Positions 1-10,652 of a stretch of DNA of 10,652 nt are shown here, in pieces (within the stretch, counting starts at the first letter, position 1; each line of letters begins with the position of its first letter). A program made the translations under genes and the position numbers. Location: IMG/VR virus record IMGVR_UViG_2671180884_000028, positions 1 through 10,652 of that record. One strand, written 5' to 3'. The notes beneath the pieces are model-generated. The model was given only the letters and a program-made list of their open reading frames with translations. It made no database searches and was not told the origin of the DNA. This DNA comes from a virus (taxonomy: Duplodnaviria > Heunggongvirae > Uroviricota > Caudoviricetes).

Positions 1-1242
1 ATGGCGAGAAAAACACCCCCATTAACCACAGTACAGATCAAAGCAGCCAGACCAGCAGAAAAGGAATACACCCTACAGGACGGCGGAGGGCTTTTTCTCC
101 TGATCAAACCGTCTGGATCAAAACTCTGGAGATTTTCCTACTACCGACCATCGGACAAAAAAAGAATATTGCTGAGTTTTGGATCGCTTGATGATGTTTC
201 CCTGGCTGATGCCAGAAAACGCCGTAGCGAGTACAGGGCGTTAATTCGTGCCGGAACTGACCCGCAGGACCACGAGAGGCAAAAAAGAGAGGCAGAGGCC
301 CGAAGACAAGGGAACACGTTCGAAAATGTGGCAACAGCATGGTACCAGGTGAAAATCAGCCAGAATCTGGCCCCCAATACGATTAAAGACATCTGGCGAT
401 CGCTGGAAAAATATGTATTCCCGTTCATCGGCAACACGCCAATAGACACCCTGACCGCTCGCAGGTTTGTTGAGGTGCTTACCCCCATCAAGGAACGTGG
501 CAACCTGGAAACGCTCAAGCGAGTTTTACAGCGTGTAAATGAGGTAATGGATTACGCCGCCAATAGTGGGATGATTGATGCCAATCCGGCTATGAATGTG
601 CGTAAGGCGTTCCCCTCCCCTGTAAAAAAACATATGCCAACAATCCGCCCCGAACAGCTGCCGGAGCTTATGCAGGCTTTATCAGTATCGGCAACAGAAC
701 GGCAGACCAGATTACTGATTGAATGGCAGTTACTGACCGTAACCCGTCCCGTTGAAGCATCGTCGGCACGCTGGGAAGAAATCGACATGGAGGCGCAACG
801 CTGGACCATACCCGCCGGACGCATGAAGATGCGCCGCGACCACGTTATCCCGCTTTGTGACCAGGCTATGGCAGTGCTGGAGGCTATGAAACCAATCAGC
901 CACCACCGCGATTATGTTTTCCCGAGTCTGAAAGACCCACGGCAGCCGATGAACAGCCAGACAGCAAACGCAGCATTACGACGCATGGGGTTCGCTGGCG
1001 TGCTGGTGTCTCATGGATTACGCGCCATATTCAGCACAGCAGCGAACGAGGAAGGATTCGAGCCGGACGTAATCGAGGCGGCACTTGCCCACGTCGACAC
1101 CAACGAAGTCAGACGGGCATACAACCGGAGCAACTACATAGAAAAACGCGTGGTGCTTATGCGCTGGTGGGGCGAATTTGTCGAGGCTGCGGCGACGGGC
1201 GTAACCCTCGCCAGTGGTAAAAGGGGTATCCGAGCCGTTTAG
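1..1242 (+). CDS. int: Tyrosine recombinase / integrase, P4-type (N-terminal arm-binding domain plus C-terminal catalytic domain)
   Basis: 413-aa ORF from ATG at 1 to TAG at 1240-1242. N-terminus (LTTVQIKAARPAEKEYTLQDGGGLFLLIKPSGSKLWRFSYY) is typical of the DUF4102 arm-binding domain of P4-like integrases. C-terminal region (HVIPL..., HGLRAIFSTAANEEGF..., RAYNRSNYIEKR) fits the tyrosine recombinase catalytic R..HxxR..Y pattern. Confidence 0.9.
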   Translation: MARKTPPLTTVQIKAARPAEKEYTLQDGGGLFLLIKPSGSKLWRFSYYRPSDKKRILLSFGSLDDVSLADARKRRSEYRALIRAGTDPQDHERQKREAEARRQGNTFENVATAWYQVKISQNLAPNTIKDIWRSLEKYVFPFIGNTPIDTLTARRFVEVLTPIKERGNLETLKRVLQRVNEVMDYAANSGMIDANPAMNVRKAFPSPVKKHMPTIRPEQLPELMQALSVSATERQTRLLIEWQLLTVTRPVEASSARWEEIDMEAQRWTIPAGRMKMRRDHVIPLCDQAMAVLEAMKPISHHRDYVFPSLKDPRQPMNSQTANAALRRMGFAGVLVSHGLRAIFSTAANEEGFEPDVIEAALAHVDTNEVRRAYNRSNYIEKRVVLMRWWGEFVEAAATGVTLASGKRGIRAV

Positions 1243-1340
1243 CTGTACAGAAAACCAGTAAAAACTACGAAAACCATTTAAAACCGTCGTATAATTGCAT
1301 CACATTTAACGACGAGGCCTTGAAAAATGAAACCGTTAAG

Positions 1341-1571
1341 ATGCAAACAAATTTCAGATGCAATTGCGACGGGCTGCAACTGGCCCTGATGGTTCAGCAT
1401 GAATTTTGGTCAACCTACGATCCGGAGGACAGAACGACGGCCCCATCAAAAAAACAGGTAGTAGATTTCCTGGTATCCCGTGGAGCTTCCAGAAATCTGG
1501 CTGTAAGTATTGATAAGGTTGTACGTCCGGCATCCATGAAGACCGGAGGCAGGCCAAAAAAATGGCGGTAA
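1341..1571 (+). CDS. Hypothetical small protein (76 aa from first ATG; ORF is open from TTG at 1320)
   Basis: Open frame ending TAA 1569-1571, preceded by a TATAAT hexamer at 1290-1295 and followed directly by a strong intrinsic terminator. No convincing Shine-Dalgarno; AGA/AGG codons present. An alternative 20-aa ORF from ATG 1327 has a better RBS (GAGG at 1313-1316). Could instead be a non-coding RNA. Confidence 0.3.
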   Translation: MQTNFRCNCDGLQLALMVQHEFWSTYDPEDRTTAPSKKQVVDFLVSRGASRNLAVSIDKVVRPASMKTGGRPKKWR

Positions 1572-1581
1572 CAATCCTGAA

Positions 1582-1605
1582 AGCGGCAGAAATGCCGCTT
1601 TTTTT
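1582..1605 (+). terminator. Rho-independent terminator
   Basis: Hairpin AGCGGCA-gaaa-TGCCGCT (7-bp stem, GAAA tetraloop) followed by a T-run of 7. Confidence 0.7.
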
Positions 1606-1632
1606 ATAAATCCCTTTCAAATCATCAATATA

Positions 1633-1720
1633 AAAAACGGTGTATACCGTTTAAAAACGGTGAGTACTGTTTTTCCCTGCATCCGATGATTTACCGTATT
1701 TCTCACCGGAATACACCGGA
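1633..1720 (+). promoter_or_regulatory. alpA upstream control region with repeated motifs
   Basis: Direct repeats AAAAACGGTG at 1633-1642 and 1653-1662 (20 bp apart), the first inside the inverted repeat AACGGT-gtat-ACCGTT (1636-1651). Direct repeats CACCGGA at 1704-1710 and 1714-1720 (10 bp apart), just upstream of the alpA RBS. Confidence 0.3.
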
Positions 1721-1738
1721 TTAATGAGGTAAATCACG

Positions 1739-1945
1739 ATGGAAGCAATCAAAAAAGTCATCTTTCGCCAGGAAGTAAAAAAACTTATCCATATTAAGGC
1801 AGACAGCACGCTGCAAAGCATGATCAACGCCGGAGAATTCCCGCAGGGTTTTCGTGTCGGTTTGCGCCGTCGCGGATGGTATGAGGAAGACGTAATCGCA
1901 TGGATGAAAGAACGCGAACAAGAAGCGCGCGGAACGACCGCTTAA
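1739..1945 (+). CDS. alpA: AlpA-family transcriptional regulator (prophage CP4-57 regulatory protein-like, HTH)
   Basis: 68 aa; ATG 1739, TAA 1943-1945; RBS TGAGG at 1725-1729. Sequence (FRQEVKKLIHIKADSTLQSMINAGEFPQGFRVGLRRRGWYEEDVIAWM) fits the AlpA/MerR-like HTH pattern (Φ..EV..L...STL...I..G.FP....VG.R..GW.E.DV..WM). Confidence 0.8.
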   Translation: MEAIKKVIFRQEVKKLIHIKADSTLQSMINAGEFPQGFRVGLRRRGWYEEDVIAWMKEREQEARGTTA

Positions 1946-2066
1946 CATATATAGGGCAAATGATGAACATAAAAAAAGCGGCCCCGAAATGGAGCCACCT
2001 TTCTGAACAATTAACCCGCTGCGCCGTATGTGTCAACAATCATAAGCCTGGGCATGATAACCGCGA

Positions 2067-2270
2067 TCAGGCTGGTGGGCAATTATCTTGCTTGTTGGGG
2101 CCGTATTGTGCTGCCATTTTCATCCGTTCAGAACGTGAATATTTTTTTAGAAACTCATCAAGGACAAAAGCGCATGGTGCGAATCTTTCTGATTCATGCT
2201 CGAGCGCCATATTTTCGTGCTCTCTGTTCGTTTTTTGCGATGGTGTATTGGTTGATTCTTTGTTGGTCAT
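2067..2270 (-). CDS. Hypothetical protein (67 aa), possible second gene downstream of the RHH repressor
   Basis: ATG at 2270 (minus strand), 57 bp downstream of the RHH gene stop on the same strand. Hydrophilic, no recognisable domain, weak RBS. Coding status uncertain. Confidence 0.2.
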   Translation of the reverse strand: MTNKESTNTPSQKTNREHENMALEHESERFAPCAFVLDEFLKKYSRSERMKMAAQYGPNKQDNCPPA

Positions 2271-2327
2271 TGTGTGTACCTGTAAAGCAATGCGCCGGAG
2301 TTCCTCACGCCACGGCGCTGATGGTTT

Positions 2328-2519
2328 TTATCCTTTGGGTTCTATGCCGCGCCGCTTTAGTTCAGTGCGCCCCAACTCTTTAAGCCAGTTGGCCAGGCTT
2401 ATGCCGTCGCTCTGTGCTTCTTTATCGAATTGCTCTTTTAGCTCTGGAGAAATTCGCATTCTGAATTGTGGGGATTGCCCGTCCCCTTTAGGGCTTTTAT
2501 CGCGTTTGATTGTTGACAA
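2328..2519 (-). CDS. Arc-like ribbon-helix-helix (RHH) DNA-binding protein, candidate island repressor
   Basis: The C-terminal 50 aa (SPQFRMRISPELKEQFDKEAQSDGISLANWLKELGRTEL) match the P22 Arc N-terminal beta-strand/helix pattern (MPQFNLRWPREVLDLVRKVAEENGRS...). Start is ambiguous: the ORF is open from TTG 2600; TTG 2519 is preceded by AGGTGA; ATG 2459 would remove the beta-strand. Stop TAA is the reverse complement of 2328-2330. Confidence 0.6.
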   Translation of the reverse strand: MSTIKRDKSPKGDGQSPQFRMRISPELKEQFDKEAQSDGISLANWLKELGRTELKRRGIEPKG

Positions 2520-2561
2520 GTGGTCACCTATTGAATTAGCCTTTCTATTGTTAGGTGACCA
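2513..2561. promoter_or_regulatory. Candidate operator/promoter: perfect 10-bp inverted repeat beside a consensus -35 hexamer
   Basis: TTGACA at 2513-2518; TGGTCACCTA at 2521-2530 and its exact reverse complement TAGGTGACCA at 2552-2561 (21-bp spacer). Lies between the RHH gene and the rightward early operon. No good -10 at canonical spacing, so the promoter call is tentative. Confidence 0.4.
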
Positions 2562-2653
2562 CCTTAACACAAGAGCACTTAAAAAAGCAAAGCCCCGCAA
2601 GTGTCATTACCACTCGCAGGGCTTCTAACCAACAACGTAAACTAGGAGCCGTT

Positions 2654-2848
2654 ATGGTTGCTGTAAATCATATACCACACCTTGTACACACACAAACTGC
2701 CTTTGTGTGGCGTTTTCTGGCACTGAGTGCCGGAGAATCTCAAATCATCCACGTAACCGCCTGGACGGAACGCGAAGCGCGTAACCGTTGCCCGTCCGGT
2801 TGTGTTGCTGTATTTGCCGCCCGTATTCGTCAGGAGGTAGGCTTATGA
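2654..2848 (+). CDS. Icd/Ash-like small protein (host cell-division-inhibitor-like family of P4-type elements)
   Basis: 64 aa from ATG 2654 with RBS AGGAG at 2644-2648. Motifs FVWRFLAL...TEREARNR...FAARI resemble the Icd-like family as recalled. The ORF track's longer version starts at GTG 2555 and would overlap the RHH gene. Confidence 0.5.
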   Translation: MVAVNHIPHLVHTQTAFVWRFLALSAGESQIIHVTAWTEREARNRCPSGCVAVFAARIRQEVGL

Positions 2849-3078
2849 GCCAGGAAATCACACTACAACAGGCAGCAGAACGCGCCCACCAAATCGAAGT
2901 TATTTGCGCACTGGCAGAGGATTACCCTGGCATGATGACCGACAGCGAATCAGGGGCAATCATCGGCTTACTTAAACGCCTTAGCGGTGAGGTCTGCGTA
3001 TTCCTGAGCGATGAACAGGAAAGAAGAACGCTTATTTCTAACGAAAAAAAATGCGGAGGGGTACACCATGTGCAATAA
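2845..3078 (+). CDS. Hypothetical protein (77 aa)
   Basis: ATG 2845 overlaps the upstream stop (ATGA at 2845-2848); RBS AGGAGG at 2832-2837. Confidence 0.55.
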   Translation: MSQEITLQQAAERAHQIEVICALAEDYPGMMTDSESGAIIGLLKRLSGEVCVFLSDEQERRTLISNEKKCGGVHHVQ

Positions 3079-3289
3079 CATCCGTCCGGACGCAGCAGCC
3101 GCCGCGCTCACTACGCTGATGCACGCGCTTATCGATATTGAATGCACTGCAGAGCTTGCGCAGGGAGAAGAACAGAAAGACCGGACACAGTTCGCCCTGG
3201 AATGTATCCGATACATCGCAACGCGGTCGCTGAATGACGCTAAAAATATTCTTGTTGCTGATTGTGAAAATGGGGGGGGTTATGCGTGA
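3068..3289 (+). CDS. Hypothetical protein (73 aa)
   Basis: ATG 3068 preceded by GGAGGGG (3055-3061). Overlaps the end of the upstream ORF by 11 nt. An in-frame ATG at 3011 lacks an RBS. Confidence 0.5.
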   Translation: MCNNIRPDAAAAALTTLMHALIDIECTAELAQGEEQKDRTQFALECIRYIATRSLNDAKNILVADCENGGGYA

Positions 3290-3515
3290 TGATCGTTTTA
3301 ATTCCCTGAAACAGGAATTTTCCGGCGTTCCTGATGATGCGGCTGATGCGCTTTCGTCAATGCCAGAACTTATTAGAGCGGCTTTTTTCTTACTTTCCAC
3401 GAGAGAATATAAATCAACGGGGCTTGATGTACTGAATATCGCCGCCGATTATGCGGAATATGTGGCAGAGGCGCGTTACAGAAGAAAATTTCCTGAGGAT
3501 GTAAGCCATGCGTGA
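3282..3515 (+). CDS. Hypothetical protein (77 aa)
   Basis: ATG 3282 preceded by a G-rich RBS (GGGGGGGG at 3272-3279). Overlaps the upstream stop at 3287-3289. Alternative ATG at 3234 has no RBS. Confidence 0.5.
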   Translation: MRDDRFNSLKQEFSGVPDDAADALSSMPELIRAAFFLLSTREYKSTGLDVLNIAADYAEYVAEARYRRKFPEDVSHA

Positions 3516-3741
3516 TATTTACCTCGAAACAATAGACCGCGCATTTCTTGCACTTTCTCACAGTGAAAGCATGATGGAAATATTACGCATATGGCTTGAA
3601 ACACTTGGCGACAATGAACGCGACAAACAAAAATCAAGAATTGCCACGGTATTAATAACGCTTCTTGAGCCTGTAATAATGGAACTGCAAGAAATAGACT
3701 TATTGCACGACAGATATAACGAACAGCACACCGGAGAATAA
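3508..3741 (+). CDS. Hypothetical protein (77 aa)
   Basis: ATG 3508 with GAGGA at 3495-3499; 8-nt overlap with the upstream ORF; stop TAA 3739-3741. Confidence 0.55.
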   Translation: MRDIYLETIDRAFLALSHSESMMEILRIWLETLGDNERDKQKSRIATVLITLLEPVIMELQEIDLLHDRYNEQHTGE

Positions 3742-3746
3742 AAATA

Positions 3747-4046
3747 ATGAAACTTAAATATTCTGGCTTAACTGCCAGTGGCAACACTCACCCTAAATTT
3801 ACGCGCGGTGATATTTACCGCGACCAGTACGGCGGCACGGTAATGATTAAGGGCGTGGCGGGACGGTGCGTAACTTACCGCCGTGAAGGTTACGAATATG
3901 ATTGCGTGATGCCTGTTTATCAGTTCCGGCGTGATTTTTCTCTGGTACAGACCGCGCCGCATAACGTGCCCACCAGCAACGCCAGAGCACGGGCAAACAT
4001 CCAGAAGCTGAAAACCATGATTAACGGATTCAGGGGTAAAAAATGA
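3747..4046 (+). CDS. Hypothetical protein (99 aa)
   Basis: ATG 3747 with GGAGAA at 3733-3738. Its stop overlaps the primase start (ATGA at 4043-4046), indicating translational coupling. Confidence 0.55.
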   Translation: MKLKYSGLTASGNTHPKFTRGDIYRDQYGGTVMIKGVAGRCVTYRREGYEYDCVMPVYQFRRDFSLVQTAPHNVPTSNARARANIQKLKTMINGFRGKK

Positions 4047-5797
4047 AACTGGCACCGAACGTAAAACAGCAGTCACGCGGCATAAAACACAAAGAAACAG
4101 AAGTCATTATTTTTGCGGGTAGTGATGCCTGGTCACACGCGAAACAATGGCAGGAACATGACGCGCGTATGGCCGGAGATAATGAGCCTCCTGTGTGGCT
4201 TGGGGAGCAGCAGTTATCAGAACTGGATAAGCTGCAAATTGTGCCGGAAGGCAGAAAATCCGTGCGCATATTCAGGGCCGGACATCTTGCACCAGTAATG
4301 ATCAAGGCGATTGGTCAAAAGCTGGCGGCGGCTGGTGTACAGGATGCAAATTTTTATCCTGAGGGTATGCACGGCAAGGAGGTGCAGAACTGGCGCGAAT
4401 ACCTGGCCCGTGAACGCCAGAATCTTTCTGATGGTCTGGTCATTGAGCTTCCGGTAAAGCAAAAGGCGCAACTTTCGCAGATGGCGGACAGTGAGCGCGC
4501 GCAGTTGCTTGTCGATCGCTTTGATGGCGTTTGCGTACATCCTGAAAGTGAAATCGTTCACGTATGGCGTGGCGGGGTATGGTGTCCGGTCAGCACAATG
4601 GAACTGAGCCGCGAAATGGTGGCGATCTATTCAGAGCACAGGGCCACTTTCAGCAAGCGCGTAATCAATAACGCCGTGGAAGCATTAAAAGTTATTGCCG
4701 AACCAATGGGCGAGCCGTCCGGCGATTTGTTGCCGTTCGCCAATGGTGCGCTTGACCTGAAAACAGGGGAATTTTCCCCGCACACGCCGGAGAACTGGAT
4801 CACCACGCACAACGGCATTGAATACACGCCACCAGCACCAGGGGAGAATATCCGCGACAACGCGCCAAACTTTCATAAATGGCTTGAGCACGCAGCCGGA
4901 AAAGACCCGCGCAAGATGATGCGTATATGTGCCGCGCTGTACATGATTATGGCGAACCGGTACGACTGGCAGATGTTTATTGAGGCCACCGGAGACGGCG
5001 GGAGCGGTAAAAGTACATTCACACACATAGCCAGCCTTCTGGCAGGGAAACAGAACACGGTAAGCGCTGAGATGACATCGCTTGATGATGCTGGTGGACG
5101 TGCGCAGGTTGTCGGGAGTCGTCTTATCGTCCTGGCAGACCAGCCGAAATATACAGGCGAAGGAACGGGCATCAAGAAAATCACGGGCGGCGACCCCGTG
5201 GAAATTAACCCGAAATATGAAAAGCGTTTCACGGCGGTAATCAGGGCGGTGGTGCTGGCGACCAATAACAATCCGATGATATTCACCGAACGGGCCGGAG
5301 GTGTGGCACGTCGTCGCGTGATTTTCCGTTTCGACAATATTGTTAGTGAGGCCGAAAAAGACAGGGAGCTACCGGAAAAAATTGCGGCTGAAATCCCCGT
5401 CATTATCCGCCGCTTGCTGGCGAACTTTACCGACCCTGAAAAGGCACGGGCTTTACTCATTGAGCAGCGTGACGGTGATGAAGCTCTGGCAATAAAGCAA
5501 CAGACGGATCCGGTTATTGAGTTTTGCCAGTTCCTGAATTTTCTGGAGGAAGCGCGCGGCCTGATGATGGGGGGCGGTGGCGATTCAGTGAAGTACACGA
5601 CCAGGAACAGCCTTTACCGCGTCTATCTGGCGTTTATGGCATACGCAGGCAGGAGCAAACCGCTAAACGTGGCTGAGTTCAGCAAGGCCATGAAGCCAGC
5701 GGCGAAAGTTTACGGGCATGAATATATTACGCGAAAAGTTAAGGGAGTAACGCAGACCAACGCAATTACAACAGACGATTGCGACGCGTTTTTATAA
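4043..5797 (+). CDS. Replication initiator: primase / SF3 helicase (P4 alpha-like / D5-family Pri-Rep protein)
   Basis: 584 aa. Walker A motif ATGDGGSGKST and Walker B-like RLIVLADQP in the C-terminal half. Size and layout match satellite primase-helicases. An iteron-rich origin lies immediately downstream. Confidence 0.85.
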   Translation: MKLAPNVKQQSRGIKHKETEVIIFAGSDAWSHAKQWQEHDARMAGDNEPPVWLGEQQLSELDKLQIVPEGRKSVRIFRAGHLAPVMIKAIGQKLAAAGVQDANFYPEGMHGKEVQNWREYLARERQNLSDGLVIELPVKQKAQLSQMADSERAQLLVDRFDGVCVHPESEIVHVWRGGVWCPVSTMELSREMVAIYSEHRATFSKRVINNAVEALKVIAEPMGEPSGDLLPFANGALDLKTGEFSPHTPENWITTHNGIEYTPPAPGENIRDNAPNFHKWLEHAAGKDPRKMMRICAALYMIMANRYDWQMFIEATGDGGSGKSTFTHIASLLAGKQNTVSAEMTSLDDAGGRAQVVGSRLIVLADQPKYTGEGTGIKKITGGDPVEINPKYEKRFTAVIRAVVLATNNNPMIFTERAGGVARRRVIFRFDNIVSEAEKDRELPEKIAAEIPVIIRRLLANFTDPEKARALLIEQRDGDEALAIKQQTDPVIEFCQFLNFLEEARGLMMGGGGDSVKYTTRNSLYRVYLAFMAYAGRSKPLNVAEFSKAMKPAAKVYGHEYITRKVKGVTQTNAITTDDCDAFL

Positions 5798-5810
5798 TTT
5801 TTTGTAAAAG

Positions 5811-6040
5811 CCCTCTACCCCATCTACCTGAATGAAATAAATACATATTATTCAACATGATAAGTGGGTAGAGGGCCAGGTAGAAGGCTAATAAAAGCTC
5901 TCTACCTCTTCTACCTGATTTTATCAGTTTCAGGTAGCAGGGTAGACGGTAGGTAGAGGAGCCCAAAAAGCTATCTACCCGCTGAAAGCCGCGCCATTAC
6001 TGACATGATGAGCATTCGGGTAGATGGGTAGAGGGGGGGA
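5811..6040. repeat. Iteron array / candidate origin of replication
   Basis: About 12 copies of a core TCTACC / GGTAGA motif arranged in clustered pairs in both orientations. Examples: CCCTCTACCCCATCTACCTGA (5811-5831), GGGTAGAGGGCCAGGTAGAAGG (5865-5886), CTCTCTACCTCTTCTACCTGA (5899-5919), AGGTAGCAGGGTAGACGGTAGGTAGAGGA (5932-5960), GGGTAGATGGGTAGAGGGG (6018-6036). An AT-rich stretch sits at 5831-5862. Confidence 0.6.
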
Positions 6041-6080
6041 GGCACAACTAAAAACTTTTTAAACGAGGGGGTGAAAATAA

Positions 6081-6395
6081 ATGCGCATACATCAAAATCA
6101 CTTAACAAACATGCCAGCCGAAAACATGAATCAGGGGCGACAAATGACCAAAATTCGCAGAGACAGAACAGAGCCAAAATATAAAGCGTTAGACATGACT
6201 GAGCATACCTTAAAGGTGGCAATCAGAACGATAGACCGCCACGCGGGGGAAGGATACGCGAAAGCACATCCCGACATGATAAGCGCATTCATGACCACGA
6301 CGGCGGCAAATTTTGCCACGCTGACAGAGCGGGAGATTGCGGAAGCTGAACAGGTGACAACCATCAACGTTAAAAACGTAGAGGTGGAATCATGA
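6081..6395 (+). CDS. Hypothetical protein (104 aa)
   Basis: ATG 6081 with RBS GAGGGGG (6065-6071). Stop overlaps the ssb start (ATGA at 6392-6395). Confidence 0.55.
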   Translation: MRIHQNHLTNMPAENMNQGRQMTKIRRDRTEPKYKALDMTEHTLKVAIRTIDRHAGEGYAKAHPDMISAFMTTTAANFATLTEREIAEAEQVTTINVKNVEVES

Positions 6396-6809
6396 CAGCA
6401 CAGATAGCGGCTTACGGGCGGCTGGTGGCTGGTGGCTGACCCACAGTTAAAGACCACCAGCAAGGGCACACAAATGACGATGGCGAGTATGGCGGTTCCC
6501 CTGACATGCAGCCAGGCTGATGACGGAACGGCGACGATGTGGTTATCCGTCCTGGCGTTTGGCAGACAGGCCGACGCACTGGCAAAACACCGCAAAGGCG
6601 AGCTGGTGAGCGTGGCGGGTAACATGCAGGTAAGCCAGTGGACAGGCCAGAACGGCGAAACGCGGCAGGGCTGGCAGGTTATCGCAGACAGTGTAATCAG
6701 TGCCCGTGCTGCCCGTCCTGGCGGGAGCAGACGTACAACCACAGGCACACAGGGTAATCAGCCACCAGCGGGAGGCGATGACCCTTACGGTGACGGTATT
6801 CCGTTCTGA
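6392..6809 (+). pseudogene. ssb: Single-stranded DNA-binding protein (SSB-like), disrupted by a frameshift
   Basis: ATG 6392 opens MTAQIAAYGRLVAGG and then hits TGA at 6437-6439. The rest of the protein continues in the +1 frame (ADPQLKTTSKGTQMTMASMAVPL...GWQVIADSVISA...DDPYGDGIPF) with the SSB acidic DIPF tail. A tandem 7-bp duplication GCTGGTG/GCTGGTG at 6421-6434 accounts for the shift; removing one copy restores ...GRLVADPQLK... in frame. Confidence 0.65.
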
Positions 6810-6819
6810 GGGGGTGACG

Positions 6820-7092
6820 ATGGTACATGACCGCATAGCGGAGGAACTCGAGGCAAAAGGCTTTTACCGGAGGGCGGCGGCGCGATGGGGTGAAGTTATG
6901 CAGCTGGTGGAGACAGACAAGGAACGGCATCAGGTTACGATGCGACGGCTGGAATGTTCCAGGAAGGCACAGAAGCCACCGGAGCCGCCGGATAACTTCG
7001 GAGACCTGAGAAAGGCAGTCGATCGCACTTATGCTGAAATGGGTATAGATGGTGTAAGCGATGAAATATGGCGTAATTACCCAGACAGCTAA
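6820..7092 (+). CDS. PerC-family transcriptional regulator-like protein (90 aa)
   Basis: ATG 6820 with RBS GAGGGGG (6808-6814). N-terminus MVHDRIAEELEAKGFYRRAAARWGEVMQL matches the conserved PerC/Pch N-terminal pattern as recalled. Confidence 0.55.
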   Translation: MVHDRIAEELEAKGFYRRAAARWGEVMQLVETDKERHQVTMRRLECSRKAQKPPEPPDNFGDLRKAVDRTYAEMGIDGVSDEIWRNYPDS

Positions 7093-7097
7093 TCAAC

Positions 7098-7120
7098 AGC
7101 CGGAGAAATCCGGCTTTTTT
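7098..7120 (+). terminator. Rho-independent terminator
   Basis: Hairpin AGCCGGA-gaaa-TCCGGCT followed by TTTTTT, directly after the PerC-like gene. An almost identical copy occurs at 9372-9395. Confidence 0.6.
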
Positions 7121-7131
7121 GTACCCAAAAA

Positions 7132-7169
7132 AAGCCCGATAAGTACAGGAGGCATCTTATCGGGCTTTT
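7132..7169. terminator. Second hairpin, possible bidirectional terminator
   Basis: AAGCCCGATAAG-(12-nt loop)-CTTATCGGGCTT with TTTT on the plus side and an A7 run (T7 on minus) on the other side. Confidence 0.4.
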
Positions 7170-7246
7170 GCATATGAGGTTTTTTTGGTGCACTGACACA
7201 CATGATCGGGATAATCATTTCATAATTTGCAACACAACTCAACATC

Positions 7247-7297
7247 ATTGCACAAAATGCAATCCTGATTATAATCAGAGCTGGATGTTCATCCAGT
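7247..7297 (+). promoter_or_regulatory. Promoter of the head module with three palindromic elements (candidate operator or activator sites)
   Basis: -35 TTGCAC (7248-7253), 16-bp spacer, consensus -10 TATAAT (7270-7275). The -10 lies inside the perfect 14-bp palindrome CTGATTATAATCAG (7265-7278). Flanked by ATTGCA-caaaa-TGCAAT (7247-7263) and CTGGATG-tt-CATCCAG (7281-7296). Confidence 0.5.
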
Positions 7298-7331
7298 TAT
7301 GATTTTTTAAGTCAAAGAGGAATTTCTTACT

Positions 7332-7538
7332 ATGGCTGAAGAGAAAAAAGGCGGTGTTTCGGTGTACATAAGCCCCGACATCGTGAAGGCGCTCAAGGAA
7401 CGCCACCAGCAGAACGTAAAAGCAGGCATTGCGGCAGGACTTGATCCGCTGGCGATGGTTGAGCCGTCAACAGGCTGGCAGGTGCGCGCCTACTTACGTG
7501 CGGCGCTGGGTATGAATCAGGTTCACGGGGGTGAATAA
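7332..7538 (+). CDS. Hypothetical head-module protein (68 aa), translationally coupled to the major capsid gene
   Basis: ATG 7332 with RBS AAGAGGAA (7315-7322). Stop overlaps the capsid gene start (TAATG at 7536-7540). Position suggests a scaffold or assembly factor, but there is no sequence evidence for this. Confidence 0.5.
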   Translation: MAEEKKGGVSVYISPDIVKALKERHQQNVKAGIAAGLDPLAMVEPSTGWQVRAYLRAALGMNQVHGGE

Positions 7539-8593
7539 TGGCAGGCAAAGCAATGGCACTTAACACTAACCAGCTTTTTACATACCTGAATCGCGGGGAT
7601 ATTGCGGAATTTAAATTCAGTCCGCTGTTTACCACGCTGTTTTTCCCGAACGTGGCGACATTCAGCACCCAAAACATCATGCTGGATACCCTGGACATTG
7701 AAGAAGTCACCATGTCGGCGTTTTGTTCGCCTATGGTTGGCAGTCAGGTACAGCGCGATAAAGGGTATGAAACCAGCACAATCAAACCTGGCTACATGAA
7801 GCCAAAGCACGAAATCGATCCAACAAAAACCATCATGCGCATGGCTGGAGAAGATCCGGCACAGCTTAACGACCCTACCTACCGCCGTATGCGCCTGATT
7901 ACTGGCAACATGCGCCGCCAGATAAACGCCATTAAAGCGCGCGTGGAATGGCTGGCGGTGAATGCGATAACGACCGGAAAAAACATCATTGAGGGCGAAG
8001 GCATAGAACGCTATGAAATCGACTGGAAAATACCGGAAAACTGCATCATAGAGCAGGCCAAGGGTAAAAAATGGTCCGAGCATGATAAAGATATTTACGA
8101 TCCAATCTATGACATCGAACTATACGCAGATCAGGCAGGTTGCCCCGCCAACGTCATGATTATGGGCGCTGAGGTATGGCGCACGTTACGCAGCTTTAAA
8201 AAATTCCGCGAACTGTACGATCTTTCCCGTGGTTCAGAATCCGCCGCAGAACTGGCCTGTAAAAACCTGGGTGAAGTAGTGAGCTTTAAAGGCTATCTGG
8301 GCGATATTGCCCTTATCGTCTATTCCGGCAAATACACTGACAGCGACGGTACCGAAAAATATTTCCTTGAGCCTGATTTGCTGGTCCTGGGTAACACCAA
8401 CAATAAAGGGCTGGTGGCCTATGGTGCGATTATGGATCAGGAAGCGGTAAGAACGGGCGCAACGCAAAACATGTTCTACCCGAAAAACTGGATTGAAGAC
8501 GGCGATCCGGCGATTGAGTACGTTCAGACGCACAGCGCACCGCAGCCGGTACCGGCAGATATTCGCAAATTTGTTACCGTCAAAATTGGTTAA
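7538..8593 (+). CDS. Major capsid protein, lambda gpE family (HK97 fold)
   Basis: 351 aa. Collinear with lambda gpE as recalled: EFKFSPLFTTLFF vs KFKFDPLFLRLFF; PGYMKPKHEIDP vs PGYVKPKHEVNP; GEDPAQLNDPTYRRMRLITGNMR vs DEDPQNLADPAYRRRRIIMQNMR; VSFKGYLGDIALIVYSGKY vs VSYKGMYGDVAIVVYSGQY; FYPKNWIEDGDPA vs RYPKNWVTTGDPA; C-terminus KFVTVKIG vs EFVSVQLA. Confidence 0.9.
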   Translation: MAGKAMALNTNQLFTYLNRGDIAEFKFSPLFTTLFFPNVATFSTQNIMLDTLDIEEVTMSAFCSPMVGSQVQRDKGYETSTIKPGYMKPKHEIDPTKTIMRMAGEDPAQLNDPTYRRMRLITGNMRRQINAIKARVEWLAVNAITTGKNIIEGEGIERYEIDWKIPENCIIEQAKGKKWSEHDKDIYDPIYDIELYADQAGCPANVMIMGAEVWRTLRSFKKFRELYDLSRGSESAAELACKNLGEVVSFKGYLGDIALIVYSGKYTDSDGTEKYFLEPDLLVLGNTNNKGLVAYGAIMDQEAVRTGATQNMFYPKNWIEDGDPAIEYVQTHSAPQPVPADIRKFVTVKIG

Positions 8594-8604
8594 CGGGGGA
8601 TTCT

Positions 8605-8940
8605 ATGGACACTCCATACATTGAGTTATTTGCAGGCAGTCAGCAGGTATCCACGACGCTGGTACATTTTGCCGCTGATGCTGGCGTCATTCAGGAATTT
8701 ACCCCGCTGATGCTGGCGGACAATGGCGAGTTTAAGCCGTGGGATGGTCAGGAATCTGGCAAGGCTGTTTATCTGACCTCGTACCCTGTGGACACGTCAA
8801 AGCAAAAATCAGCACAGTGTTACAAGACGGGGATATTTAATATCGCCGCCGTAAACTGGCCTGAGAGCGTCGACACTGACGCGAAAAAATGCGCCGCCTT
8901 TGCGGGTTCTGGCGTATCCGTTCAGCCGCTGGCGCGATAA
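8605..8940 (+). CDS. Head decoration / stabilisation protein, lambda gpD-like
   Basis: 111 aa; ATG 8605 with RBS GGGGGA. Matches lambda gpD as recalled: TPLMLADNGEFKPWDG vs TPLMLDTSSRKLVAWDG; CYKTGIFNIAAVNWPE vs FYKSGTFRYEDVLWPE; DAKKCAAFAGSGVS vs DETKKRTAFAGTAIS. Confidence 0.8.
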   Translation: MDTPYIELFAGSQQVSTTLVHFAADAGVIQEFTPLMLADNGEFKPWDGQESGKAVYLTSYPVDTSKQKSAQCYKTGIFNIAAVNWPESVDTDAKKCAAFAGSGVSVQPLAR

Positions 8941-8952
8941 GCAGGGGGAACG

Positions 8953-9366
8953 ATGGCAACGAATGAAAGCATCATGACGCTACCGCTGGCGAGTAAATTT
9001 AAAGCCGAAGCGCGGGCAATGGCTGACAGAGGTTTATCAACCTACGAGGCCGTATATCAACTCAACAAACTGGAAGAGCAGGACAAGCCGCGCGCTGATG
9101 CGATTATGGCGCTTCATGAACATAACGACTATCAGCCGCTGTTACGTGCAATGGCAAACGTGCCATGTATTAGCGTCGATAATGCTCGTGAAATCCTGAA
9201 CATGACCATAGAGCAGGAGCGCCCAAAGGTTGCGCCGGAGCTTACCGCAGCCTTTGAAAACTTTATGGACATGCACAGCCCGAAAGCCGTATCACCCGGC
9301 ATGGCATACGATGGCAGAAACCAGGGCGATGACGGCGACATCGATCGCATACTGAAAACCATCTGA
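8953..9366 (+). CDS. Hypothetical protein (137 aa) at the end of the head module
   Basis: ATG 8953 with RBS AGGGGGAA (8943-8950). Followed by a terminator hairpin. No recognisable homology. Confidence 0.55.
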   Translation: MATNESIMTLPLASKFKAEARAMADRGLSTYEAVYQLNKLEEQDKPRADAIMALHEHNDYQPLLRAMANVPCISVDNAREILNMTIEQERPKVAPELTAAFENFMDMHSPKAVSPGMAYDGRNQGDDGDIDRILKTI

Positions 9367-9371
9367 GACAA

Positions 9372-9395
9372 GGCCGGAGAAATCCGGCTTTTTTT
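9372..9395 (+). terminator. Rho-independent terminator (second copy of the hairpin at 7098-7120)
   Basis: GGCCGGA-gaaa-TCCGGC followed by T7. Sits immediately upstream of the cosQ-like sequence. Confidence 0.6.
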
Positions 9396-9572
9396 ACGGG
9401 TCCTTTCCGGCATATGGACCCGTTACGGGGCGGCGACCTCGCGCGTTTTCGCTATTTATGAGCCTTTTCAGGGGGGTGGTGGTGGTTTTGTTGTTTGCTC
9501 TATCTTTATGAATGAAAAGGGAAAGATGCAAACAATACACCAACCTGAAGCAGTAATTAAGTTGGTGTATTA
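9396..9572 (+). other. cos site A (cosQ-like, cosN, divergent cosB), forward orientation, upstream of terS
   Basis: ACGGGTCCTTTCCGG...CCGTTACG followed by the exact lambda cohesive-end 12-mer GGGCGGCGACCT (9428-9439), then CGCGCGTTTTCGCTATTTATGAG, closely matching the lambda genome left end as recalled. The distal part lacks lambda R-site motifs and instead has inverted repeats AATACACCAAC / GTTGGTGTATT (9530-9540 / 9561-9571) and TGTTTGC / GCAAACA (9494-9500 / 9517-9523). Confidence 0.75.
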
Positions 9573-10115
9573 ATGAAATCGCACCTGATGAACAAAAAAA
9601 ACATGGCGAAAAGCTGCCGTGTAAGTGCGACAGCGTTCGACAAGTGGGGAGTGACTCCCGTTGAACGTAAAGGCCGTGAGGCGTTTTATGATGTTGCCAG
9701 CGTGATAGACAATAGGGTTAACAATGCAATTAGCCAGCTTACAAACGACAAAGGCGATATTGATGATGATGAACTCTTACGAGTCAGGATCAGATTACTG
9801 ACAGCACAGGCGGAGGCGCAGGAACTTAAAAACGAGCGCGATCGCGGTGACGTGATTGATACTGAGTTTTGCCTGTACGCGCTTTCAAAGCTGGCGAGTC
9901 AGATTTCATCAATCATGGACAGCCTCCCGCTTACTATGCAAAGGAGCTTCCCACAGATTACCCCCGCCATGCTGGACAGGCTTAAAAGGGAAGTGGTTAA
10001 AGCCTGTAATGCCAGTGCCAGAGTTGCCGACAACCTCCCACAGATACTGGCTGATTACTTGAAAGAAACAACCGGAAACGTACCGGAAAAGTTGCTACAG
10101 AAGAAAGGCAAGTAA
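9573..10115 (+). CDS. Terminase small subunit, lambda Nu1-like (TerS)
   Basis: 180 aa. Middle and C-terminal regions are collinear with lambda Nu1 as recalled: LTAQAEAQELKNERDRGDVIDTEFCLYALSKLASQISSIMDSLPLTMQRSFPQ vs LTRAQADAQELKNARDSAEVVETAFCTFVLSRIAGEIASILDGLPLSVQRRFPE. The N-terminal wHTH region is much more divergent. Alternative start ATG 9588 (MNKKNMAK) aligns with Nu1 MEVNKKQLA. No strong RBS at either start. Confidence 0.85.
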   Translation: MKSHLMNKKNMAKSCRVSATAFDKWGVTPVERKGREAFYDVASVIDNRVNNAISQLTNDKGDIDDDELLRVRIRLLTAQAEAQELKNERDRGDVIDTEFCLYALSKLASQISSIMDSLPLTMQRSFPQITPAMLDRLKREVVKACNASARVADNLPQILADYLKETTGNVPEKLLQKKGK

Positions 10116-10340
10116 CAGAAGCGCAATTATTGAACAAAAATGAGAAACGACATGAAAGCGTCATAAATCGCCATTTCAGATGATTACCGTGTCGTTTCTT
10201 TTTATTGTGTATCTATTTAAAAACAAATAGTTATGTTCGAGAAGTACCGACATGATTTTTCCAGAAAAATTTTCATAAACAGATAAAAACCGCGAGGTCG
10301 CCGCCCCGTAACGGGCCATAATTCCAGGAAGGACCCGACG
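10116..10340 (-). other. cos site B (lambda-like cosQ-cosN-cosB) in inverted orientation, downstream of terS
   Basis: On the minus strand: CGGGTCCTTCCTGGAATTATGGCCCGTTACG, then GGGCGGCGACCT (plus 10295-10306), then CGCGGTTTTTATCTGTTTATGAAAATTTTTCTGG, then R-site-like AAGAAACGACACGG and ATGTCGTTTCTCA (perfect 10-bp inverted repeat at plus 10152-10161 / 10190-10199). This is collinear with lambda cosN-I2-R3-R2 as recalled. A 25-bp core is a perfect inverted repeat of cos A (9419-9443 vs 10291-10315). Confidence 0.7.
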
Positions 10341-10370
10341 ACACCAGACTATCAGAACGATGGGGGCACA

Positions 10371-10652
10371 ATGACAGAAGCCGAACTACTGCGATTAATC
10401 CGTCGCGTTGCCGGAATCAGCCAGCAGGCTGACGAACAGGCCACGCAGCCGGACAGCGTGACAGCCGAAAATTATGTGCGTGTTGTTGCGGAGGTGATGC
10501 GCCGTGATGGTATCCAGCTTAATGATGCGGATATGCGCGACATACGGATCCGCGTTCTTGAAATGCTGGCCTACCGTCGCCGCGTGCAGACGTACAGGGA
10601 AAAAGCAAAAATAACGTACCAGTGGAAGAAGCCGGAGCGATTACGGCGGTAA
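10371..10652 (+). CDS. Hypothetical protein (93 aa) just beyond cos B
   Basis: ATG 10371 with G-rich RBS (GGGGG at 10362-10366); stop TAA 10650-10652 at the window end. No recognisable homology. Confidence 0.45.
   Translation: MTEAELLRLIRRVAGISQQADEQATQPDSVTAENYVRVVAEVMRRDGIQLNDADMRDIRIRVLEMLAYRRRVQTYREKAKITYQWKKPERLRR

Follow-up and report, generated by a model that had tools for sequence, protein, structure and literature searches.

The window, that is, the whole 10,652-nt stretch of DNA analyzed here, carries between positions 2067 and 2848 two small minus-strand genes, the first gene of an early operon on the plus strand and an intervening regulatory region. By its gene order, the window appears to be a phage-inducible chromosomal island (PICI) similar to EcCICFT073: its ORFs and their domains follow the order of a PICI at an att site (tRNA or other), namely int, alpA and primase/rep, followed by the capsid E-like, decoration and terS genes. 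The gene content agrees with that published for EcCICFT073, and the island located beside tRNA-Pro in Nissle 1917 and ATCC 25922 shows 93% identity to the window across 91% of the window length. In islands of E. coli and Proteus, the order is int, alpA, a ribbon-helix-helix (RHH) gene on the opposite strand, small ORFs, DUF4222 and primase, with SSB, PerC and capsid genes added in some of the loci. The module that consists of the RHH gene and an antisense RNA (see below) also occurs in two prototype islands, EcCIEDL933 and Nissle/CFT073-like, whose annotations either omit it or give it wrongly. The 951-bp switch region is matched, at least in part, by 1,201 of the 5,426 complete E. coli genomes; the search of a phage database with the same region yielded only three weak partial matches, with annotation either uninformative or absent. 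Homologues of the int, DUF4222 or primase of the window lie within 3 kb in 32 of 81 sequences (80 loci and the window itself), and not every locus that bears the cassette is demonstrably a satellite.

The RHH gene occupies positions 2328-2519 of the minus strand and encodes a predicted Arc-like repressor of 63 aa, with a TTG start codon at 2519 and the ribosome-binding sequence AGGTGA at 2524-2529 of the same strand. The mechanical ORF is longer (2328-2600); as candidate starts, the ATG at 2459 and the TTG at 2600 were rejected because the N-terminus MSTIKRDK is conserved, and the N-terminal sequence MSTIKRDKSPKG is kept in 54 protein clusters, 63-64 aa in length, from many Enterobacterales. 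The minus-strand RHH ORF with an Arc-type N-terminal strand (SPQFRMRISPEL) that had been noticed from the sequence alone is therefore present, and homology with Arc can now be added. The protein matches the Arc-like repressor family phrog_228 (5e-7), a weak hit that is consistent with the comparison of the RHH family profile with PDB, in which residues 11-57 align, again weakly, with residues 2-48 of P22 Arc (E = 0.0027), followed by Mnt (E = 0.37). The AlphaFold2 model (pLDDT 82) consists of an extended N-terminal segment and two helices (25-37 and 42-56); with a single subunit in the model, the N-terminal strand did not score as such. In a Foldseek search of PDB, the top seven matches to this model are all Arc (probability 0.98-1.0, target TM-score 0.70-0.88), and NikA, AmrZ, CopG and ParG come after them. 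Judging from these comparisons, the protein is related in sequence to characterised members of the Arc/MetJ family and, in the model, adopts their strand-helix-helix fold of about 45 residues.

In NCBI, the homologues of this protein are labelled ‘HicB family antitoxin’. The label is a carry-over from the RHH portion of the HicB model: the Pfam HicB score is 19.5 bits, under the cut-off of 21, and the part that matches the last portion of the model comprises residues 44-74 of the long ORF. The cassette protein shares with HicB antitoxins the C-terminal RHH DNA-binding motif and nothing else; at 63 aa, it is devoid of the N-terminal HicB (RNase H-like) domain, and a HicA-like neighbour was not found with Pfam and NCBIfam.

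The reality of the minus-strand genes themselves has to be weighed against current annotation. A 242-aa ORF extends along the plus strand from 1900 to 2628, and if this were the real gene, the minus-strand ORFs would be its shadows. RefSeq annotates a 247-aa counterpart of this ORF in EDL933, where the encoded RHH protein is 100% identical to that of the window, and the third codon positions coincide on both strands, so that neither substitution nor codon phase can separate the RHH frame from the plus-strand ORF. However, the RHH ORF is intact in all 84 loci, whereas an antisense frame is open in only 42 of the 84; the product of the minus-strand gene shows homology to Arc at the levels of both sequence and predicted fold, whereas a Pfam match is absent for the 242-aa product; and PGAP calls the minus-strand genes in other genomes. 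The primacy of the plus-strand ORF accordingly seems exceedingly improbable, and the case points to an annotation error that recurs, in which two real small genes are hidden under a shadow ORF.

The second of these genes, ORF67 (2067-2270, minus strand), encodes 67 aa and follows the RHH gene after a gap of 57 nt, just as had been proposed in the sequence-only reading. Its homologues form 15 protein clusters, all from E. coli, with 52-98% identity and a conserved N-terminal part of 45 residues. These ORFs are always located 57 nt after an RHH gene, although the RHH genes differ in family and belong to three unrelated types; the 57-nt spacer of the window folds no better than its shuffled versions (z = -0.2). 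ORF67 has no significant match in Pfam or NCBIfam; it matches phrog_21027, a family of unknown function (2e-12), and in PADLOC yields only a weak, sub-threshold similarity to a Cas8-type protein (Cas8g, E = 6e-4), which was judged to be due to chance. ORF67 is a real small gene that is restricted to E. coli and forms an optional accessory of the cassette.

The geometry of the two genes had been likened to that of a toxin-antitoxin pair. Spelled out as a type II system, this would make the RHH protein an antitoxin and autorepressor, ORF67 the toxin, and the inverted repeat upstream of the RHH gene the operator of that pair only. The succession of an RHH gene and a small-protein gene on one strand, the constant distance between them and the HicB name of the homologues all fit such a pair. 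However, ORF67 is not a conserved partner, and the toxin-antitoxin reading is therefore unsupported: ORF67 does not adjoin the RHH gene in any of the 79 loci of other species (L002-L080), is missing from many E. coli islands, with the E. coli and Proteus islands L081-L085 all lacking it, and where present, stands behind non-homologous RHH genes. Neither HicB/HicA nor any other toxin-antitoxin or defence identity could be assigned to the two proteins by a credible match in Pfam, NCBIfam or PADLOC, the RHH protein lacks a toxin-binding extension, and the operators overlap the predicted early-operon promoter. All considered, a type II pair is improbable.

Three promoter-like motifs are conserved across the loci, and the respective promoters, denoted here P_R, P_L and P_as, are predicted from this conservation; a scan with consensus promoters flagged none of the three. 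The hexamer TTGACA (2513-2518) had been considered a promoter element of the RHH gene, but it lies on the plus strand, over RHH codons 1-3 (TTG TCA ACA on the other strand), and hence cannot be the -35 element of a minus-strand gene. It is likely to be the -35 element of the early-operon promoter, P_R: the sequence GTTGACAT is kept at 80% or more across the loci, including the wobble positions of RHH codons 1-3. The putative -10 element of P_R, TAGCCT (2537-2542), which fits the consensus at only 3 of 6 positions, is separated from it by an 18-nt spacer and would direct a start at about 2549-2550; the pattern TAnnnT is kept at this place in 33 non-redundant loci. On the minus strand, an extended -10 element (TGTTAAGGT, 2561-2569) is predicted to belong to the RHH promoter, P_L, with a start at about 2554, and the same 33 non-redundant loci retain TG-n-TA..GT at -50 to -42 relative to the RHH start. 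The third promoter, P_as, also on the minus strand, would serve an antisense RNA. Its predicted -10 element, TATGAT (2667-2672), is located within codons 5-7 of the gene that opens the early operon. All 45 aligned loci share TA...T here without exception, even though their first genes, which are Icd-like, SymE-like or members of at least three families without a match, come from different families. A possible -35 element of P_as, TTGTGT (2690-2695, 17-nt spacer), is weak (3 of 6) and is not conserved across the loci.

The region between the RHH gene and the early operon contains an inverted repeat that had been described as perfect over 10 bp; it is real and in fact extends over 11 bp, with the arms GTGGTCACCTA (2520-2530) and TAGGTGACCAC (2552-2562) separated by 21 nt. 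In a shuffled version of the window, the expected number of perfect repeats of 11 bp or more whose arms are no further than 40 nt apart is 0.12, and such a repeat arises in 0.26% of the shuffles of the segment 2460-2660. The two arms are the predicted operators of the RHH protein. The proximal one, O1 (2520-2530), with the core GTGGTCAC and a CTA flank, abuts the RHH start codon, includes the ribosome-binding sequence of the RHH gene and falls within the P_R spacer, whereas the distal one, O2 (2552-2562), covers approximately positions +3 to +13 of the predicted P_R transcript and overlaps the -10 element and start of P_L. Exact GTGRYCACCTA sites occur at O1 and O2 only, the search of the whole window for this sequence having revealed no further RHH operators elsewhere in the island. 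This layout is fixed in about 80 loci, in which the distal site lies near -43 and the proximal site extends to -1. The distance between the operator cores, 33-35 bp, does not correspond to an integral number of turns of the helix, which counts against the switch proposed below.

The assignment of the operators to the RHH protein is supported by covariation. The N-terminal strand of the RHH proteins follows the pattern X-F-X-[MIV]-R, in which the two variable residues align with Gln9 and Asn11 of Arc, both of which contact bases, and the arginine aligned with Arg13 of Arc is invariant. Across about 80 loci, which fall into about eight specificity classes, the 8-bp operator core varies jointly with these two residues: QR goes with GTG(AC/GT)CAC (9 of 9), QK with GTGGCCAC (3 of 3), TQ with GTACGTAC (47 of 57), PH with GTGT(A/G)CAC (4 of 5), MN with GTCTATAC and MP with GCATATAC. 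In one relative (L001), a different RHH N-terminus is likewise accompanied by different repeats, and in three loci that possess near-identical antisense RNAs together with RHH proteins of different classes (L002, L014 and L015), the operator tracks the RHH class. On comparative grounds, this covariation speaks strongly for a repressor-operator pair and indicates that side chains of the beta-strand read the operator bases.

The first gene of the early operon (2654-2848, plus strand) encodes a 64-aa Icd-like protein (NCBIfam NF033153, phage_ICD_like, 5e-18), and its counterpart in relatives is given the same name by PGAP. The gene is preceded by the ribosome-binding sequence AGGAG (2644-2648) and its translation is coupled to that of the following ORF through an ATGA overlap (2845-2848). 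Antisense to its start lies a predicted cis-encoded small RNA of about 77-79 nt (2659-2581, minus strand), which overlaps the ribosome-binding site and the start codon of the Icd-like gene with full complementarity. The RNA is predicted to fold into two hairpins: SL1 (2659-2627), which displays the anti-Shine-Dalgarno sequence CUCCU in its loop, and SL2 (2625-2589), a terminator hairpin that is followed by a U-run (2586-2581). The stem of the latter comprises 15 pairs, of which 8 are G-C and two are G.U, and is followed by GCTTTTTTAA; a minus-strand terminator is called at this position. The identical two-hairpin fold is obtained for 45 homologous sequences, each folded singly, and is supported by covariation, with 77.7% of the cells paired, compared to 35-50% in slid controls, and with both sides changed in 22 of the 27 pairs.

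The hairpin had been described as an imperfect element with a 13-bp stem (2591-2626) and no U-tract in the leader of the early operon. The hairpin itself stands (2590-2624), whereas the lack of a U-tract is true of the plus strand only, and in place of a leader element, the structure appears to be the 3′ stem-loop and terminator of the conserved antisense RNA. An element of the early mRNA, either stabiliser or attenuator, with no antisense RNA involved, would be compatible with the location of the hairpin within the predicted 5′ untranslated region and with the fact that the plus strand still folds (-20.6 kcal/mol, z = -2.3). However, the fold of the antisense RNA on the minus strand (2659-2581) has an energy of -35.4 kcal/mol (z = -6.0), the hairpin is stabler on the minus (RHH) strand in 75 of 76 loci, the two mismatches of the plus-strand stem correspond to G.U pairs of the minus strand, and one G.U pair, to which an A.C mismatch would correspond on the opposite strand, is kept in 43 of the 45 sequences. 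Combined with the conserved promoter motif upstream on the minus strand and the homology to a mapped RNA considered next, these features make a plus-strand leader element very improbable. In some lineages (Pectobacterium and Brenneria), the hairpin has no U-tract; transcription of the antisense RNA may continue there into the RHH gene, and P_L may thus not be the sole source of the repressor.

The mapped RNA in question is SymR of E. coli. A covariance model that was built without the window has a single match in it, at 2581-2659 and over the full length (23.6 bits), and the same model matches the annotated symR of strain K-12 exactly (4836-4918, 27.6 bits). Conversely, Rfam SymR (RF01809) matches two of the relatives over the full length (L018, 30.2 bits; L068, 28.1 bits). 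These scores of about 30 bits are far under the gathering threshold of 61 bits, and Rfam SymR has no match in the window even when the search is confined to 181 nt. With the similarity holding in both directions within the family, the antisense RNA of the window appears to be a distant homologue of SymR. The resemblance extends to the organization of the K-12 SymE/SymR type I toxin-antitoxin system, in which a cis-antisense RNA of about 77 nt has its 5′ end within the target ORF, a few nucleotides from the beginning of the latter, and spans both the start codon and the ribosome-binding site (PMC1891008); with its ends as predicted, the RNA of the window has the same position. The two predicted hairpins match those of symR, and so does the promoter layout, a -10 hexamer followed after 7 nt by AG(U/C)CAU. 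Some cassette loci have a true SymE-like first gene, whereas the target in the window is Icd-like; if anything here is a toxin-antitoxin-like element, it would be the antisense RNA paired with this Icd-like gene. RHH and primase-helicase genes had already been drawn beside some SymE genes by Kawano, Aravind and Storz (2007; PMC1891008), who took the RHH protein as an alternative to the small RNA, whereas the cassette has both. The transcriptional repressor of symE in K-12 is LexA; LexA control was ruled out here, as no LexA box is present in the switch region.

The observations described above lead us to propose, with a probability of roughly 0.7, that the segment 2328-2695 is a portable two-layer repression cassette that stands guard over the early operon (replication and packaging) in a PICI of the EcCICFT073 type. 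The original suggestion of an immunity switch transcribed divergently against the early operon is supported, with the repressor and its operators backed by the homology to Arc and by the covariation in about 80 loci. In the first layer, the Arc-like repressor, presumably as one dimer per site, would bind the two identical quasi-palindromic operators. P_R and P_L are predicted to face each other with overlapping footprints, O1 lying in the P_R spacer and O2 both over the P_R start and over the -10 element and start of P_L; with operators placed on both promoters, the repressor would shut off the early operon and autoregulate. In the second layer, a constitutive SymR-like RNA of about 78 nt, transcribed from P_as within the first codons of the Icd-like gene (from about 2659 to about 2581), should block the translation of leaky early transcripts with the anti-Shine-Dalgarno sequence in its loop, and because the downstream ORFs are translationally coupled, their expression should decrease as well. 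Thus, the protein and the antisense RNA together probably keep the early genes of the island silent.

A close parallel is the immI region of phage P22, which encodes two RHH repressors, Mnt and Arc, and the sar antisense RNA that controls ant. The cassette resembles this region in that transcription of an Arc-type RHH repressor gene opposes that of the operon under its putative control, the operators overlap opposed promoters, and one gene of the operon has its translation start overlapped by a small cis-antisense RNA; moreover, the closest relatives of the RHH protein with solved structures are Arc and then Mnt. In contrast to P22, the cassette contains one repressor gene rather than two, its operators form two 11-bp arms at a distance from each other in place of a single 21-bp site, and its RNA is SymR-like rather than sar-like, with an Icd-like gene at the head of a satellite early operon as the target. 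In the immI regions of P1 and P7, the c4 antisense RNA precedes icd and ant, and the genes downstream depend on icd translation; c4 lies upstream of these genes, shares their strand and works in trans via short complementary segments. The cassette has in common with P1 and P7 an Icd-type first gene whose translation start is targeted by a small repressor RNA, and differs from them in that the window contains neither an ant gene nor an Rfam C4 match (E ≤ 1, whole window). An immunity RNA of the C4 or P4 CI type upstream of icd was ruled out by the absence of this match.

In plasmid pMV158, the replication operon (repB) is likewise controlled twice, by CopG, a small RHH repressor, and by RNAII, a short antisense RNA that covers a translation start; CopG is also among the fold matches of the RHH protein. 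The pMV158 genes are arranged differently, with copG co-transcribed with repB and RNAII targeting repB, whereas the cassette repressor is divergent and its RNA targets a small leader gene. By analogy, the cassette might mainly set the replication level, throttling the primase/replicase operon after induction, which is compatible with the two-layer model. The controlled operon includes DUF4222 and primase, and overexpression of AlpA leads to ‘uncontrolled replication’ of EcCICFT073 (PMC6092414). However, the target of the cassette RNA is the small first gene, Icd-like or SymE-like, rather than primase; PICIs have been reported to lack a plasmid state (PMC6092414); and one cassette has no replication gene nearby. 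Replication control as the principal role is accordingly rather unlikely. The cassette that lacks a replication gene (L057) adjoins tRNA-Sec, includes a SymE-like gene and is found in a context that is not that of a satellite; given that the cassette also occurs outside recognisable satellites, the label ‘island immunity’ might be too narrow for the two-layer switch.

Among satellites, a close parallel is provided by the Stl (Rpr) master repressors of the Gram-positive islands (SaPI/PICI), which are likewise transcribed away from the xis/replication operon, beside int, in a region that varies between islands; these are, however, large helix-turn-helix proteins that act without an antisense RNA and are inactivated by helper-phage proteins. 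In the literature, the global repressor of Gram-negative islands is called ‘unclear’, and AlpA is the known inducer; our searches of the available literature found nothing on a PICI repressor or antisense RNA and nothing that links SymR to satellites or PICIs. A more far-reaching hypothesis, to which we assign somewhat less than even odds, is that the cassette is the master repressor that has long been missing from Gram-negative PICIs and from their capsid-forming counterparts (cf-PICIs), and that symER of K-12 is its domesticated remnant. The divergent RHH protein would then act with the SymR-like RNA, its interchangeable specificity classes would correspond to island immunity groups, and LexA would have replaced it in K-12; the gene would have been missed because the reference annotations place the shadow ORF over it. 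AlpA is both required and sufficient for induction (PMC6092414), which implies that the repressor is not the sole control, and under the master-repressor hypothesis, AlpA induced by the helper phage would need to override both layers.

The switch region thus acquires concrete content, consisting of an Arc-like repressor whose operator specificity can be predicted, promoters that face each other and a SymR-type antisense RNA, and a textbook type I system, SymE/SymR, becomes tied to a mobile regulatory cassette of phage satellites. In addition, the classes of the cassette offer a natural set of orthogonal repressor/operator pairs.

The window represents an EcCICFT073-type phage satellite. ORF and domain searches identified, all on the plus strand, an integrase (1-1242), an AlpA-like regulator (1739-1945) followed by a run of small overlapping ORFs, a DUF4222 protein (3747-4046), a P4-type primase (4043-5797) and a capsid-E-like protein (7538-8593), after which come a decoration protein and a Nu1-type small terminase. 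This content agrees with EcCICFT073 as published, with its capsid and decoration genes, alpA and pri-rep, and the tRNA-Pro-adjacent island of Escherichia coli Nissle 1917 / ATCC 25922 is 93% identical to the window over 91% of the window length. The sole leftward-transcribed stretch of the island lies between alpA and the early operon. The Rfam int-alpA RNA motif (RF02996) has no match between int and alpA of the window; a Morganella island (L016) carries it at 6090-6158 on the minus strand (49.7 bits).

The ribbon-helix-helix (RHH) gene in this leftward stretch starts at TTG 2519 (a mechanical ORF listing had 2328-2600), its ribosome-binding sequence, AGGTGA, lying within the proximal arm of an inverted repeat. 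The homologues, from Providencia, Proteus, Xenorhabdus, Erwinia, Dickeya, Pectobacterium, Yersinia, Citrobacter and other genera, are 63-64 aa long and share the N-terminus MSTIKRDKSPKG; in a PGAP-annotated relative, the start is at the homologous M-S-T. The protein is Arc-like, as the sequence-only reading had proposed: it matches PHROG 228 "Arc-like repressor" (5e-7), and the family profile retrieves P22 Arc from the PDB (E 0.0027; Mnt is next, E 0.37), with KGxGQSPQFxxRIxPEL of the family aligned opposite Arc KGMSKMPQFNLRWPREV. The AlphaFold2 model (pLDDT 82) consists of an extended N-terminal segment and two helices, and structural searches rank Arc entries first (probability 0.98-1.0, target TM 0.70-0.88) and other RHH proteins next. 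The name "HicB family antitoxin", assigned to homologues by NCBI, was rejected: the match, below cut-off, covers the RHH part of Pfam HicB alone, and neither a HicB N-domain nor a hicA gene was found for this protein and locus.

The inverted repeat, previously described as a perfect 10-bp one, is exact over 11 bp (GTGGTCACCTA, 2520-2530, O1; TAGGTGACCAC, 2552-2562, O2); 0.12 such repeats are expected per shuffled window, and shuffling the 201-nt switch region produces one in 0.26% of cases. Comparison of 79 loci encoding relatives (one genome per species), together with the E. coli and Proteus places, revealed a fixed layout upstream of the RHH start, with the first site ending exactly at -1 and the second, inverted, beginning at about -43; both have the quasi-palindromic 8-bp form GTnnnnAC, flanked on the inner side by a conserved CCTA. 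The operator core changes with the two variable beta-strand residues that align with the base-contacting Gln9 and Asn11 of Arc, the Arg aligned with Arc Arg13 being invariant: Q, R goes with GTG(AC/GT)CAC (9/9), Q, K with GTGGCCAC (3/3), T, Q with GTACGTAC (47/57), P, H with GTGT(A/G)CAC (4/5), M, N with GTCTATAC (2/3), M, P with GCATATAC (2/2), I, S with GTCCATAC (1/1) and P, Q with GTAATTAC (1/1). Three loci from other species (L002, L014 and L015) have almost identical antisense-RNA sequences (see below) and RHH proteins of different classes, and here the operator tracks the protein, not the flank. In E. coli NCCP 13963 (L001), the RHH N-terminus and the repeats have been replaced together while the flanks are still ~97% identical, which is the mosaic pattern of an immunity region. 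This comparative evidence argues that the inverted repeat is the operator of the RHH protein, and the repressor/operator reading made from the sequence alone thus appears to be right.

Repressor and operator seem to be swapped together, as one unit. Islands with another RHH type (59 or 101 aa, MATGxKNAKS...; L087, 4640-4760, and L091, 2960-3050) have their own, different inverted repeats at the same position, e.g., GGTGTATTTCACC / GGTGAAATACACT in L087. The NCCP 13963 locus (9379-10389) contains two complete RHH and antisense-RNA modules in tandem, one 98% identical to that of the window and the other a different specificity allele, with a truncated gene in between that suggests recombination between islands. 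The two operator arms (2520-2562) would also form an 11-bp RNA stem, hiding the RHH ribosome-binding sequence, in transcripts passing the antisense-RNA terminator; this may be incidental.

Three putative promoter motifs are conserved across 33-45 non-redundant loci. A consensus promoter scan of the window flagged none of the three, so that conservation alone speaks for them. The TTGACA at 2513-2518, originally taken for a promoter element of the RHH gene, is a plus-strand sequence, corresponding to RHH codons 1-3 in reverse complement (GTTGACAT), where even the wobble positions are conserved. Together with TAnnnT 18 nt beyond (TAGCCT, 2537-2542, in the window), it probably forms the rightward early promoter, P_R, with O1 in the spacer and O2 just past the start. 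The motif TG-n-TA..GT at -50 to -42 (TGTTAAGGT, 2569-2561), which overlaps O2, would be the extended -10 of the RHH gene promoter, P_L. The two predicted promoters face each other with starts ~5 bp apart, and hence the polymerase footprints and both operators would overlap.

The hairpin that the sequence-only reading assigned to the leader of the early operon is present at 2590-2624 but appears to belong to a SymR-like antisense RNA of the minus strand. On the plus strand it has two mismatches, whereas the minus-strand stem has 15 pairs, two of them G.U, and is succeeded by the tail GCTTTTTTAA; among 76 non-redundant loci folded on both strands, the RHH-strand version is more stable in 75. The third motif, a putative promoter element of the antisense RNA, lies upstream on that strand: a TA...T hexamer, invariant in every locus, preceded two bases before by a nearly invariant G and followed after seven bases by AGCCAT, the complement of the ATG of the first early gene and the next three bases. 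These elements are constant although the first gene varies (Icd-like, SymE-like with an NCBIfam SymE match of 4e-15, or one of at least three families without a match). The 75-83-nt segment from that A to the post-hairpin tail folds into the same two hairpins in nearly every sequence folded singly: SL1, in which the 5' AGCCAU pairs with a conserved GUGGUU and the loop displays the anti-Shine-Dalgarno CUCC, and SL2, the terminator-like stem. When 45 sequences were aligned with MAFFT by sequence alone, paired cells made up 77.7%, compared to 35-50% with slid partners; both sides change in 22 of the 27 pairs, none of 500 shuffles reached the observed covariation score, and a G.U pair that would become A.C on the opposite strand is retained in 43 of the 45 sequences.

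The Rfam SymR model aligns over its full length to two relatives (30.2 and 28.1 bits; gathering score 61). Conversely, a covariance model trained on 44 of the antisense-RNA sequences, with the window left out, finds the annotated K-12 symR at its exact position (27.6 bits), has a single, full-length match in the window (2583-2659, minus strand, 23.6 bits) and also matches EcCIEDL933, the Nissle island and L087. The promoter geometry of K-12 symR (TAGAAT, 7 nt, AGUCAU) is the same. By homology, the RNA of the window is predicted to run from 2659 to ~2581 (-35.4 kcal/mol, z = -6.0), and its complementarity to the Icd-like gene is complete over the ribosome-binding sequence (2644-2648) and the ATG (2654). 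Where a lineage has no U-tract at the hairpin, transcription of the small RNA may continue into the RHH gene. The promoter and 5' end of the antisense RNA fall within the first 6-7 codons of the first early genes, and therefore the cassette boundary is inside the gene. These genes, from unrelated families, encode similar N-terminal peptides (2654-2680 in the window; first genes of L002-L085), M-A-x-x-x-S/T-T or ..H-T/I...

The 67-aa ORF (2067-2270, minus strand), initially proposed as a partner of the RHH gene, is very probably a real gene, with 15 clusters at 52-98% identity that share a conserved N-terminal 45 residues (MTNKESTNTPS...EHESERFAPCAF) and have variable tails. It rides on the leftward transcript as an accessory passenger and is not a defining partner: found only in E. 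coli, it always lies 57 nt after an RHH gene of one of three types (63 aa in the window, 57 aa in L001, 59 aa in L087); no locus of another species has it, and many E. coli islands lack it as well, their space being empty or occupied by Bro-N or pRha genes. No match was found in toxin or defence families. The initial observation is real and mostly well located, with the partner-gene, promoter and hairpin readings in need of correction. A 242-aa plus-strand ORF (1900-2628) runs antisense across the 67-aa ORF and the RHH gene; having no Pfam match and, across the RHH gene, a frame that is open in only 42 of 84 loci, compared to 84 of 84 for the RHH frame, it is probably a misannotated shadow ORF. 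Its 247-aa counterpart is the only CDS annotated across this stretch in EDL933 RefSeq (L090, 3414-4157), where the opposite strand encodes an RHH protein 100% identical to that of the window. In the Nissle/CFT073-like island, this position is taken by a different gene of the same orientation, which encodes a 101-aa "YlcI/YnfO family" protein and adjoins the same antisense RNA.

An immunity switch is a plausible reading. From O1 and O2, the bound RHH protein would shut off P_R and restrain the promoter of its own gene. Any early transcript made would base-pair with the antisense RNA, which would keep the first gene (Icd-like here, SymE-like elsewhere) from being translated and possibly mark the duplex for cleavage. 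The ORFs that follow the Icd-like gene overlap by 4-11 nt (e.g., ATGA at 2845-2848), so that lost translation should spread downstream, as in c4-icd-ant of phage P1. A CopG/RNAII-like role of the cassette in copy control is a partial alternative to the immunity switch. AlpA is needed for induction, and its overexpression triggers induction (PMC6092414); one speculative way to bypass the switch would be for transcripts arising on the alpA side to continue through the RHH gene and into the early operon.

Both component types, Arc-like repressors and SymR-type antisense RNAs, are already known; their combination as a portable cassette heading the early operon of Gram-negative phage-inducible chromosomal islands (PICIs) and capsid-forming PICIs (cf-PICIs) appears to be undescribed. 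SymR, LexA and Lon together repress SymE synthesis (Kawano, Aravind and Storz, PMC1891008), and no LexA box is present in the switch region of the window. The same authors drew RHH and primase-helicase genes adjoining some symE homologues and read the protein regulators as replacing the RNA, whereas in this cassette the two co-occur. Literature searches found no paper linking SymR to satellites. The cassette bears on an explicitly open question in the PICI field: the global repressor is "unclear" according to the Gram-negative PICI paper (PMC6092414), the cf-PICI papers do not mention a repressor, and a 2025 preprint on cf-PICIs lists, downstream of alpA, a variable gene whose function is unknown.

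The same RHH and SymR-like cassette also occurs outside recognisable PICIs, adjoining tRNA-Sec and an Hcp gene in Citrobacter portucalensis (L057, 2800-4000), with a SymE-like first gene, and near a P2-type capsid gene in Yersinia aldovae (L008). Elsewhere in the window, two adjoining G+C-rich hairpins flanked by A and T runs (7097-7171), among them a perfect 14-bp inverted repeat (7130-7170), resemble a bidirectional terminator that separates the replication module from the capsid module. Another perfect 11-bp inverted repeat, AATACACCAAC / GTTGGTGTATT (9534-9571), stops 2 nt ahead of the start codon of the small terminase (9573) and could serve as an operator or in packaging.

Follow-up and report, generated by a model that had tools for sequence, protein, structure and literature searches.

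A predicted antisense RNA at the Icd-like first gene of a chained early operon in an EcCICFT073-type PICI

The Gram-negative PICI EcCICFT073 carries capsid (c1499) and decoration (c1500) genes, the activator AlpA and RgdR, and depends on a helper phage, lambda or phi80, for its induction, replication and high-frequency transfer (PMC6092414). AlpA, which is induced by the helper, was shown to activate the downstream genes, and its overexpression leads to uncontrolled EcCICFT073 replication and loss of viability; it is the only regulator shown in the EcCICFT073 PICI family, for which the authors leave it open whether a repressor exists (PMC6092414). RgdR, stated to be encoded by all analyzed E. 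coli PICIs (PMC6092414), binds DNA non-specifically, activates LEE1 and T3S and represses motility, as shown for ECs1581 and C1493 (PMC3378721).

We analyzed a window of 10,652 nucleotides, the whole stretch at positions 1 to 10,652 of IMG/VR record IMGVR_UViG_2671180884_000028. Judged by gene content and order, it is a Gram-negative PICI of the EcCICFT073/O157 OI-51 type. It contains int, alpA, primase, SSB, lambda-like major capsid and decoration genes and a TerS-like gene; capsid, decoration and TerS-like genes are its only morphogenesis genes, most structural and lysis genes being missing. Its gene order is identical to that of EcCICFT073-type PICIs, including O157:H7 O-island 51/CP-933C (PMC6092414, PMC3378721), and runs int, alpA, small ORFs (Icd-like, RgdR/DUF4222), replicase, SSB, capsid/decoration and TerS-like. 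Unlike many relatives of this type, the window additionally has an optional cassette, O2, and an Arc-like ribbon-helix-helix (RHH) allele. As in other PICIs, alpA is followed by a pri-rep module in the same orientation, with weak matches for alpA and strong ones for the primase, and the integrase ORF (1-1242) shares 94-97% identity with the annotated integrases that islands adjacent to tRNA-Pro carry. The closest relatives are inserted at tRNA-Pro, adjoining yejM, whereas the O157 island lies instead between roxA and phoQ; a related island spanning tRNA-Pro to yejO measures ~10.4 kb, within the ~10-15 kb typical of PICIs.

The window shares 93% nucleotide identity over 91% of its length with islands of Nissle 1917 and other E. 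coli, and related blocks were found in about a quarter of the complete E. coli genomes (1457 of 5426), among them those of O157:H7, of uropathogenic strains and of the probiotic Nissle 1917. The best operon match among the complete E. coli genomes reached 88% coverage at 94.7% identity, and by these comparisons the island is a new allele combination. The operon as such is a routine part of a described satellite family, already annotated in public genomes.

Architecture and coding evidence of the early operon

The preliminary description had read positions 2654-4046 as a satellite early region in which six small ORFs, each with its own ribosome-binding site, are chained into the gene for replication, and the present analysis bears this out. 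The six ORFs, here named O1 to O6, encode 64, 77, 73, 77, 77 and 99 aa, and the junctions from O1/O2 to O6/primase measure −4 (ATGA), −11, −8, −8, +5 and −4 (ATGA) nt; both −8 junctions (O3/O4 and O4/O5) carry ATGCGTGA. A Shine-Dalgarno (SD)-like site is present at every ORF, and the seven starts, including that of the primase, form anti-SD duplexes of −6.5 to −11.6 kcal/mol, each within the strongest 0.6-10% of window positions. The overlaps suggest translational coupling. Architecture and junction geometry recur in 70 distinct related operon sequences, with an O6/replicase junction of −4 in 68/70 and an O5/O6 junction of +5 in 63/64. Intact ORFs of the same length were likewise found in ~100 related loci (77 aa for O5, itself one of the two queries used to sample the loci, in 106 of 107; 99 aa for O6 in 107 of 111).

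Purifying selection, whose absence the preliminary description would have taken as a sign of spurious frames, was measurable for five ORFs, with omega values of 0.29-0.50. Median dN/dS in the annotated frame was 0.38 for O1, 0.50 for O3, 0.34 for O4, 0.39 for O5 and 0.29 for O6, compared with 0.8-1.6 in shifted frames, and the substitutions in all five of these ORFs proved more conservative when read in the annotated frame than in the wobble-matched antisense one. The dN/dS of O2 is uninformative because this gene is nearly invariant in the sampled islands. All six ORFs match PHROG families (E 6e-12 to 2e-49). That some of them are chance or decaying frames rather than genes, a view that could draw on the immeasurable selection at O2, on the highest omega being that of O3 and on an unstable frame at O3/O4, is already largely refuted and very improbable: lengths and junctions are kept in ~100 loci, low omega and conservative substitutions are specific to the annotated frame, PHROG matches extend to all six and O2 has homologs across genera.

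Allele classes were found at each operon position, and alleles are exchanged among islands while junctions are conserved; synonymous variation drops to 0.00-0.10 at gene boundaries. The exchange of gene cassettes at conserved junctions is shown here at the level of sequence comparison. Paralogy among the six proteins was rejected, since all-pair hhalign probabilities did not exceed 1.1%, which leaves six separate families. Taken together, the six ORFs are very probably real genes that form a PICI early operon between alpA and the replicase.

Products of the chained genes

O1 (2654-2848, plus strand; 64 aa, pI 9.0, GRAVY 0.24) had been suspected to be Icd-like, and this held: it matches NCBIfam NF033153 (E 5e-18, 64.9 bits; cutoff 25) and aligns with P1 Icd in hhalign at 96% probability (E 3.8e-9, 39% identity over 44 columns). 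On these alignments, O1 is a true homolog of phage P1 Icd. The accompanying claim that only the first ORF has a family resemblance was refuted by O6, which matches Pfam DUF4222 and hence the RgdR family; the uncharacterized proteins number four (O2-O5), not five. Profile searches of PDB sequences gave no match at E up to 10 for either O1 or O6.

O2-O5 are predicted to be acidic helical accessory proteins (pI 4.5-5.0), for which we consider binding of helper or host proteins the most likely role; helper-manipulating or anti-defense roles are possible. None of the four matched Pfam, NCBIfam or PADLOC, none of O1-O6 matched a PADLOC-DB defense-protein model, and a literature search on the O157/CFT073 locus-tag counterparts found no functional study. 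O2 (2845-3078, plus strand; 77 aa, acidic, phrog_1478) is an optional cassette that some of the related islands lack. It is 41% identical over 58 aa, ungapped, to a protein of Salmonella phage Fels-1 and 38% identical to Klebsiella prophage proteins, and its homologs sit in early-left operons of temperate phages, in Klebsiella prophages near a recombination exonuclease. Just before the O3 start lies an A8 tract (3044-3051, plus strand), and A7 variants have O2 and O3 fused into a 146-aa protein.

O3 (3068-3289, plus strand; 73 aa, acidic and helical, phrog_5146) and O4 (3282-3515, plus strand; 77 aa, acidic and helical, phrog_24341) correspond to the N- and C-terminal halves of phrog_2512, respectively. 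Their junction carries a G8 tract (3272-3279, plus strand), and the length of this poly-G tract varies from 7 to 11 across 48 distinct contexts: G8 produces the 8-nt overlap, G7 and G10 fuse O3/O4 and G9 lengthens O3. Fused O3-O4 proteins of 150-156 aa make up hundreds of database clusters, and the tract that fuses or splits the two genes may act as an on-the-fly switch of protein architecture. A model of a natural fusion showed two helical hairpins with a disordered linker between them, at a pLDDT of 60 that was too poor for a fold search. O5 (3508-3741, plus strand; 77 aa, acidic, phrog_2196, PHROG E 2.5e-39) belongs to an orphan family: among 1.84 billion representatives just 11 relatives were found, and none of the matched stretches lies in a protein longer than 78 aa. 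For O3-O5 there was no match among 50,697 phage records, P4-like entries included, and these three appear confined to these islands.

Could O2-O5 be a weapons payload for helper interference, derepression, host takeover or anti-defense? They are small and acidic, as are many phage-encoded inhibitor proteins, and they behave in evolution as exchangeable cassettes, each position having several alleles; the restriction of O3-O5 to these islands and the sharing of O2 with early-left operons of temperate phages also fit this picture. Moreover, EcCICFT073 interferes with lambda, and deletion of its capsid or decoration gene gave no relief (PMC6092414). We nevertheless regard this role as rather unlikely, given that PADLOC, Pfam and NCBIfam revealed no homology to known anti-defense or defense proteins, that confidence in the O3-O4 model is low and that nearly every sampled locus has O5 (itself a sampling query) and O6, with O6 tied to the replicase like a core gene. 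In any case, O2-O5 offer a compact, defined set for screening helper-phage or host targets.

O6 (3747-4046, plus strand; 99 aa, pI 10.2) scored 82.1 bits against DUF4222 (PF13973; E 2e-23, cutoff 27); it shares 96% identity with the O157:H7 protein encoded at the same position, and R20 G21 D22 are visible in the alignment. Like RgdR (ECs1581), it is a basic protein of 99 aa with RGD at residues 20-22, encoded directly upstream of the replicase. O6 is likened to RgdR by sequence, while it was in EHEC that RgdR was shown to affect LEE and motility; with RgdR, one gene of the operon is already known to affect virulence gene expression. A Tudor/SH3-like barrel is predicted for O6, and a scan of genome contigs with O6 returned two loci only. 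The O6 stop codon overlaps the start (ATGA) of the gene for a D5_N/P4-family primase-helicase (4043-5797, plus strand; Pfam D5_N 1e-15, TIGR01613 8e-32, phrog_864 8e-174), the replicase that closes the chain. Among annotated E. coli matches, the gene after DUF4222 encodes a primase, a RepA helicase or a DUF927 protein, and the comparison of these loci shows here that the O6 stop overlaps the replicase start regardless of replicase type.

Such a chain, lying directly upstream of a replicase and ending in it, invites the reading that O2-O6 assist the island replicase in replication or recombination, as origin-binding proteins, helicase loaders or replisome adaptors. The non-specific DNA binding of the RgdR/O6 family (PMC3378721) would agree with this, as would the Tudor/KOW-like barrel of the O6 model, which resembles those docking helicases and transcription factors onto polymerases, and the exonuclease-proximal O2 homologs of Klebsiella prophages. 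It is an unlikely explanation, however: the same small genes precede three unrelated replicase types, which argues against specific partner proteins, and Pfam, NCBIfam and PHROG gave no similarity to known loaders or initiators.

Another reading takes the whole block as an abortive-infection or superinfection-exclusion module, triggered by a phage protein, in which the Icd-like protein and runaway replication kill or arrest the cell and thereby protect the population. Transposon suppressors of orf24-triggered death in ECOR61 fall in a run of three overlapping small genes, one of them Icd-like; reconstituting the effect took six linked genes including a primase, and removal of the Icd-like gene abolished it, and Abc1-triggered death in ECOR15 maps to the integrase, AlpA, Icd-like, hypothetical and primase genes of a P4-type satellite (Silas et al., preprint, 10.1101/2023.04.06.535777). 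The viability loss that follows AlpA overexpression and uncontrolled replication in EcCICFT073 (PMC6092414) points in the same direction. Since ordinary satellite induction should likewise end in cell death when forced, with no need for a selected defense function, and since no PADLOC model matches O1-O6, we rate this account as fairly improbable. The two ECOR loci, with their overlapping small-gene chains and an Icd-like gene beside a primase in satellites or prophages, are likened to the present one by description, and their Icd-like proteins are longer (~121 and 183 aa) than the 64-aa O1; their triggers, orf24 and Abc1, are not known to target the present island.

The leader region and a predicted antisense RNA over the O1 start

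Upstream of the chain, an alpA-like HTH gene (1739-1945, plus strand) matches Pfam Phage_AlpA at an E value of 0.003, which is below the curated cutoff, and a PHROG excisionase/regulator family at 1e-7; its product is 90% identical to the HTH regulator of the Nissle island. The alpA-O1 spacer holds a gene for a 67-aa protein (2067-2270, minus strand; phrog_21027, E 2e-12) with homologs in ~70 loci. Its minus-frame omega lies below that of the wobble-matched plus frame in 163/201 pairs, with gentler substitutions, and a weak Cas8g-like match (E 6e-4) was the sole PADLOC match. Divergent from the operon is an Arc-like RHH gene (2328-2519, minus strand; 63 aa) with a TTG start at 2519 and an AGGTGA SD, which matches the phrog_228 Arc-like repressor (5e-7) and, below cutoff, Pfam HicB (5e-4) and has an omega of 0.19; we infer from these features that its product is a candidate repressor, in the place where the preliminary description had put a repressor. 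An operator-like inverted repeat (2520-2562), GTGGTCACCTA-N21-TAGGTGACCAC, separates the RHH gene from the leader of the operon, and loci with other RHH alleles have different 8-13-bp inverted repeats in an unchanged layout. A promoter scan identified no plus-strand promoter for the operon near O1.

A plus-strand ORF upstream of O1 (1900-2628, 242 aa), termed 'long Icd', extends up to 469 aa in other islands, in frame with the Icd domain. It was rejected as a coding sequence because it has no family match, because the minus-strand genes beneath it fit coding better and because every O1 allele retains an SD and ATG of its own.

On the minus strand, we predict a cis-antisense RNA of ~82 nt (2579-2660) that covers the O1 SD (2644-2648) and start codon and has not been described before. 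It would comprise a 5' stem-loop with an anti-SD (CUCCU) in the loop, then a terminator hairpin (2625-2589) and last a U-run (2588-2579); its 5' end at 2660 is a prediction, set ~7 nt downstream of the −10 box. The two-stem fold has an energy of −36.6 kcal/mol (z −4.8), and the same architecture is seen in other alleles. At the 3' end, a terminator scan detected a terminator-like site, which folds better on the minus than on the plus strand in 35/36 variants (mean −25.5 versus −19.0 kcal/mol, a G-U asymmetry) and shows covariation: its 13 pairs are 97.9% paired, 8 of them with compensatory changes, a result obtained in 0/500 shuffles. The antisense-strand hairpin could instead insulate or attenuate the leftward RHH and 67-aa genes.

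The putative −10 box of this RNA (2667-2672, minus strand) is TATGAT within TGGTATATGAT, inside O1 codons 5-7, and is kept in allele-A variants, L033 excepted. In the divergent O1 allele, TGGTATGAT or TGGTATAAT (extended −10) stands at O1 nt +8..+13, and the nucleotide motif AAATCATA(TA)CCACAC is kept between the two O1 alleles, which are ~44-57% identical, despite a different reading frame across it. The antisense promoter of the window allele scores 8/12, under the threshold of the generic scan, which did not report it. A search of Rfam at E up to 1 gave no family within 2500-2700 and no C4 match, with five weak matches elsewhere that we regard as noise. An Icd-profile scan of viral contigs returned close relatives only, so that conservation of the antisense RNA rests on this island family, and a literature search found no functional study of an sRNA in CP-933C or of antisense RNA in PICIs.

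Together, O1 and the antisense RNA might constitute a type-I toxin-antitoxin-like addiction pair that stabilizes the island, the downstream genes being merely co-transcribed. The family of O1 takes its name from the inhibition of cell division, the predicted RNA would lie across the O1 SD and start codon, and almost every sampled island has kept the pair. We judge this quite unlikely, as O1 is basic and soluble-looking, whereas most type-I toxins are small hydrophobic membrane peptides, and as O1 always stands within a chain with overlapping junctions.

The proposed gate and its relation to known systems

We propose instead that the antisense RNA gates the chain through its first gene. The RNA would start from the −10 box in the first codons of O1, end at the covarying Rho-independent terminator and be complementary to the O1 SD and start codon. 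In the resting island, it would block O1 translation, perhaps together with the RHH protein, and through translational coupling and polarity this block would extend to all genes as far as the replicase. Transcription driven by AlpA after induction by the helper would then titrate the RNA; the link between AlpA and the operon is taken from EcCICFT073 rather than from this island. The toxic or lethal outcome that follows when phage proteins trigger related AlpA/Icd-like/primase blocks (Silas et al., preprint) would fit such a scheme. RgdR is expressed, with phenotypes, in uninduced O157 (PMC3378721), and therefore O6 at least escapes any tight gate, perhaps via a promoter-like site inside O5 (3652-3680). 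As an internal promoter, this site was not retained: it is a consensus match only, and synonymous-site conservation there is not unusual. A PICI early operon combined with an antisense gate at its first gene is, on balance, a probable description of the locus; that the gate acts on the whole chain via O1 has, on the sequence features above, a little under an even chance.

For Gram-negative PICIs, the proposal bears on how the islands stay silent, AlpA being the only known control and an activator (PMC6092414); a conserved antisense RNA on an Icd-like first gene is a concrete, testable candidate for the switch. Tentatively, and with some doubt, the cis-antisense RNA, possibly with allele-specific Arc-like repressors and operators, may be the long-sought silencing switch of these islands: the translational block on the first gene would keep the replicase off until the helper induces AlpA. 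If true, the pair of RNA and Icd could also make induction lethal, linking satellite immunity with the phage-triggered cell death of Icd-like/primase loci.

The nearest precedent is immI of phage P1 (c4-icd-ant1/ant2), whose record places c4 target sites at the icd ribosome-binding site, describes icd as 'apparently required for expression of ant' and has an ATGA overlap at icd/ant1. In both P1 and the O1 chain, icd is a short first gene joined to the next by an ATGA overlap, and an antisense RNA on its ribosome-binding site is annotated in P1 and predicted in this island. The two differ in that P1 C4 RNA is processed out of an upstream stretch of the same strand and acts at short target sites, whereas the island RNA would be encoded in cis by the opposite strand, with complementarity over its full length. 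Likewise, P1 has Ant downstream of icd, while the island chain lacks Ant homologs and ends in a replicase; neither the same-strand C4-type RNA nor the icd-coupled Ant gene that define immI membership was found here. As O2-O6 gave no Ant or Bro/KilA matches in Pfam or PHROG, the O1 module would work like P1 immI without being a member of it.

A second parallel is the left operon of satellite P4, where small early genes precede the alpha primase and immunity is RNA-based. P4 and the window have in common small early genes that lead into a P4-family primase (TIGR01613), with control of the leader at the RNA level being proposed here for the island. Between P4 and the PICIs, only AlpA, Pri-Rep and Int are distantly related (PMC6092414).

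An EcCICFT073-type island

The window is a small, complete island. Its integrase gene (1-1242) and an alpA-like helix-turn-helix gene (1739-1945) are accompanied by two short minus-strand genes (2067-2270 and 2328-2519), the latter encoding a 63-aa Arc-like ribbon-helix-helix (RHH) protein. Six small plus-strand ORFs, O1 (2654-2848, 64 aa), O2 (2845-3078, 77 aa), O3 (3068-3289, 73 aa), O4 (3282-3515, 77 aa), O5 (3508-3741, 77 aa) and O6 (3747-4046, 99 aa), lead into a D5_N/P4-family primase-helicase gene (4043-5797). The island also has an SSB-like gene and a capsid module of its own (7538-10115), comprising a lambda E-type major capsid gene (7538-8593), a decoration gene and a TerS-like gene of the c1499/c1500 type. 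In EcCICFT073, c1499 and c1500 are the capsid and decoration genes, and deletion of genes of this type did not relieve its lambda interference (PMC6092414). In the gap preceding this module are two terminator-type hairpins (7097-7171 and 7130-7316), both strong and with U/A runs, which are likely the boundary where the replication operon ends and the packaging module begins; weak Rfam matches there to ncr1175 and Spy1186876 were dismissed as meaningless.

Islands of Escherichia coli Nissle 1917 and other strains align with 91% of the window's length at 93% identity, and their annotations list the same set of genes. The O157:H7 counterpart lies in the roxA-phoQ interval. RgdR was characterized from this strain's O-island 51 (OI-51, CP-933C; PMC3378721), which Fillol-Salom et al. 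equated with EcCICFT073-type phage-inducible chromosomal islands (PICIs; PMC6092414). On the basis of the matching islands, gene set and OI-51 counterpart, we assign the window by sequence to the EcCICFT073/OI-51 family of PICIs. Of 5426 complete E. coli genomes, 1457 contain some match to the operon region.

Between alpA and O1, an inverted repeat, GTGGTCACCTA-N21-TAGGTGACCAC (2520-2562), adjoins the start of the divergent RHH gene. Islands with other RHH alleles keep this layout upstream of the O1 leader but not the repeat sequence; the arms are 8-13 bp and the spacers 13-21 bp. The repeat sequence varies with which Arc-like or YlcI-YnfO-type minus-strand regulator an island carries. These look like cognate repressor-operator pairs with specificities swapped between islands, and a repressor role for the RHH gene is plausible. 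The same region contains a long plus-strand open frame (1885-2628, 247 codons) from the end of alpA to 25 nt short of the O1 ATG. It runs antisense to the minus-strand genes, in wobble alignment with them. Among 65 distinct relatives, 38 have it in frame with O1, for ORFs of up to 469 aa (L096:1837-3246), and it stays open even across non-homologous inserts. It fits coding less well than the minus-strand genes and matched no family except for the Icd domain and a weak anti-repressor-like stretch near the L096 N-terminus. This frame probably underlies database and pseudogene calls of an ‘Icd-like protein with long N-terminal extension’.

Six chained small genes and their families

The chain of six ORFs was recovered with exactly the coordinates and lengths of the preliminary description. 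Its junctions are, in order, ATGA (-4), -11, -8, -8, +5 and ATGA (-4), the last entering the primase gene, and every start has a Shine-Dalgarno (SD)-like site (-6.5 to -11.6 kcal/mol) within the strongest 0.6-10% of window positions. We compared 115 related loci: IMG/VR supplied 110, and the other five came from genomes of E. coli, Shigella and E. albertii. Gene order, O1-(O2)-O3-O4-O5-O6-replicase, was constant; lengths were conserved (O5, 77 aa in 106/107 loci; O6, 99 aa in 107/111), as was junction geometry across 70 distinct operon sequences. Purifying selection was evident from median pairwise dN/dS in the annotated frames (O1, 0.38; O3, 0.50; O4, 0.34; O5, 0.39; O6, 0.29; alpA for comparison, 0.16) versus 0.8-1.6 in both shifted frames, and BLOSUM62 substitution scores for these five ORFs exceeded those of the wobble-matched antisense frame. 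For O2, almost invariant in the loci carrying it, dN/dS was uninformative; its homologues include Fels-1 STM0898.6n (41% identity over 58 ungapped residues) and proteins of Klebsiella prophages (38% identity). Each of the six matched a PHROG family. From order, lengths, junctions, dN/dS, substitutions, O2 homologues and PHROG matches together, we take each of the six to be a real gene, and chance ORFs are essentially excluded.

The view that only the first ORF resembles a known family did not hold, as all six fall into recognizable families and O6 belongs to a characterized one. O1 scored 64.9 bits against NF033153 (cut-off 25), and a profile of nine O1 alleles matched the phage P1 cell-division inhibitor Icd (probability 96%, E = 3.8e-9), with the common motif FxWRF...A.TE.EAR...P.G...F.AR, identifying O1 by homology as a bona fide Icd relative. 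A relative also occurs on L145 (IMGVR_UViG_2869965101_000008). In one island group (L010 and similar loci), an Ash-family (PF10554) segment, together with the N-terminus of the other O1 allele, precedes the Icd domain in a single fused protein. This fusion accounts for ‘ash family protein’ annotations with lengths of about 104-111 aa and demonstrates that domains have been shuffled at the chain's first gene.

O6 is a DUF4222 protein (E = 2e-23) with RGD at residues 20-22 and 96% identity to its positional counterpart in O157, which places it in the RgdR family. RgdR is a basic 99-aa protein with non-specific DNA binding, an activator of LEE1 and a repressor of motility (PMC3378721); it is said to be present in every E. 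coli PICI analyzed (PMC6092414). The ATGA overlap of its gene with the next (4043-4046) was kept in 68 of 70 operons, and the following gene in annotated E. coli matches encodes a D5/P4 primase, RepA-family helicase or DUF927 protein. That O2-O6 are replication-accessory proteins appears unlikely.

Acidic cassettes and allele exchange

O2-O5 are acidic (pI 4.5-5.0) and helical by prediction. Profile comparison of pairs revealed no relationship among them, and searches of Pfam, NCBIfam and PADLOC gave no match. O2 is an optional cassette whose phage homologues lie in early-left operons of Fels-1 and Klebsiella prophages, 3' of the repressor gene. O3, O4 and O5 had no match among 50,697 phage records. 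An exhaustive HMMER search of 1.84 billion representatives returned 11 proteins for O5, with all aligned stretches in proteins of ≤78 aa; the single longer entry contained none.

Several allele classes exist at each position (those of O1, for example, have identities of about 100%, 85% and 50%), combined in many ways ahead of replicases of three types (primase, RepA helicase, DUF927). Synonymous variability drops from 0.3-0.6 within genes to 0.00-0.10 at gene boundaries, and the O3/O4 and O4/O5 junctions contain the identical 9-mer ATGCGTGAT, the pattern expected of cassette exchange via recombination at conserved junctions. The preliminary description regarded the five proteins after O1 as candidates for helper-manipulating or anti-defence activities. 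The acidic, quickly swapped and island-restricted nature of O3-O5 is compatible with such an effector payload, which we rate as somewhat unlikely.

Two junctions contain homopolymers. Ahead of O3, A7 variants of an A8 tract (3044-3051) yield a 146-aa O2-O3 fusion. Ahead of O4, the run length of a G8 tract (3272-3279) varies from 7 to 11 across 48 distinct contexts (7, n = 13; 8, n = 22; 9, n = 9; 10, n = 3; 11, n = 1) and determines whether an O3-O4 fusion (142-155 aa), an 8-nt overlap or an extended O3 results. Phase variation or slippage may occur at this tract. Sequencing artefacts were ruled out for O3-O4 fusions because these occur in hundreds of database clusters, some from complete genomes. 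Such natural fusions suggest that products of adjacent genes act jointly; the structure model of the O3-O4 fusion was too poor (pLDDT 60) to be informative.

A putative antisense RNA gate at the Icd-like gene

The most interesting outcome of our re-examination is a predicted antisense RNA at the O1 start. A 15-pair hairpin (2589-2625), 16 nt 5' of the O1 SD (2644-2648), is followed by a U-run on the minus strand and recurs at the same position, with differing sequences, in nearly all related loci. Of 36 distinct variants, 35 folded more stably as the minus strand (mean, -25.5 versus -19.0 kcal/mol), since its G-U pairs would be C-A mismatches on the plus strand. When 26 variants were aligned, 13 pairs were 97.9% paired, eight with compensatory double changes; none of 500 shuffles matched the observed values, and slid controls were 39-57% paired. 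Upstream on the minus strand, within the first codons of O1, lies a -10 box: TATGAT, within TGGTATATGAT, in the window allele, and TGGTATGAT or TGGTATAAT, an extended -10, in the other O1 allele (about 44-57% protein identity). The nucleotide motif is conserved despite a differing reading frame across the box, which suggests that selection acts on the DNA and not on the protein. The predicted RNA (about 2660 to 2579, minus strand, about 82 nt) folds as two stem-loops (-36.6 kcal/mol, z = -4.8), an architecture also seen in other alleles, with an anti-SD CUCCU in loop 1 and an anti-start codon in its stem. The region matched no Rfam family, and we found no publication describing such an RNA.

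From these observed features and their conservation, and by analogy with P1, we infer for the window's island an RNA that, in the resting state, would block translation of O1 and thereby silence the chain up to the replicase through translational coupling and polarity. AlpA is a helper-phage-induced activator of downstream genes (Fillol-Salom et al., PMC6092414), and AlpA-driven transcription would overcome the RNA upon helper induction. We put forward this gate tentatively, at slightly below even chances. O6 must have some expression independent of it, as RgdR phenotypes are present in uninduced O157 (PMC3378721). A promoter-like site within O5 (3652-3680, plus strand; TTAATA-17-AATAAT with TG), about 67 nt 5' of O6, could be the source; its synonymous-site conservation was not unusual.

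That O1 and the RNA instead form a type-I toxin-antitoxin-like pair seems quite improbable. Abortive infection, with phage-protein-triggered killing via an Icd-like/primase block, has parallels in the death-suppressor maps of ECOR61 (overlapping small-gene chains with an Icd-like gene beside primase) and ECOR15 (int/AlpA/Icd-like/primase of a P4-type satellite); loss of the Icd-like gene abolished killing in ECOR61 (Silas et al., 10.1101/2023.04.06.535777). Triggered death may simply be lethal satellite induction, and we consider abortive infection somewhat unlikely.

The operon is a new combination of alleles in an already described satellite module. The model for its proposed antisense gate is the c4/icd/ant system of P1, whose record marks target sites of c4 RNA at the ribosome-binding site of icd, joins icd to ant1 by an ATGA overlap and describes icd as ‘apparently required for expression of ant’.

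Follow-up and report, generated by a model that had tools for sequence, protein, structure and literature searches.

The rep-proximal region and its repeats

The stretch of DNA that was analysed (the window, 10,652 bp) is a chromosomal island with all of its main genes on the plus strand and, judged from its sequence, is an EcCICFT073-type Gram-negative PICI. A tyrosine integrase gene (1-1242) and the gene of an AlpA-like regulator (1739-1945) are followed by small ORFs and a gene for a DUF4222 protein, and these by rep (4043-5797), which encodes an initiator-helicase of 584 residues with matches to Pfam D5_N, DUF5906 and Pox_D5 and to TIGR01613. The repeat array lies downstream of rep. After it come a gene for a 104-residue protein (6081-6395), which has no family match and is a hypothetical protein in relatives, and the genes for SSB, PerC (6820-7092), capsid protein E, decoration protein D, a connector and a Nu1-like small terminase (9573-10115). 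The ribosome-binding site of the 104-residue ORF, GAGGGGG, is located at 6065-6071. Both capsid protein E and decoration protein D are of the lambda type.

The array is formed by copies of the core TCTACC (GGTAGA in the opposite orientation). When both strands are counted, the exact core occurs 12 times in the window, and 11 of the 12 copies fall within 5814-6032; the remaining one is a lone copy at 8475. Dinucleotide shuffling gives an expectation of 2.43 copies per 10,652 bp, with none of 200 shuffles reaching 12, and by proportion ~0.05 copies would be expected in the 219-bp stretch that holds the array. The total is 13 when GGTAGC at 5933 and GGTAGG at 5948, which are degenerate, are included. 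A preliminary description of this DNA had reported about a dozen cores immediately downstream of the primase-helicase gene (rep), and both the number and the position hold, the array starting (at 5814) 17 bp past the rep stop codon. The same description had placed clusters of alternating orientation around an AT-rich segment. The orientation blocks are indeed present (two forward, a 38-bp spacer, two reverse, two forward, four reverse, one forward, a 39-bp spacer and two reverse), as is the AT-rich spacer, but there is not one central segment. The array contains two modules of convergent iterons, here called module L (5814-5915) and module R (5933-6060), and only the spacer of the first is AT-rich.

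The left arm of module L is iteron pair A (5814-5828, plus strand), with direct TCTACC copies at 5814 and 5823 whose core columns are at least 0.9 conserved in 48 alleles. The 38-bp spacer (5829-5866) is 79% A+T and is a candidate DNA-unwinding element; judged by nearest-neighbour energy, none of the 10,633 20-mers in the window is less stable than the one at 5834-5853 within it. P4 ori and all of the relatives have a spacer of 38-40 bp at this position too. The right arm, opposite pair A, is pair B (5867-5884, minus strand), with GGTAGA at 5867 and 5879, and pair C (5901-5915, plus strand), with TCTACC at 5901 and 5910, closes the module.

Module R opens with cluster D (5933-5957, minus strand), which combines the degenerate copies at 5933 and 5948 with GGTAGA at 5941 and 5952. 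The degenerate 5948 copy overlaps the one at 5952, and the 5941 and 5952 copies are the ones conserved in the 48 alleles. Cluster D is followed by the single iteron E (5974-5979, plus strand, TCTACC), conserved at 0.9 or above in the same alleles, and by a 39-bp spacer that ends at pair F (6019-6032, minus strand), with GGTAGA at 6019 and 6027. This spacer is G+C-rich and therefore an unlikely melting site. It holds a non-iteron block, CGCTGAAAGCCGCGCCATTACTG (5980-6003), which is also conserved at 0.9 or above in the 48 alleles and has a related counterpart, CTAAAAGCTGCGTCATTACTGG, in a TGTTCAC-type locus (L083). An A/T palindrome, CTAAAAACTTTTTAAAC (6048-6064), lies after pair F and is conserved in the 48 alleles. 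The longer non-iteron block that holds this palindrome, CTAAAAACTTTTTAAACGAGGGGGT (6048-6078), is conserved at 0.9 or above across the 48 origin alleles.

Several other scans of the region have been made. No DnaA box (with up to 2 mismatches), IHF consensus or GATC was found in 5751-6100, and the entire window has no match to an Rfam family. Folded as a single strand, 5798-6080 gives z = -4.5. A structured RNA or DNA element was considered here and rejected, because the value is explained by the inverted iterons, chiefly pair A against pair F.

The initiator protein and the repeats of its relatives

The Rep protein consists of an N-terminal region of ~150 residues, a D5_N and SF3 P-loop helicase core and a C-terminal winged helix. 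The helicase core matches that of SaPI5 PriRep5 (PDB 7OLA, E=3e-15). The C-terminal ~90 residues match the origin-binding domain of P4 alpha (1KA8) with E=8e-6 in a single-sequence phmmer search and with E=7e-12 when a profile made from the TCTACC-clade Reps alone is used. By this homology, the winged-helix domain at residues 488-576 (5504-5770, plus strand) is the predicted origin-binding domain and the putative reader of the iterons.

The N-terminal region is different from what the annotation suggests. For residues 1-159 (4043-4520) Pfam gives no match, not even at E<=1; in the same comparison, both P4 alpha and the Morganella homologue show Zn_Ribbon_Prim and Toprim_3. In the alignment, the Zn-ribbon/Toprim segment is absent or degenerate in Rep. 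A single-sequence AlphaFold model of residues 1-165 has a mean pLDDT of 45, too low to be of use for a fold search. The term primase-helicase, which had been used for this protein, is therefore apt only for its helicase part, since no primase domain is detectable in the Pfam comparison or the alignment. To judge from these comparisons, the label “DNA primase” is an inherited annotation that comes from TIGR01613, which covers the helicase part. Because a primase domain is not detectable in Rep, the priming for this replicon is probably carried out by the host DnaG.

The regions downstream of rep have been collected from 93 Rep loci, 13 annotated and 80 from IMG/VR; a scan of the genome collection with the Rep protein alone gave 3 loci, and an alignment-based scan of viral contigs gave the 80. 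Among 48 unique TCTACC-type alleles, in which intergenic identity goes down to ~71%, the core columns of 5811-6040 have a conservation of 0.90 compared with 0.67 for the other columns (Mann-Whitney p=7e-12). The consensus of 783 iteron copies is [C/G][C/T][T/C]N-TCTACC-[T/C].

The type of the repeat tracks the C-terminal domain of Rep across the 93 loci. Reps with the motif SLYR[VL]Y[LM]AFM, down to 69% identity, all have 9-12 TCTACC and 0-1 TGTTCA in the 300 bp downstream, with the exception of a single locus that has just 149 bp of downstream sequence and 6 TCTACC. Reps with the P4-like motif YLYHAYL, which have 52-55% identity and are also found in Serratia, in Morganella and in the 16.5-kb element vB_KppS-Ant, are in every case followed by repeats of the TGTTCA type (8-11 copies) or, in four loci, by TGTATAC, and TCTACC is absent. 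In these relatives with a P4-like C-terminal domain, the TGTTCA-type repeats are arranged in a layout that matches that of the TCTACC loci. This covariation represents few independent switches, being essentially that of one TCTACC clade against P4-like clades. Together with the conservation of the cores and the position of the least stable 20-mer, it supports the earlier reading of the array as probable Rep-binding iterons with an unwinding element.

Finer differences are seen within the clades. In the ~300 bp that follow rep, four IMG/VR loci (L090-L093) carry (G)GTATAC(A/C) repeats, compared with GTGTTCAT in L087 and L094. Their winged helices are nearly identical to those of the TGTTCAT-type and differ mainly in the wing (KTRGV in place of RARGM), so these loci are possibly a natural specificity switch via very few residues. 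In 57 unique alleles, Rep residues 544-547 (5672-5683 in the window) track the base at position -2 of the iteron. With AEFS or ADFS at these residues the base is C (80-93%), and with NDFG or NEFG it is T (89-100%). This association may be a sign of fine specificity, or it may come only from linkage between the end of rep and the adjacent origin.

The iterons and Rep have been kept together across the integrase/att types ycfD-phoQ, yejM/tRNA-Pro and rcnR-thiM, and also in islands with unrelated capsid and terminase modules. This constancy in spite of module swaps argues against another reading of the repeats, in which they would be a cosB-like packaging signal for the Nu1-type small terminase or arm sites of the integrase. 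The lambda cosB and the attP arms are arrays of short oriented repeats, which the array of the window resembles, and the island encodes both a Nu1-like small terminase and a tyrosine integrase. However, exact copies of the lambda cosN 12-mer, GGGCGGCGACCT, are located elsewhere, at 9428-9439 (plus strand) and 10295-10306 (minus strand), where they flank the Nu1-like terminase gene. A packaging site in the array was rejected in favour of these positions, and we consider a packaging or integrase role for the repeats to be extremely improbable. The two cosN copies are probably the cos1 and cos2 sites that have been tested in EcCICFT073.

Comparison with the EcCICFT073, SaPI and P4 origins

EcCICFT073 is the prototype of the Gram-negative PICIs (PMC6092414), a group in which the DNA on the 3' side of the initiator gene is the origin of replication (Fillol-Salom et al. 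2018, ISME J, PMC6092414). Its origin has been described as sets of iterons on either side of an AT-rich region, and a pri-ori fragment of it keeps a temperature-sensitive plasmid at the restrictive temperature (PMC6092414). The delta-pri construct fails, while the delta-ori construct is much reduced in colony number but not abolished (PMC6092414).

The window is closely related to this tested system. Its Rep is identical to EcCICFT073 Pri-Rep at 574 of 584 residues (98%), and the two islands share the gene order, an origin 17 bp past the rep stop codon, the TCTACC core with 11 exact copies, module R, the conserved block and the A/T palindrome. The cores of the EcCICFT073 intergenic region are at positions that match those of the window, although the intergenic identity is ~73% (~27% of positions differ). 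At the second position 5' of the core, the window has mostly C and the CFT073-type alleles have T. The islands also differ in their integrase and att site, which in the window are of the yejM/tRNA-Pro type, as in Nissle 1917, and in EcCICFT073 of the ycfD-phoQ type.

A difference in layout is found in the 21-bp segment 5877-5897, which contains the 5879 iteron and is reversed compared with the CFT073 and P4-type arrangement, so that one “>” becomes “<”. The order of the first six iterons is >><<>> in the window and >><>>> in CFT073. When 5877-5897 is turned round, the global alignment with CFT073 scores 73 instead of 45, and the pattern < 16 > 5 > 3 > is recovered. Since the score rises and the P4-like pattern returns, the window allele carries a 21-bp inversion that flips one iteron.

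The extent of the fragment that was tested has been obtained by placing the published primers on CFT073. The delta-ori clone ends at position 7000 of the CFT073 locus (L003), 4 bases past the rep stop codon, and the pri-ori clone ends ~20 bp into the next gene. As printed, the pri-ori reverse primer contains a 1-nt indel and for this reason has no placement even when 3 mismatches are allowed; its first 11 bases are unique at L003 7287. From these clone ends, the “ori” that was tested is the whole intergenic region, which corresponds to ~5802-6103 of the window. One of the published knockout primers contains GGTAGACAGGGTAGACAG, the first iteron pair, and the published deletion took out modules L and R together. 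The array was earlier said to lie where SaPI and PICI origins lie, and it is the counterpart of this region, in which the EcCICFT073 rep-ori fragment drives plasmid replication. The replication experiment that had been proposed for the window has in effect been done, for the sister allele. What the window holds is the origin of the EcCICFT073-type PICIs, as an allele with a slight rearrangement, and it counts as already known because it was published and functionally tested in 2018 in an island with a 98%-identical Rep.

These observations also bear on the proposal that AlpA, PerC or some other regulator of the island would use the repeats as operators to control the downstream ssb and morphogenesis genes. 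The array lies just 5' of the ribosome-binding site of the next gene, and the conserved non-iteron blocks at 5980-6003 and 6048-6078 could be regulatory. On the other hand, a scan of 5600-6300 found neither a sigma-70-like promoter nor a terminator, the repeat sequence follows the C-terminal domain of Rep from clade to clade, and several of the islands that keep the iterons are without PerC. In addition, the homologous EcCICFT073 fragment is needed for plasmid replication (PMC6092414). An operator array is improbable for these reasons, namely the lack of a promoter-like site in the scanned region, the tracking of Rep by the repeats and the need of the fragment for replication.

The origins of the SaPIs are located immediately 3' of rep and contain 6-12 short iterons (Qiao et al. 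2022, PMC9371898). They have a central AT-rich region with at least two oppositely pointing iterons on each side, and the SaPI Rep is a self-loading SF3 helicase in which a C-terminal winged helix reads the iterons (PMC9371898). The window shares this organization, with two iterons on each side of an AT-rich spacer (>> AT <<) and a Rep that combines a 7OLA-like core with a 1KA8-like C-terminal domain, which would read the iterons. The iteron sequences are unrelated, however, and the likeness of the Reps is confined to the helicase core. The SaPIs also do not have the second module with a G+C-rich spacer, and they differ from the window in host lineage and in the transcription layout of the island.

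Another parallel is found in P4, whose features are taken here from the GenBank annotation NC_001609. The P4 alpha protein has a homologous SF3 helicase core and a C-terminal origin-binding winged helix, and the P4 crr is directly downstream of the alpha gene, as the array of the window is downstream of rep. Read along the rep direction as strings of iterons and gaps, P4 ori is > 4 > 39 < 14 > 5 > 4 >, the left half of the CFT073 origin is > 3 > 40 < 16 > 5 > 3 >, and the left half of the window array is > 3 > 38 < 6 < 16 > 3 >. Each 120-bp unit of P4 crr is < 6 > 12 > 39 < 3 <, then AAAAAACTTTTTT, and the right half of the window array is < 5 < 16 > 39 < 2 <, then AAAAACTTTTT (6050-6060). Once the 21-bp inversion is allowed for, the spacing in the window matches that of the P4 ori and crr units. 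An A/T palindrome trails the last iteron pair both in each P4 crr repeat and in module R, and convergent iterons are separated by 38-41 bp in all modules and in all specificity classes examined. In spacing, the array thus looks like a P4-ori-like module L beside a single P4-crr-like module R.

The two systems also differ in several respects. The P4 type I repeat is TGTTCACC and the core of the window is TCTACC; the 300 bp downstream of the window rep contain 11 TCTACC and no TGTTCA. The preliminary description had taken the specificity to be unlike that of P4, which is correct, but this specificity is the same as in the published EcCICFT073 and is therefore not new. The CFT073-type extended iteron, CTGTCTACC, differs from that of P4, CTGTTCACC, by two central bases, which fits a divergence of the TCTACC and P4 repeats from a common ancestor. 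P4 ori and crr are ~4.7 kb apart, whereas the modules of the window are adjacent, 17 bp from each other and both within 250 bp. The crr is duplicated in P4 and its likeness in the window is single. P4 alpha has Zn-ribbon and Toprim primase domains that are not detectable in Rep, and the remainder of the island is unlike P4, with its lambda-type capsid E, decoration protein D and Nu1-like terminase.

The order of the modules is not fixed among the relatives. In L073-L076 and L083 it is reversed, so that the ori-like module follows the crr-like one after ~85 bp, and this is seen in both TCTACC-type and TGTTCAC-type lineages.

With modest confidence, we lean towards the view that the PICI origin of enterobacteria represents the bipartite P4 replicon, fused into a compact form. 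This origin would be composed of swappable ori-like and crr-like modules, with TCTACC having arisen through a change of two bases in the P4 type I repeat that is matched in the winged helix, with convergent iterons kept 38-41 bp apart across at least three specificities (TCTACC, TGTTCAC/T and TGTATAC), and with the primase lost in favour of host priming. The correspondence to P4 ori plus crr and the missing primase domain may be the sole points that go beyond the published description, and as a discovery the locus has little weight. The comparison with P4 provides a simple framework in which the specificity and incompatibility of origins can be tested among enterobacterial satellites. Its targets are the base and winged-helix changes that switch recognition, and the crr-like half as an enhancer or a copy-control site.

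The bipartite layout raises the question of whether module L alone (5814-5915) is the true origin, with module R (5933-6060) as a separate enhancer or as a Rep-titrating or handcuffing site for copy control and incompatibility. The spacing of module R and its trailing A/T palindrome are those of a P4 crr unit, its spacer is conserved and G+C-rich and not easily melted, and the P4 annotation treats ori and crr as two separate elements. The opposite order of the modules in L073, L075 and L083 further indicates that L and R are separable units. Against such a division, none of the relatives examined has just one module beside rep, and the published EcCICFT073 deletion removed both modules at once. 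A true origin confined to module L is a tentative possibility, somewhat less probable than its absence, and it is a refinement of the reading of 5814-6060 as the origin and does not contradict it.

Proposed initiation and occurrence of the island

On the evidence of its sequence and relatives, 5814-6060 is very probably the vegetative replication origin of an EcCICFT073-type PICI, presumably recognized by the initiator-helicase that is encoded immediately upstream. A scheme can be proposed in which we infer the contact of Rep with the iterons, the place of melting, the tasks of the two modules and the source of the primers. Induction by a helper phage would lead to the synthesis of Rep, whose C-terminal winged helix would bind the TCTACC(Y) iterons. 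The convergent sets, ~39 bp apart (>> 38 bp << in module L and > 39 bp << in module R), would hold Rep molecules facing each other, and Rep on the facing iterons of module L would melt the A+T-rich spacer at 5829-5866. Rep would then load itself as an SF3 hexamer with no separate loader, as has been proposed for the SaPI Reps (PMC9371898). Module R would correspond to the P4 crr and would probably provide extra Rep-binding capacity in cis, which would stimulate or stabilize initiation, and primers would probably be supplied by the host DnaG. The P4 crr is required in cis. For P4 alpha, Ziegelin et al. are said to have proposed self-loading as well, in 1993.

Sequences like this origin are found in 544 of 5,426 complete E. 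coli genomes (~10%). All are chromosomal and none is annotated, so that the origin stands unannotated beside a gene labelled “DNA primase”, and the present description is of use for annotation. An exact match to the window is absent among the complete E. coli genomes; the best full-length match has 91% coverage and 93% identity. The ori segment alone is 99.6-99.8% identical to that of E. coli ST130. The 93%-identical full-length match and the near-identical ST130 origin indicate that the island is a mosaic. In the ST130 island (L001 7343-9098) the origin is intact and the adjoining rep is annotated as frameshifted, and this island is probably unable to replicate by itself.

The ssb gene of the window has a 7-bp tandem duplication (GGCTGGT GGCTGGT; 6392-6440) that is absent from ST130, CFT073 and Nissle. 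The frame shifts after ~11 codons and reaches a stop at 6437-6439, and the remaining SSB frame is open only from GTG 6432 onwards. Because the duplication shifts the frame to an early stop, this copy probably encodes an SSB that is truncated or without activity.

The AT skew is strongly negative, reaching -0.45, in the interval (2000-2600) that separates the AlpA-like gene from the small-ORF cluster. A plus-strand ORF at 1900-2628 (242 residues) has no family match and is probably spurious. The minus-strand ORF at 2328-2600 weakly matches HicB, and its counterpart in Nissle and CFT073 is a YlcI/YnfO-family gene annotated on the minus strand.

Follow-up and report, generated by a model that had tools for sequence, protein, structure and literature searches.

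The locus described here raises the question of what has become of an accessory gene of a phage satellite: an ssb gene, coding for a single-stranded DNA-binding protein (SSB), whose reading frame is interrupted by a perfect 7-bp tandem duplication. A sequence-only reading of this DNA had left three options side by side, namely recent pseudogenisation, a sequencing or assembly indel at a short repeat, and a switch that yields an N-terminally truncated SSB. The window, i.e., the whole stretch of DNA that was analysed, comprises 10,652 nucleotides (the complete span 1-10,652 of the IMG/VR record IMGVR_UViG_2671180884_000028). The interpretation that we favour, with a probability of roughly four in five, is that the duplication is a real, heritable and recent mutation, born by replication slippage and inherited vertically, which has converted the ssb of a PICI-type satellite into a loss-of-function pseudogene.

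Judged from its gene content and its flank, the window can be assigned to the PICI-type phage satellites of Escherichia coli, integrated at tRNA-Pro beside yejM. The left chromosomal flank matches E. coli yejM and tRNA-Pro with 99.9% identity, which identifies E. coli as the host, and the combination of an integrase, an AlpA-type regulator, a primase and capsid/small-terminase genes in an element of ~10-15 kb is that of PICI-type elements (Table 1). The gene order is the same in an annotated relative (L001). TerL, portal and tail genes were looked for in the window and none was seen; lacking TerL and portal, the element falls outside the definition of cfPICIs (de Sousa et al., PMC10085698).

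Table 1. Coordinates of features in the window, with the basis of each assignment.
Feature	Position	Strand	Basis or remark
Tyrosine integrase	1-1242		Pfam Phage_integrase
AlpA-like regulator/excisionase, 68 aa	1739-1945		PHROG
Icd-like and small ORFs, DUF4222 protein	between AlpA-like regulator and primase
D5-type primase	4043-5797		Pfam D5_N/DUF5906
Conserved hypothetical gene, 83 aa, phrog_1231 (E = 1.4e-49)	6144-6395	+	ORF list, gene calls in identical loci, PHROG
Shine-Dalgarno-like GAGGTGG, 4 nt 5' of the ssb ATG	6381-6387	+	Read from the sequence
N-terminal ssb remnant, 15 codons (MTAQIAAYGRLVAGG), then premature TGA 6437-6439	6392-6439	+	Translation
Perfect 7-bp tandem repeat, unit GGCTGGT, 2.7 copies, 100% matches	6420-6438		Tandem Repeats Finder
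Two overlapping Chi octamers (GCTGGTGG)	6421-6428, 6428-6435	+	Pattern search; the ancestor has one
Remainder of ssb in the +1 frame: OB fold from Pfam position 12, linker, acidic tip DDPYGDGIPF	6432-6809	+
perC-family regulator with its own Shine-Dalgarno sequence, last gene of the transcription unit	6820-7092	+	Pfam PerC, E = 6.3e-45
Terminator-like hairpin and T-run after perC	7098-7125	+	Consensus scan, pattern match only
Lambda-E-type major capsid protein	7538-8593		Pfam Phage_cap_E
gpD-like decoration protein	8605-8940		Pfam HDPD
Nu1-like small terminase	9573-10115		Pfam Phage_Nu1

The lesion itself is as the sequence-only reading had described it. The heptamer GCTGGTG occurs twice in tandem, at 6421-6427 and 6428-6434 as read from the window sequence, and Tandem Repeats Finder (TRF) recovers the tract with period 7 and 100% matches, i.e., the insertion repeats the neighbouring sequence exactly; relative to the ancestral allele, the inserted unit can be taken to be one of the repeats, e.g., 6428-6434. 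No other perfect tandem duplication of 7 bp exists in the window. A simple 7+7 repeat is readily produced by chance and was found in 792 of 2000 shuffled windows (~40%), but the observed run of 12 consecutive period-7 matches was reached in only 2 of the 2000. The ssb start at ATG 6392 is considered authentic because of the upstream GAGGTGG and because the ATG overlaps the stop codon of the preceding conserved gene; owing to this ATGA overlap, the two genes are probably translationally coupled. From there, 6392-6439 reads ATG ACA GCA CAG ATA GCG GCT TAC GGG CGG CTG GTG GCT GGT GGC TGA, so the claimed N-terminus of 15 codons is borne out by translation; residues 1-13 are identical to those of intact homologues and the frame is broken after codon 13. 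The claimed continuation in the +1 frame is likewise present: this frame is open from GTG 6432 to TGA 6807-6809, encodes 125 aa (or 111 aa if counted from ATG 6474) and ends in GGDDPYGDGIPF, with the DDPYGDGIPF tail in place.

The proposed identity of the gene as ssb stands as well. Removal of one 7-bp unit restores a 411-nt gene for a 136-aa protein, which matches the Pfam SSB profile (PF00436) over positions 4-101 of 104 with 60.8 bits (cutoff 26; E = 1.5e-16). The protein also matches 27 SSB structures of the PDB and, with E = 5.8e-39, PHROG 44 ("single strand DNA binding protein"); its residues 4-12 (QIAAYGRLV) line up with strand 1 of the SSBs from Thermus and Thermotoga. The 125-aa ORF of the +1 frame still matches the Pfam profile (E = 8.1e-14, profile positions 12-101). 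The C-terminal tip typical of SSBs, ending in (D/G/N)IPF, is found in the +1 frame, and the homologues end in DNIPF or DDIPF. What distinguishes the window from an SSB gene is that the domain is not encoded in one uninterrupted reading frame, the break after codon 13 being followed by TGA 6437: the window holds an ssb pseudogene rather than an ssb gene. The restored gene resembles the accessory SSBs of other mobile elements, such as the F-plasmid Ssb and the SSBs of prophages and phages, which are likewise small OB-fold proteins with a flexible linker and an acidic IPF tip and are likewise encoded beside the replication gene of the element; in those, however, the frame is intact. A search of the literature for a described role of SSB in PICI-type satellites returned no paper.

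Could the duplication have arisen in the sequencer or the assembler? Mis-assembly of short repeats does occur at times. The same island was located in other assemblies by exact look-up of the primase of the window. GCA_001606935.1 (L007/L014), a Logan assembly of SRR35987006 (L006) and GCA_022329085.2 (L010) are 100% identical to the window and carry two copies; GCA_044995515.1 (L005) is identical to it over 1-9443, has a recombinant right end thereafter and also carries two copies. The chromosomal flanks of L005, L006 and L007 are not the same, with a SNP on the left and different sequence on the right, so these three represent separate genomes. The two-copy allele is thus found in at least four independent assemblies, three of them distinguishable genomes. 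An artefact would have to have produced the identical 7-bp insertion in three NCBI assemblies and in the Logan SRA assembly, which come from different submitters and pipelines, in a variant with a recombinant right end, and in carriers with different chromosomal flanks. Moreover, duplication of a heptamer in non-homopolymeric sequence is atypical as an error of sequencing platforms. The agreement between independent assemblies indicates that the duplication is very unlikely to be an artefact and would represent a genuine inherited mutation; the probability that we leave to an error at a short repeat is next to negligible. The corresponding option of the sequence-only reading is thereby given up, given that four independent assemblies, including one from a separate read set and one of a recombinant island, share the two copies.

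The recombinant island merits a separate remark. Its overall figures (99.2% identity, 20 gap openings) might be mistaken for those of a noisy long-read assembly; this explanation was rejected, as the differences are clustered substitutions after 9443. They span 11402-12610 of L005, corresponding to 9444-10652 of the window, and take in the region of the Nu1-like terminase as well as the last ORF. The replacement of the right end arose within a clade that already carried the ssb frameshift.

Comparison with other ssb alleles shows which state is the ancestral one. Every base of the restored gene agrees with the intact ssb of 10 further E. coli loci (L045-L054), and the restored protein is listed among the NCBI records of E. 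coli SSBs, on no fewer than 17 contigs. L012, whose adjacent primase is 99.92% identical to that of the window over 2.5 kb, has a single copy. Alignment with single-copy alleles yields one 7-base gap and no other difference. Satellite-type ssb homologues occur in ~1,650 of 5,426 complete E. coli genomes, at up to six places per genome, and are annotated throughout as intact "single-stranded DNA-binding protein". Among the ~1,900-2,000 homologous places in these 5,426 genomes, word-11 blastn found no ungapped full-length match to the two-copy allele: the best E. coli matches are exact except for a 7-base gap (89/96, or 92.7%, with a 96-nt query; 54/61, or 88.5%, with a 61-nt query). The conclusion that the allele is private rests on this search, in which an ungapped match would rank first; a megablast search with a 48-nt junction query also gave no match but is not relied upon, since the low-complexity filter may have masked the repeat. 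In metagenomes and IMG/VR, a gapped pattern that accepts one, two or three copies retrieved 7 and 23 loci with an identical flank, respectively, and one copy was found in 30 of 30; the ORFs in these loci are all open unless cut by a contig end, with 26 at their full length of 136 or 140 aa. Among 185,579 species-representative genomes, the two-copy junction gave only 3 unrelated chance matches (Phycisphaerales, Arthrobacter).

The distribution over integration sites points in the same direction. Intact ssb alleles identical to the restored gene are found at three sites (yejM/tRNA-Pro, macB-cspD/clpS and the gut operon), whereas the two-copy alleles all belong to one and the same satellite at yejM/tRNA-Pro. 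This suggests a single origin and vertical inheritance and fits descent within one clone. As far as these sequence comparisons reach, the duplication is derived, arose once and is private to one island backbone at one site. A single GCTGGTG copy is hence the norm everywhere outside the clade, which settles the comparison with orthologous islands that had been proposed, and the option of recent pseudogenisation is upheld, the gene differing from intact alleles by 7 bp only and the heptamer being single elsewhere. Homologues with the same two copies, which had been counted in advance as speaking against an interrupted gene, do exist, yet solely as clonal relatives that carry the same island.

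Besides the lesion, the intact relatives show how these satellites are composed. Satellites that differ in their integrases, and that occupy three chromosomal sites, share the identical intact ssb, and the 4.5 kb between ssb and the right end are 97.7-99.6% identical in the eight of the L045-L054 loci that could be aligned that far; the packaging half is thus exchanged as a module between different integration/regulation halves.

The origin of the duplication can be explained by the ancestral sequence itself, C-GGCTG-GT-GGCTG-ACC (as in L011, L012 and L015-L054), which contains two 5-bp direct repeats 7 bp apart. Such an arrangement is a classic substrate of replication slippage: the nascent strand would have misaligned between the GGCTG repeats so that one GGCTGGT unit was copied again; the added unit shifts the frame after codon 13 and ends translation at TGA 6437. 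The allele presumably arose once, recently, and was passed on vertically in one small E. coli clade. A close parallel is the frameshift hotspot of E. coli lacI, where CTGG is present three times, as reportedly described by Farabaugh, Miller and colleagues in 1978. There, too, gain of one exact repeat unit causes a frameshift and a premature stop, both repeats are G/C-rich with CTGG, and loss of a unit is in principle a reversion. The two differ in that lacI offers three full units, whereas the unit in ssb is 7 bp and its ancestor had a pair of 5-bp repeats only, which is why the forward event in ssb should be rare; it was seen once in thousands of homologues. A footprint left by transposon excision (target-site duplication) was also considered and dismissed as unnecessary: the GGCTG repeats suffice, a remnant of an element is absent, and clean excision footprints are unusual in bacteria. 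The lesion is thus of a known kind: an accessory gene of a mobile element has become an ordinary pseudogene through a slippage frameshift.

Another ssb lesion, of independent origin and similar character, occurs in the same satellite family, in L022 (IMGVR_UViG_2703718806_000011). It is a 165-bp in-frame deletion that lies between two 10-bp direct repeats, GGCGGGTAAC; the gene is on the - strand and starts ~24 nt upstream of the pattern match at 3130-3153, and its product of 85 aa is without the last OB-fold strands and the linker.

What does the duplication mean for the protein? As far as can be read from the frames, full-length SSB cannot be made from the two-copy allele; read-through of the UGA would be useless because frame 0 meets further stops past TGA 6437. 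Across the satellite family, ssb is, to judge from the median pairwise dN/dS of 0.20 over 114 informative pairs, under purifying selection, from which it follows that the allele in the window is a loss rather than a variant and that the gene normally matters to the satellite. The downstream ORF has acquired zero substitutions since the event and bears no sign of relaxed selection in its sequence; judged by sequence, a truncated product might still be in use. The two-copy allele presumably has a null phenotype and is presumably neutral. Its tolerance may be accounted for in several ways: (i) the satellite genes would be silent while the element is integrated; (ii) the SSB of the host would be on hand; and (iii) further copies of satellite-type ssb would often be present in the same genome, as many as six places having been matched in one genome. 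Loss of the extra unit should be easier than its gain was, since the two-copy tract offers 12 matched positions instead of 5; that the tract nevertheless persists in at least three genomes suggests that ssb is under little selection in the integrated state of the element. The consequences may reach beyond ssb, as the premature stop might exert polarity on the downstream perC. For EcCIMP1_025, a PerC-like protein encoded by a PICI, repression of the LEE1 promoter in the LEE island has been reported (PMC11773190).

Different readings would assign a function to the interrupted arrangement. A truncated SSB could be made on purpose, by termination at TGA 6437 and reinitiation at GTG 6432 or ATG 6474, and the product, which keeps the GIPF tip, could serve as an SSB variant or as a decoy that binds the SSB-interacting proteins of the host. 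The start codon indeed overlaps the region of the stop (GTGGCTGA), GTG 6432 being only 5 nt upstream of it, so that some reinitiation is mechanistically plausible; ATG 6474 is preceded by AAGGG, 7 nt upstream; the downstream ORF is still open and retains the tip; and gene callers label it SSB (KYT59153.1 and EIW9403153.1; 111 aa in the Logan contig). However, the GGTGG 3 nt from GTG 6432 has a poor Shine-Dalgarno spacing, the intactness of the ORF is uninformative because the allele has accumulated no other change, and the arrangement is limited to one clone. The product would also lack Pfam SSB positions 1-11, the region of the first β-strand, which closes the barrel in the OB-fold topology; an AlphaFold prediction of the restored protein, computed without an alignment and of low confidence (pLDDT 52.8), places β1 at residues 2-11. 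The protein restarted at GTG 6432 or ATG 6474, being devoid of β-strand 1 of the OB barrel, is probably inactive, and purposeful truncation appears unlikely. Alternatively, the 7-bp tract could gain and lose a unit by slippage and switch ssb ON and OFF within a population. With 12 matched positions, the two-copy tract is more prone to slippage than the ancestral sequence, such that measurable 2-to-1 reversion would be expected, and both states exist in near-identical islands (L012 and the window). Yet tracts of known contingency loci are far longer than 2.7 units, and their hallmark, recurrent independent copy-number variation among close relatives, is not seen here: there is a single visible origin, on one island backbone at one insertion site, two or three copies occur in 0 of ~1,900 E. 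coli places and in 0 of the 30 loci with the slippage-prone flank, and at least three distinguishable genomes have stably kept the OFF state. Phase variation seems quite improbable. With a single origin, no recurrence and restart products without the first OB β-strand, the suggestion of a switch or truncated SSB is not sustained, and the slippage-born pseudogene stays the preferred reading. Programmed +1 frameshifting of the prfB type was considered as well and rejected: homologues outside the clone are all single-frame, so that the arrangement is not conserved; the shift of the P-site codon GGC to GCU in the +1 frame entails a mismatch at the middle position, leaving no slippery site; and the GGTGG motifs are mis-spaced for an SD-like stimulator, which should sit at a distance of 3 nt, as they lie 5 nt upstream of the P-site codon or overlap it. 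The sole resemblance to prfB is the weak stop context UGA-C.

The duplicated heptamer is also the core of Chi, and the satellite is remarkably rich in Chi. The window contains 12 sites, at 1163, 2071, 5090, 6421, 6428, 6903 and 8410 on the + strand (n=7) and at 3970, 4829, 6454, 6762 and 7403 on the - strand (n=5), against 0.31 expected from dinucleotide shuffles. After deletion of the 7 bp, the ancestral sequence has 11 sites, compared with 2.24 ± 1.13 in synonymous-codon shuffles of its 20 genes; 0 of 5000 shuffles reached 11, the maximum being 8. No other octamer is as frequent in the window as Chi, and variants of Chi with one mismatch are rare. All three codon phases and both strands are represented among the sites, and no polarity is obvious. 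The density in the window is ~1 per 0.97 kb, and related satellites (L001, L008 and L015-L054; loci over 4 kb) have ~0.5-1.9 Chi per kb, about 1 per kb. For comparison, E. coli K-12 has one site per 4.6 kb, and LLS, a lambdoid phage described as Chi-rich, has one per 1.86 kb (PMC12315714; see also Bobay et al. 2013, PMC3784561); LLS is likewise a mobile element with Chi far above the density of its host. The satellite family exceeds E. coli K-12 ~5-fold, phage LLS ~2-fold and the synonymous-codon expectation ~5-fold. No Gam or Red-type gene was recognised by Pfam among the ORFs tested in the window. The enrichment suggests that Chi serves phage satellites as a means of managing RecBCD, as it does Rec-less lambdoid phages. 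No report of Chi enrichment in PICI-type satellites was found in the literature, and PMC12315714 does not mention satellites.

It is conceivable against this background that the duplication was selected because it doubles Chi (GCTGGTGGCTGGTGG) in a satellite that would depend on Chi for taming RecBCD, the loss of ssb being the price or a side benefit. Duplication of the Chi core does create two overlapping octamers, in an element that already had 11 ancestral sites instead of the 2.24 ± 1.13 of the shuffles. An overlapping twelfth Chi on top of eleven should nevertheless bring little benefit, all other Chi sites of the element were gained without breaking a reading frame, and the event occurred a single time, in one clone. 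Coincidence suffices as an explanation, since any Chi with CTG behind it forms the GGCTG...GGCTG arrangement on which slippage can act. We regard selection for Chi as highly improbable, and it is decidedly improbable that the duplication is adaptive in either of the ways that come to mind, i.e., through a doubled Chi facing RecBCD or through a β1-less GIPF protein that titrates SSB partners or evades an SSB-sensing defence.

For annotation, the slippage pseudogene implies that the 125-aa "SSB" records KYT59153.1 and EIW9403153.1 are pseudogene fragments. For experiments, the window provides a natural ssb-null allele in an otherwise intact satellite, paired with near-identical ssb-intact relatives, and such a null/intact pair could be used to probe the role of satellite SSB in replication and transfer driven by the helper phage. 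The Chi richness of the satellite family may merit more attention than the ssb lesion.

A minor observation concerns the left part of the element. A + strand ORF at 1960-2628 (222-242 aa, called in some assemblies) is probably spurious. It overlaps two short - strand genes, at 2067-2270 and 2328-2519, and RefSeq annotates genes of this kind, one for a hypothetical protein and one for a YlcI/YnfO-family protein, at the matching position of L001.

Follow-up and report, generated by a model that had tools for sequence, protein, structure and literature searches.

The gene at positions 6820–7092 (+ strand) of the window, the 10,652-nucleotide stretch of DNA analysed here, is likely to be an allele of pchE, a group-3 PerC homologue that closes the early/replication block of an EcCICFT073-like cos PICI and is carried there as host-directed accessory cargo. 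PerC-family regulators are common in Gram-negative PICIs (PMC11773190), and PerC alleles have been described as PICI accessory genes, some PICI-coded homologues activating the LEE (PMC6092414). The presence of PerC genes on Gram-negative PICIs, the pchE gene of OI-51, and the weak or absent effect of group 3 on the LEE are already known.

The PerC-family gene and its allelic identity

The open reading frame runs from an ATG at 6820 to a TAA at 7090–7092 and encodes a product of 90 aa (~10 kDa). The original prediction had placed this product in the PerC family, and HMM searching confirmed the similarity: the protein matched Pfam PF06069 (PerC) with an E-value of 6.3e-45 and a score of 151.8 bits (gathering cut-off, 22.6 bits), residues 1–89 aligning to model positions 1–89 of 90, and by this full-length score it belongs to PF06069. 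The protein also matched phrog_994 (PHROG 994; E 2.8e-46) and contains, within the ~90–105 aa size of the family, the PerC core G-x-YRRAA-x-RW plus RR-x-x-C, the columns of which were invariant in alignments of 9 and of 60 sequences, EPEC PerC included. We place the start at 6820 because it is preceded by the ribosome-binding site GGGGGTGA (6810–6817, + strand), the Pfam match opens at that Met, and homologues in RefSeq are annotated as 90-aa proteins. The ribosome-binding site comes straight after the ssb stop codon (6807–6809), and its sequence is kept in the strain 48 and O157 loci. A 130-aa ORF starting at GTG-6700 was rejected as the coding form: its extra 40 residues overlap ssb out of frame and lack any match, and the HMM alignment begins at Met-6820. 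Pfam searches gave no match for the minus-strand ORFs beneath perC (6697–6930 and 6935–7096), for the minus-strand ORF at 7093–7248 or for the + strand ORF at 7168–7302.

Six loci encode the identical protein with 3–5 nucleotide differences from the window, all of them synonymous, and perC dN/dS was 0.18–0.27 in comparison with diverged alleles (0–0.27 overall). Judged from these substitution patterns, perC is clearly maintained under purifying selection. In the index of the assembly collection, 803 blocks contain this exact 90-aa sequence; at the DNA level, 725 of 5426 complete E. coli genomes carry the allele group, and the gene is frequent in non-EHEC E. coli. When the phage collection was searched by tblastn with the window PerC, one weak and uninformative match of 36% identity was returned. 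A defence-system role was checked with PADLOC, which matched neither PerC nor nine other small ORFs of the island. There is next to no chance that the ORF is non-functional, whether as a chance ORF, as a decaying remnant or as a fragment of a true 130-aa product initiated at GTG. The 130-aa form is annotated as a hypothetical protein in one database entry (P0001), but the unmatched, out-of-frame character of its 40-aa extension speaks against it; the full-length HMM match from the Met at 6820, the strength of the ribosome-binding site, the restriction of changes to synonymous positions among loci with the identical protein, and the recurrence of the exact protein in the collection refute the reading as a whole.

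Comparison with individual family members identified the gene more closely. PA20 carries a single copy of the perC gene, and the window protein is identical in 89 of 90 residues (99%) to the PerC-family protein of the PA20 roxA-phoQ (OI-51) island, the sole substitution being Q28 in the window allele and L28 in E. coli O157:H7 PA20. PchE has been placed on O-island 51 between ycfD (roxA) and phoQ (PMC3378721), and the functional work on pchE was done in PA20 (PMC6265319, PMC7369912). With the allele that O157:H7 FRIK2533 carries at this site, the window protein shares 91% identity, and with a partial database relative (P0039) named PchE by its source, 89% across the aligned part. Identity was 39% with EPEC PerC (pMAR2) and 40% with a 104-aa protein encoded downstream of phage lysis genes, which we take as PchABC-type because its size (315 bp) and setting are those expected of group-1 PchA/B/C. 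We assign the gene as a pchE allele because of its near-identity to the PA20 OI-51 protein as against this much lower identity to PerC and the PchABC-type protein. Two features used to recognise group 3 are thus present, namely near-identity to the O157:H7 OI-51 homologue with distinctness from the 104-aa group 1, and a genomic slot directly 3' of ssb on an island with a P4-type integrase.

PchE of O157:H7 (OI-51/CP-933C) and the window gene share both the post-ssb slot and the terminator T1 described below, although PA20 pchE rides on an HK97-type capsid-forming PICI and the window gene on a lambda E/D-type cos PICI. EPEC PerC (BfpW), encoded in the perABC operon of the EAF plasmid pMAR2, belongs to the same Pfam family, has 89 aa against 90 here, and has D4, Y16-R-R-A-A, R22-W23, R43, C46, R85 and Y87 in common with the window protein. 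However, EPEC PerC is plasmid-borne, lies downstream of the AraC-type perA and activates LEE1, whereas group-3 Pch is not a LEE1 activator according to the literature. PchA/B/C of EHEC lambdoid prophages also belong to this family and resemble the window protein in being small, helical and carried on mobile elements, but group-1 Pch proteins have 104 aa (315 bp), are SOS-induced and raise ler 4- to 8-fold, whereas pchE encodes 90 aa, is SOS-repressed and has a weak or absent effect on ler.

The island and the perC cassette

The left part of the window encodes, on the + strand, a P4-type tyrosine integrase (1–1242; Pfam Phage_integrase, Arm-DNA-bind_3 and Phage_int_M) and an AlpA-like HTH protein (1739–1945), a candidate island inducer that shares 90% identity with the Nissle-island HTH regulator and matched Pfam Phage_AlpA with E 0.003 and 17.8 bits, below the cut-off of 21. 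The early/replication block follows on the same strand in the order DUF4222 protein, primase, orf104, ssb, perC. The DUF4222 protein (3747–4046; Pfam E 2e-23) has the residues R20-G21-D22 in its translation; RgdR of OI-51 and its RGD motif have been described (PMC3378721), and the window protein is presumably an RgdR-like regulator. The replication initiator is a P4/D5-type primase-helicase (4043–5797; Pfam D5_N, DUF5906 and Pox_D5; phrog_864), orf104 (6081–6395) belongs to phrog_1231, a family of unknown function, and ssb (6432–6809; Pfam SSB, E 8e-14) lies immediately upstream of perC. The packaging/head module (7332–10115, + strand; Pfam Phage_cap_E, HDPD and Phage_Nu1, and PHROGs) begins with orf68 and comprises a lambda E-type capsid gene (7538–8593; Phage_cap_E), a D-type decoration protein gene (8605–8940; HDPD), orf137 (8953–9366) and a gene for a 180-aa Nu1-like protein (9573–10115; Phage_Nu1). 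In phmmer searches, the Nu1-like protein and the orf137 product did not match the solved chains of RppC or lambda Nu1. The Nu1-like gene is flanked by two exact copies of lambda cosN, GGGCGGCGACCT, the first at 9428–9439 (+ strand) and the second, inverted, at 10295–10306 (− strand); 0.96 cosN matches with up to two mismatches are expected by chance.

The window thus has the integrase, alpA-like gene (sub-cut-off by Pfam) and primase-replicase of a PICI, a size within ~10–15 kb, site-specific insertion and helper-type cos sites, and genes for lysis or tails are absent from it. The borders of related islands are yejM/tRNA-Pro-narP, roxA-phoQ and cspD-clpS, and the window aligns over 91% of its length, with 93% identity, to the tRNA-Pro/yejM island of Nissle 1917 and related strains. 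EcCICFT073-type PICIs (Fillol-Salom 2018, 2019) share int, an alpA-like gene, DUF4222/RgdR, a primase and two cosN with the window; the two cosN copies of EcCICFT073 have been reported (PMC6092414), as have its induction, packaging and interference with lambda and phi80 (PMC6092414, PMC6739421). Its c1499 and c1500 are lambda-type capsid and decoration homologues, as in the window, whereas the 180-aa Nu1-like protein of the window island sets it apart from EcCICFT073, which, as published, has no TerS homologue and relies on RppA (PMC6092414, PMC6739421). On gene content we class the window island as an EcCICFT073-like cos PICI. That perC is carried by a satellite, as the original prediction had proposed, here one of PICI type, agrees with this gene content and with the match to the Nissle island.

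The original prediction also gave perC terminators of its own, and two hairpins that are strong by folding energy and z-score do lie downstream of it. T1 (7098–7121, + strand) consists of GCCGGAGAAATCCGGC plus T6, with a hairpin at 7098–7115 followed by U6 (−12.6 kcal/mol, z −3.75). T2 (7130–7173, no strand assigned) is a terminator-like hairpin at 7130–7169 (−20.5 kcal/mol, z −4.67), preceded by an A-run and followed by a T-run. T1 is the end of the early block common to the satellite classes, and its hairpin is seen again where cassettes meet in the O157 and Nissle islands; T2 is the first element kept in perC-less islands according to the alignment. Upstream, 10 nt separate the ssb stop from the perC start, and a sigma-70 consensus scan of 6000–7600 returned no promoter-like site; because of this spacing and the silent scan, perC is probably co-transcribed with ssb. 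Transcription would come from the rightward early operon of the island, and the transcript would end at T1/T2.

Comparison of islands suggests that the gene behaves as a unit with its terminator. The orf104-ssb-perC-T1 block, of which orf104 is the first gene, is shared at 89% with the PA20 capsid-forming PICI by BLAST and alignment (window 6141–7120), and homology between the window and the PA20 island ends at window 7120, in T1. Beyond this point the PA20 island encodes an HK97 capsid, protease, portal, connectors, HNH, TerS and TerL, a gene set that marks it as a capsid-forming PICI with a packaging module wholly unlike that of the window. In the Nissle 1917 island, which has no perC, a T1 hairpin copy comes directly after ssb; ~250 bp of unrelated sequence then lead to the point at which homology with the window resumes, window 7128. 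FRIK2533 has, beyond perC-T1, an additional ORF of 74 aa and T1 once more. The absence of perC from Nissle and the layout in FRIK2533 lead us to read perC as a gene-plus-terminator cassette in a slot of varying content with which the early block closes. Islands that encode the identical protein occupy four integration sites (a lambdoid prophage portal gene, yejM/tRNA-Pro-narP, roxA-phoQ and cspD-clpS) and have three different replicase types.

Published phenotypes, predicted structure and mechanism

The functional literature on PA20 bears directly on the window protein. Groups 2 and 3 Pch are not needed for ler or espA expression or for adhesion (PMC6265319). Over-expression of pchE in PA20 lowered csgD more than 7-fold and reduced biofilm, independently of ler and espA (PMC6265319); it also raised flhDC more than 2-fold, lowered HEp-2 adhesion more than 10-fold through FliC, raised ler 2.1-fold and lowered stpA 2.5-fold (PMC7369912). 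The activity of the ler promoter rose less than 2-fold with PchE, as against 4- to 8-fold with PchA-C (PMC5931665). These published phenotypes come mostly from plasmid over-expression, and deletion effects were small (PMC7369912, PMC6265319). Carried over to the window protein, which is 99% identical, these results predict that csgD/curli, biofilm and cell adhesion would be repressed, flhDC/flagella raised, and ler changed by ~2-fold at most. The window pchE would then be host-directed cargo that shifts the balance between adhesion and motility, and would not be a master switch of the LEE. This literature supports a host-directed regulatory role, though one that acts on curli, flagella and adhesion instead of the LEE to which the original prediction pointed. 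The further proposal that island induction is coupled to virulence gene expression conflicts with the behaviour of pchE in PA20, where the transcript drops rather than climbs upon SOS/prophage induction (PMC6265319, PMC5931665).

An AlphaFold2 model built with 60 homologues was all helical, with a mean pLDDT of 87.7 and ~96 over residues 1–50; three helices lie within residues 5–50 and are followed by a linker, a helix at 60–74 and a short helix at 81–84. The N-terminal three-helix unit (residues 5–50) appears TPR-like in this model, a fold match that is generic among small helical proteins and so of limited weight, and is remotely ANR-like by HMM. Against the NCBIfam ANR model NF033650 the window protein scored 18.1 bits (E 0.0018), below the curated cut-off of 32 bits for membership, and 27 of 60 PerC relatives matched the model at E ≤ 0.01 (best 6e-6) over residues 7–51, which suggests remote similarity between PerC and ANR rather than membership. 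A weak similarity to the ANR family was likewise seen for EcCIMP1_025 by its authors (PMC11773190). Proteins of the ANR family, such as Aar of EAEC, are like PerC small helical regulators linked to H-NS and AraC-type regulators; they differ in having 39–80 aa (PMC4038620) and in lacking the C-terminal helices of PerC (residues 60–84). According to the discussion section of PMC11773190, ANR proteins target AraC-type activators and H-NS, and group-1 Pch displaces H-NS at LEE1, relieving H-NS/StpA/Hha silencing (PMC4764244). For the window protein, this group-1 mechanism serves as the best model at hand.

Given these group-1 Pch and ANR precedents, the apparent lack of a classical DNA-binding domain and the TPR-like/ANR-like N-terminal unit, PchE most likely acts as a small adaptor and not as a classical DNA-binding factor. 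It would re-tune H-NS/StpA/Hha silencing complexes or AraC-type activators through protein-protein contacts, with a target set unlike that of group 1.

Two other accounts of the host target were weighed against this proposal. The original prediction pointed to activation of the LEE, so that the window PerC would activate LEE1/ler in the manner of EPEC PerC or EHEC PchA/B/C, and gain or induction of the satellite would turn on type III secretion. We find this highly improbable, and for the group-3 subgroup the claim is not upheld by the literature on PchE or by the 39–40% identity to the true activators. Membership of the same Pfam family as PerC, the invariant YRRAAxRW and RRxxC residues common to EPEC PerC and the PchABC-type protein, the LEE activation reported for some PICI-coded homologues (PMC6092414) and the ~2-fold rise of ler under pchE over-expression (PMC7369912, PMC5931665) all fit activation, but they are set against that low identity to both proteins, the dispensability of group 3 for ler/espA expression and adhesion (PMC6265319), a ler promoter response well short of that to PchA-C (PMC5931665), the lowering of adhesion by pchE (PMC7369912) and the frequency of the gene in non-EHEC E. 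coli. In addition, the passage of PMC11773190 that cites Porter 2005 gives LEE1-lacZ fusions as unaffected by the PerC-like genes of EcCICFT073 and EcCIEDL933. Less improbable but still unlikely is a function as an ANR-type anti-activator or repressor resembling EcCIMP1_025, in which binding to H-NS or to an activator of the AraC family would silence virulence genes, the LEE among them. EcCIMP1_025 is PerC-family PICI cargo as the window gene is, carried by PICI EcCIMP1 of E. coli MP1; it represses LEE1, silencing LEE1-lux strongly and dose-dependently in C. rodentium, while EcCIMP1 itself differs in lacking structural genes (PMC11773190). The recurrent, weak ANR matches over residues 7–51, the mainly repressive action of pchE on csgD and adhesion (PMC7369912, PMC6265319) and the AraC/HTH regulators adjoining plasmid PerC genes point the same way. 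Nevertheless, the ANR score is below its cut-off (18.1 against 32 bits), ler is slightly raised rather than silenced by pchE (PMC7369912, PMC5931665), and Pfam finds no AraC-type gene in the window. The ~40% identity of EcCIMP1_025 to the PerC-like genes of EcCICFT073 and EcCIEDL933, reported by its authors (PMC11773190) and not necessarily that of pchE, also counts against this reading.

The post-ssb slot and the head-operon leader

The position of perC raises the question of whether the gene serves the satellite itself. PerC-family genes of 40–61% identity lie directly after ssb, downstream of a P4-type primase and DUF4222, in six further taxa, namely satellites of E. albertii, E. ruysiae, Kluyvera, Shimwellia, Enterobacter and Buttiauxella, and a PerC-family gene also follows ssb in widespread E. 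coli capsid-forming PICIs (P0056, 938 blocks). To our knowledge, no LEE has been described in most of the genera with ssb-perC satellites. Because the slot extends across such genera, a satellite function is possible as well as a host-directed one. Against such a function stand the dispensability of perC, which near-identical islands do without, and the location of other PerC-family members in the moron region of a P22-like prophage, after lambdoid lysis genes and, on plasmids, beside perA or HTH regulators. A linkage of ssb and perC in the leading regions of conjugative plasmids was also looked for and rejected, the inspected plasmids showing perC beside perA/HTH regulators and IS elements. 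That the PerC family is primarily a satellite or phage early function and not a virulence regulator seems to us unlikely. Under that view, a small TPR/ANR-like counter-silencer would remodel H-NS-type complexes upon island induction to the benefit of the element, and the effects on the LEE, curli and flagella would be later co-options or by-products.

The region between perC and the head module bears on a more specific form of this idea. A head-operon leader was delineated by eye at 7248–7304 (+ strand), with TTGCAC at 7248–7253, a 16-nt spacer and TATAAT at 7270–7275; the palindrome TGATTATAATCA (7266–7277) overlaps the −10 element, and a hairpin at 7273–7304 followed by T6 has a folding energy of −13.4 kcal/mol (z −4.19). 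The consensus promoter scan was silent on the leader because its −35 matches at 3 of 6 positions only. The leader/promoter region is kept in the perC-less Nissle island, within the homology that resumes at window 7128, and 597 genomes contain the 413-bp leader together with orf68, perC-less examples among them. Speculatively, the promoter-proximal terminator layout recalls lambda PR'/tR' and may hint at control by a helper factor, not by PerC. The original prediction had allowed for regulation of the adjacent head module by perC, which is unlikely, since the perC-less Nissle island retains the same leader and promoter and two terminators insulate perC.

On these grounds we also give a poor chance to the reading in which PchE, as the last early gene product, activates or de-silences the late operon or helper genes and its virulence effects are incidental. 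Such a role is consistent with the invariable place of perC, which has ssb on one side and the packaging module on the other in E/D-type cos PICIs, in HK97-type capsid-forming PICIs and in the satellites of the six further taxa, and with the weak −35, which makes the head-operon promoter look activator-dependent. Yet the perC-less Nissle island has an identical leader/promoter and an intact head module, the leader plus orf68 persists in some perC-less genomes among the 597, perC comes and goes as a gene-plus-terminator cassette, two terminators separate it from the head operon, and relatives occur in prophage moron regions and beside AraC/HTH genes on plasmids. Among the cloned post-ori genes of EcCICFT073, c1503 alone affected lambda (PMC6739421), although a perC homologue may not have been among the clones.

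Carriage of pchE as host-directed accessory cargo therefore remains the reading we prefer. For annotation, we recommend pchE (group-3 PerC homologue) as the name of the ORF, in place of LEE activator, and EcCICFT073-like cos PICI as that of the island. If, in addition, the post-ssb slot reflects a function for the element, the control of xenogeneic silencing would be linked to satellite biology.

A recurrent hairpin at the variable cargo slot

The variable slot at the end of the early block, where perC (6820-7092, + strand) comes and goes after ssb, was compared between the window and the islands of E. coli O157:H7 FRIK2533 (L003) and Nissle 1917 (L001). Alignment of the three revealed that a GCCGGAG(A/C)AATCCGGC hairpin followed by a T-run closes each cassette of the slot. 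The hairpin lies 3' of perC in the window (7098-7121) and directly 3' of ssb in the perC-less Nissle island (L001, about 12960-12990), and it is present in two copies in FRIK2533, after perC and after an extra 74-aa ORF (L003, about 9320-9345 and 9690-9715). This hairpin may be a recombination boundary for cargo exchange.

Head-operon leader and packaging genes

The head-operon leader (7248-7331) has a weak -35 element (TTGCAC) and a perfect -10 element (TATAAT), the latter overlapped by the palindrome TGATTATAATCA. Directly 3' of the promoter elements and upstream of the orf68 ribosome-binding site is a stable hairpin with U6 (7273-7304), and alignment indicated that this layout is kept in islands without perC. 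The promoter-proximal terminator resembles the arrangement at lambda PR'/tR', and by this analogy an antiterminator of the helper phage might turn on the satellite head genes.

Two exact sequence matches to lambda cosN, mutually inverted (9428-9439, + strand; 10295-10306, - strand), bracket the Nu1-like gene. Sequence comparison of the 180-aa Nu1-like protein and of orf137 with solved RppC and Nu1 chains gave no match for either. The orf137 gene (8953-9366) adjoins the capsid and decoration genes, and its product matches PHROG 53 (head maturation protease) in the C-terminal part, at positions 495-567 of 583. This C-terminal match suggests that orf137 is a Nu3-like scaffold without the protease domain.

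Other genes of the island

The DUF4222 protein (3747-4046), 96-100% identical to copies in O157, strain 48 and Nissle, contains R20-G21-D22. This RGD motif is reported to matter for the function of RgdR, which is encoded on OI-51 and regulates type III secretion (PMC3378721). The sole sizeable minus-strand gene of the early region (2328-2600), transcribed against the early operon, gave a weak HicB-like match (E 9e-4), and annotation places the homologous gene of related islands in the YlcI/YnfO family.

Integration sites and module shuffling

Window-type islands were found within lambdoid prophages at two loci, splitting the portal gene in E. coli strain 48 (L002, 1-14254) and lying between gpW and the S49 protease in L018 (1-16644); the satellite therefore lies inside, and breaks up, the head module of a potential helper. 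The last gene, orf93 (phrog_1561; 10371-10652), is last in both the E/D-type island, which has lambda E-type capsid and D-type decoration genes, and the cf-PICI of O157:H7 PA20, with 90% DNA identity between copies; it is a conserved right-end gene despite unrelated packaging modules. At roxA-phoQ, the PA20 site, the satellite class differs between O157:H7 lineages. PchE, the perC product, is encoded in identical (L018-L023) or 99%-identical (L030, PA20) form by islands at four attachment sites, with three replicase types (D5_N primase, AAA_25 RepA helicase and DUF927) and packaging modules of two kinds, lambda E/D and HK97 cf-PICI, that are unrelated to each other. The association of identical or nearly identical PchE with such varied sites, replicases and packaging modules shows that E. 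coli satellites have shuffled their modules extensively.

Follow-up and report, generated by a model that had tools for sequence, protein, structure and literature searches.

A Candidate LexA Operator and Two Conserved Dyads at the Predicted Head-Operon Promoter of an Escherichia coli PICI

Introduction

In the literature that we searched there is no account of how the capsid-homologue and Rpp genes of Gram-negative PICIs are switched on, and neither the head-operon promoter treated here nor LexA control of the packaging genes of these islands is described there. The only known switch in Gram-negative PICIs is the helper-dependent AlpA, which serves excision and replication. The question is raised by a stretch of 10,652 nucleotides (IMG/VR record IMGVR_UViG_2671180884_000028, positions 1 to 10,652; this whole stretch is called the window below), a phage satellite (PICI) from E. 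coli that belongs to the EcCICFT073 type. An earlier note on this DNA had described a promoter overlaid by three palindromes ahead of the head genes and had taken the dense dyad symmetry as a sign of tight protein control. According to our explanation, which taken as a whole has in our judgement somewhat better than an even chance of being right, 7217–7308 is the control region of the head/packaging operon of the island, comprising ORF68, the capsid and decoration homologues, a 137-aa protein and a TerS/Rpp-like protein (Table 1).

Results and Discussion

The gene order of the operon is identical in EcCICFT073, and the stop codon of ORF68 overlaps the start of the capsid gene (TAATG). With satellite genes of terS and capsid type (gene content from PHROGs and Pfam) behind a promoter that carries a LexA-like box (assigned by heterology index), the locus corresponds, by functional analogy only, to a LexA-controlled packaging operon of the SaPI type. 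Two scans of genome contigs gave no cross-species relatives of the locus; distant relatives were reached via protein clusters and IMG/VR.

Table 1. Features of the control region and the genes behind it; positions are those of the window, and promoter positions (–57, –27, –3 to +17) refer to the predicted start.
Feature	Position	Strand	Details
Terminator t1, after the PerC-like gene	7098–7121	+	7-bp GC-rich stem (7098–7115), 4-nt loop, T6
Terminator t2	7126–7172		A-run, perfect 14-bp arms 7130–7143/7156–7169, T-run
Site U	7217–7233		ATTTCA-taatt-TGCAAC, 17-bp dyad; centre about –57
Site P (palindrome 1)	7247–7263		ATTGCA-caaaa-TGCAAT; overlaps –35 and promoter spacer; centre about –27
Predicted sigma-70-type promoter	7248–7275	+	–35 TTGCAC 7248–7253, 16-bp spacer, –10 TATAAT 7270–7275
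Palindrome 2	7265–7278		CTGATTATAATCAG; around –10; core 7266–7277
Extended inverted repeat and T-run	7273–7308	+	arms 7273–7287/7290–7304; T-run 7303–7308
LexA-like SOS box (candidate)	7279–7298		AGCTGGATGTTCATCCAGTT; core 7281–7296 is palindrome 3; about –3 to +17
Shine-Dalgarno	7315–7322	+	AAGAGGAA (sequence)
ORF68, first gene of the operon	7332–7538	+	68 aa, phrog_3255
Operon downstream of ORF68, which the promoter would drive	7538–10115	+
Major capsid protein, lambda-E-like	7538–8593	+	PHROGs; Pfam Phage_cap_E
Head decoration protein, D-like	8605–8940	+	PHROGs; Pfam HDPD
137-aa protein	8953–9366	+	PHROGs search of the operon
TerS/Nu1-like (Rpp-type) protein	9573–10115	+	PHROGs; Pfam Phage_Nu1

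The two terminators that had been reported between the PerC-like gene and the head module are genuine, as seen from their T-runs and RNA folds (t1, –12.6 kcal/mol, z –4.3; t2, –20.5 kcal/mol and bidirectional in form). The architecture of t1 is also present in Salmonella, Pluralibacter and L100-type relatives, and the t1/t2 arrangement is kept by all lineages compared, with differing stem sequences. Two upstream terminators of the same architecture with lineage-specific stems imply that the operon needs a promoter of its own, and 7248–7275 is very probably this promoter, judging from its hexamers and their conservation. Five lineages have in common a –35 of TTGCnn, a 16-bp spacer and a –10 of TA(T/A)AAT, and TATAAT is near-invariant among 59 E. 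coli-type variants. The earlier description as near-consensus holds for the presence and spacing of the hexamers and for the –10, which agrees with the consensus in all six positions, but not for the –35, where only TTG of TTGACA is matched (3/6); for this reason a stricter consensus scan does not list the promoter.

All three palindromes are present exactly as claimed, which was confirmed by direct reading, an independent repeat finder and a separate scan. Taken singly they are unremarkable, each being expected about 0.4–2.6 times per window. Three non-overlapping perfect inverted repeats within 55 bp (arms of at least 6, spacer of at most 5) were seen in 3 of 1000 Markov-random windows; at the local AT-rich composition the count was 16 of 1000. 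Rfam returned nothing near any gathering score. The diversity of the E. coli-type loci is modest, with π of 0.087 in the promoter block compared to 0.15–0.23 at fourfold sites, so that conservation within E. coli is only moderately informative.

Palindrome 1 has a partner: two related dyads of 17 bp and the form ATTKCA-N5-TGMAAT are present, and the other one, site U, had been missed before. U and P are the sole matches to this motif in the window, the rest of which, including the regions upstream of alpA and of the RHH gene, is free of the dyad. Their centre-to-centre distance is 30 bp in E. coli, Pluralibacter, L100-type and Salmonella loci and 32 bp in L211. In all lineages the arms of both sites are conserved and the spacers variable: the arms of P (rTTGCr...TGCAAT) are kept throughout, while its 5-nt spacer reads CAAAA, ATAAG, TTAAA, AAAAA or TGTTA; U in Salmonella, as read from the sequence, is ATTTCA-tatta-TGAAAT. 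A 17-13-17 arrangement in which the proximal left arm contains the –35 was also found upstream of ORF68-like genes of only 39–45% identity, behind which the downstream genes differ. Because the arms are conserved and the spacers vary even in such distant relatives, a dimeric regulator probably binds the U/P dyads. Known motifs were absent from 7180–7330, namely TGT-N12-ACA (on both strands), CII TTGC-N6-TTGC, sigma-54, CRP, FNR, IHF and extended –10 elements. A Fur-like sequence, GATAATCATT at 7210, is not conserved and was rejected. We know of no CytR-, LysR- or CRP/FNR-like site that fits ATTKCA-N5-TGMAAT in spacing or orientation.

The claim that the –10 lies inside a perfect 14-bp palindrome is correct for the window, but across 59 unique homologues the outer C/G pair of this palindrome is polymorphic (A..T 23, A..G 15, C..G 14, C..T 4). 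Its 12-bp core, TGATTATAATCA (7266–7277), is near-invariant, and much of the symmetry is intrinsic to ATTATAAT. Of the four lineages in the first comparison, three retain the TGATT/AATCA arms, also where the –10 reads TAAAAT. In the Salmonella counterpart, GGTTTATAATCAGG, the left arm is lost; the L100-type counterpart is ATGATTAAAATCAT, and L211, a fifth lineage, is without the right arm. No other copy of palindrome 2 occurs in the window. We regard it mostly as the –10 hexamer and as a weak candidate for an operator. Protein control as a reading of the dyad symmetry is retained for that part of the cluster which resembles protein-binding sites, and only weakly for palindrome 2.

Palindrome 3, CTGGATG-tt-CATCCAG at 7281–7296, is best read as a candidate operator for host LexA (SOS), a protein that the earlier note had not considered. 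CTGGATGTTCATCCAG at 7281–7296 is the sole CTG-N10-CAG in 7180–7330, and the palindrome has no other copy in the window. With a matrix built from 18 known sites (PMC3009722, Table 4) the heterology index is 7.64/9.12 in the window, 6.98 in EcCICFT073 and 5.2–9.2 in the variants; the 18 known E. coli boxes, each left out in turn, range from 0.6 to 12.8, with ruvA at 8.5. By chance, 0.0035–0.013 comparable LexA sites are expected per random window of 10.6 kb. The half-sites CTGGAT/ATCCAG are identical to those of the ruvA box in the same table. At its centre, GATGTTCATC, the box has a lower AT content than typical LexA boxes, and only moderate affinity is predicted from the score. The box starts 4 bp past the –10 hexamer and would cover the transcription start, which is predicted from the hexamers at about 7280–7284.

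All in-register variants of the E. coli type retain the box, as do EcCICFT073, Salmonella and Pluralibacter; in Pluralibacter it is intact although its distance from the –10 is larger by 13 bp. Two off-register (indel) rows aside, CTG and CAG do not vary, and the changes seen lie only at central and flank positions; one variant, which has a 1-nt insertion, no longer has the box. In the L100-type and L211 loci the promoter and the dyads are present and there is no LexA box. About 600 of 5,426 complete E. coli genomes carry the box on a head-operon promoter. Related loci amounting to 920 kb have sites with a heterology index below 9.5 at only two places within islands, the head-operon promoter and the int–alpA region, and at one further place in the flanking Pluralibacter chromosome. 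A LexA-like sequence in these islands need not work, since EcCICFT073 has such a site upstream of alpA and alpA is not SOS-inducible (PMC6092414). Moreover, the operon cannot be strictly SOS-dependent, because the island blocks lambda infection via rppA without DNA damage (PMC6739421).

Palindrome 3 is at the same time the core of an extended inverted repeat, the 5' arm of which overlaps the –10. A repeat finder lists it as an inverted repeat, and a terminator scan classes it as terminator-like. The stem of 14–15 bp has an AU-rich base and abuts UUUU; it folds with –13.4 kcal/mol in the window and with –17.7 kcal/mol in EcCICFT073, where it is a perfect 15+15, as in about half of the variants. 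The full stem can form only in transcripts begun upstream of 7273. Among 33 unique sub-sequences the pair 7278/7299 is G.A in 15, T-A in 13, G-C in 2 and T.G in 1, and within one of the two G-C variants the pair 7279/7298 is G-C as well. Besides the G.A at 7278/7299, which disrupts the stem, a disruptive G.A at 7284/7293 was seen in 4 of the 33; in the latter variants ATCCAG is changed to ATACAG, by which the stem is broken, yet the site comes closer to the LexA consensus. Salmonella shows a compensated change from G-C to A-T, the changes in Pluralibacter and in O55 variants are wobble-compatible, and in Pluralibacter a T6 directly follows the stem. The L100-type and L211 loci have no hairpin, and the T-run is present also in lineages without it. 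Since the palindrome exceeds the 20 bp of LexA with pair-preserving changes, and in view of the Pluralibacter T6, an RNA hairpin may also, or instead, be under selection.

As for the protein control of the palindromes, the regulators proposed earlier (an RHH repressor of the island, AlpA, the PerC-like protein or a late activator of the helper) could not be upheld, as neither linkage nor a common motif nor phage similarity was found. The genes of the Arc/HicB-like RHH protein (2328–2597) and of PerC are absent from many islands that carry this promoter; AlpA, PerC and the island RHH protein show no consistent linkage to the promoter and no motif in common with it. AlpA alleles are reported to differ among E. 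coli PICIs (PMC6092414). Comparison of 7120–7335 with 50,697 phage records by distant blastn gave no significant similarity, and in lambda 43500–48502 (Q-PR'-6S) there is no such dyad and no promoter similarity; only a 13-nt identity, CAAAATGCAATCC, in 6S RNA is common to both, estimated to be at chance level. The check suggested in the earlier note, to look for the palindromes in helper late promoters and elsewhere in the island, yielded no similarity in these phage records or at lambda PR' and, site U apart, no further copy in the window.

The most specific candidate for the U/P regulator is ORF68, although the link is weak. Its family is narrow, with 14 relatives in a profile search of 1.84 billion representative proteins. 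There was no hit in Pfam for ORF68, and the NCBIfam and PDB sequence searches were non-significant; RHH_1 (Pfam) appeared sub-threshold, with E=0.15, in 2 of 13 family members. In the AF2 model (pLDDT 74) there are two helices, and Foldseek gave no match with E<4. Alignments to CopG and to the Arc-like protein of the island by hhalign reached probabilities of 0.6–2%, which is non-significant, and place the N-terminal strand-helix pattern VSVYISPDIVKALKE in register with the CopG/Arc-like strand and helix. Significant similarity in sequence or fold to RHH proteins was accordingly not found. Being translationally coupled to the capsid gene, ORF68 could equally be an assembly factor.

From what is seen directly, namely the sequences with their conservation, scores and geometry, we infer the following mechanism. 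The predicted sigma-70 promoter (TTGCAC, 16 bp, TATAAT) would start transcription at about 7280–7284, and host LexA bound to palindrome 3, across the start, would keep the operon repressed as long as there is no DNA damage. This repression would be lifted by the SOS response, which also induces lambdoid helper prophages. Since the score is that of a medium or weak operator, like ruvA, some basal expression is to be expected. U and P would be the operators of another dimeric regulator, judged from their position probably a cooperative repressor. Palindrome 2 would essentially be the –10, and its right half (AATCA) would form the base of the hairpin 7273–7304 with its T-run. As the full form arises only in transcripts arriving from upstream, this hairpin may act as a third terminator, which would make expression dependent on the head-operon promoter alone. 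A more elaborate version would be a double lock, with LexA at the start and ORF68 as an RHH-like autoregulator on the dyads, the ORF68-operator cassette being placed before other gene sets too, and with the LexA operator dual-coded as an RNA terminator (the palindrome plus 7 bp on each side) that would insulate the promoter. This version is rather unlikely in our estimation; if true, the operon would sense SOS directly, in convergence with operon I of the SaPIs.

Palindrome 3 could instead be purely an RNA element, i.e. a third terminator, a leader attenuator or a 5' stabilising stem-loop, with a coincidental likeness to LexA boxes. We consider this possible but doubtful. The result of the terminator scan and the perfect stem of EcCICFT073, comparable in energy to t1/t2, fit such an element, as do the pair-preserving changes that border the 20-bp box or lie beyond it (7278/7299, 7279/7298), the compensated Salmonella pair, the wobble-compatible changes of Pluralibacter and O55 and the T6 abutting the Pluralibacter stem. 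However, a random palindrome starts with CTG only about once in 64 cases and would rarely reach the score of a LexA box or have both half-sites of ruvA, the ATACAG variants put a G.A mismatch into the middle of the stem, and an AU-rich stem base is poor for termination. With a start at about 7282, the transcript of the promoter itself would have a short stem, with the U-run 4–5 nt beyond it, and the persistence of the T-run in hairpin-less lineages argues that it is not tied to the hairpin. An RNA role is in any case compatible with LexA binding and so is not exclusive. That the palindromes have no special function and arose by chance in an AT-rich intergenic region around an ordinary unregulated promoter would agree with their individual expectation, with the TATA-borne part of the symmetry of palindrome 2 and with the limited divergence in E. 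coli. We consider it highly improbable, because random sequence seldom gives such a cluster (p about 0.003–0.016), the dyad geometry is kept down to 39–45% protein identity, and, next to the LexA score itself, LexA-like sites recur at only two places of the islands.

The model of the earlier note, in which three operators serve regulators of the island or the helper (RHH, AlpA, PerC-like, helper late activator), draws on the improbability of the cluster, on the conserved arms of palindrome 1 as opposed to its variable spacer and on the TGATT/AATCA arms of palindrome 2. It appears improbable to us: islands lacking perC and the Arc/HicB-like gene have the promoter as well, the dyad of palindrome 1 is confined to U/P and palindromes 2 and 3 are single-copy in the window, palindrome 2 is eroded in Salmonella (left arm) and polymorphic in its outer pair, and neither similarity in the phage records or lambda PR' nor known motifs were found. 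Antitermination of the Q type, as at lambda PR'-tR', would combine a constitutive promoter with a terminator about 25 nt on, where Q of the helper gives read-through. The perfect –10 followed by a leader hairpin and a U-run would suit this arrangement, and the helpers are lambdoid with Q-controlled late genes (PMC11364771). The chance of this being the case is nevertheless very small, as there is no similarity to lambda PR' or the Q-binding site beyond the 13-mer in 6S RNA, the L100-type and L211 loci are without the hairpin, and the Q families of helpers differ (lambda Q; QuuD in a CFT073 prophage) while the island promoter is conserved.

The candidate LexA operator invites comparison with known systems. 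The closest precedent comes from the staphylococcal SaPIs, in which the promoter of operon I is reportedly under the control of host LexA. Both cases concern a packaging/capsid-related operon of a satellite with a small-terminase-type gene and a promoter of its own, LexA control being reported there and predicted here, and in both the control by the SOS repressor (again predicted here) is separate from the switch by which a helper sets off the cycle of the satellite. The analogy is functional only, without sequence homology: Stl acts as this switch in SaPIs and AlpA in the island, no SaPI counterpart of the U/P dyads is known, and the Gram-positive LexA motif differs from that of E. coli. Closer in sequence are the boxes of ruvAB, CGCTGGATATCTATCCAGCA, and cho, CACTGGATAGATAACCAGCA, which have CTG-N10-CAG and the uncommon G at position 4 in common with palindrome 3; ruvA agrees with palindrome 3 in both half-sites (CTGGAT...ATCCAG) and has a similar heterology index. 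The central four bases (GTTC or GAAC here, ATCT there) and the flanks differ, and the box in the island is embedded in the longer 15+15 inverted repeat with its T-run.

Other late-gene promoters resemble the locus in layout. Like lambda PR'-qut-tR', it has a strong –10 and then a terminator-like hairpin ahead of head/packaging genes, but the sequences are dissimilar, the hairpin lies about 25 nt downstream here compared to about 190 nt in lambda, and a Q-binding element is not recognisable. The P2/P4 late promoters (Psid, PLL, PF, PO) are activated by Ogr/Delta through a TGT-N12-ACA dyad at about –55. There, too, a satellite promoter over capsid-related genes works in step with a helper; in the island TGT-N12-ACA is absent (7180–7330, both strands), and the dyads are ATTKCA-N5-TGMAAT at about –57 and –27. 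Small ribbon-helix-helix repressors (Arc/Mnt, CopG) bind autoregulated operators. Half-sites one helical turn apart over the –35 and a small first gene with a strand-helix N-terminus are reminiscent of such autorepressors, from which the locus differs in that the homology of ORF68 is non-significant.

Conclusion

If palindrome 3 is a true LexA operator, DNA damage, including that caused by SOS-inducing antibiotics, would directly prime the packaging of the satellite and its interference with phages. This would parallel the staphylococcal SaPIs as a case of convergent regulatory logic. EcCICFT073, the experimental prototype, carries the LexA-like box as well, and the two conserved dyads would define a second regulator of the operon.

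Results and Discussion

The window is a phage-inducible chromosomal island (PICI) of the EcCICFT073 type, and its gene organisation is the same as in the published prototype EcCICFT073. The 450 bp around the promoter region are present in 600 of 5,426 complete E. coli genomes with 80-99% identity. The lambda-type cosN core GGGCGGCGACCT is consistent with the cos packaging described for EcCICFT073, in which c1503 (rppA) redirects lambda packaging (PMC6739421). Between ssb and t2, one of two terminators behind the PerC-like gene, a variable slot (window 6810-7125 compared with the loci L001-L006 and L098) holds perC alone, perC with small ORFs, or nothing; a conserved block runs from t2 through the promoter. 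The ORF68 stop overlaps the capsid gene start (TAATG, 7536-7540), implying translational coupling of both genes.

Features of the island and of its head-module promoter region
Feature	Position	Strand	Remark
Integrase	1-1242
AlpA-like gene	1739-1945
Arc/HicB-like RHH gene	2328-2600	minus
DUF4222 protein	3747-4046
D5-type primase	4043-5797
SSB	6432-6809
PerC-like gene	6700-7092
Intergenic region	7093-7331		palindromes and promoter
Site U	7217-7233		17-bp dyad
Site P (palindrome 1)	7247-7263		17-bp dyad
-35 TTGCAC	7248-7253
Palindrome 2	7265-7278		around the -10
-10 TATAAT	7270-7275
Palindrome 3	7281-7296
ORF68	7332-7538
Lambda-E-like major capsid protein	7538-8593
D-like decoration protein	8605-8940
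137-aa protein	8953-9366
TerS/Nu1-like (Rpp-type) protein	9573-10115
Lambda-type cosN core	10293-10308	minus	between TerS/Rpp-like gene and 93-aa ORF

Direct reading, a repeat finder and a separate scan placed the three palindromes and the promoter elements exactly where the earlier note had seen them. Of the Markov-random windows, 0.3% had three perfect inverted repeats inside 55 bp, as did 1.6% of those with local composition. Both terminators downstream of the PerC-like gene are real, folding with -12.6 and -20.5 kcal/mol, and their A-run/stem/T-run architecture recurs with other stem sequences in Salmonella, Pluralibacter and one further lineage. The description of the promoter as near-consensus holds for the -10 TATAAT, but the -35 agrees at only 3 of 6 consensus positions and the promoter was unlisted by a consensus scan.

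For comparison, the region was collected in 59 unique E. coli-type versions from IMG/VR and E. coli genomes, and four distant lineages (Salmonella Glostrup, Pluralibacter gergoviae, L100-type and L211) were gathered via the ORF68 protein family. TTGCnn, a spacing of exactly 16 bp and TA(T/A)AAT are kept in all five lineages. Within E. coli, a nucleotide diversity of 0.087 in block 7214-7331, compared with 0.15-0.23 at fourfold-degenerate sites of the downstream genes, indicates moderate constraint. Because of this constraint, the hexamers and spacing conserved across lineages and the terminators upstream, a functional sigma-70 promoter of the PICI head/packaging operon, with a predicted start at ~7280-7284, is the best reading of the sequences. 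No paper describing the promoter of this module was found in the literature searched. In a deletion variant (L229:3001-3240; L230:380-619) the PerC N-terminus is fused to the ORF68 C-terminus, which removes the terminators and the entire promoter, so that the capsid genes join the upstream operon.

The 16-mer of palindrome 3 has the form CTG-N10-CAG and shares the half-sites CTGGAT/ATCCAG with the ruvA SOS box CGCTGGATATCTATCCAGCA (PMC3009722 Table 4). With a Berg-von Hippel matrix based on the 18 E. coli boxes of that table, heterology indices (HI) of 7.6/9.1 were obtained for the window, 6.98 for EcCICFT073, 8.27 for Salmonella and 7.56 for Pluralibacter; the known boxes, each left out in turn, gave 0.6-12.8 (n=18). 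In random sequence with the composition of the window, 0.0035 (HI<=8) to 0.013 (HI<=9.2) sites are expected per 10.6 kb. LexA-like 20-mers (HI<9.5) were found in the islands only at this promoter and in the int-alpA intergenic region (920 kb of related loci). Among the E. coli-type variants, two off-register indel rows excepted, CTGGAT and CAG are invariant, and changes are seen at positions 7-11, at 13 and in the flanks, which are places where LexA tolerates them. A variant with ATACAG for ATCCAG has a broken stem, yet lies closer to the LexA consensus. The predicted box spans ~-3 to +17 relative to the inferred start, a usual place for LexA repression. Operon I of SaPIs, the packaging operon of staphylococcal satellites, is reportedly LexA-controlled, a result ascribed to Ubeda in 2007, and represents a functional precedent for the predicted control of the PICI operon. 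The box centre is not very AT-rich, and the box is absent from two of the five lineages (L100-type and L211). As the island blocks infecting lambda without added DNA damage (PMC6739421), such LexA repression must be leaky or bypassed.

In Pluralibacter (L096:3940-3990) the LexA-like box and the -10 are 13 bp further apart, and the insertion AACTGAATTTTTA resembles a partial copy of the box's left half. Outside the island, on the same chromosome, a strong LexA-like box TGCTGTTTTTATAAACAGCG (L096:7983-8002, HI 5.5) lies just upstream of a UDG-family gene. The window itself holds a second LexA-like box AGCTGTACAGAAAACCAGTA (1241-1260, HI 7.66), which begins one base into the integrase stop codon and is followed by AAAACCA repeats, TATAAT at 1290 and a conserved 76-aa ORF (1341-1571) with its own terminator. 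It is kept with intact CTG/CAG in islands of the same integrase type (e.g. AACTGTACAAAAAACCAGTA, HI 4.68, L045); islands of other integrase types (L187:3789-3808 in EcCICFT073; L002:2485-2504) carry a LexA-like site between int and alpA in which one half-site reads CAC or CAT for CAG, as in TACTGTTTTTTTATACACTG. This int-alpA site may not work, since alpA of EcCICFT073 was reported not to be SOS-inducible despite the LexA-like site upstream (PMC6092414), a caveat that extends to the box at the head promoter.

Palindrome 3 is also the core of a longer inverted repeat (arms 7273-7287/7290-7304, then T6), which in EcCICFT073 and about half of the variants is a perfect 15+15 stem, AATCATAACTGGATG-AA-CATCCAGTTATGATT, with -17.7 kcal/mol. 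Pair-restoring changes at two positions beyond or bordering the LexA box, a compensated stem change in Salmonella, and wobble-compatible changes with T6 abutting the stem in Pluralibacter make an RNA-level role in addition to the predicted LexA site likely. Frequent G.A mismatches, an AU-rich stem base and a T-run persisting without the hairpin are counter-signs. As the 5' arm starts inside the -10, the whole stem can form only in transcripts from upstream; a third terminator insulating the promoter would fit, and the hairpin may alternatively be an attenuator or a 5' stabilising stem-loop. As for palindrome 2, the perfect 14 bp are present in the window, but the outer pair is polymorphic among homologues. 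E. coli and Pluralibacter conserve its 12-bp core, the L100-type lineage retains the arms with TAAAAT as its -10, and the left arm is missing from Salmonella. The -10 accounts for six of the conserved bases, and AATCA also forms the stem base of the long hairpin; a separate operator may exist but would not be needed here.

A dyad search for palindrome 1 revealed one extra site, U, and no further matches in the window. Across lineages the arms are kept and the 5-nt spacers differ.

Dyads U and P in the five lineages
Lineage	U	P	Centre-to-centre
E. coli (window)	ATTTCA-TAATT-TGCAAC	ATTGCA-CAAAA-TGCAAT	30 bp
Pluralibacter	ATTTCA-TTAAA-TGCAAC	GTTGCA-TTAAA-TGCAAT	30 bp
Salmonella	ATTTCA-TATTA-TGAAAT (read from sequence)	GTTGCG-ATAAG-TGCAAT	30 bp
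L100-type	ATTTCA-TGATT-TGCAAC	ATTGCA-AAAAA-TGCAAT	30 bp
L211	ATTGCA-CTTTA-TGCAAT	GTTGCA-TGTTA-TGCAAT	32 bp

Arms conserved around a variable spacer, in fixed geometry, are characteristic of a putative dimeric DNA-binding protein acting at U and P, and the position of P over the -35 and spacer suggests repression. Two distant ORF68-like genes (39-45% identity; L227:430-710, L228:1-207) have the same promoter layout: a 17-bp dyad, 13 bp, a 17-bp site with the -35 in its left arm, 16 bp and a -10-like hexamer. There, small ORFs, plus a tail-spike gene in L227, follow in place of capsid genes, and iteron-like repeats of AGTGAGGAG/AGTGGGGAG lie upstream.

The dyads accompany the ORF68-like gene, which makes ORF68 the most specific candidate for their regulator. 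Its N-terminus VSVYISPDIVKALKE is reminiscent of the first strand and helix of ribbon-helix-helix proteins; none of the tests of this idea (Pfam, NCBIfam, PDB sequence search, AF2 with Foldseek, hhalign, profile search) reached significance. ORF68 could equally well be an assembly factor, which the overlap with the capsid gene would suit equally well. The earlier note's reading of a promoter under dyad-binding control stands for promoter and operator-like dyads, but not for the regulators it named. The genes for the PerC-like and Arc/HicB-like RHH proteins are accessory, and many islands that carry an identical promoter lack them. AlpA is disfavoured because the alpA region lacks the palindrome 1 dyad. 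That region has repeats of its own, inverted and direct ones that overlap (AAACGGTGTATACCGTTTAAAAACGGT, 1635-1661, ~80 bp upstream of alpA); these are candidate sites for the autoactivator AlpA with no relation to the head-promoter dyads. Palindromes 2 and 3 do not recur in the window either. Against a helper late activator, the promoter region has no similarity to helper late promoters (distant blastn, 50,697 phage records; lambda PR' region), and motifs for Ogr/Delta, CII, sigma-54, CRP, FNR and IHF are absent from 7180-7330. A 13-nt identity CAAAATGCAATCC connects window 7253-7265 with the 6S RNA region downstream of lambda PR' (L185:1213-1225, lambda ~44712-44724); it was rejected as a helper link, as chance alone would give an estimated ~0.2 matches of this kind and the identity shrinks to 12 nt in other island variants.

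The most likely picture is a conserved sigma-70 promoter that would drive the PICI head/packaging operon, with predicted control by host LexA via palindrome 3, also part of the terminator-like hairpin, and by a second regulator that would act via the two 17-bp dyads, one of them palindrome 1. If true, this mobile-element promoter, of which no description was found in the literature searched, would be under SOS control, in convergence with SaPI operon I.

Follow-up and report, generated by a model that had tools for sequence, protein, structure and literature searches.

The window, meaning the whole stretch of viral DNA analysed here (10,652 nucleotides; IMG/VR record IMGVR_UViG_2671180884_000028), carries at 7332-9366 four genes that the ORF list places on the + strand, tightly packed as one operon; all other major ORFs of the window lie on the same strand (Table 1). 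The genes encode proteins of 68, 351, 111 and 137 residues, exactly where the original prediction had placed them, and all four have strong Shine-Dalgarno sequences. This region is almost certainly the conserved head-shell cassette of a Gram-negative PICI of the EcCICFT073 type, and its host element is an island of ~11 kb with integrase, AlpA and primase genes, cos sites and a Nu1-like gene.

Table 1. Features of the window, with positions, strand and the basis of each assignment.
Feature	Position	Strand	Basis or remark
Integrase	1-1242		above Pfam cutoff
AlpA-like protein	1739-1945		weak Pfam match, E 0.003, below cutoff
D5/P4-type primase	4043-5797		above Pfam cutoff
Intrinsic terminator after PerC-like gene	7098..7120	+	terminator scan
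Second hairpin and T-run (GCCCGATAAG...CTTATCGGGC TTTT)	7134..7169	+	read from sequence; conserved in Nissle, CFT073 and JNE141411 islands
Putative module promoter	7248..7275	+	perfect -10 TATAAT at 7270-7275
68-aa protein (equivalent to EcCICFT073 c1498)	7332..7538	+	phrog_3255, unknown function
Major capsid protein, lambda gpE family (equivalent to c1499)	7538..8593	+	351 aa
Head decoration (cement) protein, gpD/SHP family (equivalent to c1500)	8605..8940	+	111 aa
Nu3-type internal scaffold homologue (equivalent to c1501)	8953..9366	+	137 aa
Operon-closing terminator	9373..9394	+	identical to 7099-7120
cosN (equivalent to cos1)	9428..9439	+	exact lambda 12-mer, directly downstream of module
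Nu1-family small-terminase-like protein (Rpp/TerS class)	9573..10115	+	PF07471, E 2e-23
Second cosN, inverted (equivalent to cos2)	10295..10306	-	exact 12-mer

The coat protein matches the Pfam family Phage_cap_E (PF03864) at 171.1 bits (cutoff 22.9, E 4e-50), with an alignment that spans profile positions 15-328 of 329, and finds in the PDB both 3BQW (E 3e-231, residues 2-350) and lambda gpE (7VI9, E 2e-81). Its identity with lambda gpE is 43% across 328 aa. Entry 3BQW, which we take to be the CFT073 protein, is a solved crystal structure of the satellite coat family (351 aa), deposited as a prophage protein under the name 'putative capsid protein of prophage'. The 111-aa protein belongs with the HDPD family (PF02924; 65.7 bits, cutoff 29.1, E 5e-18) and with the phage 21 decoration protein SHP (PDB 1TD0, E 1.7e-13; 1C5E also matched), and shares 36% identity with lambda gpD and 44% with the decoration protein of the CFT073 helper. 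The gpE-like capsid and gpD-like decoration genes claimed from the sequence are thus borne out, as is their non-lambda order, since E precedes D in the island, whereas C/Nu3 is followed by D and then E in all seven phages examined.

The stop codon TAA of the 68-aa gene and the ATG of the coat gene share one base (TAATG, 7536-7540), an overlap that recurs in relatives and confirms the translational coupling proposed for this pair. The 68-aa protein itself had no Pfam or NCBIfam match even at E 10, no PDB match and no phage match by tblastn. Its AlphaFold2 model (pLDDT 75) consists of a beta-hairpin and two helices; fold searches with this model gave no significant match and comparison with Nu3 found no relation, so that these analyses yielded no evidence for the scaffold role suggested earlier. 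The gene evolves at a dN/dS of 0.10-0.24. The only hints of an RHH-type regulator were the beta-alpha-alpha arrangement of the model and the fact that the protein co-occurs with the palindrome described below; this reading was not confirmed.

The suggestion of a scaffold did hold for the 137-aa protein. By hhalign it aligns with residues 71-190 of lambda Nu3 (98.2%, E 5e-14, 117 columns), which is encoded in frame within gene C and annotated as the capsid assembly protein, and it retains the conserved C-terminal region of Nu3. A direct BLASTP comparison with lambda Nu3 gave no significant match (E 3.5), and the homology emerged only via gpC proteins of the Gifsy-1/PhiR12 type and via profiles: tblastn and BLASTP matched the gpC C-termini of Gifsy-1 and PhiR12_2 (BLASTP 1e-11 for the latter), and the protein also matches the C-terminus of phrog_53. 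Judged by these comparisons, the 137-aa protein is a lambda Nu3-type scaffold homologue, corresponding to the non-protease, C-terminal part of gpC/Nu3, from which the protease domain has been lost. Its predicted structure, entirely helical, includes a disordered linker and ends in a helix, and a helical model with such a flexible tail is consistent with action as a scaffold and removal by a protease. A full HMMER search of representatives with this protein returned only eight proteins. In two related islands (L013 and L017), D is followed by a full S49 protease-scaffold gene, at the position of the 137-aa gene; the 142- and 143-aa genes lying 3' of the S49 gene in these islands showed no match to the 137-aa protein. 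The name 'phage head-tail connector protein', attached by NCBI to some 137-aa homologues, was unsupported by any model searched.

The cassette is delimited by its own transcription signals. The 22-nt core (7099-7120) of the terminator behind the PerC-like gene recurs as an exact direct repeat (100% identical) in the terminator that closes the operon, and the second hairpin insulates the module from upstream transcription. The PerC-family gene is found upstream of the module in the window and in the CFT073 island and is absent from the Nissle island. A consensus promoter scan upstream of the module returned no sigma-70 site. A palindrome, TTGCA-N5-TGCAA (7248-7262), overlaps the -35 position of the putative promoter, with a degenerate second copy at 7218-7232; the putative promoter region has been conserved in islands from E. 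coli, Salmonella and Edwardsiella, and the exact palindrome occurs in 7 of 18 loci (9-49 kb each), only just upstream of the module. This conservation suggests that the cassette has its own, operator-bearing promoter.

Downstream, 0.04 matches to the cosN 12-mer would be expected by chance, and two are present, the second of them within a 72-nt inverted repeat paired with 9397-9468; cos1 and cos2 have been described for EcCICFT073 (PMC6739421). Between them is the gene of the Nu1-like protein, which shares 35% identity with lambda Nu1 across residues 3-180 and is the packaging-redirection partner beside the module. This is a 180-aa, full-length allele that aligns to all of lambda Nu1, in contrast to the 144-aa RppA of EcCICFT073; the best global alignment with the RppA ORF comprises only 48 residues at 27% identity.

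The satellite context originally proposed likewise stands: integrase, AlpA-like protein (a weak match), primase, cosN and a Nu1-family protein were all found. The window shows what is expected of a Gram-negative PICI of the EcCICFT073 type, namely an integrase at one end, an alpA-type regulator, a P4/D5-type primase-replicase, co-oriented genes and a length of ~10-15 kb, together with a helper-type cos and an Rpp- or Nu1-like protein; helper-dependent induction, replication and high-frequency transfer have been demonstrated experimentally for EcCICFT073 only (PMC6092414). Relatives are covered to 91% at 93% identity, and in the Nissle island att-like repeats lie 11,257 bp apart. The ORF list and family scans revealed no portal, protease or large terminase gene in the window, as had been claimed, and no tail or lysis genes; the complete islands of relatives agree. 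The portal, maturation protease, head-tail connectors and TerL that accompany the coat gene in capsid-forming PICIs (cf-PICIs) are absent from the window and from the relatives' complete islands. No window protein matched a defence model in PADLOC.

The condition named in advance as refuting this context, an ordinary lambdoid prophage head operon, was examined. In three E. coli genomes with the same block (Nissle, CFT073, JNE141411), chromosomal genes follow directly after the 93-aa gene at the island end. Since the island ends in chromosomal genes and has no portal, protease or terL, the block is not a prophage head operon, and the series Nu1-A-W-B-C-D-E-FI-FII followed by tail genes was not found. 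In CFT073 (locus L010) the head region of the helper prophage (39933-48879) is separate from the island (1-3655).

Gene contexts for the wider comparison were taken from contigs encoding the protein relatives; a scan of genome contigs with the coat protein gave no confirmed locus. Satellite coats form one deep clade apart from lambdoid phage coats, and the coat is at most 46.5% identical to any protein among 50,697 phage records. The coat and decoration genes constitute a clade confined to satellites, in which identity to any phage does not exceed 47% and E always precedes D; satellite context and this order were seen in 15 of 15 contexts sampled. The clade is old and distinct, and has not been captured repeatedly from helpers. 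The cassette moves between island backbones. Islands of Salmonella (L005) and Edwardsiella (L006) have E and D without a scaffold gene of their own, and one relative is located inside a P2-like prophage whose own head proteins belong to other families. Site-by-site conservation is correlated between satellite and phage coats (rho 0.48), and 44 of the 65 columns invariant in satellite coats hold the same residue in all phage coats; the N-arm is the coat's most variable segment.

Of 5,426 complete E. coli genomes, 592 (~1 in 9) carry the block in intact form. Carriers of the cassette include O157:H7, ST131-type and Nissle/CFT073-type strains. Purifying selection acts on the coat gene (dN/dS 0.09-0.13) and the decoration gene (0.03-0.06) as strongly as on the genes of the primase (0.07) and integrase (0.13); the scaffold gene is at 0.25-0.32. 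These values bear directly on whether the block might be a decaying relic of a lambdoid ancestor without current function, as the lack of a phenotype in any published deletion could suggest. Against this, a dN/dS of ~0.1 for the coat, and the still lower value for the decoration protein, are like those of essential island genes, and the block is intact in the 592 genomes and conserved in at least six genera. The selection data put the relic reading close to refuted, and we consider it highly improbable.

The four genes have a published counterpart in c1498-c1501 of EcCICFT073, which agree with those of the window in number, order, lengths and coupling, and in the cos1/cos2 architecture; protein identities are 98.5% (68-aa), 96.0% (coat), 98.2% (decoration) and 92.0% (137-aa). 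The gene sizes are confirmed in the supplement of the original description (PMC6092414). The capsid genes are not a novelty: the coat and decoration genes of EcCICFT073 were described there in 2018, c1498 and c1501 being called hypothetical (Fillol-Salom et al., 2018). The module is also dispensable. When c1499 or c1500 was deleted, transfer by the native prophage and interference with lambda both stayed as before (PMC6092414), and islands in which c1498-c1501, labelled the 'adaptable module', had been replaced wholesale by cas9 or melA were still packaged and delivered by phi80 (PMC10530653, PMC10460865), which means that the helper coat protein suffices under laboratory conditions. The suspicion that the 'c1501::tetA' marker had disrupted the scaffold gene was dispelled by the primers, which put the cassette exactly after the c1501 stop. 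With c1501 intact, the published negative results apply to the intact module.

Ccm and CpmB are staphylococcal size-redirection factors, and CpmB mimics the C-terminus of a helper scaffold. By analogy, the window's coat could act like Ccm of SaPIbov5 and its truncated scaffold like CpmB of SaPI1, redirecting or poisoning helper capsids so that small heads exclude the helper genome. The staphylococcal proteins are likewise a satellite-encoded coat homologue and scaffold mimic, but they have no sequence homology to the window genes. A scaffold homologue confined to lambda Nu3 residues 71-190 is formally CpmB-like, the variability of the N-arm would fit, and small heads are known from the Pasteurella island PmCI172, which has a coat homologue too (PMC6092414). 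However, size redirection and interference have been sought in EcCICFT073 and not found. This island, with its nearly identical coat, packaged exclusively phage-sized DNA with lambda and gave no island-monomer band with its native helper (PMC6092414), contradicting the idea of smaller heads. When genes were cloned singly, c1503 (rppA) alone blocked lambda, and its deletion restored plaques (PMC6739421); together with the ineffective c1499 and c1500 deletions, this speaks against poisoning of helper capsids by the coat, and the intact c1501 of the tetA-marked islands extends these negatives to the whole module. We therefore give little credence to size redirection or poisoning, the ideas put forward in the original prediction.

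The role that we regard as most likely, though tentatively, is an accessory contribution of the satellite shell proteins to full-size heads. Upon helper induction, the island would make its own coat, scaffold and cement. By themselves or together with helper subunits, these would form full-size lambda-like (T=7-class) heads, nucleated on the helper portal and matured by the helper gpC protease. The helper terminase, redirected by the Nu1-like protein to the island cos, would then fill these heads with ~4 copies of the island genome, after which the island decoration protein would cement the filled heads. The benefit may be conditional, for instance a gain in particle yield or independence from helper coat supply or compatibility.

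Several observations favour such an accessory shell. Homologues of coat, scaffold and cement are mutually dependent assembly partners in lambda, where gpD binds only the expanded gpE lattice. Strong purifying selection, the intact block in many genomes, the satellite-only coat clade with its invariable gene order, the correlated conservation of satellite and phage coats, and the ribosome-binding sequences of all four genes point the same way. An S49 protease-scaffold gene after D (L013, L017) is sensible only if procapsids of satellite coat mature, and four times 11,257 bp, or 45 kb, fits a lambda head and agrees with the published phage-sized packaged DNA. Against this proposal stand the ineffective deletions of c1499 and c1500, the replaceability of the block by cargo, the lack of effect on lambda of any cassette gene expressed alone, the islands L005 and L006 without a scaffold gene, and the relative residing in a P2-like prophage. 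In addition, helper coats share only 43-46% identity with the island coat, whose compatibility with the helper portal and protease is therefore an assumption.

Two further functions have to be weighed. The cassette might serve as a back-up or extend helper range by supplying coat, cement and scaffold where the helper copies are interrupted, limiting or incompatible, for example when the island is integrated inside the helper's late genes. Such a role has been suggested (PMC10111431), and coat relatives do occur in islands embedded in the helper E gene (L009, L014) or portal gene (L006). Yet most carriers, including the window's relatives, sit at chromosomal sites away from the helper, the island lying within the portal gene has no portal gene of its own, the helper gene is in any case restored once the island excises, and the satellite clade is too distinct to reflect repeated capture from helpers; we consider this function rather unlikely. 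Alternatively, the capsid fold may have been kept for binding in a non-structural role, such as exclusion of non-helper lambdoid phages, decoy activity or regulation. The dispensability of the block, its treatment as an adaptable module and its movement between backbones would be compatible with this, and interference has been tested only with lambda, phi80 and HK97 (PMC6739421). Nonetheless, selection has kept cognate cement and scaffold genes together with the coat, along with a maturation protease in relatives, and the window proteins drew no defence match; this too seems improbable.

Compared with the lambda C/Nu3, D and E genes, the island has a homologous coat (43%), decoration (36%) and scaffold (profile match 98.2%) in a different order (E, D, Nu3-like), at the right end of the cos-to-cos unit and with a coat of a separate clade, and it has no protease domain, portal, terminase large subunit, W, FI or FII. 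The cf-PICI EcCIEDL933 shares with the window an int/alpA/rep backbone and an own coat gene (bioRxiv 10.1101/2022.09.08.507074). It differs in having a complete set of protease, portal, connectors, HNH, TerS and TerL, as opposed to coat, cement and scaffold only, and the close relative of the window is packaged at phage-sized DNA lengths and spreads without its shell genes. The Nu3 assignment, the satellite-only clade, the strength of selection and the putative promoter-bearing cassette were not encountered in the open-access literature searched.

Coat genes are the commonest late gene of Gram-negative PICIs, present in 21 of 29 (PMC10111431). A scaffold, the protease of the relatives and an old, satellite-specific lineage under selection make the hypothesis of an own shell concrete and testable. 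The matter also has a practical side, since engineered PICI delivery vehicles discard blocks of the c1498-c1501 type. A bolder version, which we offer as a possibility open to considerable doubt, is that EcCICFT073-type islands are partial capsid-formers: in natural pairings, the shells of island-carrying particles would be made, in whole or in part, from coat, cement and Nu3-type scaffold of satellite origin, with a portal stolen from the helper. The S49 variants (L013, L017) would then connect classical PICIs and cf-PICIs in evolution, and the cassette would have a dedicated switch, made up of the 68-aa protein and the TTGCA-N5-TGCAA operator. If true, the division between satellites that take over entire capsids and satellites that take only tails would become less sharp.

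ORF listing and family scans describe the window as a complete small island, running from the integrase start to its last gene, and detect no tRNA gene and no portal, protease, large terminase, tail or lysis genes in it; the genes, gene order and satellite context of the original prediction are all correct. The coat protein shares 43% identity with lambda gpE and matches PDB 3BQW ('putative capsid protein of prophage', E 3e-231), the decoration protein shares 36% with lambda gpD, and the coat ATG has one base in common with the stop codon of the preceding 68-aa gene. Together with the 137-aa gene they form a four-gene block that recurs, with identical gene lengths, in the model Gram-negative PICI, EcCICFT073 of Escherichia coli CFT073, where it occupies the right-hand end ahead of rppA, a 93-aa gene and phoQ; protein identities are 98.5% (68 aa), 96.0% (coat), 98.2% (decoration) and 92.0% (137 aa). 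Gene sizes in the supplement of Fillol-Salom et al., 2018 (c1498, 68 aa; c1501, 137 aa; c1503, 113 aa; PMC6092414) identify the block as c1498-c1501, in which c1499 and c1500 are named capsid and head decoration proteins (PMC6092414). A coat/decoration gene pair in a satellite island is thus an already known finding. At the sequence level the island is an EcCICFT073-type PICI and not a capsid-forming one; an ordinary prophage head operon was considered and rejected. The E. coli Nissle 1917 island, adjoining tRNA-Pro between yejM and narP, is 93% identical over 91% of the window length.

Coordinates of features in the window and in the fetched loci
Feature	Position	Basis or remark
Tyrosine integrase	1-1242	ORF listing, family scans
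AlpA-like helix-turn-helix protein	1739-1945	ORF listing, family scans
D5/P4-type primase	4043-5797	ORF listing, family scans
SSB-like protein	6432-6809	ORF listing, family scans
PerC-family regulator	6820-7092	PF06069, E 6e-45
Terminator hairpin pair	7099-7120 and 9373-9394	22 nt, identical; bracket block
Second hairpin	7134-7169	
Palindrome TTGCA-N5-TGCAA	7248-7262	overlaps -35 position of TATAAT
Putative promoter -10, TATAAT	7270-7275	perfect; upstream of 68-aa gene
68-aa protein	7332-7538	ORF listing
gpE-family coat protein, 351 aa	7538-8593	PF03864 end to end, E 4e-50
gpD-family decoration protein, 111 aa	8605-8940	PF02924, E 5e-18
137-aa protein	8953-9366	ORF listing; Nu3-type by profile comparison
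cosN	9428-9439	exact lambda 12-mer
Nu1-family protein	9573-10115	family scans
Second cosN	10295-10306	exact 12-mer, inverted
93-aa protein	10371-10652	ORF listing
Inverted-repeat arms, 72 nt	9397-9468 / 10266-10337	79% complementary
Palindrome sites	window 7218-7262; L001 15286-15300; L005 9691-9705; L006 9673-9719; L015/L016 9715-9729; L018 9917-9931	L numbers, fetched loci
Block-flanking terminator hairpins, Nissle	L001 14971-15001, 17411-17441	31 nt, 94% identity
S49 (gpC-like) protease gene	L013 11409-12752; L017 11418-12659	complete, after E and D

The original prediction had also put forward the 137-aa protein as a scaffold candidate, and here homology bears it out. A secondary PHROGs match falls at the extreme C-terminus of a 'head maturation protease' family, tblastn against 50,697 phage records matches only the 3' ends of gpC genes, and BLASTP aligns the protein to gpC of PhiR12_2 (37%, E 1e-11) and Gifsy-1 (31%, E 2e-8). 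Comparing profiles, the satellite 137/141-aa family matches phage Nu3 regions at 98.2% probability (E 5e-14), residues 1-121 aligning to lambda Nu3 residues 71-190; in lambda, nu3 lies in frame within gene C, as its 3' part. AlphaFold2 (pLDDT 70.6) models an entirely helical protein in which residues 109-126 are disordered and the chain ends in a helix; such a model would fit a scaffold, though the fold search gave no match. In the Lelliottia (L013) and metagenomic (L017) islands, D is followed instead by a gene for a full-length S49 protease, 447 aa in the one and 413 aa in the other; that of L013 is 52% identical to the gpC of the CFT073 helper, and its residues 311-413 align with the 137-aa protein. 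By sequence comparison, what remains of a gpC-like gene in E. coli is its scaffold part, within a conserved order E, D, C, and the coat, decoration and scaffold proteins each belong to their assigned family. Both islands carry more head genes than EcCICFT073, portal and large terminase still being absent. Behind the S49 gene comes, in each, an unrelated gene of 142 or 143 aa, and in L013 a Phage_HCP head-completion domain protein adjoins alpA. Many NCBI records call the 137-aa protein (P0001 and relatives) a 'phage head-tail connector protein'; since no Pfam or NCBIfam model supports this name and the protein is homologous to gpC in the Nu3 scaffold region, the name looks like a propagated misannotation.

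A 99.8%-identical block lies in a different island backbone in E. coli JNE141411 (at cspD/clpS), whose integration site, primase and rpp allele are other, indicating cassette exchange; the flanking repeats suggest that this occurred by recombination at the terminators. The -10 box and palindrome are both kept in E. coli, Salmonella and Edwardsiella islands. The palindrome is present in one or two copies ~30 bp apart; its exact form occurs in 7 of 18 fetched loci, only just upstream of the block and only in islands that also carry the 68-aa gene. The 68-aa protein is kept and coupled in the sub-lineage of the window; a second lacks it and has an AlpA-domain protein after D. Note also that the PerC-family gene lies directly upstream of the block, two terminators standing in between, and that its ORF is listed from a GTG at 6700, although only the part from the ATG at 6820 onwards is homologous. 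In PICIs, PerC-like genes have been tied to how the LEE pathogenicity island is regulated (PMC11773190).

Downstream of the block, each inverted-repeat arm contains one cosN 12-mer and the arms bracket the Nu1-like gene; in EcCICFT073 the published counterparts are cos1 and cos2, of which only cos1 is needed for transfer there. The Nu1-like protein (180 aa, full-length allele) aligns to residues 3-180 of lambda Nu1, a span that takes in the C-terminal, large-terminase-binding region. Its best global alignment with EcCICFT073 RppA (144-aa ORF) covers only 48 residues at 27% identity; a PDB search returned no match. It may be a true small terminase and not an Rpp. A cosN-like 12-mer with one mismatch, GGGCGGCGACCC, at 5185-5196 inside the primase gene, is probably a chance match.

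The block is dispensable in the laboratory. Deletion of c1499 or c1500 left lambda interference and resident-prophage transfer unchanged (PMC6092414), transfer does not need the coat gene, found in 21 of 29 reference Gram-negative PICIs (PMC10111431), and islands in which all of c1498-c1501, named an adaptable module, was swapped for cas9 or melA are still delivered with a phi80 cos-deletion helper (PMC10530653; PMC10460865). A c1501::tetA marker was considered as disrupting the 137-aa gene and rejected: the primer arms run up to the c1501 stop codon and take up again from the terminator, which left this gene intact in the negative experiments. The small heads or poisoned helper capsids of the original prediction, for which the Ccm analogy was already explicit (PMC6092414), were not supported when tested in published work with lambda, phi80 and the CFT073 prophage. 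Lambda-packaged DNA was all phage-sized and CFT073 induction gave no island-monomer band (PMC6092414); among genes downstream of ori cloned one by one, only c1503 (rppA) blocked lambda, and its deletion restored plaques (PMC6739421). We regard size redirection or poisoning of helper capsids as improbable.

Coat relatives form a continuum of 45-96% identity in Escherichia, Salmonella, Edwardsiella, Lelliottia, Serratia, Cedecea and Scandinavium, the closest coat in phage records reaching no more than 46.5%, and a neighbour-joining tree places satellite coats in one clade, to which the coats of lambda, Gifsy-1, PhiR12_2 and three helper prophages do not belong. Site-wise conservation in satellite and phage clades correlates (rho 0.48), the N-arm and residues 110-130 being the most variable satellite parts. 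All 15 satellite loci fetched, among which L006 and L007 are two copies of one island, have an integrase together with a primase or helicase, and E then D; the block is present in 592 of 5,426 complete E. coli genomes (at least 80% coverage). One database protein, P0102 (463 aa, 3.2-kb Logan contig), joins PF03864 and PF02924 domains in one chain; this is a genuine fusion of E and D or else the product of a sequencing frameshift over the 10-nt intergenic gap. In related islands, cargo beside the capsid and packaging genes includes a TIR-domain protein (L014 12106-13254), an Abi_C protein (L008 13180-13941) and a Hok/Gef toxin (L005 12452-12604), which look like defence or addiction genes in an accessory slot.

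Islands sit at chromosomal sites, inside a helper E or portal gene, or inside a P2-like tail cluster. That the block backs up interrupted or incompatible helper genes is a minority possibility, unlikely in our judgement. One Salmonella island with lambda-type E and D (L012 4292-13978) is itself inserted between tail-fibre and tail-tube genes of a P2-like prophage; P2-like head proteins belong to other families, so if this prophage is the helper, the satellite coat cannot simply mimic its coat.

In three unsaturated pairs, dN/dS was 0.09-0.13 for the coat, 0.03-0.30 for the decoration protein (0.03-0.06 against the window), 0.25-0.32 for the 137-aa and 0.10-0.76 for the 68-aa protein, compared with 0.07 for primase and 0.13 for integrase; beside these values, a relic is very hard to credit. 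A cement protein has no known role beyond binding the expanded lattice of its own coat, as in lambda biology, and scaffold and maturation protease act on procapsids only; we give a non-structural role of the block little credence. From joint purifying selection on coat, cement and scaffold (in relatives, protease), we infer that shells with satellite coat would be assembled, expanded and stabilised in nature. Portal, terminase large subunit and connectors are absent from the island and so would have to be supplied by the helper; and since published packaged DNA is of phage length and four 11.26-kb units make 45 kb, such shells would most likely be full-size. Full-size shells containing satellite coat, with helper portal, large terminase and connectors, are accordingly our leading reading, held tentatively and at somewhat under an even chance.

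Additions to the known finding are the assignment of c1501 to Nu3, the variants that carry a protease, the clade restricted to satellites and the putative operator palindrome; none of these was found in the open-access literature searched.

Follow-up and report, generated by a model that had tools for sequence, protein, structure and literature searches.

Two facing cos sites around the terS gene of an EcCICFT073-family island, the second with the anatomy of a phage cos

Why would a phage satellite keep two cos sites, set ∼870 bp apart in opposite orientation and pointing at each other, when a phage such as lambda has one? The question is raised by a stretch of viral DNA of 10,652 nucleotides (the window, by which we mean the whole stretch that was analysed), where such a pair encloses a small terminase gene. 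An earlier note, made from the letters of the window alone, had proposed that two convergent lambda-type cos sites flank the island terS gene, and this is borne out by the cohesive-end 12-mers, a 72-nt inverted repeat and the Pfam assignment of the gene. We refer to the site upstream of terS, in the position of the published cos1, as copy A, and to the downstream site, in the cos2 position, as copy B.

The island and its cos–terS–cos cassette

The window is a complete phage-inducible chromosomal island (PICI) of the Gram-negative EcCICFT073 family and belongs to the terS-encoding subtype known from E. coli IHE3034, Nissle 1917 and ATCC 25922. With int at one end and the last gene at the other it measures 10.65 kb, against the ∼10–12 kb expected of such a PICI, and shares its island family, att-site class and gene order with EcCICFT073 (int, alpA-like, pri, SSB, PerC, gpE-like, gpD-like, p137, cos, gene, cos, p93). 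Helper-induced excision, replication and packaging have been published for the CFT073 island only (Fillol-Salom 2018, PMC6092414; 2019, PMC6739421). In complete genomes the relatives occupy the cspD/clpS or the roxA/phoQ interval.

Every assigned gene lies on the plus strand and is transcribed rightwards, with the integrase leftmost. The tyrosine integrase (1..1242) has the Pfam domains Phage_integrase, Phage_int_M and Arm-DNA-bind_3 and, in complete genomes, comes first among the island genes after cspD or roxA. It is followed by a 68-aa AlpA-like HTH regulator (1739..1945), a weak call at 17.8 bits to Pfam Phage_AlpA, under the cutoff of 21; by a D5-type primase/replication protein, pri-rep (4043..5797; D5_N, DUF5906, Pox_D5); by a single-stranded DNA-binding protein (6432..6809; SSB, E = 8e-14); and by a PerC-family regulator (6700..7092; PerC, E = 1.8e-44). 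In sister islands RefSeq gives a helix-turn-helix regulator at the position equivalent to 1739..1945. The late module begins with a lambda gpE-like major capsid protein (7538..8593; Phage_cap_E, E = 4e-50), homologous to c1499 and in its position, and a gpD-like head decoration protein homologous to c1500 (8605..8940; HDPD, E = 5e-18). In the c1501 position stands a conserved 137-aa protein, p137 (8953..9366; phrog_1999), weakly similar to the C-terminus of a head maturation protease. The last island gene encodes a conserved 93-aa protein, p93 (10371..10652; phrog_1561), directly past which, in complete genomes, the island ends and chromosomal clpS or phoQ begins. The order capsid (c1499), decoration (c1500), c1501, cos1, packaging gene, cos2 and 93-aa gene is thus that of CFT073. 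No large terminase, portal or tail gene was found in the window, which differs from lambda in this respect.

Between p137 and copy A, and abutting the cosQ of the latter, is a terminator-like hairpin with a T7 run (9369..9395, plus strand; RNA fold −15.3 kcal/mol, z = −4.9). None of 200 shuffles was equally stable, and the hairpin is kept in the CFT073, JE86 and Nissle islands. A scan of 8900-10652 for consensus promoters and terminators told us little and missed this strong hairpin.

The exact 12-mer GGGCGGCGACCT occurs only twice in the window, at 9428-9439 on the plus strand and at 10295-10306 on the minus strand, and had no match in 200 dinucleotide shuffles. The 25-nt perfect core claimed around it is present as CCCGTTACGGGGCGGCGACCTCGCG at 9419-9443 and 10291-10315, within inverted repeat arms of 72 nt (9397-9468 and 10266-10337) that are 79% complementary. 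Aligned to the lambda J02459 end junction, both copies are collinear through cosQ, cosN and I2, and they have in common the cosQ pattern GGGTCCTT(T/C)C(C/T)GG. Could the pair nonetheless be an artefact of assembly, or its likeness to cos a matter of chance? The cassette is found at a coverage of at least 80% in 487-492 complete E. coli genomes, among them the independently sequenced assemblies of Nissle 1917 and ATCC 25922. Given these genomes, and a cosN 12-mer present twice against none in the shuffles, we regard this explanation as already refuted, its probability being close to nil.

The convergent pair itself is no discovery. The earlier note held that no dual, oppositely oriented cos had been described in satellites, which is wrong, as the cos1/cos2 pair of EcCICFT073 has been published and was probed there by deletion, in plasmid assays and by swapping cosB (Fillol-Salom 2018 ISME J, PMC6092414; 2019 Mol Cell, PMC6739421). 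The published cos1 (Fig. S1A) matches the upstream copy of CFT073; the published cos2 matches the copy that follows rppA when this is read as its reverse complement, and the layout there is therefore convergent, as it is in the window. The two islands share the convergent pair with its cosQ, cosN and I2, the single small packaging gene between the sites and the 93-aa last gene. The 2018 paper adds that the two-site situation of EcCICFT073 'mirrors SaPIbov4', an island to which two putative cos sites are attributed (PMC6092414). A literature search for follow-up on cos2, or on two cos sites in satellites, gave nothing beyond these two papers. A paper on helper-embedded PICIs touches on cos in passing only.

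Where the islands differ is in the middle gene, which is RppA, RppB or RppC (144-153 aa) in the published family and a full-length Nu1-family small terminase of 180 aa in the window (9573..10115, plus strand; Pfam Phage_Nu1, PF07471, 83 bits against a cutoff of 30). Its true start may be M6, at 9588. The protein belongs to phrog_57, terminase small subunit (3e-53), and is 46% identical to N15 gp1. With lambda Nu1 it shares 35% identity over residues 6-166 (E = 1e-34), including the C-terminal end that in lambda binds gpA, and the alignment reaches Nu1 residues 3-180 (...LPQILADYLKET in the island protein, ...IPGLLSEYIEQS in Nu1). On these alignments the island TerS is a genuine Nu1 homolog. 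We also considered whether it might be an Rpp variant and rejected this: BLASTP against RppA gave E = 1.3, and in place of a protein of ∼144-153 aa with similarity to RppA/B/C and the R21-T22 recognition helix we find one of 180 aa that aligns with Nu1 end to end. A PDB sequence search with the 180-aa protein recovered neither RppC nor the Nu1 N-terminal domain.

Two cosB regions different in kind

Beyond the shared cosQ, cosN and I2, the two copies part company, as the earlier note had said. The cosB of copy A is private, while that of copy B is phage-type over its full length. In copy A, all on the plus strand, a cosQ-like segment (9394..9409, TACGGGTCCTTTCCGG, identical to lambda cosQ over GGGTCCTTTCCGG), the cosN 12-mer (9428..9439) and an I2-like segment that aligns to lambda I2 (9453..9468, TATTTATGAGCCTTTT) precede the small terminase gene in that order. 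The cosB that follows (9481..9572) has inverted repeats and consists of three R-like elements in the R3/R2/R1 arrangement of lambda, at 9481-9498, 9528-9545 and 9561-9571. Copy A with terS thus keeps the lambda order cosQ-cosN-I2-R3-I1-R2-R1-small terminase, with R elements of its own; the non-lambda repeats reported earlier are indeed there, as the pair AATACACCAAC / GTTGGTGTATT and as GGTGGTTTTGTTGTTTGC. Lambda- or phage-type R sequences are lacking, identity to phage cosB regions (49-55%) is at background, and searches of phage sequences found no match.

What, then, might read such a site? Using the 137-aa protein as anchor we collected 80 related loci, across which upstream cosB and island protein vary together. 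The type found in copy A, type T, is strictly linked to the N-terminus of the 180-aa TerS (∼38 loci), and no variant of this protein departs from the common N-terminus or from the single type-T cosB. The upstream cosB of RppA islands is a different one, and the published swaps show it to be read by RppA-TerS (Fillol-Salom 2018, PMC6092414; 2019, PMC6739421). On our best reading copy A would be the island's private entry site. In EcCICFT073, too, the upstream cosB serves the island's own protein and the downstream one is different.

Copy B, on the minus strand, reads as the cos of a phage would. Its cosQ-like segment (10324..10339, GTCGGGTCCTTCCTGG) was recognised from lambda and phage alignments, its cosN 12-mer (10295..10306) is exact, and its I2 segment (10265..10279, TTTATGAAAATTTTT) is identical to that of lambda. 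Next come an R3-position element (10238..10256, ATCATGTCGGTACTTCTCG) near-identical to ATCGTGTCGGTACTTCTCG of a CFT073 lambdoid prophage, and a segment (10202..10237, CATAACTATTTGTTTTTAAAT...) collinear with the I1 region of lambda and other phages. The R2 element (10189..10201; AAAGAAACGACAC in cos orientation) is identical to R2 of PhiR5_1 over AAAGAAACGACA; R1 (10142..10156; TTCATGTCGTTTCTC in cos orientation) aligns with the R1 of PhiR5_1, the CFT073 prophage and lambda, and forms an inverted pair with R2. The lambda-like R-type elements and I2 that the earlier note had read here are confirmed, as the inverted pair GAAACGACA / TGTCGTTTC and TTTATGAAAATTTT.

Three phage cos sites are collinear with copy B through cosQ, cosN, I2, R3, I1, R2 and R1, as far as the position of the Nu1 ATG. 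Over cosB, copy B is 74-75% identical to the CFT073 prophage and PhiR5_1 and 67% to lambda, with a shuffle maximum of 61-62%; phages are 68-73% identical to one another here, so that copy B is as close to phages as they are among themselves. The phage-like part ends where the Nu1 ATG of a phage would be, abutting the 3' end of the opposite-strand island terS, and no nu1 gene lies behind copy B in the packaging direction, as it would in lambda. By its anatomy, then, copy B is a complete cos of helper-phage type, keeping the entire non-coding part and missing the nu1 gene. A phage with its exact allele was not found: an exact-pattern search gave no matches, the best phage matches being at ∼75%, and a one-position-degenerate pattern of the R1 flank gave 14 matches in IMG/VR, all on island-sized contigs.

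Both cosB regions of the window are distinct in sequence from those of CFT073. The authors of the EcCICFT073 work recognised a phage cosB at neither site (PMC6092414; PMC6739421), whereas the downstream copy of the window is phage-type, and we find EcCICFT073 cos2 to be 98% identical over ∼135 nt to the cos of PhiR12_1, which lies between Rz and Nu1 of that phage.

Alleles, losses and rearrangements of the second site

Across the 80 loci the downstream cosB occurs as swappable alleles that match the specificity groups of phages: lambda/PhiR5-like, 21-like and PhiR12-like. Among TerS islands, there is an allele whose three R elements have all changed in concert (GTCAGATCC / GGATCTGAC / TCAGATCC) and another is phage-21-like (78-84% identity); the lambda/PhiR5-like and 21-like types correspond to specificity groups of lambda and phage 21. 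RppA islands have either of two downstream cosB types beside one upstream type. Among the cosB types of the loci, the one that we term type X had no phage match; a protein to read it was sought and not found, and it occurs only in 35 complete genomes, each time in unannotated intergenic DNA. We considered decay alone as the source of the high variability of the copy B cosB, and rejected it, since what varies falls into discrete alleles whose R elements are intact and concordant.

Such alleles may nevertheless have come and gone without selection. On this account copy B is an evolutionary by-product, a captured and inverted phage cos, neutral or slightly harmful, that is kept and swapped by recombination; since the cosQ-cosN-I2 sequence is common to both, the cos region would be a hot spot of recombination between PICIs and lambdoid phages. 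Much in the natural loci fits. Copy B is wholly and cleanly absent from 6 of the 32 informative TerS loci and is a decayed remnant in another (L009), and it is therefore dispensable. Islands of one type (L044) hold a forward phage-type cos with a truncated PhiR12-like Nu1 remnant, direct evidence of cos-nu1 capture and decay, and at L087 an island gene is joined to the cos, Nu1 and gpA of PhiR12. In EcCICFT073, moreover, deletion of cos2 increases lambda-mediated transfer, only cos1 being required (PMC6092414; PMC6739421).

Set against this, the second site is kept in ∼72% of informative TerS islands and in all sampled RppA islands, and no part of the cassette is better conserved than the cosN-cosQ core of this site (10291-10337), where just 2 of 47 columns vary among 22 distinct cassettes. 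The cosB alleles are intact, concordant sets of three R elements and not degraded ones, and the cloned EcCICFT073 cos2 is functional: cos1 and cos2 each enable plasmid transfer by lambda and phi80, while island transfer is abolished when both are removed (PMC6092414; PMC6739421). We consider the by-product account rather unlikely.

The rearrangements bear on one more possibility. Between L017 and L019 the inter-cos segment is inverted (98% identical in reverse, with direct flanks and breakpoints inside the cos arms), an event that the by-product account would also accommodate. This clean natural inversion invites the idea of an invertible switch, in which recombination between the arms, or cutting and re-ligation of their identical overhangs by terminase, flips the terS segment and so changes which cosB goes with which flank, or silences terS. 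The inversion is confined, however, to cassettes with no gene between the sites; the TerS and RppA genes are all forward in the 80 loci; and the cassette is symmetric, so that flipping it changes little. A switch thus seems highly improbable. As to the orientation of the pairs, 55 are convergent and none tandem or divergent among the 80 loci, which are not independent events, and the convergent arrangement may simply be inherited.

What a second cos may do

The identity of the element, the anatomy of its cassette, the linkage patterns and the phage matches are established by the analysis. Which protein binds which cosB, and that this island makes use of its copy B in vivo, we infer from sequence as follows. 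Copy A shares cosQ, cosN and I2 with lambdoid helpers, and the helper large terminase should therefore be able to cut and terminate there. Its private R-like elements would fit the winged-helix N-terminus of the island TerS, which is divergent. In lambda the C-terminal region of Nu1 binds gpA; the island TerS aligns over this region and would pair through it with the helper TerL. The two would start at copy A and package rightwards, much as in SaPIs, where the satellite TerS and the helper TerL package satellite DNA. The SaPIs likewise encode their own TerS, but are Gram-positive elements of unrelated sequence whose TerS is pac-type and not of the Nu1/cos type; among cos SaPIs, SaPIbov5 may be named.

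At copy B, unmodified helper terminase (Nu1 with gpA) of matching cosB specificity would start and package leftwards. Lambda-type termination requires cosQ upstream of cosN, and for that reason neither series could end at the opposite site, so that each should yield whole-island multimers. Copy B would then act as an exchangeable 'helper key', a second packaging route independent of TerS or Rpp, and would compete with the helper genome for helper terminase. Taken as a whole, this reading, of the published cos1-gene-cos2 cassette with a private entry at copy A and a helper-type entry at copy B, has in our judgement an even chance of being right.

Competition for terminase may also be the point in itself. 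The earlier note had offered a decoy as an alternative to dual packaging. Copy B could be mainly such a device, high-copy island DNA soaking up helper terminase or leading it into abortive runs, with more effect in lowering helper yield than in furthering island transfer. The helper-type cosB of copy B suits such a role, as does the convergent geometry: judging from the anatomy, runs from copy B would be short if copy A, ∼870 bp away, had already been cut. A function other than transfer would also fit the effect of deleting cos2, and the EcCICFT073 family is known to hamper helper packaging through Rpp (PMC6092414; PMC6739421). In EcCICFT073, however, deletion of rppA alone restores lambda plaque formation almost fully (PMC6092414; PMC6739421); Rpp, and not cos2, therefore explains the interference there. 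A decoy would, moreover, work in either orientation and waste island DNA. We think it improbable that interference is the main role of copy B.

Returning to the helper key, its extension to the family at large is that cos2 of EcCICFT073-family PICIs has swapped cosB alleles repeatedly with lambdoid phages, tracking their specificity groups (lambda/PhiR5-like, 21-like, PhiR12-like and SerU-like), and that it opens direct packaging by helpers beyond the reach of the island's own TerS or Rpp, or titrates their terminase. We put this forward tentatively, as a possibility somewhat short of even. It is important to note that, with the helpers tried in the laboratory, EcCICFT073 bore its second site as a cost and not a benefit. 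The gain in transfer on its deletion, together with the natural TerS islands without copy B, argues against copy B being needed for transfer. Simultaneous use would probably be harmful, since with both sites cut on one unit each run would end after ∼870 bp. The one relative tested, IHE3034, transferred poorly, its marker having been inserted within the copy B cosB.

What is new beside the published work is that in a terS-carrying island the second site is, as far as its anatomy tells, a complete cos of helper-phage type. The value of the result is comparative: cos2 is a bona fide phage cos in the terS-type island and in EcCICFT073 alike, and its cosB comes in intact alleles that can replace one another and that correspond to known lambdoid specificity groups. 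This suggests a testable reason for satellites to keep two sites. It bears on helper range, on how these islands spread among E. coli, both pathogenic strains and probiotic ones such as Nissle 1917, which has the cassette, and on the design of PICI-based delivery vehicles.

The island and its two cos copies

The window is an entire satellite island. It opens with a tyrosine integrase (1-1242), a weak match to an AlpA-like HTH protein (1739-1945) and a D5-type primase (4043-5797), and it also encodes an SSB and a PerC-family regulator. Genes for a lambda gpE-like capsid protein (7538-8593), a gpD-like decoration protein (8605-8940) and a conserved 137-aa protein, weakly similar to the C-terminus of head maturation proteases (phrog_53, 1.9e-9), are grouped at 7538-9366, immediately followed by the cos-terS-cos cassette. 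A conserved 93-aa protein, 3' of the cassette, is the product of the last island gene.

The window contains exactly two copies of the 12-nt cohesive end of cosN, GGGCGGCGACCT, one on the plus strand at 9428-9439 (copy A, upstream) and one on the minus strand at 10295-10306 (copy B, downstream), while none of 200 dinucleotide-preserving shuffles of the window contained a match. Copy A (9397-9468) and copy B (10266-10337) make a 72-nt inverted repeat that is 79% complementary, with a perfect core of 25 nt (CCCGTTACGGGGCGGCGACCTCGCG, 9419-9443 and 10291-10315). The earlier note had read the repeated 12-mer and the perfect core from the sequence alone, and we recovered both, the 12-mer at the same coordinates. 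Alignment to the true end junction of lambda (J02459), a check which that note had proposed, found cosQ, cosN and I2 to be collinear in both copies. Between the copies lies the island terS (9573-10115, plus strand; Pfam Phage_Nu1, 83 bits against a cutoff of 30). A strong hairpin (GGCCGGAGAAATCCGGC) with a T7 run (−15.3 kcal/mol, z = −4.9) occupies 9369-9395, directly separating the 137-aa stop codon from the copy-A cosQ. It looks like an intrinsic terminator immediately 5' of cos and terS, and as such would bear on how terS gets expressed. The islands of CFT073, JE86 and Nissle conserve this hairpin.

An inverted pair of this kind could in principle be an artefact of assembly, as the earlier note had warned. 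The 3-kb right end of the island is, however, present at a coverage of at least 80% in 492 complete E. coli genomes, Nissle 1917 and ATCC 25922 among them, the cassette alone is found in 487, and in complete genomes the chromosomal clpS or phoQ lies directly 3' of the 93-aa gene. Together with the shuffled controls, this recurrence excludes an artefact for practical purposes, and it places both cos copies within the island.

Relation to cos1 and cos2 of EcCICFT073

The earlier note's belief that a dual, oppositely oriented cos was undescribed in satellites proved wrong. EcCICFT073 'carries two cosN sequences', and with either cos1 or cos2 cloned, plasmids are transferred by lambda and phi80; deletion of cos1 reduces transfer of the island, and deletion of both abolishes it (Fillol-Salom 2018, PMC6092414). 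At the roxA-phoQ site of the CFT073 chromosome we find the gene order of the window, with a 435-nt gene between two convergent cos copies, whose product starts MIDKACFVSQQEIAEHFKVNRTTIRAW and is the small packaging protein RppA (c1503, 144 aa, with the published R21-T22 present). The words 'orientation' and 'inverted' are absent from the texts of the 2018 and 2019 papers. Nevertheless, of the sequences in Figure S1A of the latter (Fillol-Salom 2019, PMC6739421), cos1 matches the upstream CFT073 copy and cos2 the reverse complement of the downstream one, so the convergent layout was already known. The feature in the window is almost certainly the cos1/cos2 cassette, and the two-cos feature is already known for the EcCICFT073 family, the window being a further member of a known terS-encoding subtype; the IHE3034 and 18098 islands are stated to 'encode TerS' (PMC6092414).

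A supplementary primer of the 2018 paper, for IHE3034 RS04635-RS04640::cat, matches window 10119-10165, inside the cosB of copy B, indicating that the IHE3034 transfer marker had been inserted within that cosB. This placement may be relevant to the finding that the IHE3034 island transferred at a very low level (PMC6092414).

Where EcCICFT073 has RppA, the window has a full-length Nu1 homolog. Aligned with lambda Nu1, this 180-aa small terminase, TerS-180, shows 35% identity across residues 6-166 (E = 1e-34), and the alignment takes in the C-terminal stretch, which in lambda Nu1 binds gpA; its identity to N15 gp1 is 46%, and no similarity to RppA could be detected (E = 1.3). The cosB of copy A likewise differs in sequence from that of CFT073 cos1. 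It carries R-like elements, which are inverted repeats, at the positions and in the orientations of lambda R3, R2 and R1 (9481-9498, 9528-9545 and 9561-9571), but found no match among phages, its identity of 49-55% to phage cosB being background. One N-terminal DNA-binding region and one cosB type, T, are common to all TerS-180 variants.

We gathered 80 IMG/VR loci using the 137-aa protein as anchor, and clustered the middle protein and both cosB segments. A convergent cos pair is present in 55 of the 80 loci, and a tandem or divergent pair in none. In 24 loci TerS-180 goes with the private type T upstream and a phage-like type downstream; RppA is paired with type R upstream and, downstream, with either type C (12 loci) or type X (9 loci). 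Where a middle gene is lacking, types C and X occur both ways round (5 and 4 loci), and one RppA locus, L081, falls outside these groups. Thus the upstream cosB changes together with the island protein, and the downstream cosB varies independently of it. According to the cosB swaps of the 2019 paper, the cosB of cos1 is the only one that the RppA-TerS heterocomplex reads (PMC6739421).

Type X (CAATACAACAACC ... GGTTGTTGTATTG) is cos2 in many RppA islands (L005 3591-3883, the JE86 cos2; also L017 and L019). It shares its layout with the private copy-A cosB of the window, with GGTTGTTGT in place of GGTGGTGGT and ACAACAAC in place of ACACCAAC; no phage matches it, and of the complete E. coli genomes only 35 contain it.

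The downstream copy as a phage-type cos

Copy B amounts to a complete phage cos: it aligns over I2, the R3 position, I1, R2 and R1 with the cos of lambda, of PhiR5_1 and of a CFT073 lambdoid prophage (the 'phage 4' cos of 2018 Fig. S5, PMC6092414), and the alignment extends to the position of the phage Nu1 start codon, where it adjoins the 3' end of the island terS. Over these ∼178 nt from cosN, copy B is 74-75% identical to the CFT073 prophage and PhiR5_1 and 67% to lambda, the three phages being 68-73% identical to one another; shuffled controls gave a mean of 55% and a maximum of 61-62%. The collinearity with lambda-type R sites suspected in the earlier note therefore holds up to the Nu1 start, and its observation that the two cosB sides differ is also confirmed. 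Judged by its sequence, copy B is very probably phage-type.

Within TerS islands no part of the cassette varies more than the cosB of copy B (42-78% of columns, against 34% at terS third-codon positions). We considered decay as the source of this variability and rejected it as the sole explanation, since the variants sort into discrete alleles. The window and Nissle share one allele (R2 AGAAACGACA, R1 TGTCGTTTCT). In the L052-type allele three R elements are concordantly altered (GTCAGATCC / GGATCTGAC / TCAGATCC), with a weak resemblance to the nu1 region of phage SerU-LTIIb; such a concordant shift of three putative binding sites looks like a working specificity switch. The L011-type allele is 78% identical to the classical phage 21 cos and 84% to phage IdasGreatGrand. 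Type C, the cosB of the EcCICFT073 cos2 already published, matches the cos of phages PhiR12_1, _2, _4 and _5 at 98% identity over about 110-135 nt from cosN, after which the sequences diverge (L006 3095-3297, the CFT073 cos2, against L088 1100-1375, the PhiR12_1 cos); in the phages the matching cos sits between Rz and Nu1. This match contradicts the published view of the two PICI cosB regions, which were called 'completely divergent' from their phage counterparts on a comparison with lambda, phi80 and phage 4 only (PMC6739421).

Copy B might instead be a relic of cos-nu1 exchange with phages. It has been lost or has decayed naturally in some TerS islands: among those with enough downstream sequence, 23 have copy B and 6 cleanly lack it, their terS stop lying 14 nt from the next gene, and in L009 (about 4655-4700) the stop runs straight into CCGCCGCCCCGTAACGGG, a deletion having removed cosB together with part of cosN but spared cosQ. 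Seven further islands (L044, L046, L047, L078, L079, L080 and L083, about 3905-4305 in each) carry a single forward cos, whose cosN is a variant (CACGGGGCGGGAGCGGCGCAGAA) and whose cosB is PhiR12-type; immediately 5' of the 93-aa gene they also have a fused, truncated remnant of a PhiR12-like Nu1 N-terminus. This looks like the capture and subsequent decay of a phage cos-nu1 module. L087, a 4.6-kb metagenome contig, runs from a homolog of the island 137-aa gene into a cos and a full Nu1, both PhiR12-type, and on into the start of gpA. It reflects either recombination of a PICI with a phage at cos or chimeric assembly across the common cos repeat. Against a relic, the cosN-cosQ core of copy B is near-invariant in TerS islands (2 of 47 columns variable) and the cosB alleles are intact, making us consider this explanation rather unlikely.

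Packaging from facing sites

In lambda, packaging starts at cosN-cosB and proceeds away from cosQ, and termination requires cosQ upstream of cosN together with I2, the R sites being dispensable. On this model, our preferred reading, the island TerS, acting with helper gpA on the private R elements of copy A, would start packaging rightward, and a specificity-matched helper Nu1-gpA would start it leftward at copy B. As the sites face each other, neither run would terminate at the opposite site; each would stop at the next copy of its own, producing whole-island multimers. The published EcCICFT073 island is packaged as phage-sized DNA, which for a 10.65-kb element would amount to about four units. 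Were both sites cut on one unit, a run from either would stop about 870 bp on, which could account for the increase in lambda-mediated transfer when cos2 is deleted from EcCICFT073 (PMC6092414). This suggests that copies A and B are alternatives for different helpers, not used together, and we give even odds to copy B serving as a helper-specific second entry site.

The anatomy would also fit a decoy that engages helper terminase, but interference in EcCICFT073 is explained by rppA alone, and we regard a decoy as improbable. Less probable by far is an invertible switch formed by the cos arms, to which a single observation points: in the gene-less cassettes of L017 and L019 the inter-cos segment is 98% identical in reverse, with direct flanks and breakpoints inside the cos arms, which by this comparison is a natural inversion across the inverted cos repeat.

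The two sites themselves are unsurprising, and the interest for specialists lies in the allele pattern and the PhiR12 match. The second cos, in the window island and in EcCICFT073 alike, is by its sequence a genuine helper-phage cos, its cosB comes in interchangeable alleles that track the specificity groups of lambdoid phages, and both of these points appear new to the searchable literature.

Follow-up and report, generated by a model that had tools for sequence, protein, structure and literature searches.

Positions 9573-10115 and their flanks in the window (the whole stretch of DNA analysed, 10,652 nt) contain the gene for a small terminase, together with the packaging site, of an EcCICFT073-like E. 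coli island. The sequence data suggest that this region is probably the packaging-specificity module of an EcCICFT073/EcCIIHE3034-type PICI, in which a cos-type TerS would redirect the TerL of a helper phage. Most likely, the island terS does in a cos-type system what the SaPI TerS does in its own, by a strategy distinct from Rpp. TerS-encoding E. coli PICIs are already known (PMC6092414) and the anatomy of their cosB and of the protein modules is added here. EcCIIHE3034 and EcCI18098 were listed as such islands by Fillol-Salom et al. 2018 (PMC6092414), who reported that EcCIIHE3034 was not transferred on induction of the resident prophages of its host. Their paper states the presence of TerS and the lack of transfer without an analysis of cosB, domains or mechanism, and a literature search for the characterisation of a cos-type PICI TerS returned nothing past this 2018 mention.

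Island context and prevalence of the terS cassette

The window encodes an integrase, AlpA, a D5-type primase, SSB, PerC, a lambda-E-like capsid protein and a D-like decoration protein, in the order found in EcCIIHE3034 and the compared islands. The size of about 10-11 kb, the integrase, AlpA, the primase-type replication module and the partial morphogenesis module correspond to the layout of Gram-negative, EcCICFT073-like PICIs, and the island has no full set of virion genes. No TerL gene was detected in the whole window by inspection of ORFs and family profiles; terS is followed on its 3' side by an inverted cos and then by a 93-aa ORF. Since no adjoining, translationally overlapping gpA-type gene accompanies it, terS was marked as a satellite and not a phage TerS. 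In line with this class, the core of the cognate cosB differs from helper-type cos sites.

EcCIIHE3034 and EcCI18098 share with the window the same order from the integrase to the 93-aa ORF. The TerS of EcCIIHE3034 is identical in 179 of 180 residues, its cosB is identical and its second cos nearly so, whereas the insertion sites differ: EcCIIHE3034 lies between cspD and clpS and the closest relative of the window sits in tqsA, with split tqsA on both flanks.

Of 5426 complete E. coli genomes, 759 (~14 %) have an intact terS ORF, with up to 6 copies per genome, and the hosts among the matches included O157:H7, O145, STEC and APEC strains. In the same search the RppA cassette was present at full length in 53 genomes and with any match in 269, so the commoner solution is the unstudied one. 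The Rpp route is the only cos-type packaging hijack worked out by experiment, and the island family spreads virulence and accessory genes in pathogenic E. coli.

The terS gene and its three-module product

The gene and the parts of its product were delimited as follows.

9573-10115, plus strand: terS, 180 aa, Nu1 family (Pfam PF07471, BLASTP, dN/dS)
9573-9743, plus strand: residues 1-57, a compact N15-type DNA-binding domain with a winged helix-turn-helix (AF2 model, structural matches, profile)
9798-9944, plus strand: residues 76-124, central helical block at the position of Nu1 self-assembly (55 % identity to lambda)
9945-10112, plus strand: residues 125-180, C-terminal module specific to the islands and carrying a basic tail, located where Nu1 binds gpA (variability, dS, searches)

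The product matched the Pfam family Phage_Nu1 (PF07471) with E=2.3e-23 and 83 bits (cutoff 30), only residues 33-148 being aligned. BLASTP gave 35 % identity to lambda Nu1 (E=1e-34) and 46 % to N15 gp1 (E=2e-53); the latter was the best match, as no TerS among 50,697 phage records exceeded 46 % identity overall. The intact ORF, the family match and the PICI gene context bear out the initial annotation, which had proposed an island-encoded Nu1-like TerS, and the near-identity to a helper Nu1 that would speak for a captured phage gene was not encountered. Divided by region, the identity to lambda Nu1 was 36 % for residues 1-50, 16 % for the linker, 55 % for the central block (76-124) and 31 % for the C-terminus (125-166), and the corresponding values for N15 gp1 were 58, 36, 51 and 31 %. 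The C-terminus aligns column by column with that of Nu1 at 31 % identity and is extended by a tail of 14 residues relative to lambda. In lambda Nu1 the C-terminal part (about 40 residues) binds the N-terminus of TerL (gpA).

The AF2 model of residues 1-80 (pLDDT 80.8) shows the order beta, alpha1, alpha2, beta-hairpin, alpha3. It matched the TerS DNA-binding domains 7LWR (rmsd 1.8 A), 7LW0 (1.6 A), 7LXS and 6HN7_B with probabilities of 0.96-1.00 and rmsd of 1.6-3.7 A; the E-values (0.03-0.25) are weak on account of the small size of the domain. With a profile made from island proteins alone, residues 1-98 of lambda TerS were matched (E=0.005), and residues 5-62 are 55 % identical to N15 gp1. 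Long helices were predicted with low confidence for the central block. The full-length AF2 model was too poor (pLDDT 55) and was set aside.

The DNA-binding domain has a mean identity of 95 % across 78 island alleles and even 76 % in Enterobacter/Citrobacter islands, and the central block is 96.5 % identical within the island family. Variability is greatest in the C-terminal module (76 % across the 78 alleles and 32 % in Enterobacter/Citrobacter islands). The dS of this module reaches 1.08 vs 0.10 in the N-terminus, which points to a module swapped by recombination. At the same time the N-terminal, central and C-terminal regions have dN/dS values of 0.06-0.25 (0.18 in the C-terminal module), indicating that terS is under purifying selection and functional, with no decay. 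As judged from these comparisons, TerS is a protein of three modules: a conserved DNA-binding domain, a central block and a variable C-terminal module.

Among 1.84 billion representative proteins none outside the island family was more than 56 % identical to the C-terminal module, the closest phage C-terminus being that of PhiR5_1 (54 %). A search for the helper through a phage TerS with the same C-terminal module likewise led only to PhiR5_1 at 54 %, island proteins alone being above 56 %. PhiR5_1-like phages, with the closest TerS C-terminus among phages, are therefore candidate helpers.

These data reverse the domain logic of the initial annotation. Its view that the Nu1 central and C-terminal regions are kept holds for the central block (55 % to lambda) and fails for the C-terminus, which at 31 % is at least as divergent as the N-terminus. 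The N-terminal region had been described as much more divergent; it is 36 % identical to lambda and 58 % to N15, and this N15-type domain is the most conserved one in the island family. The claim that the gpA-binding region is retained followed from position and not from sequence, as nothing outside the family is more than 56 % identical to it. According to the sequence comparisons it is the DNA-binding domain that is conserved and the C-terminal module that varies.

The left cos and the island cosB

The elements preceding and overlapping the start of terS are listed below.

9374-9397, plus strand: terminator-like hairpin GCCGGA-GAAA-TCCGGC followed by a T run, 3' of a 137-aa ORF and just 5' of cos (read from the sequence)
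9397-9468, plus strand: left cos arm, made up of a cosQ/R4-like stretch, cosN and ~30 bp beyond it (lambda, N15 and phage 21 align here with their left ends)
9428-9439, plus strand: cosN cohesive-end sequence GGGCGGCGACCT, identical to that of lambda (sequence comparison)
9478-9498, plus strand: R3-like element GGTGGTGGTTTTGTTGTTTGC, candidate main TerS site (bp 51-71 from cosN)
9526-9546, minus strand: R2-like element, reverse complement AGGTTGGTGTATTGTTTGCAT, inverted relative to R3 as in lambda
9558-9578, plus strand: R1-like element TAAGTTGGTGTATTAATGAAA, overlapping the terS start codon and forming a perfect 11-nt inverted repeat with R2

The left arm (9397-9468) is one half of a 72-nt inverted repeat, the partner of which lies at 10266-10337 and is 79 % complementary. 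The terS gene lies directly 3' of cosN-cosB, its ATG being at bp 146 counted from cosN bp 1, and the repeated R-like sites are at the canonical distance, which is the arrangement of Nu1-type genes. R3 occupies bp 50-65 in lambda and bp 48-60 in N15 (PMC9026076).

The core of the R3-like element, TGGTGGTKTTGTTRTTY, occurs once in the window vs 0.01 expected. Of the 12 fetched loci that encode this DNA-binding domain, 11 contain a single exact copy and one, L024, a copy with one mismatch. The exact core was absent from the other 14 fetched loci and likewise from the cos sites of lambda, 21 and the O157 prophage. The 12 core-bearing loci include Enterobacter/Citrobacter islands in which TerS is only 59 % identical and the flanking cosB has diverged. 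This joint occurrence of domain and core argues for the domain reading the cosB core. The core also resembles the experimentally mapped N15 R3, GAGGTTGTTGTTT, and the pairing of an N15 gp1-like domain with an N15 R3-like core was counted in favour of the same recognition pair.

The R2-like core AATAYACCAACCT is kept in the E. coli alleles and lost in Enterobacter/Citrobacter islands, and the R1-like element is degenerate in other alleles, the other arm showing no compensating changes. An 18-nt inverted pair (9481-9498/9528-9545, 78 % complementary) was matched in 20 of 2000 dinucleotide-preserving shuffles and the perfect 11-nt pair (9534-9544/9561-9571) in 2 of 2000. No lambda or phage 21 R sequence was found within 9450-9572, and no IHF consensus site in the left cosB with one mismatch allowed. 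The annotated 'private cosB' stands as regards the lack of lambda/21 R sites and the presence of its own non-random repeats, and has to be qualified as regards the core, which resembles N15 R3.

The terminator-like hairpin at 9374-9397 is kept in L001 and L025 and was not listed by the consensus scan; it precedes cos, and no sigma-70-like promoter was found within 9300-10400, which was counted against the reading of this region as a packaging module.

The second, phage-21-type cos

On the 3' side of terS the following elements were recognized.

10141-10257, minus strand: phage-21-type cosB, with R3 at 10257-10242, I1 at 10235-10221, R2-like at ~10201-10187 and R1-like at ~10158-10141
10266-10337, minus strand: right cos arm with cosN at 10306-10295, convergent with the left cos

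Its R3 matches 15 of 16 and its I1 13 of 15 positions of the sites annotated in the phage 21 record M81255, and the R3 sequence recurs unchanged in an O157:H7 prophage, next to the Nu1/A genes of that prophage. Judging by these sites, the second cos (about 10221-10337) could provide a packaging route independent of the island TerS, so that the island could do without its own TerS. The loci L007-L010, L014 and L015 have the TerS-type cos alone, with no second cos in the fetched sequence. The cos at 10221-10337 had been outside the scope of the initial annotation.

Comparison with Rpp-type islands and other terminases

The sister island L002 is 92-93 % identical to the window on both sides and its homology breaks at 9462-10272. 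Between its cos arms L002 carries a 144-aa gene on the opposite strand, of the published length of RppA and with a DNA-binding-type N-terminus, adjoining a cos whose core, ACCACCACC, is the one described from Rpp-type islands, where rpp occupies this slot (PMC9026076). The allelic replacement of terS by an Rpp-like gene between such similar flanks agrees with the initial annotation, which had set this TerS apart from the Rpp solution.

The Rpp system (Fillol-Salom et al. 2019, PMC6739421; Murialdo and Feiss 2022, PMC9026076) has in common with the window the backbone (92-93 %), two convergent cos and a gene immediately 3' of a cos in which a cosN of the helper type is combined with a cosB of another type, and both Rpp and the island TerS begin with a winged-helix DNA-binding domain. 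The differences concern the rest of the protein and the site. Rpp proteins have 135-153 aa, with the last 30-40 residues absent (PMC9026076), and act by binding the helper TerS via the DNA-binding domain and helix alpha3 (PMC6739421). Rpp has a C-terminal dimerisation domain of its own, lacks a Nu1-type central/C-terminal region and needs the helper TerS, whereas the island TerS is a full-length Nu1 homologue of 180 aa with complete central and C-terminal regions. The cosB core is ACCACCACC in the Rpp system and GGTGGTGG-TTTGTTGTTT in the island. The island TerS is 21 % identical to the Rpp-like protein of L002, and phmmer found no match between it and RppC (6HLK) at E<=1. When the island TerS, the 137-aa ORF and the 93-aa ORF were considered as Rpp alleles, none of them matched RppC or any PDB chain.

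The redirection of helper TerL by SaPI TerS is the precedent, as cited in PMC6739421 and PMC6092414. As summarized there, SaPI TerS_S (Ubeda et al. 2007, in PMC6739421) follows the same logic of a satellite TerS homologue, its own site and the helper TerL, but it belongs to a headful (pac) system and an unrelated TerS family, while the island is of cos type, with a TerS of the Nu1 family and a cosN shared with the helper. SaPIs also require a separate protein, Ppi, against the phage TerS, and no counterpart of Ppi was found in the island.

N15 gp1 has the same compact type of DNA-binding domain (55-58 % identity to the island TerS), and in both proteins the gaps relative to lambda fall at the same places (helix-turn-helix loop, wing, after alpha3). 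The N15 R3 (work of the Feiss laboratory, reviewed in PMC9026076) is related to the island R3-like element (GTTGTTGTTT-like) and located at about the same distance from cosN; the N15 cosB has R3 only and the island adds the R2-like and R1-like inverted copies. The two systems differ in the C-terminal half, which in N15 gp1 is close to that of lambda and in the island is 31 % identical to both, and in cosN (GGGCGGCGTCCG in N15, GGGCGGCGACCT in the island). With lambda the island shares the protein family, the three-part protein, the cosQ-cosN-cosB-terS order and the R3(+)/R2(-)/R1(+) orientations. The overall identity of the two TerS proteins is only 35 %, the R sequences are unrelated, the island protein has 14 extra residues in its tail, and its cosB lacks the IHF consensus site that lambda has between R3 and R2 (R3-I1-R2-R1).

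Alternative explanations

The island TerS might work through the helper TerS in an Rpp-like way, forming mixed oligomers that shift affinity from the phage to the island cosB and reach TerL via the helper subunits. Such a route would fit phage proteins being most similar to the island TerS in the central block (55 % for lambda, 51 % for N15), the C-terminal module resembling no helper C-terminus, and the Rpp of the sister island, which binds helper TerS (PMC6739421), occupying the same slot. However, unlike Rpp (135-153 aa) the island protein possesses a full-length C-terminal module that is under selection (dN/dS 0.18) and aligns with Nu1 column by column, and Rpp contacts the helper TerS via its DNA-binding domain and helix alpha3 rather than a Nu1-type central domain (PMC6739421), and we consider this explanation unlikely. 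It is more improbable still that the inverted repeats within 9450-9572 are not TerS sites but an RNA/DNA hairpin controlling the translation or transcription of terS. The 11-bp stem 9534-9544/9561-9571 does stop one base 5' of the ATG and would mask the weak GGTG ribosome-binding site, but its 3' arm varies (GTGGGGATATT, GTGGGTGTATT) opposite an invariant 5' arm with no compensating change, the conserved R3-like element lies outside the hairpin, and the R3(+), R2(-), R1(+) orientations mirror the lambda cosB.

The least probable explanation is that terS is a remnant, inert in packaging today, of a defective prophage and that the island uses only its phage-type right cos. A complete 21-type cos is indeed present, EcCIIHE3034 was not mobilised in one published test (PMC6092414), and the RefSeq annotation is only the generic 'terminase small subunit'. 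A relic would hardly show a dN/dS of 0.06-0.25, an ORF intact in 759 of 5426 genomes in up to 6 copies and a matching cosB core kept across genera, and some islands (L007-L010, L014, L015) have the TerS-type cos alone in the sequence fetched.

Proposed mechanism

The preferred reading, redirection of the helper TerL by the island TerS, would comprise the following steps, the DNA binding, TerL capture, packaging and interference being what we infer from sequence. The N15-type winged-helix domain (1-57) would read the R3-like GGTGGTGGTTTTGTTGTTTGC, possibly assisted by the R2-like and R1-like copies, and the central block (76-124) would oligomerise TerS. The C-terminal module (125-180) would capture the TerL of a lambdoid helper, which would then nick the helper-type cosN and package island concatemers. 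A lambda/21-type helper TerS would be expected not to read the island cosB, nor the island TerS to read theirs. Packaging would thus be redirected, and competition for TerL may interfere with the helper. Should the C-terminal module, found in no phage, outcompete the helper TerS for TerL, a single protein would both redirect packaging and interfere.

The C-terminus is 31 % identical to its counterparts of the lambda, N15 and O157-prophage type and at most 54 % to that of any phage TerS, and sequence alone does not indicate which TerL it would bind. Pairing of the helper-embedded islands (L007-L010) with their own helper TerS was attempted, and the retrieved contigs held either the L019 helper or the deleted prophages L021 and L022, never both; the cosN of L019 differs from that of L007. 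The analysis provides a 21-bp candidate binding site and a split of the protein into three modules. If the function is confirmed, DNA-delivery tools based on PICIs would gain a packaging signal/TerS pair independent of the helper's own.

Exchange of specificity modules between islands

In PICI L023 the same C-terminal module is joined to a phage-type (PhiR5_1/21-like) DNA-binding domain, and the cosB is PhiR5_1-like too. L023 and L013 are the two loci with the variant cosN GGGCGGCAGACG, and they have the same C-terminal allele although their DNA-binding domains differ, a link seen in two loci only. Joint occurrence of one C-terminal allele with the variant cosN would be expected were both the C-terminus and cosN in contact with the helper TerL. 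We tentatively suggest, as a generalization that may well prove too broad, that enterobacterial PICIs carry a swappable, invertible specificity cassette between two convergent cosQ-cosN arms, holding either an rpp gene or a modular terS. In such a cassette the DNA-binding domain would co-vary with R3, and the C-terminal module with cosN and presumably with TerL. L023 is a natural chimera and L024 a natural inversion, and both resemble ready-made domain-swap experiments.

Island architecture

By gene calls and Pfam searches the window of 10,652 bp is a complete satellite island, with the features listed below.

Features of the island (minus strand where stated)
1-1242: integrase
1739-1945: AlpA-like regulator
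4043-5797: D5-type primase, replication
6432-6809: SSB, replication
between 6432-6809 and 7538-8593: PerC regulator
7538-8593: lambda-E-type major capsid gene
8605-8940: lambda-D-type decoration gene
8953-9366: 137-aa ORF, upstream flank of the cos module
9428-9439: cosN, GGGCGGCGACCT, identical to that of lambda
9478-9498: R3-like element, GGTGGTGGTTTTGTTGTTTGC, bp 51-71 from cosN, candidate TerS site
9526-9546: R2-like copy, inverted
9558-9578: R1-like copy
9573-10115: terS, 180 aa, Pfam Phage_Nu1 (E=2.3e-23)
10141-10337, minus: second, convergent cos with a complete phage-21-type cosB (R3/I1 through the cosN arm at 10221-10337)
10371-10652: 93-aa ORF, downstream flank of the cos module

Judged on sequence, the architecture is that of a Gram-negative phage-inducible chromosomal island (PICI; PMC6092414). 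TerS-encoding E. coli PICIs have been known since 2018, and one that is near-identical, EcCIIHE3034, was placed at NC_017628:920272-930825 in the PICI list of Fillol-Salom et al. 2018 (PMC6092414). The fetched EcCIIHE3034 sequence has the same gene order, an identical cosB and a TerS identical at 179 of 180 residues. In the closest complete-genome relative (99% identity over 9380-10350) the island interrupts tqsA. The literature search found no paper that analyses the cassette structure described below, the island cosB or, in TerS, the N15-type domain or the satellite-specific C-terminal module.

The 137-aa and 93-aa ORFs gave no match in Pfam and PDB searches. Both are kept in TerS-type as well as Rpp-type islands, one RefSeq protein accession for the 137-aa product being common to loci L001 and L002, and an ORF at this flank position in helper-embedded islands matches an AlpA-type HTH.

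The left cos

No lambda or 21 R sequences were found within 9450-9572. One inverted repeat of 18 nt (9481-9498/9528-9545) and a perfect one of 11 nt (9534-9544/9561-9571) lie in this segment; in 2000 dinucleotide-preserving shuffles they were reached 20 times and 2 times, respectively, so that the repeats are real and not a product of chance. The Nu1-family ORF and the cosB with repeats of its own and no lambda R sites, as described in the initial annotation, are thus genuine features.

The R3-like element lies at approximately the position of R3 in lambda (bp 50-65 from cosN) and N15 (bp 48-60; PMC9026076), and resembles the experimentally mapped R3 of N15, GAGGTTGTTGTTT. The core of the element, TGGTGGTKTTGTTRTTY, has a single occurrence in the window (0.01 expected) and exactly one in each of 11 fetched loci encoding the N15-type island DNA-binding domain, the twelfth (L024, carrying an inverted cassette) having one mismatch. 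The 14 remaining loci, among them lambda, N15, 21, PhiR5_1, prophages, an Rpp-type island and an island whose DNA-binding domain is of another kind, have no exact match. Enterobacter/Citrobacter islands keep the core even though their TerS is only 59% identical and the surrounding cosB has diverged. The R2-like and R1-like copies follow the orientation pattern of lambda and are conserved within E. coli only, the changes in R1 being uncompensated. An IHF consensus site is absent from the left cosB, and terS starts at bp 146 from cosN.

Some lambdoid prophages (L021/L022 from E. coli, and L019) encode a 168-aa TerS with the same N15-type DNA-binding domain and have a cosB with GTTGTTGTTTT-type R3 sites, which points to an island specificity class common to a minority of prophages. 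Their R3 differs from that of the island chiefly by GTTGTTG in place of GGTGGTGG.

Domain structure of TerS

The Pfam Phage_Nu1 model aligned to TerS residues 33-148 only. Identity was computed region by region on a 99-sequence alignment.

Identity (%) of the window TerS by region: N-terminal 1-50, linker 51-75, central 76-124, C-terminal 125-166
lambda Nu1: 36, 16, 55, 31
N15 gp1: 58, 36, 51, 31
78 E. coli island alleles (mean): 95, 89, 96.5, 76 (tail 167-180: 70)
18 Enterobacter/Citrobacter island proteins (mean): 76, 56, 65.5, 32

The N-terminal end, noted earlier as divergent, is not an oddity. Its compact winged helix is of the N15 type, and in the island TerS family it is the module conserved best. 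In the phage-record search residues 1-62 were 55-60% identical to N15 and Pseudomonas lambdoid phages and matched none of the lambda-like E. coli phages. The AF2 model of residues 1-80 (pLDDT 80.8) has the order beta, alpha1, alpha2, beta-hairpin, alpha3, and the structures that fit it best are lambda-like TerS DNA-binding domains: 7LWR (rmsd 1.8 A), 7LW0 (1.6 A) and 6HN7_B. A profile made from island proteins alone found lambda TerS 1-98 at E=0.005.

Of the central and C-terminal regions, both supposed to be kept from Nu1, only the central one is; the C-terminal one is weakly similar to either phage protein and varies within the islands. In lambda Nu1 the C-terminal part binds gpA, and the variable module of the island TerS occupies the corresponding position. 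Between the window and allele L016, dS was 0.10 in the N-terminus and central block and 1.08 in the C-terminus, with dN/dS of 0.09-0.24 over the three regions. This combination indicates that the module was exchanged whole by recombination under continued purifying selection and did not decay. Among 1.84 billion representative proteins nothing outside the island family was more than 56% identical to the C-terminal 85 residues, and the closest phage is PhiR5_1 (54% over 48 residues), so the module appears to be satellite-specific. Its partner is presumably a helper TerL; which TerL is not derivable from sequence.

Possible role of TerS in packaging

The principle of a satellite TerS is already established for SaPIs, and the island TerS is probably the cos-type counterpart of that strategy. 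It would bind its R3-like site and then oligomerise, and its C-terminal module would bring a helper TerL to the shared cosN. A chief weakness of this SaPI-like reading is that EcCIIHE3034 was not mobilised in the sole published test (PMC6092414).

The main rival, which we consider rather improbable, is Rpp-like co-assembly of the island TerS with the helper TerS through the conserved central block. That the cosB repeats are purely regulatory is quite unlikely. Least probable is an inert relic, against which the selection and conservation data argue. Several predictions of the analysis are directly testable.

The second cos

The convergent cos agrees with the sites annotated in the phage 21 record M81255 at R4 (10/12), I2 (14/15), R3 (15/16) and I1 (13/15), and R2-like and R1-like copies are also present. 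An O157:H7 prophage has an identical R3 beside its own Nu1/A terminase genes. A TerS-independent packaging route is therefore conceivable, in which a helper holoenzyme of 21 specificity could package the island without the island TerS.

On the plus strand the R2-like and R1-like copies (10141-10208) pair into a 13-bp RNA hairpin with a U run after it; this structure lies just past the terS stop (folding energy -27.5 kcal/mol, z=-3.6) and may double as the terS terminator.

TerS and Rpp cassettes

Up to 9461 and from 10273 on the window shares 92-93% identity with the sister island L002, in which nothing is homologous to 9462-10272 (L002 counterpart 11082-11764). Directly after the right-hand cos, in the space bounded by the same inverted cosQ-cosN arms, L002 has on the opposite strand a 144-aa gene with a DNA-binding-type N-terminus and the published length of RppA, and its right-hand cosB has ACCACCACC, the core reported for Rpp-type islands (PMC6739421, PMC9026076). 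These break points and the RppA-like gene between the arms make the TerS and RppA-like cassettes alternative, mutually exclusive fillings of one slot. This supports the earlier proposal that the TerS route is distinct from that of Rpp. Among 5426 complete E. coli genomes terS was found at at least 80% of its length in 759; the RppA cassette reached at least 80% of its length in 53 complete E. coli genomes, with any match in 269.

In the TerS-type R3 the GGTGGTGG part (bp 50-58 from cosN) has as its reverse complement ACCACCACC, the invariant core of the Rpp-type R3 (bp 55-63); the spans compared, window 9478-9486 and L002 11748-11740 (minus strand), lie at nearly equal distance from cosN. Common descent, an architectural element used by both types or coincidence could account for this. 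In L016/L017, which carry TerS allele P0059, the right-hand cos (about 9765-9849, minus strand) combines another cosN, GGGCGGGAGCAT, with a cosB of the Rpp-like ACCACCAC kind, no rpp gene being called between terS and this cos; the left cosN differs by one base (GGGCGTCGACCT).

Natural variants

In a PICI from NCBI GCA_003721875.1 (L023, 7770-8585) the 194-aa TerS, P0211, is a natural chimera: its N-terminal half, including the DNA-binding domain, is PhiR5_1/21-like and its C-terminal module is of the island type. The L023 cosB and the one of phage PhiR5_1 share 81% identity. The variant cosN GGGCGGCAGACG of L023 recurs in island L013, and so, almost unchanged, does its C-terminal allele; in DNA-binding domain and cosB the two islands differ. 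The DNA-binding domain thus goes with cosB and, from these two loci, the C-terminal allele tentatively with cosN.

Two of 5426 genomes, L024 (E. coli PM4-5, NZ_CP096834, 2869-3620) and NZ_CP155555, have the whole cassette inverted between its cos arms: relative to the capsid genes terS is on the minus strand, and the 21-type cosB lies beside the left arm. The cassette was evidently flipped through recombination between the 72-nt inverted cos arms (9397-9468/10266-10337 in the window).

The Enterobacter/Citrobacter-type contigs L007-L010 encode a TerS of the same family (9001-9513, 59% identical). These islands are helper-embedded PICIs, inserted in a lambdoid prophage within its major capsid gene, with one cos only in the fetched sequence and with FRG-domain and DUF3892 genes also present.
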